Positions 1 to 64,000 of a stretch of 64,000 bases of DNA are shown piece after piece. The notes below the pieces were generated by a model that was not told the origin of the DNA, made no database searches, and saw only the letters and a list, made by a program, of their open reading frames with translations. The DNA is from Auanema rhodensis. Its lineage: Eukaryota; Animalia; Nematoda. How positions within the stretch are numbered: position 1 is the first letter of the stretch; the number at the start of each line of letters is the position of its first letter. Location: positions 9,796,001 through 9,860,000 of the forward strand of contig OZ059896.1 of NCBI GenBank assembly GCA_964057225.1, read 5' to 3'. The translations under genes were made by a program, and so were the position numbers.

Positions 1-1320
1 ATTCTCTTCATCTCTTCTTTTTCTTTCATCAGTTCATTTTCATTTCATTTTTAACCACACATGTCTCTACATTTCTTGATTTTCATTTCATTTATCCTAT
101 CAATTTCTATTCTAATTTCTTCCACGTGTTCTTTTTTATTTTCAACAAGCTGTTGGTCATTTTGTTGTCCGCTGGCTGACTGGGACTGACTGCCTATCCT
201 TCAATCGATAATGAAATCAAATGGGATGACGACGCCAGTTCACACGAGGCTAGCCCACACACAATGTGTTGGATCTTGTCATCTTTTTTATGACTTATTT
301 TTTAAATTCTTCATTATTTTTCATTTTATTGAATAGTGAAATGAAAGTATCTCCCTATTTCTTCTCTCATTATATATGCTACATCATCTCATTGCAAAGT
401 AATTCTGGTGAGTGCCAGCTTAAGCGTTGATCAACGGAAACATTGAAGCTATTCCTTCCTTTCCTCCTGGTGTTCCTCTCATTTTGATAGATATTTTTTA
501 TCAAATAGATAGCTACGTATCCCAAACTACGAATAAATATATATATTTTTTGGTTACAACTATATTTCTAGTTTCCATAGTTCAATTGTTTATATTTCCG
601 TTCTTACTAGCTTTTTTTTGGTTTCTAAAGATATCTTTAAACATTTATCAATTATAATTATATTTTTTTAATTATTTAATTAACTTTTTTGTTTTGTTTT
701 GTTTTAAAACTTAAATTATTGTTAATTCTTTTATTTATATTTGCACTCTATGTTTTACTGAATTATTTCTATTATATTCTTCATTTGTTCTATTTTCGGA
801 TTCTATTTTGACATTTCTCGAATGAATCTAAACGAATGAACTATGGTTTCTTCATTCATCCCAATACTTTCCTCTTTACCAAACTTTATTTGTCTTTTAT
901 CATTGTCTTTTCTTTTCATTTCATTTATTTTATCAAAATAATAGTGTTGAATTATTGAAATTTGGCTTAATTATCCCTTCTAAGAAATATAATACTCTAT
1001 TCTATATACTTATACGTTTATAATTCTATGATAAAGTTGCACGATAGCTTTGTTATTATATCTTTCAATTGTATTTTTCTTTCATTTCTCACTTTTATTT
1101 CTGATTATAGTTTCATCTTGACAAAAACTAATACCAAATGAGTTTTGGCACCTTTGCCCTTTGTTATGAAAATTTGTTGTGGAAAATAGGCAATTTATTT
1201 CAAATTTATGTTGCTATGATGTAGTACAATATTTTGAATAGTATTTTCTCTTTATTTAATATGTTTCTTGTGATTTTGTTTTCGTTTTTCATATTTTGTA
1301 TTAATCCATGAACTTGTAGG

Positions 1321-4300
1321 ATGTCTCAGGTTAGGGCAGATTATGATTTTGATGCTCAACCTGGCTCTGGGGAAATGAGCATTAAGAAAGGAGAAATTCT
1401 CACCGTTCTTCGACCCGTATGCTTGTCTATTATCAGTGAATTGTTGTAATAGTATTTTTCAATTTAGAATGTGGAAGGCGGTTGGATAGAAGGACGAAAT
1501 TCAGATGGCAAAATGGGTTTATTTCCCAAATCCTATGTTAGCTCGTATTCTGGGCCTCCTCCGGTATTTTATTTATTTTTCCTTATATTTAAAACTGTAG
1601 ATCAAGTTATTCTAATTATGCATTATTCATGGTATTGAGTTTGTCTTGCAATTCCTGGTTGAGAATAGTTTATTTCCATTTTTTTCCACTTTGCGCTGAA
1701 TTTCTGAACATTTTTTTTCTACAATTTAAAGTTTAACAGATGGCGTTGATTTATAAACTCAATCTCAATTCAACCAAAAGTTTTGGAATATAATTTTCTT
1801 CCTATTTCCTGCTTCTACCGTCTTGCCATACTTTTGATTTTTACTCTTTCATGGCTCTTGTATGGAAAACCTTTGAGCAAAAGTGATTGTTCATTCAAAC
1901 GGTGTTCTCTCTAGCATATTGCCTGTCCTACTGGACATAATTAGTTGAAATGGAGCTCTGAAGATTGAGCTTTCGAGCATATGCTCGCCTTTTTATTTTT
2001 AAAGTTCCATTTTCTTGTTATGCTACATGTGCATGTGAGTGGTTCAACTTACCTAATTTGCTCTCGTATTTGTCTCTTCTGCTCCGTGGGCTGATATTGG
2101 TGTTTCTTCTGTTAGTGTTGTAAAAAAAAGAAAGCCTTTACCTATTTCATGAAATCTTCATTTTCTTCTTTTTTTTTGAGAAGTCGTCGTGTTCTAAAAG
2201 GGTTTTAGACAGTATATAGTATATATTTGCCTCTCCCTTTCTCTTAATGTAATTCGAATTGAGCCTCCCCGGTGGGTGGAATAGCAATCGTTTTGCCGTC
2301 TTTCCATCCCAGTTCAATTTAGTTACTTATCTTAACGAATGAAATAGTTTTCATCGAGTTTCAGTTTGAGCATTGTTATCTACCTCAAGCTATCAAAAAC
2401 TCAGTTTTTCTTTATCTGAAGTACCATTTCGCAAACGTTCTTGTACTACCTGACTTTTATTTTCTTGATATTACACAATGATATCACTGAGTTCTTCTCT
2501 ATTGTGATTGTTTCATCGTTCTATCTTCAGAAATTCATTTTCCCATGCTTTTCACTGCTGGTCTTCGAAAAGTTGTCGATCAGTATGACGCTAATGCGGC
2601 TGCTATTACCGCCACAGCCGATGAGACTGCGCGCTTGCTTCATGAGCGACGTCGTCGTCAGATGATTCGTCGTCATACGTGCTCTACTTTGAAACCTGAT
2701 CCTGTTTTTCCTATTACTTCTCTCGAGCCTTGCTTAACTATAGCGGAGCATGATGATCAGGCTCGTCTATTTTTTCATATATAATCATAAGGAGTAGGGC
2801 TATATAACGTGTTTGCTACTCAATAGCAACATCTTAGAGACTGGAATATACCAAAGTTATAATACTTGATTAACATAAATAAAGCTAATTTTAGCTTGAA
2901 GTCAAATTCAATTTTCAATTGAACAGTTTTGAATATGAGTGTTCAGGTAGCACCACCCAGCTTACCACCTGCAGCTCCTAGCAAGTCCTCAGTTCCTGCT
3001 CGTCCTCCTGTTGATGATTGGGGTGTGTCTTCATTCCATCCAAATCCTTCCGGAGTCTACCCATCTATTAACCATGTTTCATCTCGTAAGTTTACCTACA
3101 GTTTCATACAACTATTGAATTTGAAATTATAGAAAGTCAAAGTGGTTCAGCTTCTCAAATAAATGATGACTTTGATGACGAATGGACTGATGAGGACGAA
3201 AATGAGGTATGAGCTTATAAGTAATTTATATTGAGCATGTTTGAGTTTGTTTTTATGTTTTTCCGCTTTGTGTTGATTCCCTGCTCAAAACATATTCAGA
3301 TATGAGAACAGCTTATTTAATCTTTGAAAGTTATAAGAAAATGGAGTATGGTGCTAAAGTATGACTTTGCCTATTTGTCTTTGCCTACGTCCTTTCTAGC
3401 CTCTAGAGACTCCTATAGTCGTGGGTGTTAAGGATAAGACATAACCATTGAAAAGAGATATAATGTCATGATGCGGTTCTTTTCTCTTATTTTTTAGTTT
3501 TCTTAATTCTTGACTGTTCAATCTATCACTCTTTACCCAAGTTTGTTATATATACATATGTACATATGTACATATGGTTGTTTCTCATCCTATCCTTATT
3601 TTAAATCTCTTCTATAAGCAACTTTTGGTTGTCTAAAACCTTTTTTTATGTTTCTTTTTTGTTTCTTAACTAAAATATTACATCAATAATGGCATCAATA
3701 ATCTTTAAAATAATTTACGTGGCGTTGTATGAGCTGTTTCTGATCCCAAACATTTTTTTCCTCTTCCTCACTTGCCACTAACATCAGTGCCAACATCACA
3801 GGAAAAGAGAAACATCTATTCCTCATGAGTTGACATATATGCTCAAGGAAAGAAGAATTGTGAATGAGCTCGATTAACTCATTCTCTACCATTTAAAATA
3901 TTCTAAGCCTTTTCCTCGTAAGCTTCTTCAGCATATTATAGTCAGTCATTGTTTTCAAGCGTTTTGCTTACATTCTCTTATTCTTATGAATATCTTTAAT
4001 ATATTTTCTAGTAAAAAATTTTTATTGTTTAGTCTGCTAATTAACTATATTTTCTTCGATTTATCTAGATTTTCAGTTATATTCATTTATATTTTCCGTT
4101 TTTACGATTTTTCCGGTTTTCGTTTACATTTTTTTCTCAAATTGTGGTCTCTTACTATTACCGTTTATGTTGCTAATCTTTTCTTTCTACTACACATGCA
4201 CTAAGAATTTTTTTTTATTCTTAGTATATCTCGATGTGGTTAAATATGTGACGGAAATATAAGGGAAGTGTTGGATATAGCCTACATGGTGTTTCTATTG

Positions 4301-7300
4301 AATAGAACAACAATTGACATTTAAAGCTTTAAAAGGCGCTTTTCCTTTCAACATACATCATCATCATCTAGTCGCGTTCAAATAGTTGAAAACTGTTTCC
4401 TTTCATTTTAATTTGTATTCGTTTTTGTAAGAAATTTCGTATTTCTTAAAAAAAATTTCTTTTCTGTTTGACGAGCATTTTAATCTGTCTTCTTTAAGCA
4501 CTTGCTTTCATAACCAAACTATCTTTTTTCCTCCTTGAAGCTGTAACGATCATTCATTTTCTTAGTGTTTGACTTGAATTTATCGCTGGCATACTCAGAT
4601 TCAGGATGTTGTTCTCTCGTGCTCGCTCATCTAGCTCTGTAGCTTTGGAATATCTACAAGTTCCACATTATAACGGACATAGAGGAAGCTATGTAAGATA
4701 TATCTAACGATAATTTTGTTCGGCAAATTAGAGGAATAGAAAGAAAGATTGACTTTTCCTCTGTCCATTAAACTTTAAACTTGGGAAGCCTCATAGCTTG
4801 GATTTTAACTTATTCCCTTTAATGGTTTAATTAGTTCGTGACTGCCCATGATTTCATGGATTGAAGCATCAAGGCAAGCTCAATTCAGCTTTCTTTTTTT
4901 CATTATACAGGCCGAAAGCTCTGTGCACATTTTTTTTCAAACCATATACTCAGCTAATTTTATTTTATCACTTACATACGTGACCATATGATAATATATA
5001 AATTAGCTTTTATGTTTTTTTATTTTTTTTATTAGATTTTTCATTTTCTTTTTATTGATATCATATCCAAAACTTCTTTAGATTTGTAAATACTAAAAAA
5101 ATCTGGTAGGGGAAGCTGATTGGCTCTATTATTTGGGCTAAACCACCCACAGACATATAGACTCACTTACCCTAGATACTATATCAACCCAATAGTAGCA
5201 AAGGCGTAGCCCTTTTCAAATATTGAAAACTATCTAATTTCATATTTTTTGAATTATTTTTTCGCAACAAATTCTTATGCCCGCTGATATGGTTCGCTGT
5301 AATTATGGCTATACTTCCAATGTACATCGCCCATCTCTTGAATTCAAGGGTGGACGTCGTATGAGTCTGTCTTTCTGTATCATTCCGGTATGTTTCATTC
5401 TTGGTTAGTTCCCTAAACCACTGAAAGCCATGGCTCAATAAATGGATAATTTTTCGAAGGACCTATCAAATTTATCTTCAAACGATTTCTTGTCCATCGT
5501 CTAATTCTTTTCTTCGATACAGGACCATCGTCTTTCTGTTAACGGACCACTACCCGCCCCTCATACATCCCCACAATCTCGATCTGCTTCTCGCACTTCA
5601 ATATCAACCGACGACGATCGGCACGATAATCAAAATCGTCGACGACATAGTCGTCGCTCTTCTAGTAAAGATTGTCATTCCATGGAACGTCGTGATAAAC
5701 GACGTCATTCTCGTGCTTCATGCCATAAGGTAGATGAAAGATTTTTGCCATAAGAAAGCATATGTCAGGCTCTTCCATGCTTGTCAATATGTTGTAGTTG
5801 ATAGCTGCTTCTTGTTCTAAAATAAGACTAAATATATGGATATATGAGTATGAATAGTAGTTGATGTTTGAGCTTCTCTTATTTTATGGTGATTGCTTGT
5901 GATTGATTAATCATCTGAAGTGGCCTTGCATGTTTTGTGTACTTGTGACGTCTGTTGCAGTTTTATAGCTTTTTCAATACTTTACTAGCTACATATAGCT
6001 CATCCAATTATTTTAAGGAACCTGGAGCTCCAAGTTCACATCAACCTGTTGCTCAAAATCATGAAGGAGGTCGTGGATCCATCAATAGAAGTCAGTCTGC
6101 CGGTGATAGACCTGGAAGTAAAGTTAATCGTAATATTAATAGGTGATTAATTGTTACGAATGTGCGCAAACCTTATTATTTTTTTAGGTTTTCAAACTTT
6201 GTCAAATCCGGTATGGAAGCCTTTGTACTTGGAGAATCCAAGATGAATGGACAGCCAGGTGAAAAACACGAGATTGTGGTAGGTTTTCGTCAACATTTAA
6301 AAAAATTGAAAGTTTTCCGAATTCGCTCACAAACTATCATTATTTTCTAATCTTTCGCCATGATTTACAGAGCTCGAGCAATATGATTCAATGGAAACCA
6401 ATTCAGCAATATTATACATGCACATTGGGAGATAAAATCAAAAAAGAAACAAAACTGAAGGGATTGAAAAGTTATATAGCATACTCTATTACTTCATCTC
6501 TCAGGGGAATTCAAGTATGTTGTACATCTTTAGATCTAATTCTTGTCTAAAATCAAAATTTTTAAAGTTCTCTATTGATTTAGGTGTCACGACGCTATAA
6601 GCAATTTGATTGGCTTCATGAACAATTATCAGCTAAGTACATCATGATTCCCATTCCTCCCTTACCAGAAAAGCAAGTTTCTGGACGATATGAAGAAGAT
6701 TTGATTGATCATCGTAAACATATTTTGCAAATTTGGGTTAATAAGATTTGCCGACATCCTGTATTAAGTCAGAGTGAGGTAAATGGGTGTCTTGTTGCAT
6801 ATAATAGAATAACTGTAACATTCTAAAGGTTTGGCTACATTTCATTAGTTGCACCGATGAGAGAGAATGGAAGAGCGGTAAAAGGAAGTCAGAAAAGGCT
6901 CGTTTTTGACTTCTTATTTTTATTTTGGATAAACATTTAGGATGAATATGTTGGCGGAAATTTTTTGAATTGCATAAGTGTTCCTCAGGGGAAATTGGAT
7001 ATATCCCATGTGTAAATTAATATTTTTTCAAAGTTTAATACAATTTTATTCGTTTTCAGTGAAAACCAAGTTGAAAAGTTCCAGAAAAATGTGAAATTCA
7101 CTGAAGATGCAACAAATGTAATGCATGGTCGTATGAAAGAATTCCAGAAAGTTTATCAAGGACGTAAGAAGTTTTGAGAAACTGCATTTTATAGTTGAAA
7201 TCATTTAGCTGTCAAAGCCAATTGGCAGAAAATGGCTCATGCGTTCTCATCTCTTGGACAAACATTCAATGATGATCATCCTAGTAAGCATTTTGATATA

Positions 7301-7831
7301 AATGTCGCAAACTTTATCAAATTGTTCAGAAAGTGGAAAATTATCCGCTGCATTGGGTGTGACAGCTGCTCAATATCACTCAATTGGAGAGGAATTTGAT
7401 GTTCATACTAGAAATGATATGGAGCCAGTGGTAGAAGCTTTATTCTCTTTCAAAGGAACAGTACAAGGTGTTCCTGATATACTTCAAATACATAAGGTTG
7501 TTACTTGTGAAACAGAACATTAATATATATTTCGAAATATTCAGCAAGCGATTCAAAAATATAGAGAAAATCAGTCAAAGGTCTCTAATAGTGATGCTGA
7601 AAAAATCAAGCAACGGGTCGATTCTATCAGTTATTCAGTTCTTGCTGAAATGAATCATTTGAATTCTGAGAAGGTTTCTATAATTTCTATTAATTGCTTT
7701 AGAAATAGATATATCTATTGTAGATTGAAGATGTTCGTTCCACCATGAGCACTTACCTTCGTAAGCAAGCAGATTTCTATCAAAAACTTGCAAATCAATT
7801 CGCTGACATGGCTAAGCAGTATGACTTCTGA
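1321..7831 (+). CDS. lst-4: Sorting nexin LST-4 (SNX9/18/33 family; SH3-low complexity-PX-BAR), multi-exon
   Basis: Spliced exons 1321-1416, 1468-1563, 2947-3085, 3133-3206, 6018-6142, 6188-6278, 6371-6514, 6584-6778, 6829-6897, 6941-7011, 7060-7163, 7209-7283, 7330-7496, 7545-7673, 7724-7831 join in frame. They encode SH3 (MSQVRADYDFDAQPGSGEMSI...GGWIEGRN...GLFPKSYV), acidic NDDFDDEWTDED, PX (VSRRYKQFDWLHEQLSAKY...PPLPEKQ) and a BAR domain ending KQYDF*. Closely matches C. elegans LST-4 as recalled. Confidence 0.95.
2545..2760 (+). CDS. lst-4: Candidate alternative first exon of lst-4 (SH3-less isoform)
   Basis: Acceptor-like CTTCAG at 2525-2530, ATG at 2545, 72 open codons (MLFTAGLRKVVDQYD...HDDQ), then a phase-0 donor CAG|GCTCGT compatible with exon 2947. 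Confidence 0.65.
4606..4692 (+). CDS. lst-4: Candidate second alternative first exon of lst-4
   Basis: TTCAG|G-ATG, 29 codons MLFSRARSSSSVALEYLQVPHYNGHRGSY, phase-0 donor GTAAGA at 4693. Confidence 0.55.
5523..5729 (+). CDS. lst-4: Arg/Ser/His-rich 69-codon cassette exon of lst-4
   Basis: ATACAG acceptor, 207 nt open in phase 0/0 (DHRLSVNGPLPAPHTSPQSRSASRTS...RRHSRASCHK), donor AAG|GTAGAT. GC content is well above the flanking intron. Confidence 0.7.
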
Positions 7832-8308
7832 ATTGAATGAAAAATTGCAGTTTGACTTGCTGTAAATTCTTTTCAATAATTTTATTTGTAAATTTGTGTA
7901 TATGATATATGTGATGAGTAGTAATTATTGAAAAGAAAGTATGACATAAGACTTTGGACATTTTGTCGTTTTTTCAAAGATTTTTTATAATAACGCTATA
8001 TTGTATATCGGATATTCTGGATATCCATAGAGTTTTCGAAGATGTTGTTTGCTTTTTTCCATTTTCTTCACTTACTTGTCCATTTGAGGATAATTCTCAG
8101 ATTTGAACGATTTATAATTTAATTTGAGCCTGTGAATAGTTGTGATTTTAGGTGTTTAAATACCTATATAAATTGAATGATTTAGTAATTGTTTTTCTTT
8201 TTTCCATACATATGTTCAAATTTCGCATTAAAGCCATAATTATTTGTTATTTTTTGATATGTTGACAGTATATATCTACTTGTTTATAACATTCTTTCTC
8301 AGAAACGT

Positions 8309-8381
8309 GCTTCCGTAGCGCAGTAGGCAGCGCGTCAGTCTCATAATCTGAAGGTCGTGAGTTCGAGCCTCACCGGGAGCA
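8309..8381 (+). tRNA. tRNA-Met (CAT), elongator type
   Basis: 73-nt cloverleaf GCTTCCG...CGGGAGCA with D-arm GCGC/GCGC, anticodon CAT at 8342-8344 and T-loop GTTCGAG. G1:C72 and T54 indicate elongator rather than initiator. A T4 run follows at 8386-8389. Confidence 0.97.
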
Positions 8382-8512
8382 ATTGTTTTGAATTAGGTTG
8401 GCTTGAATTTTTGACTTTCATTTTTAAATGAAAGAACAATATCAACTAACAACTTTTAATAAATTTTTTTTCGAGAAAAGCTGAATAAAAAGGAATCTCC
8501 AATTGTTGAAAA

Positions 8513-11500
8513 CTAAACACAAGTGTCCTGTATGTTAGAAACATGTTTCTTTGTTGGATCCTCAATATATACAACTTGATTGTTTTCTTCGCATAAATAT
8601 TTTCTAGTCGACTGATTGTTATCAGGCCAATTTTTCCCTAAAAATCAATTTTTAAAGTAAGTTTTGAGGGATCTGGTTAAAAACCTGATGGGCACGTTAC
8701 TGTCAAATATGTTGTACGCACAAAGTATTGCGAGAATGGAGGAGAAAGTGGCTGAAAGAAAAAACCATAAGTTATCGAAGAATTTGAGTAAAACTGACAA
8801 TCAGCAGACGAATGCTCAAGGTGTTATCGTATTTTGGAAGTAGGCAAGAGTTTGTACACGGGATATGAATAGGTGTTGAGGAGTTTGAAGAAGATCCATC
8901 ACAGAAATATCTTTTTGTTTCTTCAGGTAAATTATTATAATTATGCTCCTCTGTTCCTGAACAAAGAAAGTTTGAGAATTGAGCCATGCTTTAAATCAAA
9001 TTGTTGCTTACGTTGACTACAGTTTACGAAAATTGTTCCATATCGTAGTTCAAGCGTAGATGTTGTAATATTTGAGTTTAAAACTGAGATGGGTAGACAG
9101 CCCATTGTACATGATAGATATTCAACTCTCAATCTGGTAATACTATCAACCCAAACTGGTCCAGCAATTGGATCCATAATAAGCTCAAGATTTTGTTCAG
9201 GCATTTGATAATATTGATGGTTTGTTGGATGAGATCCTGAAAAAACACAACGAATTAACTTGAAGCATTAATAAATTAAAACCTTCAACACATGTAATTC
9301 TCATTTTACATCCAATTTTATAAATTCCTTCGGTATATTCGCAATTTTCATCAACTTCACGATCAACATTTGATCCAGGAGGTGCTGGTGCTCCAAGAAC
9401 CTAGAACATAATACTACTAATGCTATTTGGATGATGTAAAAACCTTTTTACATGGCTCTATAATGCTGTTAACTCTCTTCAGTTGATTATCATAATAATT
9501 TAAGGATGATTGACAGACGAATTCTTGTATTCCGACTGAAGCATAAGCACTGGCGGAACTATATTCATATCCTTCTATGCAGCGCAAGATTACCGTTCTA
9601 TTAACTCCAATAAATTCACCATTGTTGTATGGATTGAGTGTAATTGGATTCTTAAATGTTTTAAAATTATTTTTGATTGCAACTATAAATATTGTTGTTA
9701 CCTCAAGAAATTGAACACCCTCTGGAAGATTATTATATGAAATAACCGGGCAAGCATCTTTACAGAAGTTTTCCCGATTTCCACTAACACTTGTACCGGC
9801 TGTCTGATTTGTTTTTGGACAAATGTAATTCTTTCCAGATTTCGAAATTTGTTCAATAACCTCATTCACATATGAGTAGATCGATTCTGAAGTGAAAGAC
9901 GTTGAGTTTAATGTGATTGTTTTGATTAAAGATATGTACTTGAATAACATTGGAATCCGTTTCTACTAGAATCATAATATGTCTCATAAATTGTTTCAGA
10001 TGAAGATGATTTAAGTTCTACGATTTGAGATATGTTCAAGTTTGCACATCCTGCTATGCAATTAGTAATCTATTTCATTTTATAAATTAAATTATTTCAA
10101 TATTAAACTATATTCTTACTGAATTTAATTTTTGTTCATTATGATCAAGCCAACTTTGTTGAGATTCTGAACATGTAGCCACTTGATACCCATTGTATAA
10201 AGCATATAAGTTATCAGGATAATAACCTGATAATATTCCTTTCATTATATTAAAAATATAAATTATACCTGAAGCACAGCTATATCTTATAGTACATCCA
10301 TGATTGAAGAAATCATTATTCTTGGTACATCCTGAATCTCCTACAGTTTCCAATATATTATTCGGCTTAATTATATAAATTATATAATGTAAATATTATT
10401 TTTATACTTGACTAAGTCTTTGACATCCTTTGGCTTCCTCACAAGCTTCAATATTGGCATTGGTTTGTTTAGTATCCACATCGATATACTGATTAGACTG
10501 TGGATCACATTGTAATGTTTGACGTCCTAGCTGTCGATGAGCTGACGAGGAAGAATATACGAATCCAGTACGACAACGGAAAACATATTGTGAATTTCCA
10601 GCTACATACGGGAATCCTTCTTCAAGTTGTCGAGGTTCCGGCTCCTGAAATGATTGTTAAAACAAATCGTTTTGTTATTCGTTAGGTCAAACTTTAAAGA
10701 TCTCAACACCACTTGGAAGAGCAACAAGTTGTCGACAAGCATTAGTGCATCCCTTGTCAGTTGTACCATTTTTGGAATCCGTTGGATCGCAATAATATGG
10801 ATGAGACTGAGTACTTGTTTGATTTGAGAAAACATCTGAATTATTATTATTTTCTTTTTTCATAATCAATATAATACCTATTTCTTTGCATTCAATCTTT
10901 AAACCATTTATATAGAAAGTCTTTTCACGAATTCGAATAGATTCATGTGATCGATCATATGGTTTACATCCTGATATACATTTTAATCCTGTTGTAACCT
11001 AAATAATTATATATAAAAATTAAAAAAATATATTATTATTATATAATAAAACCTTATAATCAAATTGATCTTTCCATCCTGCACCACCATTTGAACAAAC
11101 AATTTGCTGTTCTCCGGATGGTACAAAATATAATGCAGATTCAGGCATATAACCTATACAAATAGAAAAGTATAAGAAATTATTCAAATTATTATTTTAA
11201 GAAGAAATTAGATAATTATTACCTGGTTTGCATTTTAAGTTTATACGACAGCCAGATGCATAATAATTATTTCCTAGATCACTGCATCCCGTAAGTGATT
11301 CCATAACATTTTCTGGATTTTGTACAAGTTTCTCAAACATTTTATGTAATTTATGAAATATTTAACTAATATTACCAGACATTCATCTAATACAGCACTA
11401 CGCTCACAAGATGTTGGTGTTGTATATGGCAATCCATTAATAGAATTCACATATCTTTGAGTATTTCCATCACATCGGAATTTTTCTGATTGCATTTGAT

Positions 11501-14500
11501 TTGGATATACAAAATCTTAAAAAATAGTTTAAAAATAAATTACAATATTATAGTTTGCTATACCATTCAAACAAGAAAATGAATATTCACGTCCGTTAAC
11601 AACTAATTCTTTGTTGTTATATTCAATTATTGGAGGATTCTAAATAAACTTTCAAATGAAAGAATAATTGAAAAGCTTGATATCTTACTGTAACTTTAAG
11701 ATTAAGAGAAGCTAAATCAGGATGTGTCATTCTGGGACATGTTTGAACACATCCATCTCCTAATTGAACAGATTGCTTATAATCTTCTTTTCTCACATAT
11801 CCAGATGTTCCTCCACGACATTCGAAGGTATTATTTTGTCGAGTTTCCTGAGTATTAAGCTCCCATATAACATCTTTAAAAGATAAATATTATTAATATA
11901 AATTATAAAAATAATAATTATTACTATCTCCTTGACATTGAACCATCACATTTTCTCCTTCAAGAATATAAACAATGTTATTAACTATATGCACTTTTGT
12001 ATTATCCCAAGTAGCTACAGCATTTGGATTAGTCTGAATATAATTAGTATAAACTTTATAATTTAAACAAAAATATGTTTGTTGTTTTATATAATAATTA
12101 CCACTGTGCTATCTAGACGACAAGCTGCTTGGCATTGCAAGAATGTTGATGTTGACTGTCCATTTTCATCAGTCCAAGATATTCCATTGGAGCAAGTTAG
12201 TACCTGCTTTCCAGTTGAATAGAATTTTGAATTTGTAGGAATATATCCTAAAAATTTTTTAAAAATCAAATAACAATTACTTATTTCAAACCTTCTTTAC
12301 ATGATATGGTAACTTTACATCCGTTTTTGTATCCAGATTCACAGTTAGTAAAGACTTGATCACCGTTTGGAACTGTAATATCAGGGCATCCGGATCCAGA
12401 ATCCATAGTACATGTTTGAATAGTAGCCTAAACAATTTTATTTAAAAAATATTTTTAATAGAAATGCGTTTCAGACTTCAGTTTTATTATTATTGCTTCG
12501 ATCAATGTATGTACCAGATTTAGGATCACAGAAAAGTATTTGTTGTCCAGCTTGTTGATGTGCAGTAGAGCTATAACTATGTCCTGAACAAGTTTATAGT
12601 TTTTAAATTTTTATAAAAGAATTATTATAACCTGGCTTACAACGAAGAGTATATGATGATTCTCCAACTACTTGCACTTGAGCCATGCCAAATTCTTCAG
12701 GACGAGAAACAACATCTAGTCCTTTTCCGTCAGTATTTAAAGCAGAACATGGCTTTAAGATTATTAAATTATTTTTTATAATATTAGAATAGTTACCAAT
12801 CCACATAACGATCCTGGGTGAGTTTCAAATCGTTGACTAATCACATTTCTCCAATTCTTTTCAGAAACTTCTCCAGGTAAGCAAACATATGCAAATTGAG
12901 TGCTTTCAGTTCTGTGAACTCCAGAATGTAATGTAGGGAATCTTCCTGAATATATTATTATATATCAAATATTATACTAATTATATATATTTTTTACCTG
13001 ATGAACATGAAACAATAACTTCACTTGCTTCCTTGTAATATATAGTTCCTTCTAATGTGCTACTTGATTCCAAAACTATGATAAAGTTTCCATCTTTTTG
13101 GAAACTTGAACATCCCAAAGCACATGAGATAACATAATTCTTTAATTTTCATTTATTGAAATTGTTTTTTATTAACTGAAATCCTACTTCATCTTCTGAT
13201 ATCCATTTATGATTTCCTTGTGAATCAGTTGTACAGGAAATTTTTTGAGAATTTTGTTTTGTATTTGTTGAATATGATCCTACAGTTAAGTAACTATATG
13301 GTATTATTCAAACATAATTTACCATTCATGCAACGAAGACTCAATTCACATCCAACATTTCTTGGTTCCTGCCCACATTGAGATCCTGTTTGGGTAATAG
13401 AAATCTTATTGATAGTAGTATCAAGAGCTGGGCATTTCGGTAATTCACTTCGTACACATGATGCAAGCTGAAAATATTTTTTGTGATTAAATCGTTTATA
13501 TGAAGAAATATTTATAATCATACTTGAACATTTGTTTGATTTGTATCCATATCTCTATAACCCATTGAAAGACTTGAACAAGCAAGTCTCTGCTGTCCAC
13601 GAGTTGCTTGTGGAGAATCTTGAATATTTAATTATTACATACACAAATAAATAATAAGAAATACTTTTAGGAAACTCATAACCAGAAGCACATTTAGCGG
13701 TATATTCCATATTAACTACAAACCGCTGGCCATCACGTTCATAGACCATAGAATCAGCTTTGTAAACTGGAGTTAACAATGTCTGAATCAAGAAATTTTA
13801 GAAATAGAAAGAATGACACAACAAACTCCAGGTGATTCAGTTCCTTCAAGTCCTTTACATACTCCGCTACAAGCATCACCAGGAATTGTATTATAACGAT
13901 AAGAAGTTAATTTCATATATCTATCACTACCTCCCTTAAATATAAATTATTTTATAATAATAAAATCATAACTTACAAGACATTTGTATGTAATTTCGTT
14001 TCCATTTACTTTATCAGCATGATTGTTTATATCATATTCTTAATTTATTATTATTAAAAGAAGGTCATCATATAATCTTTCAAATACCTGGTGTTTTACA
14101 TTTGATTGTAACTTCAGCTCCAGCCATTAGATATTCATTTGAACCATAATGAATAGTATTGGATGGTGACTTAGTATAGATAGCCGTCTCCATATTTTTG
14201 ATAACCGAACATGCTGGTAAGCATTTCAATGGCTGTACATTCTTATTATTATTCTATAATATATAAATAAACAAAAATATATATATATTGTCTTGAATTG
14301 TCAAACATTTGCATCAACAAATCCATCGGTTCCAGCTTTACAAACTAATTTTTGGTCTCCAGTAGGACTTGTACCTTGGCTATTATCCGGAGCATATCCT
14401 ATATTCATATTTATCTATTTATGAAACAATAAATTAATGCAAATACCTTCTTTACATCTTATTGTAAGAGAACATCCTTCTGGTGTTAAGCCCTCTTTTT

Positions 14501-16829
14501 CAGAGCAATCGTTGTTATAGATAATCTCAGAATTAGGATATGTTTGAGTATTAACTAATGTACATCCTTGACTTCCATCTCGTACACAAGTCATAGGAAC
14601 TGACTAATATCCGAGCAAGTTTAAGAAGAAATTTAAAAATTTCAACATACATTTGTGTTTCCAGTTTGTGTATTCTTCCATCCTTCGGTATTTCCAAGAC
14701 AGCTAAGAACTTGTTTATTTTGATTATCATTAGGATCTGGTGATCTATAACCTGTAAATAAAAATTATATAAATCTAGATGTATATAAATATAAATTTTA
14801 CCGTTTTCACATGTTACTGTTACAACTGATCCTGATTGTACGAAATTCTTATTGCTTTTATTAACGATAACGGCATTAGTTACAAGCTTCGTACCAACAG
14901 GTGATGGATAGGTAATCTCACAGCTCTTCGTACATGATGCTGGATTCATATTACCGTTGTCATTCATCTTATCATCTAAATCCAATGTTACAAGCGAACG
15001 TCATTATCATTGATCATCGTTTTACCAGCATTCTTCCATCCGTCACTACGACATACATAAGTTAGTTGACTTTGGCTATTCTGATTAGGAATATTAGGTC
15101 GAATATATCCTTTAAATATTTTGTTGTTTTTCAATAAAATTTTACAAATTCACCATCTTTGCATGATGTAATCATTGTATTTCCTATGTGATGGTATTCA
15201 AATTCTCCGTTTCTACTCTGAAAAAATATTTTTGAATTTCAAAAAGAATTCATCAGCATCAAGAAATTATCAACTTACTGTTGATCCTGATTCTTGAATA
15301 GTGTTAGTTGATTGTTGTTGGGCACTAGTTAATTTTGAACATCCGCTTATACATGTTTCTCCATATCGACCAGAACCATCTACTTGAGCATTCGAACCAT
15401 CGGGTCTTTTCCATTGTCCTTCTTTACATGATAAAGCATATCCATTTGGATTTGTTTTCATGTAAAATCCTTGATTAATTCCAGAACCTTACAATTTGAA
15501 CAAAACAATTTTCTTTTTAATTTATAAAATTTTAATATACTGTTAGTATTGCAGCGAATAATTGCTGTACATCCGTTGCCAACAACACCCGAATTTGGAG
15601 AACATGGCCCTTCATAAGAGAAGACAGCATCTCGAACAATATTGGCATTGGATAACATTGGACATCCATTAGCCATACACTAATAATATTTATAAATTAT
15701 ATATGTTTCGAAGTTATTCATTACCGATTTTGGAGAAGCTGAGTTAGTTCTAGTGTCAGGATCATACCAAGCATTTTTTCCTCCTGTACATGTTAAATAC
15801 TGGAAACCAGAAGCAGAATGTGGTGATGAATATTTGTATCCTGAATTAATAAGTATACTGCATGTATAGTATATAACTAACCATCTGCACACTTAAATTG
15901 ATATGTTGATCCTGAAATCAAGACTTTACGTCCATGATACTCACGAACATAGTTCGAGAATGTGAGAGGATTTGACATTATTTTTACGTTATTTGGTATA
16001 TCTCTGAAATAGCTAGTAACTAGGAAATAGTATGATATTCTAACCGAGCATCCAATGGTTCACAAATTGCACGACATACAGCTGGATAACTGTTTTCTTT
16101 TGAAGTAACTACATCAAACCATCCAGTTTTTTCAGTACAACGATGGTTATCTTCCTTATTTTCTTCATGTTTTATATTATGAAATACATATCCTTAAATC
16201 ATATTATAAGTTAATATAATTATTTAATTATAACAAGTAGTACCTTCTTTACAAACTGTCCTTACAACTGTATCTAATGGCCAAAACTGAATAGCTCCAT
16301 TACGATAAATTTCTGTTGGACGTCCAATACCAGAATATGTTGCATTAGCCATTTCTGTGTTTGTTAAAACAACACATCCTTTAACACATGTTGGAATCTA
16401 TAAACTTCATATTATTCTCATATAAAACAAATTATATAAAAATTTTGAAAAAGAACTTACAACAGCTTTATTTGAAGCAACAACCCACTTATTATTGTTA
16501 TTACAAGTAATATCAATACCTGCTCCAGTAGTATCTCTTGCAAGATAATATCCAAATTTATTTTCAATGTTTCCTAAAAAAAATTAATTTGCTATAATTA
16601 AAAAAAGTTCTAAATGAATATGGATTAACCATATCATATAATTACCTGGATTACAACGATAACGAAGAGTACATCCAACTTTAGCTCCAACTACATTCTT
16701 GCAAGCTGGTGTATCTTTCGCACTTGGAGATATATCAGCTTCTCTACCAAGATCAGTGTATGAACAGAAAGCTCTAACTTCATTCACATGAACTAACAGA
16801 TAGAGCAAGAAGAACAATTTCATTTTCAT
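8513..16829 (-). CDS. Large secreted protein (~2000 aa, ~46 exons) of ~24 tandem atypical CCP/Sushi-like modules
   Basis: Signal peptide MKMKLFFLLYLLVHVNEVRA. Exons splice in frame to TAG at 8515-8513 (...IQDTCV*). Repeated pattern C-x(25-40)-C-x2-G[YF]-x(12-20)-C-x(3-8)-[WY]-x(10-20)-C with short inter-module linkers (CVKGC, CRAIC, CISGC, CTKSC). No transmembrane segment seen. Confidence 0.85.
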
Positions 16830-17287
16830 CAGAATTTCGATGAAGCAAATGATGTTCTTCGAATTGAAATATCAACTGAACAAGAAGTCCGTTCAGTAGT
16901 TCGTTTGAATATCAGCGATATGAAAGCTTATGATGTAAAATAAAAATGGCTCACAAGGCCATTTCTGCATAAAGAATCAGAAAGATGTAACTATTATCTC
17001 ACGTATAATAGCCTTATAATGTAATAACTTTATGTGAATCTATTGATATTATGATAATTCTATTTTCAGATCATTATTCATATCATATAATCATACAATT
17101 CATTCATTCATTCGTTCATTCATATGCATACAAATATTAAAATTCATTTATTCTTAAATATCTTTTTTATTTATTTTCTGTTTTAAACATGAAGATAGCT
17201 TCATCATAATTATCATATATAGTATAAATATAGATAATCATGTTATACATATAACTAAATTAATATTTCTTTCTTTAAGATTTGAGA

Positions 17288-19944
17288 TCAATTTACATTT
17301 TCTTCCAATAAGAAATGATCATATTCATGCTGTTTCTCTGGCCATGGTTCACTGAAATAGAAAAAGATTATTTCATTCGGAAATGCAAAGTTCTTTGACT
17401 TACTTTCGACCAAAATATGTTAAATGATATATCTTAGCAGTGTCGGCGGGTTTTTCAAAGAAACTAATGCAGATGCCAACGGTCATCATGATTATGAAAC
17501 CTACACCAGAATATCCATACGTGGAAATTCTAAAAATTCGAAGCATTCATACAGCAATTCGAAGTTTGTCTAACCTTGCTATGAACCAAGTGTTTGGATC
17601 TCCATAATGTCCATCAAATGATGGTATTGGCCGTACAGTAAAATTAGAAGATCCACATCCTTCGATTCTGAAACATAATTATTATATTAATTAATTAATA
17701 TAATAATATATAAATTACGTTGAATTTGTTGGCAAAAAGTATTGACTATAAGGATCTTGAACATAATTTGCTAAGCAAATTATGAACATTATAACATTTG
17801 ATACAATGAATGATGTAATGCAACTCCAGAAGCCTGATCGAGGTACAAACATTGCTAACACAAAAATGGCAACCATAGGACCTGACATTGCTCCCATCAC
17901 ACTAATACATACCTGAATCATATATGTAAATTTTGATTAAAACATTACTATCTTACTCTAAGTATACCGCCTAAAGCTTCAGCTGAAAATGCCAATCCAG
18001 TAGATACTAATCCACCAATAATCACAATTGCCTAAATGTAATTTTCTAATTTCTTTTGATGAATAATAATAAAATTTGAAATTCTCAAAATTCAAAAGAA
18101 GCAAATCAATTAAAAGAAGATCATTTTCAAATTCACGATTATTGAGAGCGGCTGTTTCCTTTTTCATTTTAGCTATCATAAGAGTTTTATGCGGTCGACA
18201 CGTGCTTTTCATGTTAAAATCTTCATGAACAGCTGATTGATTCATTTGTAATTGACGTAAGAATATAATCAATCTTCAATTGAATTATTTGAACTTTTCA
18301 TGAGAAAATTAATTATTGAAATACATCCTTGTCTATGTAGTATAGAATTATAATTTACCTTATTCAATCTAGTTGCTTGAGTATCAGTAATTTTTCCATC
18401 ATATTTCGTTTTCAAAAAATCTTCATAAATAGCAGCTGCCATACTATTCATGCCACTGCTTAAAGTAGAAAGAGTTGCTGACATAATACTCGATACATAA
18501 AGTCCAAATAAGCCTGGAGTTGGTTCTGTAATAATTGTATTTTTAGTTAATTATATGAATATATGCTAACTAACGTAAAACATTTTTAGCAAAAAGAATA
18601 GTGATATGATCAGTCTCTTTGATTTGTCCTGTTTCTAATGGATTACAATCATAGAAATATGCTAGAACAATTAATCCAATGAATGTAACAGTTGATACTA
18701 ACAGTAGAAATGGTAGAAGAGTATAATAAATTATATTCTAAATATCTTTTAATTTTTGAACTTCAAGTTTAAACTTTTACCTGAGCATTTTTTAGACTTG
18801 GTAAACTTGAATATCTTTGTATAGCCAATTGATTAACTCCAAAAGATGCCAACCAAGTGATTGTTCCAGCAAAAATATTAATCCAAGTACTGTTATACTT
18901 CACAAGAAAAGAAATATATTGTTATGTAGTAGGAAAGGAAAATACTTGATCAAGCCTCCAATCAAAACGGAACATTTCATCAAATCGTCCACTAATTTGA
19001 GCAATTTCAATTACTCTACCAAGTCCACCAACTCGTGGATGAGCTAGTCCTTTATAAATAATTGCAAAAACTCCACCATACATTAGTACAGCCTAAATTA
19101 TATTTTATATTAAAAAATTGATAAATAGATTGTTAAAAAACGAAACCTGTAATGAATCTGTCCAAACAACAGCTTTCAATCCACCAATACATGTATAGAG
19201 TGTTGTGCACAATCCAAAAATCTGAAAAAAAAATTTAATAAGAAAAGAAAAACTTGAATTCACAACTTACAAGAATTAAATAAGTTTTATCAATTTTGAG
19301 CACAGGTGAAAGAGCAACTGATGGAGCATAAATCACTACAGACATGTATACAATTGTGAAGGCAAGAAATAGTAACGAAAATAGCTGACGAATTAATTTG
19401 GAATTATATCTGAAAAAATTAAAATTAATTTTTAAATATAAAAAATAATAATTATATTAACCTGTGAATAAAATATTCATGTAAACAAGTACATTTCATT
19501 TTATGAAAAACAGGAAGAAATATTAAACATGTGCATATAGACGAAACAACTCCTATAGCAAAATTTTGCCAAATTTGAGATCCTATAAATAGCATAATTC
19601 GATAAACAATAGTAATTTTAAACTTTGCAAAACCTCGTTGAAACATCTCAGCTGGAACACCTAGCATGAGTATTCCTGAGAGGAAAGTTGTAAGTAAAGA
19701 AAGAGCCACAGGCAACGATGGCATCTTTCTTCCTCCCATAAGATATTCATCTTTTGCTGATGTTTTAACTTCACCTTTCGATAAAAGTATATTACTTCTG
19801 TAACATAAGACTTAACTTTAATATTATAATTAATATTTATATTTATTACTTGATAGCATGATAAACTCCTGTTCCTATACTCAATAATAATGAACCAGCG
19901 AAGATGGCATAGTCTAGCCATGATAATGGAGCATCCTCAATCAT
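17288..19944 (-). CDS. SLC5/SSS-family sodium:solute symporter (SMVT/SMCT-like), multi-exon
   Basis: MIEDAPLSWLDYAIFAGSLLLSIGTGVYHA, EYLMGGRKMPSLPVALSLLTTFLSGILMLGVPAEMF, YTCIGGLKAVVWTDSLQ, GVNQLAIQRY and SATLSTLSSGMNSMAA are SSS-family motifs. Exons splice in frame to TGA at 17290-17288. Confidence 0.93.
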
Positions 19945-22900
19945 CTCTAACTATATTCATACAGCAGTATTAGCAAAAGCAATAAACTACTTGAATCTAT
20001 AAACATAATAAAATTATTATTTTATCATATAATTATATAAGATAATTTTAAAAGTGCAATAGCTAAGGTAGCGGATAAACTCTAAGAATCGATCTGATTT
20101 ATCTGGATGATAGAAGCCTAGGAAGAAATTTCAAATTGTTTCACCACCATTGGTCTTTCAGCAAGAGAACTTTCACAACTGAGAGACAGAGAGGTAGAGA
20201 TAGAGAAACAATTGTGACAAGAAAGAAATAGAGAGAGAAAAAGAGAGAAAAAAAGAGAGAGAGAAAGAGAGAGAGAGAGATATGAAAGAAGAAATGAGGT
20301 GAAGATAGTGTAGCAGAGATTCTAATAGAATGATGGCTTAGAATGATGTAACATAGATTTAGCGAACATGACAGTAAGAGAGAACTTGAGAGCAAGAGAA
20401 TAAAGGCAAAATGAAAAAAATTGTGAAGTGATTAAAGAAATGAATCAGGGAATGGATATAAATAACTGATGAATGAGAAATGAATAAAAAAATTTGCTGA
20501 AACCTATTGAATTTCCAAAGTTATCACAAGTTTCTTTTTATACCTTTTATAACCAGAGTTTATCAAATAAGAGTTCAAAAAACTTTTCTTTTTCATACTT
20601 CATTGAATGAAAATATTATCAATTTATATATAAATAATATATATAAATAAAGCTGATTGAAACAAATTTTTGATCGAAAATTCAAAAAATATTATGATGT
20701 CAATAGAAATTTCTTAAATATTTCTGGTAAAGTGGTTGTTAAGATAAGTCACGAAGTAATACTTTGGCAGACAAAAAATTTGTTGTAAAAGTGAACGTCT
20801 GCTTTTTCAAAATAAATTTCAAGACAACTTATCTATTATCTCTGATTTTTCTTTCTAAACTATTAGATGTTTAACAAGTATTTGTGCTGAAAAAATGTTT
20901 AAAATACATGCTCAAAGATAGTTAAATTGGTAGAAAATTGAGAAAAAGCTTATTCATAGTTTCAGAAGTACACTTATGCTAAGGCTATCAGATTACATTC
21001 CTTACATCATGTACATGTATATGTATACAGATGAAGTTACTCAAAGAAACTATTATTATACTTAAAGATAATATTATAATATTAATTATAATATTATATA
21101 ATAAAATTTTCTTTTTAAATTAAAAATATATTTTTGATATTTTAATTAGAGAAGTATAATTATTTGATAAGTAATACGCATATGTATATATAAACTTAAT
21201 TATTTTTAATTATAATATAGTTATACTACTTGATTTAACTATTAATTTAAATATTTCCTTCTTTACATCTGTATATATATGTATATATGGAAAGCTTCAT
21301 CATTTTGTTATATTTACAACTGTTTTCATTTCATGATGACCCTTAGTTCAAGACAATTAATTATTTGTCTAATCTTTAAGGGACATCGCAAAGTCATGTC
21401 AAACGTTCTTCACGTACATAAATACATAGACTCCATTAGAAACATGAAAAAGAGATGAAGAACTATAAACTATACGAGAAGACTATAGGAAATGAAGAAT
21501 TCATCTGTGTAGAAAGATAAACGATGAGATTAGGGACTGACCCTATTATATCTATTTTCGTCATATCAGGAGTTCTTGTCACATACATGACATCTTAACA
21601 AAAACATTTATTCTAAGATTATATTTAATTAATTATTTATTTATTTTTAACTATATTGATGATATGTATTAGTATATTTAATAGTTATTATGTTCTATTT
21701 TATTCATTTTTCATTATTTGGATGTAGTCAATCAACGATGCGATGTTTTATAAGCATTCGGACAACGTCGCCGTTAGCTTCACCCTTGCTGATTATTTGT
21801 TTTAACAGACGAAACTATTCAAATCTCTTATTCTTTCATTCTCTCTTCAATTTATTTCTACCTTTCTCCTCTTCTCTCTATCATTTCTCTCTCTCTCTCT
21901 CTCCTTTTTCTATTTCTTACAATCACACCTTTCCTCTTTTGCAATCATTCATTCAATAGCATATGTATATAAGGTTATGGCCATTTGAGTTTTAATGTTG
22001 AATCGGATCTTTAATACCGGTATAATGATATCCATACAAGTTTTGATCGTTAAAATACATTGTGTAGAATACGTTTGAATCTCATTCAGAGATAAACTGG
22101 ATGAACGCAATGACTTTGAAGAACAATGAGTTTGAACGAAAATGTTGATAGAAGTAGCCATTAATGCTAGAAAAGCTATCACGAATAGGCAGTTGACCTT
22201 TTGCTCTGTACAACATTACCCAGTACGTCTATCTTCTATCGTGCAATGTATTAGTTTCGGTTATTGTCAGTACGTCTTCTGTCTTGCTGTCTTTTTCTTT
22301 TCTTCATCATTGTCTTAAGAGATCTCTTCGTACATTCATCTGCCCTCTTTTCTCTCTTTAACTCACGTTTCTCTTAGCTCTCTTAACTTTTCGATCCTTT
22401 CCCATCTCTTTCTTTCTCGTCTACTCTCCAACAAATCAAATGTTTGTCTCGTTTCTGTCGCACCTCCGCCGCCCACCCACACGCTATTCCCTCCTTTCTT
22501 CTTACCTCCAATTCCGCCTTTCCCTCAGCCACCACACGTGTACAATACCTTTATTCATCTTTTTAAATGTTTTTGCCCTCTTCCTCTCTCTTCTTTCTTG
22601 TTTTCTTTAATTCTGTCTGTGTCTCCTCACTAGTATATTCATCACTGTTGATCTTAAATATATAACAAGCTACTAAGTAAGATATATTGAACATATAGTT
22701 AATGAATTTTGAATATTTTCTGTTATTTCGAACTAGTTTCTTACTCAAATACTTTCTGTAGTTGTTATAGTAGAACTTCAATCACATTTTATATTTTCAT
22801 TAAATCATTAAAGTTTTACAATTCATTCATAGTTAAATTTTGTATTTTCACATTTGTTCTTCATTAAGCATGAATATTCAATCTTGTTGCAAACATTATG

Positions 22901-24779
22901 ATCATTCTTATAATGTTGTTTCTCCCTCTTTCTTTCTTTCTTTCTTCCTTCCTTCCTTCTTCTCTTTTCTATCTTTCTCTATCAAATGATGTACATCATA
23001 TGAACTACGTACAACTCATCTCTTTCGAACAGAGAGTAACGGAATCACTTACGAAAAGGACCATGACTAGAGATCCGTATGTTATAGACTAATATAAACG
23101 AAATGTACTGAAAAGACGATGGATTCTATGTGTAGTTCGTATTGCAAAACTGAGATGTGAGAGTCATGGTTAGAGAAGCAGATGCTGAATGCTACAGAGA
23201 GACGCAGAATGGCCTTTAGGCAAACCGAAACGCTAAGAGAATGTCTGCTACTTGGTTAGTATTGAGAGCGTCTGGGTGCCGGATCTTCAGAGCCAAGAAG
23301 ATGCCGTTAGCGGCTGTTGCGCTTCAGGCTAGTTCGTCTCCGCCACTACAACGACCATCACTTCAATTTCAACAAGCCCCTATTTTGAAGTTAATCTTTT
23401 CATTTTTTTTTGTGAGCATTATTTCAAAAAGTTAGTTGCTATTGCATTGATTTTCTGTTTTTTTTATGACATTATGCTGTATTGAAGTGATGCTCTTTAT
23501 CTCTCCCTTTACGACCGATATATTCCTATCTCTTCCTTCTACTTTTTGATTTGAAATTCGTCTAGATATCTTTTATCTCTTATGTTTCTTTACTCTTTCT
23601 GTGCCGAGCTTCTGAGCTTCGTTTCTCAACTCTCTGGCAAGTCTGCCATTTTACACTATTTTCTGGAGGTTTGGTTTAGTTACCTCGGGCCAATTGGACG
23701 CTGTCTTTTATCTCTTTCCCTGAGAATATTTCATATATCTTCTATTCCTCTAATCTCTGTTTTTCTCTAATATCTTCAGATTCTCTACGCTTTTGTACCT
23801 ATCTCTCTGTCATTATAGTTTTCTTTTGTGATTTCTCATCTCTTCTTGCTCATCCTCATCTCTATCTGTCATTTCTCAACTTCTTTAGCTTCTATTGCTC
23901 CAATCTCACTTCAAACTTCTATTTCTTTTCTTTTCACTTCTTTTCTGATCTTTCTGGCAATAACTTCAGACAATCCACCCACCTATGCATGCCATGATCT
24001 GACCACCTAAGATCCAACCAGCAGCAACAGCGGTAGCAGCATAGGCTATGAGCTATCATACCACCCACCCAAATCATATCCTCCCACTCATTTTTTCGAA
24101 ACACATTCTAAAAAATTTATTTCATCTTTTTTTCTTATTTTCTCTTCTTGTTTTCTGGTATTTCGTTCATTCATTCTCTTTCTCGTTTTCTTTTCCCTCG
24201 TAATATCTCTCTCTCTGTCAATGTTGTTACTCTCAGTTTCTATGTATATTCATTCGCGGGTCTGTAGCCTGCTTCTTGTTTTGTTCTCAAAACACAATTC
24301 AAACGTGTCATTCAGAGTAATGTTTACATTACTGTCTTCGGCTATTTAACGTATTCTTTACCTCATACATATAGTTATATATATATTTATATTATTTCTT
24401 CCTATATTATCTATCTAATATTAATTATTTTTCATATAAAAGCAATAGTATATTGCTCTTTTGAATATATTGCTTCATTTGCTTCACAGCCCCAATTTTC
24501 TTCCAACAAAAGAGTTTGCTTTCCTATCATCAAACATTATTTCCTCCACGTGCGTCCATCCTCATGTTTCTTCTTTTGCCGTAAAGTGCCTAACAGTATT
24601 TCTGCATTTTTACGCTTTCATCTCTCTGGATAAGTAAATAGTACTTTAAATTTAGTTTTTTTTGGACTTTTATTACGATAAATTTTATATTGACCTACTA
24701 TTTTGTTATATACAATATGATTTCGTTGTTAAGATCAATCTCGCTTACCATAACTATCGTAGTCCCTCAGGAATGGAGG

Positions 24780-25560
24780 GACAGCTATGCACAAGAGCCC
24801 TACGGCAAGAGCAACAAAGCGAGAGAGAGAGAGAGAGTTGACGAGGTTGAGAGTAAGTGAAGATAAGGAGAACAAGGGGATTAAGAAGAGAGAGAGAGAA
24901 AAAGAGAAAGAGAGAATGAGAGAGAGAGAAACTTGGTATCTGTGAGAAAAGGGGTGGGTCAAGAAAAGACAGTGGGATATGAGAGGATCTGCGGGGGACA
25001 GCAGCATAGAGCGCCGGATCTCTTGAATGGCTGTGATTTCAGTGTTTCTTCGTCTTTCTATCCCTCTTTACACTGGGTGGTTGTTCAGGAGAATGAGCGA
25101 GAGCTAAGGCACGAAAGCAGTCTGTCCTCATAGTTCTTTGGAGTTTTTCTCTCAGTATCCTCATCATCTAAACTCTCTACCTTATTTCTTCTTTTTCTCT
25201 CTCTGTTTTTCAGTCTTTCCTAAATCTGTTCCTTGCAGCCATCCCTCACATTTCCTGCCCATTTTCTCTGTATCTTTTGTCATTTCTCTCTATCTTATTC
25301 CGTATCTCTTTCTTCACAACAACCGACCATAGCAAGCACCTCTGTTTTCATCCTCCTGCCAGCGTCAGCTTTTCTGCGACATCACTTTCCCATTGTATCG
25401 GCAACGTTTTCAGTTTTCAATTCGTCCATTCCCTGTTCTGACCATCTGGATATCTGGCTCCTTCTTCGCTTTGATTCGTCACCTTCCTCCTGGTCCCTGT
25501 CAATCTTTTTTTTTCTCCAGAATTCGGTTTGATTCATTCACCATCCTTTGTTTCTCTTCA
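24780..25560. promoter_or_regulatory. GA-rich then CT-rich block upstream of deb-1, probable promoter/outron region
   Basis: (GA)n-rich 24780-24990 switches to CT-rich 25130-25560, about 0.8-1.5 kb before the deb-1 start acceptor (TTTTACAG, 26324). Confidence 0.4.
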
Positions 25561-26367
25561 TCAAAGTTTTCGTTTTTAAATTTTTGAAGCAATCAATCTG
25601 TGAATATGCTATATATTGTATATACATCTAATCAAATTGTCAGCCAGATTATCCATCCAAATGATAAAACCCGGTGATGTAGTCAAGATGACTGTCGGCA
25701 TATCTATTGATTTTTGGTCATTTTCCATTATTTCCCCTTTATGTACTACAACTGATGACTACTGACCTTCAGATAATTACCAGTTCGTCGTCCTAAATTT
25801 TCTCTTTTCTTCTTTATGAGCTATTAGATTTTGGTAAAAGAATCTTTATAATGCACACATGTATAATCCATACAATACGTCCGTCTCTTTATGTCATCAT
25901 CCGTTTTGCCAGAAAATGTTCAGGTCCGTCCGGAACAACAATCATTCTTCGAACACTCAACATGCTTTACATTCGATCGAGACGTATCTCTGTTTGATAT
26001 TGTCATGTCGATCTATTTCCTCATTTCAAAATACTTCACATATCGTTCTTATCGTTGACAAAGCGTTTGCCATTGGAAATTGACTGGGTGAATACACAGA
26101 AACTTTCCATTTTTATCTTGAAATTCTTGCTCTTATCAAGAAAACTTAGATCTGCAATTTTCTATTACCGCCATTTGTCTATTTATTTTCTTTCATGTCC
26201 TCTAAATAATTGATAAATTTTGTGTATTGAATATATCAGCTATTAACGCTAATTTTTCTTTTTTTCATCTTTTTGAAGATTTTTTTTAGAATTTTAAGGC
26301 TATATCTTCATTTTCTTTTTACAGTAATGAAGTAGTTGGGTACCGGTGTATAGACAAGTGAATCGTG

Positions 26368-29300
26368 ATGCCAGTATTCCATACTAAAACTATCGAGAGC
26401 ATTCTCGAGCCAGTTGCTCAGCAGGTTAGTACAGATTTTCTTTTTTAAATTGTTTTTGTTTCATAACAGTTTGTTTCTATTATTATTACTATACTAATTT
26501 ATTCTTTTCCTACTACTACTACAACTACTACTATTAAATACTTAAATATTTTATTATTGCATGCTTTATACATATATATATCTTTATAATAATCAATATT
26601 TAAATAATATAACTCAAAATATTTGATATATGGAATAGTCAATTCACAGATATAGTCCAATTTTTAATGTACTTAACTGTTTTTTTTTCTTTTTTTTTCT
26701 CAACACTAATCTTTATTGTCATATCCGTCATAGAATTTATTTATTTTTCCTTCATGATATGAAAGATAACTTCAATAAGTTGCTCAATTTTTGAATATCT
26801 ATACATTGAAACATACATTCTCAATTGAAATATACTAAAATATTCTTTTGATATAAAGAAATATAAACAAAAAAAAAGAAAAAATATTGCTTATATTGCA
26901 ACCATTCAGACCGTCTTTCATTTGCTTATGTTTGAAAAGTGACGTAATCACGTATATTACGTGGATGTTATCATATCTATGAGATGAAGCTTTAACCACA
27001 AAAATTGTCTCAAAGTTAGAATATTTTAATAATAACTTTAGTTTATCTTTTGTCTATATGTATAGTTATAAACTATTCTAAACAAGGATTAATCTTTAAC
27101 TCTTGAAGTAAGTTTGTGGTTATTAGCACAACAGATCTAGAGCAGCTGGCCTAGTACCAATCCTGACCCATAGAGTAAAGTAATTAATCATCTAGTGCTC
27201 AATCTTTTAAAAAAAAATTAAGAAATTGTTTTTAAATTACTGATAAACAGATAAATTCATCTTTTATTATTATTTTAGAAGAAAGAGACTAAACGATTGC
27301 TTTTATTTTGCTCATATCATATATACATTATTTCGATTCCATCATTCAACTGATCAGTGATTAAATAAAAAGGTGGACAGGAGAAATTATAGAAAAATGA
27401 GAGAGAAGTGGGAAGGGGAAGAGAATAGGGAAGAGATCGGGGGGGGGGATGCTTCATCAGGGAAGCAGCCCGAGTCATCTGTCTGCCAGTTTCTTATATC
27501 CTTCTTCCCCAAATTATTCTTTAAAGTGTTGATTTGCTTCTGGTGGCTTTAAGAGAATACAACAAAAAAAAATCATATATTCAATTAGCTCATAGTCTGG
27601 TTAAAACTTTTCTTTTCATTTAACCTAAATTAGAAAAAAAATTAAAATTGAAAACGAATTTGAACTTCTAGCAACCGGTCATGTACAGACTGTTTCAAGA
27701 TAAAAAAACTTCAAAAAAGGATCGAATTGATCCTGTCTTGTCTTGTCTCGTCGCATTGTCCGGATAGGGTGGGTGAAACAGACTATCTGGTTTCATTTTC
27801 GACACTCATGGGAAAATTGAACTCGAAAATCATCTTTTAACAAACGAAGAGAATCGTTGATTGTTTTTGAAATGTTTATCAACAGTAATTCTTTTTTTTT
27901 TCCTTTCCAAACGAAATTGAATATATTCATACACGAATGTGAAAAGAATGAATTGAAAAATTCTCATAAACCATAAATATTTGAAAAATAAAAGTTTTAA
28001 TTTTGAAATTTCAAATTATTTCTGGCATATTCACTTTGAATTGACCTTTATGTCATGTACATAAATAGAAATATGATGGAGGTATGATTGTATTGGCATC
28101 AATTCTTAATACTCTGACGTTGATTTCCCACCCACTATTTCAAATGATATTGTCCTCGTAGTAGTACCTGCTCACGTAGATATTCATATGTTATCATTAC
28201 TAGCTTATTCAAGACGAAGACGTCAACTATCCATCAAAGAAAATAGATATTACTTACAAACTACACGATCTATACGATATTATTTAAGATTTCAGGTAGT
28301 ATATGCTATATATTTTCAAATTAATTTATTAAAAAATTCTCCAATCATATATATATCTATGATTATTAGCTTTTATTGCTACTTGAAATCGTTTTAAAAT
28401 ATCACGAATTCTTAAATACTTCATGCATCAACCGAAAAATAAAGATCGAGAATAGAAAAGCCAATTTTGAGCAGTTGTATGAGAGAAAAGAAAAAAAACA
28501 AAGAAGACTCGACATAAGAAAGCTCTTCATAATTTGCTTGGCTTTCAATCGCTGTCATCATCCTTTTCATCTTCTGTCTTTCTTAGCTTCTTCACAACTA
28601 GCTAAAGACGAAAATGAAAAGATGAGAATCTATTTGAGATAATGATGATATTCTAAGATCATATATCTATAACATATTGAATAATCATTGATGATGATAA
28701 GCATTTATGCTGAGCTTTACTTAATTATAAGAAGATTTATCACAATTAAATGAATAAATGGGTTAAAAACAGAGCATTAAATAAGATTTTGTAATTTATA
28801 TTTCCATGTATAGTTTCTACAGCATGTTTCTACAGCATGTTTCAAATCTTTTTTTCTTCTTAAATTTTAACATTAATTGCTTCTACATATCTGTATGCGT
28901 GTGTGTATAAACATCTTTAACGTATAACCATTGAATGTATGTTGCATAACTATAATACTAACATTTTGTCTATGTTAATGTCCATGTTACGTATTGTTAT
29001 AGCTTCATTATGTGCTGGCACTTGCTGATCGTAATGCTGGAATCACAGGACCAGCCTATCCTGCTTCCAGAGGCAGTCCATATGCATCACTTTCACGTAA
29101 TGGGGGCCTCTCGCGAGCAAGCAGTCGTCGTTCCATACCTGAATTCATCTTTCCTGACACGATTCAGCAGCGTGTTACTGCTGATGACTGTCCAGTCTGT
29201 CAGCTTATGATGCCTAAGGCTAATGGCTGTGTATGTTATATGTGATTTGCTTTTTACTTGTCCTGTCATATAAAAATGAGAACAAATGGAACAATTTTCA

Positions 29301-32300
29301 AAAAAAATTTAAAACAATAAAAAACAATAAAATATATGTTTTATGTGTTTTTCTTTGGTTATAGTATTTGCTGTACGAAGTTGTTCACATATATTCGGTA
29401 AGCTGCTGTGGTGAATATGTTGTCTTCATTTAGCTTTATACTGTTTTAACCATTACAAATATATTTTATTATGTTAATATAGTATATAATATATTAATCT
29501 AAACAAGAATATGATCATAATATTCATATATTTCAGGTCTCCCGTCTTGTTATCCTTCATGAAGAGGCTGAAGATGGTAATGCTATGCCTGATCTTACTC
29601 GACCAGTTGGTCTTGTATCACAAGCAGTTGATAATCTTATCAGGGTAAGCAAATTAATTATGATAAGCTATATAATCAAATTAAATCAAAATTTTATTGA
29701 AATTATATATTTATATTAAAGATATCATCTTTAATATATGATATATAAGATATAAAATTATAAATATGTACATTCACACCTTAAACATTTAAAGTTTTAG
29801 ATATGAAATGATAATATTTGATATTCATCACCTTGGTTGAATGTGTAAAAGTGAAAAAAGTTTCATTTACAATTAAAATTGTTCATGCTACTTCAATTAA
29901 TTGTTGAACAGTTGGCCATATGCTATTCCTTTTTCTTAAATGAAAAGAGTTTTTGGATGTGTTTTTTTTTGGAATTCAATCAAGATACTATATACCAGAT
30001 GTTTCTTTTATCGAAGTTCTTCAACTTTAAAATGTGAACACTACAAATGAAAGAAAGCAATGGGTCTCATGAAAACCGAATGCGAACTTTACATGTTTAT
30101 CTAAGTGGAAGAGAGTAGGAAAATGAGAGACATGGAGAGATGAAAAACAAAAAGTGGGCGGCGAAGATCAAGGAAAATGCTACTGAAGAAGTTACCCCGT
30201 AATCATGAAAAGGCAAAGGCTCGAAATTCGGAAGACCACCATCGACTGTGTCGCTGCGGTTGTTGTTGACATTCTGATGTAAATGCAAGGCTCTGATCCT
30301 GAATGCATACAGACAACAGAAGCAAAGAGCTATGAAGCAAGAAGATAGTACAGACAAAAGTGGAAAACGAAATGGAGAAAGTGAAAGAGAAAAAGGTAGA
30401 GAGCCGATGTGACGGAAGACAACGGCAAAGACGACGATAATGGCGTAGGAAGAGAGCAGGAGAATGACGAGCGAGTAAGCACTGATTGAAACGCCCTGCG
30501 TTTGTAGATGACGAAGCGGTGGAAGAAAATGAAGTCGCAATAGTCGTACTGAAATACGACAACGACAGCAATCGTCAGCAGCAAGTCCACGGAGACGGAA
30601 AAGGTTCGACGAGCTAACGCTAACACGAGCAAGCAGGCGCCAGCTCACGAATAGACGAAGCGTTTAGTGAATGCTGTCGGAGCGGCCAGTCTCCTCAACG
30701 GTACGGCGTCAGACTTATCGACATAGATCCAGCAGTTATCGCCACGAAGAACGTCATACCTCAAGGCAGTACCTGAAATCATACGCTCAGCACGCTATCT
30801 ACCAACGTCGTAGCCGATCTGACGGCAGGGTATTCCTTTTCAATATATGTATATTCATATTGGTTTTTTTGAAAGCCATATTGGAATTCCTTTTTTTTTC
30901 CAAGATTATTTGATGTTTTCTATATAAAATTTCTAAGTTAGAAAGTTTTTTGTTTGATTCTTTCACTTTATTCTAGTCGATGATGACAAACTCTTTCAAT
31001 AAACTTTCTTAAAGTACTTATGAGGGGTGTTAAATGCAAATATTTAAAAAATATATTGATTTATTATATAAAAATTCATTTTTACCATAAAATATTTTAC
31101 TAACTTTAGGTTGGTTATGAGACTTGTGATAGCTCGGACGATCGTCTTCTGCAAACCGACATGCCTCCAGCATTGCAAAGAGTTGAACATAGCTCTAAGC
31201 TTTTGGAAGAATCTTGCCACATGTTGAAAGTGAGTACAACAACTCAAATATATTTTACAATTACTTCCCTTTAGGCTGATGCTTATTCCGTTCCTGCCCG
31301 TAAGAAGCTCATTGATGGAGCTCGTGGAATCCTTCAAGGAACATCAGCTCTTCTCTTGTGCTTTGATGAATCTGAAGTTCGCAAAATCATTCGAGTTTGC
31401 CGTAAGGTTCTAGACTATCTTGCTGTTGCAGAAGTTATCGAAAGCATGGAAGACTTGGCCCAATTTGTTAAGGTAAGCTTGAAAGCTCCTTAATTGGACT
31501 TAGTTTTAAATATTTCAGGATATATCTCCATGGTTGGCTCGCGTCACTCAAGATGTTAATGCCAGACAACAAGAGCTAACCCATCAAGTTCACCGTGAGA
31601 TTTTGATCAGATGTTTGGATGCTATCAAGACTTTATCCCCTATACTCATTTGCGCCATGAAGATCTTCATTCAAATCAGCAATGAACCAAGCCAACGTGG
31701 TGTACCAGAAGCTGCAGAAAATAGGTAAGCCAAAACTTGATTATTAAAATGCAAACGTTATCGAACTTTAGAAATTATCTTGGCCAACGTATGACTGAAG
31801 AAATGAATGAAATCATTCGTGTTTTACAATTAACAACTTATGATGAAGATGAATGGGATGCTGATAATGTTACTGTCATGCGTAAAGCTTTATCTGCAGC
31901 TAAATCTTTGCTCACAGCTGCTCTGGATTGGCTCGCTGATCCAAGAGGCTTACGCGGTACATTGATACCTGAAATCATTTTTAGAATTACACGAAACTTT
32001 TTTCAGGAGCCGTTGGAGAGAAAGCTATTCGTCGCATCCTCGATTATGCCGATAAGATTGCTTCTCGTGCTCTGCCTGAAGACAGCTATCATATCAAGAG
32101 ATCCATTCAAGAAATTGTTAGCCTTACTGATAGCATCTGCCAACTTCGTGACCAAGGACGGTAAGAAATTTATATCGAAATCATTTTTATATGAATTTTC
32201 AGCGATAACGAAAGCCTCACCCACAACTGCGCTGAGAAGCTTAAGGCTTTGGTCGGTACCAAGCACACCAGTGGTATCCTTCCTGATGCTTTGGTTAATG

Positions 32301-35300
32301 CTCAAAAGAATGGTGGAGCTAACCCTGCTCATACCGCTGCTGGCCGTCTTGAACAAGCTCTTCGGTGGTTGGATAATCCAGGTGTTAACGATGGAGGTCT
32401 CGGTCTTCAAGCTATTCGCATGATGACTGATGATGCCAAGAAATTGGCTGATCGTTTGAATCCACAAGACAGGTTAGTTGTATCTCGTATAATATGTTCT
32501 ATTATAATATTTTAGAAACCGTCTCATGAACTTGTGCTCAGATATCGACAGGTTGGCCAATCAGCTTGCTGATTTGGAACGTCGTGGTCTCGGAAACTCC
32601 CCTGAAGCCAATGCTATTAGACAGCAATTGAAGGACAAACTCCGCGAGTTGGCTGAATTTATGCGAAAGATCCTTACTGACCGTGTTGTAAGTTTTCAAG
32701 CCTCAGAATTTTAGAAGCGTATTCACGTTCAGATTTCTCATTCATTATCATTTTCAGGTGGAAGATTTCGCTGACATCAGTACTCCTCTGAAACAGTTTG
32801 TTGATGCTGTTCATGCTGACATGAGCATGCCTAACCGAGAAGGAAACTTCCATGACAAGTCAAATCGCTTGAAGGATCACTCTGGAAGCATGACTACAAC
32901 AGCTAGATTGGTAAAACATAAATATAATTCATTCACAATAACAAATTTCAAATAATTGATAGGTTGCCACATGCGGTCCATGTAAGAGCAAGAGAACCGT
33001 TGAAGCCATTTTGGATACAGCTGAGAAGGTTGATCAAATGACTCCTCAAATTGTCAATGCTGGAAAAATTCGTTTGCATAATCACTCTGATGCTGTTGAG
33101 CAGCATTTCGAAAATCTTCACAGGTACTATAGTATAAGTTTTATTGGAATATACATAACATTTATAATTTAGACAATTTGGAGATGCTCTTCACCGACTC
33201 CGATCTCATGTTGATGACGCTATTGATACTGGAGAATTTGTTCGTGCCAGTGAAACCGTAAGCATTTTCTCGAATATTCAAATTTCTTCTCTTTTTATTT
33301 GAATTTTTGAATTATTTTTATTTTCTCATTTACAGGCAATGCGTCGTTACACCACCAGATGTGAAGACGCTATCCAGAATGCTTATCCACAAGGAATGGT
33401 TGATAACACCTCACAGGTATATAATCAGCATAATATAATTATTATAATATTTCTTTAATTTGTATAGATTGCCCGTCTGGGTAATCGTGTCCTGATGTCT
33501 GCCAAGAACGAAGCAGAGAATTCGGAAGAACCGGCTTTCATCGACCGTGTCAACAATGCGGCCTCGCAACTACACTCCGGTAAGACAATTACTTTTCTTC
33601 TTTACTTCAAACGTCAATCCCTCTCTGCCTTCCTCTTCGTTCTATCCCTCTTGTTCTTCTATGAGCAGACAACTGCAACCTCAACGTCGTTGACTGACAC
33701 CGAGGTCTCTATCCGATAGTCTTGATATCAATAAATACGATTTCAAGACATTTCCCTTCATTAAAAATGCCTCTATATAATGATTATTCCTATGAATCTG
33801 ATGAATATGATACTGATGAGGTGTATGAACGTTACTATACCACTCGTAGTATTGTAGATCCAATTGTTTATATTTGTAAGTTTTGTAATCATTAATCAGA
33901 ATGACCTCTAGGTCTTGTTGCCATCATTGTTGTGTTAAACATTTCACAATGTTCTTTCAAACAACAGTTGTGAAGCTATCAAAATTCATGTTTCGTTCAT
34001 GAACTAGACACATGTTAATTCTGATTTGCTTACCCTGCCACCTGCGTGGGTGGATCAAGAACTTAGCAAGCATGTTTAATATAAATAAAAATTGTCCAAG
34101 CACCAACTGAAAATTAAAAAAGATGTCTGCCTATTCTCTATATTCGAAATTTCCAGCTATACCACCTATGGTTAATCAAGCCAAACAAGTTGCTATGAAT
34201 CCTCGTGATCATATGTCTAGTGATCAATGGCGCGGAGCCAATGATCATCTTTTGGATTCTGTTCGTGCTGTTGGAGATGCCATTATGGGAGTCCCATCTA
34301 ACGGACGACAGTCTTCTGTTTCTTATCATGAGAGCCGCGCCTCTCCATATCAACCAACTAGAGAGGTAAGCGAATGTGTGTATGTCTCTTGAGAACGTTC
34401 TCTAGACTCCCGAGAGCGTTGTCTTACGCTTCAACTTCTGACGTATCCACTAGAAATTGCGAAGACATTTTGCAAAAAAATAAAAAATTTCCATGAATTT
34501 TTCTTTTCAGTCATCTCAAGTTCTTCACTCTGTTCAAGCTCAGGCTCCAAGACCACCTGTTGTCCATAACAAGGTTATCATTCGTGAAGAGATTCCTGCT
34601 CCACCACGTCCACCACCACCAGTTGAAATCAGTCCACCACCAAGACCACCACCACCACCAGAGTATGACGAGGAAGAAGAGACCAGAGCTTTCTGGGAAA
34701 GATATCCACTCCCACAAGCTTCTCATCAACCTATTCTTTCTGCTGCTCATAACCTTCACAACGTAAGTTACTGAGCAAACAAACAAACAACTGAACTGCC
34801 GAGACAATCGAACTAAGAAGCCTCATGTTCTCTGATTTTCTCTCTTTTTCTTTAATATTTCTTATAGAAACATAGCGTCAAAAAGTAAAATAAATACAGT
34901 AAAAAAGAAATATTCAATATAATTTTGAACTTGAAGGATCAGAAATGCAAAAGTCATCGTATATCTTCTATTCTTTCAGGAATTGAAACAATGGTCATCT
35001 CAAGAAAATGATATTGTTGCTGCTGCTAAGAGAATGGCTATTCTTATGGCCAGATTATCTCAATTAGTACGTGGAGAAGGAGGAACTAAGAAGGTTGATT
35101 ATAAATAAAAAATAAAATTATAATAATATTCATAATATACAGGATCTCATTGATTGTGCCAAGGCTATTGCTGATTCCAGTGAAGAGGTTACCAGACTAG
35201 CTGTACAATTGGCTCGATTATGCACAGACATCAAGATGAGAATGGTATATACTTATATAATTAAAGTAAGCTATATTCATATATACTTAATTTCAGGCTC

Positions 35301-35964
35301 TTCTTCAAGTTTGCGAGAGAATTCCAACCATTGCTACTCAATTGAAGATTCTTTCAACTGTTAAGGCTACTATGCTTGGATCATCTAGTAAGTATTTAAA
35401 CTATAATTATATACTTTGATAGGAATATGGTAAAAAAAAAAAACAAACTTAAAGCAATATTTTATATATAATCAACAGTTATCGGTTAAGAAATATTGTT
35501 GAATTTAATAATAAAAAAGAAAAATAATTTAATGAAAATCAATTCTAGTGACTGTCGGACCTTACGGACAACCTATTGACGGTAAATATTAGCATGAGAG
35601 TGATGAATGAATAATTATTTTAATAATATAACATGTGTTCAACATTTCCTGATCTAATATATCTGATATTATAAAACCTAAAATATGAATATTTATATGA
35701 AACCAAAGCAAAATGCTCTAACGTGTTGTTTTCCAAACTAAACTACTATTGCCGAAAACTTTTTCTTTTCGTTTCTCATTTTTTTCATTTTTAGGTAGCG
35801 AAGAGGACGAAGAAGCTATGCAGCAACTCGTCTTGAATGCTCAGAATCTCATGCAATCCGTCAAGGATACAGTTCGTGCTGCTGAAGCCGCCTCTATTAA
35901 GATCAGAACCAACTCTGGACTTCGTCTCCGCTGGATCAGAAAGCCCATGTGGTCCAATTTTTAA
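26368..35964 (+). CDS. deb-1: Vinculin DEB-1, multi-exon
   Basis: Exon 1 [19 protein letters not shown] (26368-26424), exon 2 [20 protein letters not shown] (29537-29644), head domains from 31110, proline-rich linker PAPPRPPPP (34511-34762), tail ending [12 protein letters not shown]. Confidence 0.97.
28188..28295 (+). CDS. deb-1: Candidate alternative first exon of deb-1 (basic, 36 aa)
   Basis: CGTAG acceptor 8 nt upstream of the ATG; [36 protein letters not shown]; phase-0 donor CAG|GTAGTA. Confidence 0.45.
29003..29230 (+). CDS. deb-1: 76-codon alternative exon of deb-1
   Basis: TTATAG acceptor, 228 nt open in phase 0/0 ([17 protein letters not shown]...[15 protein letters not shown]), donor GTATGT; a GC-rich island within an AT-rich intron. 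Confidence 0.75.
30671..30829 (+). CDS. deb-1: Candidate alternative first exon of deb-1 inside intron 2
   Basis: TTTAG 3 nt before the ATG; 53 codons [18 protein letters not shown]...RSRSDGR; phase-0 donor AGG|GTATTC matches exon 31110 (VGYETCD). Confidence 0.65.
33669..33735 (+). CDS. deb-1: Candidate alternative terminal exon of deb-1 with poly(A) signal (tail-less vinculin)
   Basis: Long pyrimidine tract and GAGCAG acceptor; phase-1 join gives DNCNLNVVD* (stop ends 33697); AATAAA at 33730-33735. Confidence 0.6.
35549..35581 (+). CDS. deb-1: 33-nt symmetric cassette exon in the vinculin tail
   Basis: TTCTAG acceptor, phase 1/1, encodes [11 protein letters not shown], donor GTAAAT; can be skipped without frameshift. 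Confidence 0.8.
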
Positions 35965-37250
35965 AAAAAATGTAAGTAATCATATGAAAGAAACTAATTT
36001 ATATATTAATATAGTTAATGAGATAAACACACACACACACAGCATCATCAGCAATCATCATCAATCACAGCCAATATAAGTATATGGATGGAATATACAT
36101 AAACGACGGAGAATTATTAGCCAAAAAATACTATTTTAATTACATTACTATATACATATAATATTAAAATTATGTGTATATTATATATAAATATATATAT
36201 ATATATATACAATTTACATGTCTGTTTTAGATAGTCTCATTTAGTTTTAAGCTACACTGAGAAAAGAGAAAAACATTTTTCAGATCATAATGTTTTTATT
36301 TTTACCATAATTTCATAAACTCAAATGCTCATTATAAATTTTTATCAATGTAATCAATGTTTTAAATATCATTCAAATAGTAGCATACATTAGTGTGTAG
36401 AATATGAGATATTAGAATTAGAAAAAACAAGTTTTTCTTTTACAAAAAAAAATTTTTTTTTTCATTTTATAAGTTTGAAAAGTAAGCATTTTTTTGTTGG
36501 AAGACGAACCTAATGTCTTTCAACGTTTTGGGGTGTTTTCCTTAAGTTTGTTATGATGTTTATCACTTCAATAAAACATTTTAAAAGATTTTGTTAATGT
36601 CTTCAATTGACAATTCATGATATTGTGGCAGAACGTAGAAGTCTTGTGTTCGTTCGTTTCTTAATAAAACGAGCTACTTTCTGTTCTGTTATACTGCTAT
36701 TCCACTAAGAATGTAATGCTCACAGCTTAACAATGATCTGTATATCTTCAAATCTAATACTATTTCACATTTTTACAGCATTTTCTTCACTATTGCTTTT
36801 ACTCTGCTTCCTCTTTTTCTTCATCTTCTGCTTAGCAAACAAATTATTCCGTTCAGCTCTTCTTCATTTTCTCTCACATTTTCCTGCCATTTTGACTTAC
36901 ATCTGCAATTATATATTGTTGTGTAAAACGTATAAGAGTTTGGTGGATGATACAATAGAAAAAACGCAAAAAATCAGAAGATTATAGCATAATCATCCCT
37001 ATACTAGTCTTCAACAACGAAATTTAAGTAATCAGAATTACAGAAATATCAAATAATAATTCTTCTTTTATTTTTGCAATAACATTGTTAACAATACCAA
37101 TATACTATATTGTTTTCTTTCTTTTTTTATATATATATTTATATGTAAAAACAATATTGACATATACTATATGTTATTCCCTTTCAATGAAAAAAAAAAC
37201 AATATGGAATGTTTAAATAATCATATTAGATGGATCTTTTTGACAATAAT

Positions 37251-38189
37251 TTACTGTTGATTTGCAAAAATTAGTTCATAATAGACGTTTTTAGGCAAAG
37301 CATTCATCTTCTTCTCAACAGCACTATCTATTTGCTTCTTGGTCATAGTTGTATTTCTCATTATAACTATAAAATAAATAAATATATAAGTGAATATATC
37401 TAATATAATAATTAGAAATTAATATAATATACTATTATAAACTAATATATAATATATTTACCTCGAATTGCTTTATCAGCTTCTTGAGCTTCAGGTGATA
37501 ATGTTAGAGCAATATCATCCATACGTTTTGAATCCTGATTCTCAAAAACATTTTGTTCTGTAGCAAATGTATTATAGCGCTCCTGAAATATTGTAGTTAA
37601 TGCTATTGAATTATATTCTCAAAGTCCAACCAATAATTCTCCACCTTGTTTGACAGCCCAAGCTTTTTGAGCCACTTTTTTGACTTGAACTGGTAAATTT
37701 GGATTACTTTCAAGTTCTGAGAAAAACAAAATTATATTAGTATTGGAATTTTTACAATACCGATATATTCTTTGCGAGCAGTATCATCAGCTTTTTCTAA
37801 GAATGCTGGAGCGGAAGCAGCTTTAAAACCTTTAGGAGGTTGAACAGTAACTATAAGAAATAATGAAGAAATAGATATAATTCAATAGGAATATATGATT
37901 CTACTAGATTTTACAAAATTCCATAATTCTATAAAAAAAAAGAAAAAAATTATTTTTTTCAAATACCTGCTGAGGATAGATCATCTGAATCTTCATTATA
38001 TTGCTCAGCTATAAATAAAGTAAACTTATAAATAAATAAGATTATAAATAAACCTTTAACGTTTTTTGCTTTTCGTTTCATTATTTTTTTAATTGTCTGA
38101 GATTTTTCTCTTGATTCTTCAGAAGATGCTGAGCTTGTAGAAGAAACAACAATAATCAGAAGGAAAACACATATTAAATTCTTCCACAT
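37251..38189 (-). CDS. Secreted SXP/RAL-2 (DUF148, Ani s 5-like) family protein, 6 exons
   Basis: Signal peptide MWKNLICVFLLIIVVSSTSS; motifs APAFLEKADDTARKEYI, NPNLP...AQKAWAVKQGGELLERYNTF and LSPEAQEADKAIR...NTTMTKKQ; stop TAA at 37253-37251. Confidence 0.85.
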
Positions 38190-39794
38190 TGTCCTAAAGA
38201 AATTACTGAAAAGTAAAATAAAATCAAATTGGTTCAAAAACATATAACAGACTGAGTGTCTATTGAAATAAACTATTTAGAAAATTCCCAATTATTAGAG
38301 GATTTTGTGATTTATAACTAGTTTTACTTTACATGACCCAGGTTCAGTCGATCATTAAATCATACACTCATCGTTGACGATTTATCAATTAATTCGGATT
38401 TACAACAACAACATAGAGAAAATATTATAATTTGTATAATATATAGATTTTTAAATAAGTTTTTCTTAAATATTGTTTCTTATTTTGTAATTTATAACTT
38501 TTTAATGAATTATAGCATAGTTATAAGAAATTATCCGAAAAACTTAAATATAATGATATTCTATGTATGTATGAATATATGTCAATGACATCATGGATAC
38601 ATTTTAGTTCATCTTAGTTGGATTATTTATGAATTAATACTTATTAAACTCTATAAATTAATTTATAACTTATAAAAGATTTTTGTTTAATATTCATAAA
38701 AATAGTTTATTTTTCTTCTTTTTATTTATTTAAAATCTTCATCTTTATAAATATAATTAAAAAAATAATAATATTTATTAAATAAAATTTTATTTAAACT
38801 GTTTGTAATAAGAAAAGCAATTACATAACAATGAAGAGGAAATATTTCTATTTTCTCAAATGCTAGAATAAATTTAATAGTTTAAAACTAGAACTCTAAA
38901 TGTTCTTAAAATCAAAGTAAGTTTTCTTAAATTCAGATGTTTTGATGTTAATATGTATTAACATTGGCAGGAATAATGTTTCTGTTTGAACTTGTCACAA
39001 TAAGTTTGACTATGATGTCAACGATGATGTCAACGAATTGTGCACAAATGATTGGATGAGTGAGTGAACACAGATGAAAGTGACCTTTATATGAATGGAT
39101 ACGTTATAAAGATATCTTATTTTATCCAAATATCATATTTGAAAAGAAAAAAAGGTGATAATCTTATAATTAAGCTTAATATTGTAATCCATGATTTCTT
39201 TTTTTTTTCATAAAATGAATCACATATAATCCGATAGTAATCAGATAAAAATGTTAATTTTGAAAATATGTTTGGCTTTTTTCTTTTAATCTCTAGAATT
39301 ATTATAATCTTTGTTCTTATGTAAGATGAAAAATATAAGAAAAAGAAAATACTGTATGTTAATAATTCTTTGTGCGCAAAAAAATAATTTTTAAAATAAA
39401 ATAATGAAGGAACGAGAAGAGAACAAAACCGAAATTGGATGGAATCTGACAGAGGGTTTGAGTCTGCTGAGCTCATATAGCATAAAATTTGTTATATAGA
39501 AGAGGCCAATTGAGAAAGTTACAATACGAGAAAAACTACAATAAAAAAATGGGAAAAATAATAGGAATTGTGATAATATAATATCTGTATCTAATGTATC
39601 AAATCAAGCAAATTAGGCAGATACACATGATTATAAAGAAAAAAAAACGTTTTGTAGTTAGTTAAGGAAAGCAAAATCATGTTGAAAGATTTAGAAATTG
39701 AATTGGTAGTACATGGTAAGGTGGCTTTATATGATAAGAATTTCCAGAATATCAAAAAAAATAAACAATCTCTAGAAAATTCGTCAGCATTTGA

Positions 39795-59829
<20,035 letters not shown>

Positions 59830-62800
59830 ACCCTGGCTAAACCGCTTTTCACCTGAAAACACAAAAAAAATTAAAATAGAAGCATGAAATATATTGAAAT
59901 TTATGTAGTAAATATTAATGTGTCTAGACTAGTACCTTCGCATTCCTCAAAAAACCAGGCGCGCTTCGCAATTTCGAGAACCCGATACGAGACCCTGAAT
60001 GCTGAAAAATATAAATTTTCTGTTTTTTTCATTCATCAGACCAGTAATAGAGAAAAGACGCTAAAAAAGAAGAAAAAAAGGAATCATGAAATAGAAGATG
60101 AGAAAAGAGGCCTCAAGGGAATTTTATTAATAATAGATAATTCGAGTTTGCGGAAATGTATTTCTTTCCCGTCGTCTTTTTCACTATATTCAGAGGGTTA
60201 TGAAGGCAGTGAAAACGGGAGGAAAAGCTGACACCAGGAGGAGGGAATATATGCAAGCAATAGTGTGAGAGTGCGAGAACCAAAAAGAGAGAAAGTGGGA
60301 TGGCAGAAAGAGAGAATTGATATAAATGCAGAGAAAAAAGCTTACATATGAATATAAAAAGTGATGTTCCAATGACAGTATTATAGAAAAAAAGACTGCT
60401 GTTTTCTTTTCATTTTTTATATAAAAAATGCTATATGAACGAAGAAATTAAGCATATACGAGGTTTCGTTGAATATAAGAGCTTTTCTTATTATAATATT
60501 ATACTATTATTTCAATCAAAATAAAGAAATATTAATATGACTAGTCATTTGACGAAATAGCTCTAGAAATACAACAAATTGAATGGAATTCAGAATATTT
60601 ATACAAATGAATGAATGAGTAACTTATAGAAATAGATTAAACAAAGATTTTTTAAAAAAAATGATATCATTTGAAATTATTGAAATCTTAAATTATTGAA
60701 ATAACTCCCTTCCATTATAATAAATTACTAAAATTTCATTATATTTACTAAAGAAGAACTATTAATTTCCAGAAAAGTCAAGTAAATAGAAAGCATTTAT
60801 GATGAAAAAAAAAGTTCACTTAGCTATACAGTATATGAAGTAGTTAAGATACTTTGTAAAACTAAAATTTAGCAATTAAATCAGCTGAATCAAACAATAA
60901 AAGGAATGAAATTGTTTGTTTTTCTTTTTTTCAAAGCAAATAAGAAAAGAAACTCTAAAAACTACTTTTTTTTTATTTTTGTTCGATTTAACTGATGAAA
61001 TCGTTCTGGTCCATTTTTTGTGTGCCTTCTTCAATATGTCAATACAAGGAGAGCTCGGCTCACTGGCGCTATTCATTAAGAAAATGAAAAAGGAGAAGAG
61101 AAGGGGTGGGCTTAGTGAATATGAATACAGCCTACAACCCTCGTTTTTCTCTCATATGCCGCTCTTTTCTTCCATTTTTTCTCGTTCTATATCTCTCTTT
61201 CCCTCTCAATCTCTTCAGTTCTCTTACTTCTCTATCTATAAATAAATATAAATATATATATTTATTTCAAAATATATGTATATATAATCTATATTAGAAT
61301 TCAAGAAAATGAGTTCTTCCAATCGTTTCTTCACGTTTTTCTATTTTATTACACTTTCACATTATCCTCTTGATGGTAACTGGCTTTTGCCTCATTCAAA
61401 TACATTACTCATCTGCTCCATCTTCCTATCCAGAGCTTCAGCAAATTCTACCTCTCACGAAATATGCTTTCCGCTTTCACTATGAAAGTCAGAGAGCATT
61501 TAATGGCAATGAAGTATATTGGATGAAAATTAGAGTGTGAGAGAGAGAGGGGAAGAGGAAATAGGGGGGAGTACGAGAATTTGGAAGAAAAAGACAATGA
61601 TGCAAAAGAGTAATAGAGGGAATGGAGAAGAACAAGAGTATAGAATTAGAAACTATAAGTGAAATTGCAGTATTTTAGCAAAGAAAAGGTAAAAATTGTA
61701 AAAACGAAAGAAAGAGAGTAATATGAAAAAAAAAAGTAAGAGAAACATGCGGAAGACAGAAGGACGCAGAAGCAAGAACAGAGATCTCAATTCCCACTTC
61801 GTCTCTATGGCTCCATATGGAGCAGTGTGGGCTGAGAAAAGAATGGATTAATCAATAAATTGCTTCTACTTTATCTCTTATATTATAATATATATATATA
61901 ACTATACATATATGTTTATATATATGTATGTTTTGTATATATGAATTACTTCATCTATCATAATATCATATAGAAATGTATTTTGGTTTAATAACCGTAT
62001 AAAAAAATAGTAAAAAAAATATATATAACAATCAATATACCCAAAAAAAACTGGAAACTTTTATTGGGAAATAAATAAAATCATTTTGTTTTTCTATACA
62101 TGTTAATATTTATGAATATTTGTTAAGAGAAAATCGAGAGCAATACCTTGTCATTTCTGACACTACGCTTTCGAACATGTCATTCTGATGAAAATCTCAA
62201 GTTACAATTATGTTATTACCAGTCTCCCTCCCTCCCTTTTTTGTTCTTTCTTTCTCTCCTATTATATACTCACATATATTATTTTTCTTTGTTCTCTTGC
62301 TCATATACTCTATTTCGTTTTCATACGTTTTTGATTACAAGAATTTTCCCCTAATTTTCGATTATAGTTAGTTTTAGAATAAAAGAGATAGTGTGGCCAA
62401 ATAAAATAAATGCCATTTCAAATAAAGTTTTTGAATAATCTTGAACACACAAGCAGACTCTCTGTGACAGGGCAAGTGAAAAATGATGAAACATGGTCAG
62501 AAGCTCTCAATCTTGCTTTGAACTGACATAGAGCGCATCTGGCTAAACTTGGCTTTTGGAACAACCACATTATAAAAAAGAATAAGATATATGGAAGGGT
62601 TGCTGGGTAGAGGAACAGAATACAGCATACCCAATGAGGACCCTGATCTATATAAATGACAATAGCTTGAAAATAAAATTTCCCGAGAAGAAAAAAAAAT
62701 GAAAGCTCAAACTGAAATGACAAAATAAAGCAAATTGGGGATACGAATAATTGACTGAATAAGAAGTCTGCTAGTAAATCAATCAACTGTGTATAAAAAC

Positions 62801-63470
62801 AAGCGTAATGAGTGGATTTGCTGTTAAAATTCAAGAGCTAAGTCAATAAGATGCACGGCGAAAAATGAAAGGAGCTATTTGGAATGAAAACTACATCTTC
62901 ATCATTATTATCAAGAGTATAAAATTATAAATTTAAATAAAAATGTTTTATAATCAATCTATTGATTGAAAATAATATTTTTTATCGATTTTTATAACAA
63001 AATGAAAGGTGGTACCACACAAAAAACGAAAAGAAAGGGAAGAAATCGAATGTGATTGACGGAGGCGAGCATGAAGAAAAGGAAGCGAATACTGAGCAGA
63101 ACGAGTCAAGCAGTGCTAAAGAAGGCAAAACAAAATCGAGCTCATTAAGTTCAGATATCTGATGTAAATTACTAGAATAGCAATGTAACTTCTTTTCAAG
63201 GTTTGCATGTTCAGTATAAAAAACATTTGAAAGAAACTGTGCTTGAATGCTATTTCTTCTTTAAAAAAAAAGAATTGCTTGGATATTGACTAAGAAAAGC
63301 TATTCGAAGAAAGCGAAAAGCTGAAGCTATGCTGTAATGACCATAGACATTAGAGGGATAGGCTGAAAGGCGTTGTCCAGGCAACGAGTAAACTGGCATC
63401 CTCCTTATTTATGAAATAACTCTCAAAACATAAATATCTTGAAAATGAGTTGAATATTACTATTATGCGA

Positions 63471-63473
63471 ATA

Positions 63474-63512
<39 letters not shown>
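63471..63512. repeat. (AT)n microsatellite
   Basis: About 20 AT units with one interruption. Confidence 0.9.
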
Positions 63513-63515
<3 letters not shown>

Positions 63516-64000
63516 AAGTTGAATGTTTAAATGTAAAGTTACTATATCTCAATTATTATAATTAAAAAATAACAAATATTGAAATACCCAGGTGACAATC
63601 ATCAGTGAACGTTTGTCCATATGTGTATATTTCACACCTGAAATAATAAAATATTAGATTTTATACTTTAATGTATATTTGAGAAATATTCAAGAAAACA
63701 GCCAATTAAAACTTTCCATACAAGAAAAATATTTGTAAAGTATGCAGATGAAAAAAATAATTACAACAAAACAGTTAAGCCATCATTCCATTTCTGTAAC
63801 AATCGACACAATCTGTCAGATGAGAGTAGAAGATTCAAACAATTATGAACAATCTTTCCCACGGACTGAGCGATCAATGGCAAATATCAAGGAAGCTTGA
63901 GATGAAAAGTGCACTGTACGAAGAGAGAGAGAGAGAGAAAGATCAGGTTAAGCTTTCACTCAAGATCATATCAGCTGGATAATTATGAAGAAACTCAACA

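Follow-up and report, generated by a model that had tools for sequence, protein, structure and literature searches.

The window analysed here (64,000 nt of Auanema rhodensis DNA) carries on its minus strand (16829..8513) a gene predicted to encode a protein of about 2027 aa, which is composed, behind a signal peptide, of 24 modules of the CCP (Sushi) superfamily in the repeating order A-B-C. We consider it probable (roughly 65%) that this protein is secreted and serves as a multivalent extracellular scaffold within the worm itself.

Gene structure

The hand-curated model comprises 46 exons with a CDS of 6084 nt (2027 aa plus stop), running from an ATG at 16829 to a stop codon at 8515-8513 (Table 1). 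Splice sites were placed from the sequence and from collinearity with orthologs. All 45 introns are of the GT-AG type, 41-72 nt long and consistent in phase, and one reading frame is kept without a stop across the 6084 nt. The less certain splice sites are (i) the exon 7/8 acceptor, (ii) those of exons 16/17 and (iii) those of exons 44/45. Exons 23-46 are collinear and contiguous with protein P0002 of Auanema sp. JU1783 (54.7% identity), a match that speaks for the splice junctions, and the gene is also collinear with the Heterorhabditis ortholog P0004. Most modules are cut after their second framework cysteine (C2) by a conserved phase-1 intron; where a Gly stands at position C2+3 (C2-x-x-G, 17 of 24 modules), the intron interrupts its codon. 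The fourth cysteine (C4), the linker and the first cysteine (C1) of the following module lie on one exon. The intron of module B6 is in frame and free of stops, yet the corresponding segment is spliced out in P0002.

It is very improbable that the locus is instead a tandem set of shorter CCP genes or a decaying pseudogene array. Such a reading could draw on the basis of the model in sequence rather than RNA, on the ambiguous splice sites and on the annotation of Auanema sp. JU1783, which holds only the C-terminal half. Against it stand the single open frame maintained through 45 introns, the presence of a single signal peptide, the 110 cysteines exactly in register, and the annotation of orthologs in two genera as single proteins of 2504-2518 aa; moreover, the truncation in Auanema sp. 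JU1783 coincides with upstream DNA made up of a 216-bp tandem array and a stretch of N.

Table 1. Features of the CCP gene, in positions of the window
Feature	Positions	Strand	Basis or remark
Whole gene	8513..16829	-	Signal peptide and 24 CCP-type modules; consistent phases; collinear with P0002 and P0004
Signal peptide MKMKLFFLLYLLVHVNEVRA	16770..16829	-	Read from the sequence; a single residue separates it from C1 of module A1
Triplet 1 (A1-B1-C1), exons 1-6	15725..16769	-	Cys framework and class assignment
Cysteine C4 of module C1 (triplet 1)			At the start of exon 7
Triplet 2 (A2-B2-C2), exons 7-12	14651..15679	-	Cys framework and class assignment
Triplet 3 (A3-B3-C3), exons 13-19	13524..14603	-	Collinear with residues 225-404 of Heterorhabditis P0004
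Triplet 4 (A4-B4-C4), exons 20-25	12477..13467	-	Collinearity with Auanema P0002 starts at B4
Triplet 5 (A5-B5-C5), exons 26-31	11376..12427	-	Cys framework, class assignment, ortholog collinearity
Triplet 6 (A6-B'6-C6), exons 32-36	10408..11331	-	Orthologous to the A-B'-C part of P0007
Cysteine C1 of module A7 (triplet 7)	10425		Within exon 36
Triplet 7 (A7-B'7-C7), exons 37-41	9444..10365	-	Cys framework, class assignment, collinearity
Triplet 8 (A8-B'8-C8), exons 42-46	8513..9400	-	Cys framework

Module framework and the A-B-C order

Past MKMKLFFLLYLLVHVNEVRA, every residue falls into one of 24 modules framed by cysteines C1..C2..C3..C4, and the C-terminus lies one residue beyond C4 of module C8, with no anchor. 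The first-pass annotation had described a signal peptide followed only by four-cysteine CCP-like modules, and this description is borne out by the 24 modules of a model with consistent phases. The starts that it gave for the A modules (16766, 15663, 14563, 13434, 12390, 11381, 10425 and 9390) differ by 0-2 nt from the positions of the C1 codons in our model, and the sequence motifs that it quoted are all present verbatim. The A modules contain six cysteines, with an extra pair before C2, and the B and C modules contain four. The proposed pattern of the extra pair, C-x(6-9)-GC-x4-C, recurs in every third module as stated, provided that its spacing is widened to C-x(6-10)-GC-x4-5-C; likewise, the A modules are periodic, at a measured start-to-start distance of 0.96-1.13 kb rather than about 1.05-1.1 kb. 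Linkers within a triplet are always 3 residues long, and those between triplets measure 4-8 residues.

All four framework cysteines are present in 23 of the 24 modules, the exception being A8, which lacks C1 and C3; the 110 cysteines of the model thus equal 8x14 minus 2. The joint loss in A8, which is shared with Auanema P0002 and absent from Heterorhabditis P0004, is what would be expected if the two residues form one disulfide, as in the C1-C3 and C2-C4 pairing of CCP modules. A Trp between C3 and C4 occurs in half of the modules (12/24), with Tyr in its place in most C modules. The modules are large for CCPs (about 80-90 residues, with 29-45 between C1 and C2, against about 60 residues in a typical CCP).

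Sequence comparisons assign the modules to three classes, A, B and C, that recur with a period of three in the order (A-B-C)x8. Similarity of the half-module exon pieces was higher within than between classes, and none of 20,000 label permutations matched this clustering, for N-halves and C-halves alike. HMMs of the A, B and C classes built from the Panagrellus ortholog placed 39 of the 48 half-module pieces of the window in the expected class (chance, 16). The order proposed from the first reading is thus recovered by permutation, by HMM assignment and by module clades. Its expectation that a module tree would yield three clades held for A (22/23 modules) and C (23/25 modules), while the B class proved heterogeneous: B6-B8, hereafter subtype B', are distinct from B1-B5 and form a clade of their own (98/95) apart from the remaining B modules. 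Mean column identity within a class is 31%, and the triplets are mutually about 25-30% identical.

Homology and predicted fold of the modules

Sequence profiles and structure models place the A, B and C modules within the CCP/Sushi superfamily, as an enlarged variant. A family profile that includes the exons of the window (profile A4) matched factor H (5.2e-11) and CD46 (2.3e-7) among PDB sequences, and all 37 of its PDB sequence matches were CCP chains. In a search of 1.8 billion proteins, the window-derived profile A3 retrieved the canonical Sushi proteins P0012 (9e-14) and P0019 (1.9e-10), and hhalign of the window C profile with a Sushi protein gave 62% probability (E 7.6e-5). Pfam Sushi (PF00084) scored above threshold in 13 family members and was the sole family matched repeatedly in the orthologs; no non-CCP domain was detected by Pfam in the window exons or the orthologs. 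Ten exon peptides of the window gave no Sushi match in Pfam even at E<=10, which does not speak against CCP, because the exons contain only half modules. The half-module profiles A1 and A2 returned antibody heavy-chain noise or nothing from the PDB sequences, and phmmer of P0001 against the PDB returned no match. Most of the weak matches of an exhaustive search were bacterial DUF4379/CapR zinc-ribbon repeat proteins, which were taken as pattern noise.

For the fold, the evidence is that of orthologous proteins (about 30-55% identity). An AlphaFold model of P0077, covering an A and a B module, reached pLDDT 83.6 and pTM 0.69, and the A and C modules of the P0007 model mostly exceeded pLDDT 85. 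The top matches of ortholog A, B and C models in Foldseek and in the independent aligner VIA-align were all CCP chains; for instance, the A module matched CR2 (Z 6.6, rmsd 2.0 over 62 residues) and the B module factor H (Z 6.3, rmsd 2.5 over 64/64 residues). All structural Z-scores are below 8 (highest 7.9), a range that the aligner calls middling.

The initial assignment of all modules to CCP therefore stands for A, B and C, on the strength of the factor H match and of models that match only CCP, and is less secure for B', whose predicted fold is of low confidence. B', which makes up one eighth of the protein, could represent a small disulfide domain of another kind that was inserted in the array, so that the protein would not consist of CCP modules alone; we regard this as possible, though rather unlikely. 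It is suggested by the B' region of the P0007 model, where pLDDT is 40-62 and residues 164-180, between C2 and C3, are modelled as a helix, by the absence from B6-B8 of both the Trp between C3 and C4 and the Gly at C2+3, and by the separate clade. However, B' keeps the four-cysteine spacing and the 3-residue linkers and occupies the B position of its triplets both in Panagrellus and in the window, and the low confidence of the model may only mirror a shallow alignment (depth 5-18).

Orthologs and age of the array

Collinear orthologs were found in Auanema sp. JU1783 (CAI4227830.1), Heterorhabditis bacteriophora (A0A1I7WG75), Panagrellus redivivus (A0A7E4V7G8), Panagrolaimus superbus (A0A914YY24) and Toxocara canis (KHN83221.1), together with fragments in Anisakis; the collinear orthologs measure 2100-2500 aa. 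By sequence, the gene is an ortholog within this nematode-wide family, which is uncharacterised but not unannotated. The first-pass annotation, which recognised no named gene, was right in so far as no functional study of the triplet-CCP family was found in the literature; the database orthologs do carry an automatic name, "Sushi domain-containing protein". Like the window gene, the orthologs begin with a signal peptide and combine the triplet array with six-cysteine A modules, a division of B into B and B', and the same pattern of linkers; P0001 and P0152, for instance, begin with a signal-like peptide and continue directly with A1. They differ in the number of triplets, 8-10 in the family, with 10 in the panagrolaimid orthologs ((ABC)x10 in Panagrellus) and 8 in the window gene, and in an extra tail of A-like modules, which the Toxocara and Heterorhabditis models have and the window gene lacks.

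Single modules have counterparts at corresponding positions in other species, and these cross-species pairs are well supported in the module tree (99/96, 99/91, 99/89 and 99/85); the best match of A2 is with triplet 3 of Panagrellus. Since individual modules have cross-species orthologs, the array is ancient, as had been supposed from the divergence of the triplets, and the sequence comparisons indicate that each triplet has kept its identity since before the split of nematode clades III, IV and V.

The genome also contains a shorter paralog, at a distance of about 950 kb from the gene, and P0007 mapped to triplet 6 in an own-genome search. An own-genome search with profile A2 missed the paralog, so that copy counts from such a search are lower bounds. 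A word-index search with P0001 retrieved only P0001 itself, the cluster representatives of the orthologs being short fragments outside the length window. No Caenorhabditis member was present among the named family hits.

Comparison with known CCP proteins

Factor H, with its 20 CCPs, and CR1, whose 30 CCPs form long homologous repeats of seven modules, resemble the predicted protein in consisting only of tandem CCPs behind a signal peptide, and CR1 shares with it a higher-order repeat. Factor H is also the best PDB sequence match of the family profile, and the best structural matches are factor H, DAF and MASP. The array is nevertheless not of the CR1 type, as its period is 3 with diverged copies, whereas that of CR1 is 7 with highly similar copies, and its modules measure 80-90 aa, against about 60 in the vertebrate complement regulators. 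The repeats of CR1 are recent and near-identical. To our knowledge, no C3-based complement system is known in nematodes.

In the TGM proteins of Heligmosomoides polygyrus the CCP domains are likewise enlarged, to about 80 aa; they contain 4 or 6 cysteines, and each is split by an intron of 50-70 nt (PMC10516467). TGM, HpARI and HpBARI are, as predicted for the window gene, secreted nematode proteins with enlarged CCP domains; they have 2-7 domains of two exons each and are confined to a parasite lineage, whereas the window gene has 24 modules. A short mid-module intron is common to TGM and the window gene, and the exon edges between modules differ. The first reading had named these immunomodulators among proteins built on CCP modules; a special link to them was not found: no TGM, HpARI or HpBARI chain was among the PDB sequence matches of the family profile at E<=1, and TGM6-D3 (Z 5.6) and HpARI (Z 5.1) fell structurally below ordinary CCPs (up to 7.9). 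On these sequence and model comparisons, TGM and HpARI appear no closer to the window gene than ordinary CCP domains.

These data bear on a further reading, in which the protein would not be an internal scaffold but would act on microbes or hosts, either in pattern recognition, in the manner of an opsonin, or as a modulator of complement or cytokines. Complement is regulated by CCP arrays, and Heligmosomoides secretes the CCP-based TGM, HpARI and HpBARI (PMC10516467, PMC7234810), the first of them with the domain size, cysteine number and mid-domain intron described above; the triplet-CCP family is, furthermore, carried by the parasites Toxocara, Anisakis and Heterorhabditis. We nevertheless judge this reading unlikely, in view of the missing affinity to TGM and HpARI, of the equal presence of the family in the free-living Panagrellus, Panagrolaimus and Auanema, and of positional module orthologs across clades, which are unlike the fast turnover of an arms race.

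A functional analogy for the scaffold reading is offered by C. elegans LEV-9 and Drosophila Hig, which are secreted into the synaptic cleft, consist mainly of CCP modules and organise receptors outside the cell (PMC9083331). LEV-9 consists of 8 CCPs and a WAP domain. The latter has no counterpart in the window exons or the orthologs, and the predicted protein is in this respect not LEV-9-like.

Proposed role and significance

The long, multivalent extracellular ligand or scaffold envisaged in the first-pass annotation fits the signal peptide, the lack of an anchor and the CCP-only content. The protein would be secreted and form a long, disulfide-stabilised, multivalent binding scaffold with an endogenous extracellular target, and the occurrence of the family in free-living species argues for such an endogenous role. 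The triplet would be the structural unit. As each triplet has long kept its own identity, the protein probably offers a series of distinct binding surfaces along a single, presumably rod-like molecule.

We also considered, as a speculative and quite unlikely extension, that the triplet protein is an undescribed ancient component of the nematode extracellular matrix which Caenorhabditis has lost, and whose enlarged, intron-split modules with 4 or 6 cysteines were the source stock of the strongylid immunomodulators of the TGM/HpARI type. Loss in Caenorhabditis, if it occurred, would explain why the family has never been studied.

Apart from its length and super-repeat, the gene is a normal Sushi-repeat gene. 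Its predicted product is among the largest all-CCP proteins outside the vertebrate complement receptors, and a three-module super-repeat that stays in register across distant nematode clades offers a good system for the building and stability of long CCP arrays. The enlarged CCP modules with 4 or 6 cysteines are ordinary building blocks of nematodes rather than an invention of Heligmosomoides. With no Caenorhabditis protein among its named hits, the family may have escaped genetics, and it can still be studied in the tractable Auanema, Panagrolaimus or Panagrellus.

Gene model and module architecture

Translation of the minus strand in three frames showed that short cysteine-containing open segments form a chain between 17000 and 8300, and the exon chain was obtained by two dynamic-programming passes followed by hand curation. 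The gene consists of 46 exons separated by introns of 41-72 nt (all GT-AG), with consistent phases throughout a CDS of 6084 nt encoding a protein of 2027 aa. The protein begins with a signal-peptide-like sequence (MKMKLFFLLYLLVHVNEVRA), and its C-terminus is located one residue past the last framework Cys; the gene model, read to the stop, contains no hydrophobic tail or anchor there. Moreover, a tRNA-Met (CAT) gene, located 131 nt past the stop on the opposite strand, and a plus-strand SH3-PX gene, which looks like a sorting nexin of the SNX9/LST-4 type, follow downstream, and thus the gene ends at its stop without continuation. Elsewhere in the window, the GC-richer block at 30-35 kb contains a long exon similar to the vinculin family (PF01044, E 8.8e-13), which indicates that a gene of vinculin or alpha-catenin-like type is located there.

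The mature protein is composed of 24 modules, each built on a framework of four cysteines (Cys C1 to C4). Every third module (A) carries an additional Cys pair, C-x(6-10)-GC-x4-5-C, immediately before Cys C2, and the protein contains 110 cysteines (8 x 14 minus 2). Most modules are split by a phase-1 intron after Cys C2, which interrupts the Gly codon in the 17 modules having the motif C2-x-x-G. Module A8 has lost both Cys C1 and Cys C3; these are also missing in the Auanema sp. JU1783 ortholog and present in that of Heterorhabditis bacteriophora, a joint loss that would be anticipated for partners in a single disulfide. The A to B and B to C linkers invariably comprise three residues, whereas those between C and the next A have 4-8. 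This linker pattern, also present in the Panagrellus redivivus ortholog, identifies the triplet as the structural unit.

Features of the CCP-array gene, its neighbors and its relatives
Feature	Location	Strand	Remarks
CCP-array gene	window 16829-8513	-	ATG at 16829, stop at 8515-8513
Module A8	window 9013-9400	-
Modules B6-B8 (B')	window 8799-10998	-
SH3-PX sorting-nexin gene	window 1312-7745	+	SH3 1312-1446, PX 6584-6823
tRNA-Met (CAT)	window 8308-8382	+
Vinculin-family exon	window 31737-32420	+
Paralog	G000:C4:8850377-8853750 (L015 about 4378-7750)	+	shorter than the window gene
A-like tail, Toxocara canis	KHN83221.1, about 1560-2448
A-like tail, H. bacteriophora	A0A1I7WG75, about 1330-2122
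216-bp array and N run, Auanema sp. JU1783	L016 1212-10200		GCA_943334845.2 CALQYR020007420.1

Period-3 order and the B' subtype

The period-3 order is real, as three tests agree: (i) best matches between exons track the triplet position; (ii) in 20,000 label shuffles for each of two sets of pieces (24 N-halves and 24 C-halves), the observed excess of within-class over between-class similarity was never reached; and (iii) HMMs of A, B and C trained only on P. redivivus modules gave the expected class for 39 of the 48 window pieces. The (A-B-C)x8 array described in the first-pass annotation is therefore borne out by these tests and by the exon model, against which its A-module coordinates and motifs were all found correct.

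Classes A and C are sharply defined; class B, which is weak, falls into two groups. Modules B1-B5 are CCP-like, mostly with a Trp, while B6-B8 (B') lack both Trp and the Gly after Cys C2, have Y[YF]C at Cys C3, and constitute one supported clade (98/95) in the module tree. The same N-to-C split occurs along the Panagrellus protein. In the AlphaFold model of ortholog fragment P0007, the B' region reaches a pLDDT of only 40-62, with a helix predicted between Cys C2 and C3.

CCP identity of the modules

External searches used single window exons, profiles made from them, and database proteins. No match to single exons was found in Pfam, nor any real match to half-module profiles among PDB sequences. 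The stronger tests, based on profiles and on models of ortholog fragments, were positive and point to A, B and C modules as members of the CCP/Sushi superfamily. The profile of the family alignment (A4, window exons included) matched factor H (5.2e-11) and CD46 (2.3e-7), all 37 of its PDB matches being CCP proteins, and the C-type profile built only from window exons (A3) matched two canonical Sushi proteins, P0012 (9e-14) and P0019 (1.9e-10). The C2-x-x-G-aromatic...C3 stretch was aligned in register with a Sushi module by hhalign, and the sole Pfam entry to recur widely across the nematode family was Sushi, with 13 members matched.

Two natural ortholog fragments were folded with AlphaFold using family alignments: P0077 (A+B; pLDDT 83.6, pTM 0.69) and P0007 (A-B'-C-A), whose A and C modules mostly exceed pLDDT 85. 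Foldseek matched CCP proteins only (beta-2-glycoprotein I, factor H, MASP, C1r/s, DAF and CD46), and an independent structural aligner returned CCP/Sushi-type chains in 50 cases out of 50. Among single-module fits, the A module aligned with CR2 (Z 6.6, rmsd 2.0 over 62 residues) and the B module with factor H (Z 6.3, rmsd 2.5 over 64/64 residues); although all Z values are below 8, a range graded as middling by the aligner, the CCP assignment of A, B and C holds given the uniform match list and the sequence evidence.

Relatives and age of the array

Profile A3 was run against 1.84 billion representatives, and the strong matches are nematode proteins: P. redivivus A0A7E4V7G8 (2518 aa; E 1.7e-138, 25 stretches matched), Panagrolaimus species (up to 2504 aa), T. 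canis KHN83221.1 (2448 aa), H. bacteriophora A0A1I7WG75 (2122 aa), Auanema sp. JU1783 CAI4227830.1 (1174 aa), fragments from Anisakis, and shorter relatives in Bursaphelenchus and Aphelenchoides. Several bear the automatic name "Sushi domain-containing protein", and a literature search by accession found no papers citing them. Window exons 23-46 are collinear with the Auanema protein end to end (54.7% identity), many window exons align in the same order with the Heterorhabditis protein, and the panagrolaimid proteins are (ABC)x10. Immediately upstream of the truncated Auanema gene, a 216-bp unit with a tRNA-derived look in translation occurs in more than 18 tandem copies, and about 4.8 kb of N follows; this probably explains the missing N-terminal half of the model.

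The module tree recovers clades of A (22/23) and C (23/25), and in several cases a module groups with the one at the equivalent position in another nematode clade (support 99/96, 99/91, 99/89 and 99/85), so the array is older than the clade III/IV/V split. The first-pass interpretation of an ancient CCP-type array is thus upheld, and refined by the B/B' split and the existence of orthologs. The named family matches included no protein from Caenorhabditis or a strongylid, which may point to loss or strong divergence. The Toxocara and Heterorhabditis models continue past the triplets into a tail of repeated A-like modules that is missing from the window gene; this tail may represent a genuine extension or result from fusion with a neighboring gene.

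A single paralog was found in the A. rhodensis genome (181 Mb); it lies on the same contig at a distance of about 950 kb. Its product has a signal peptide, (ABC)x3 plus one A, and then a Thr/Pro-rich region ahead of a hydrophobic C-terminal segment, possibly a membrane or GPI anchor.

Putative function

The domains of TGM (about 80 aa, with 4 or 6 Cys and a short intron within each; PMC10516467) show a real resemblance to the window modules in size, Cys number and intron split. However, profile A4 matched no TGM or HpARI sequence in the PDB, both rank structurally (Z 5.6 and 5.1) below ordinary CCPs, and the triplet family is also found in free-living nematodes; no specific link to these Heligmosomoides immunomodulators is therefore seen. 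Over the main rival, a protein directed at a microbe or host, we favor an elongated multivalent scaffold in the worm's own extracellular space, given the putative signal peptide, the exclusive presence of CCP-type modules with no anchor, the free-living members, the short rigid linkers within triplets and the long position-by-position conservation of modules. The principle of such a scaffold would be comparable to that of LEV-9 or Hig, and its build to that of factor H or CR1. The gene is an uncharacterised CCP-array member of a conserved nematode family, whose three-module super-repeat is both unusual and ancient.
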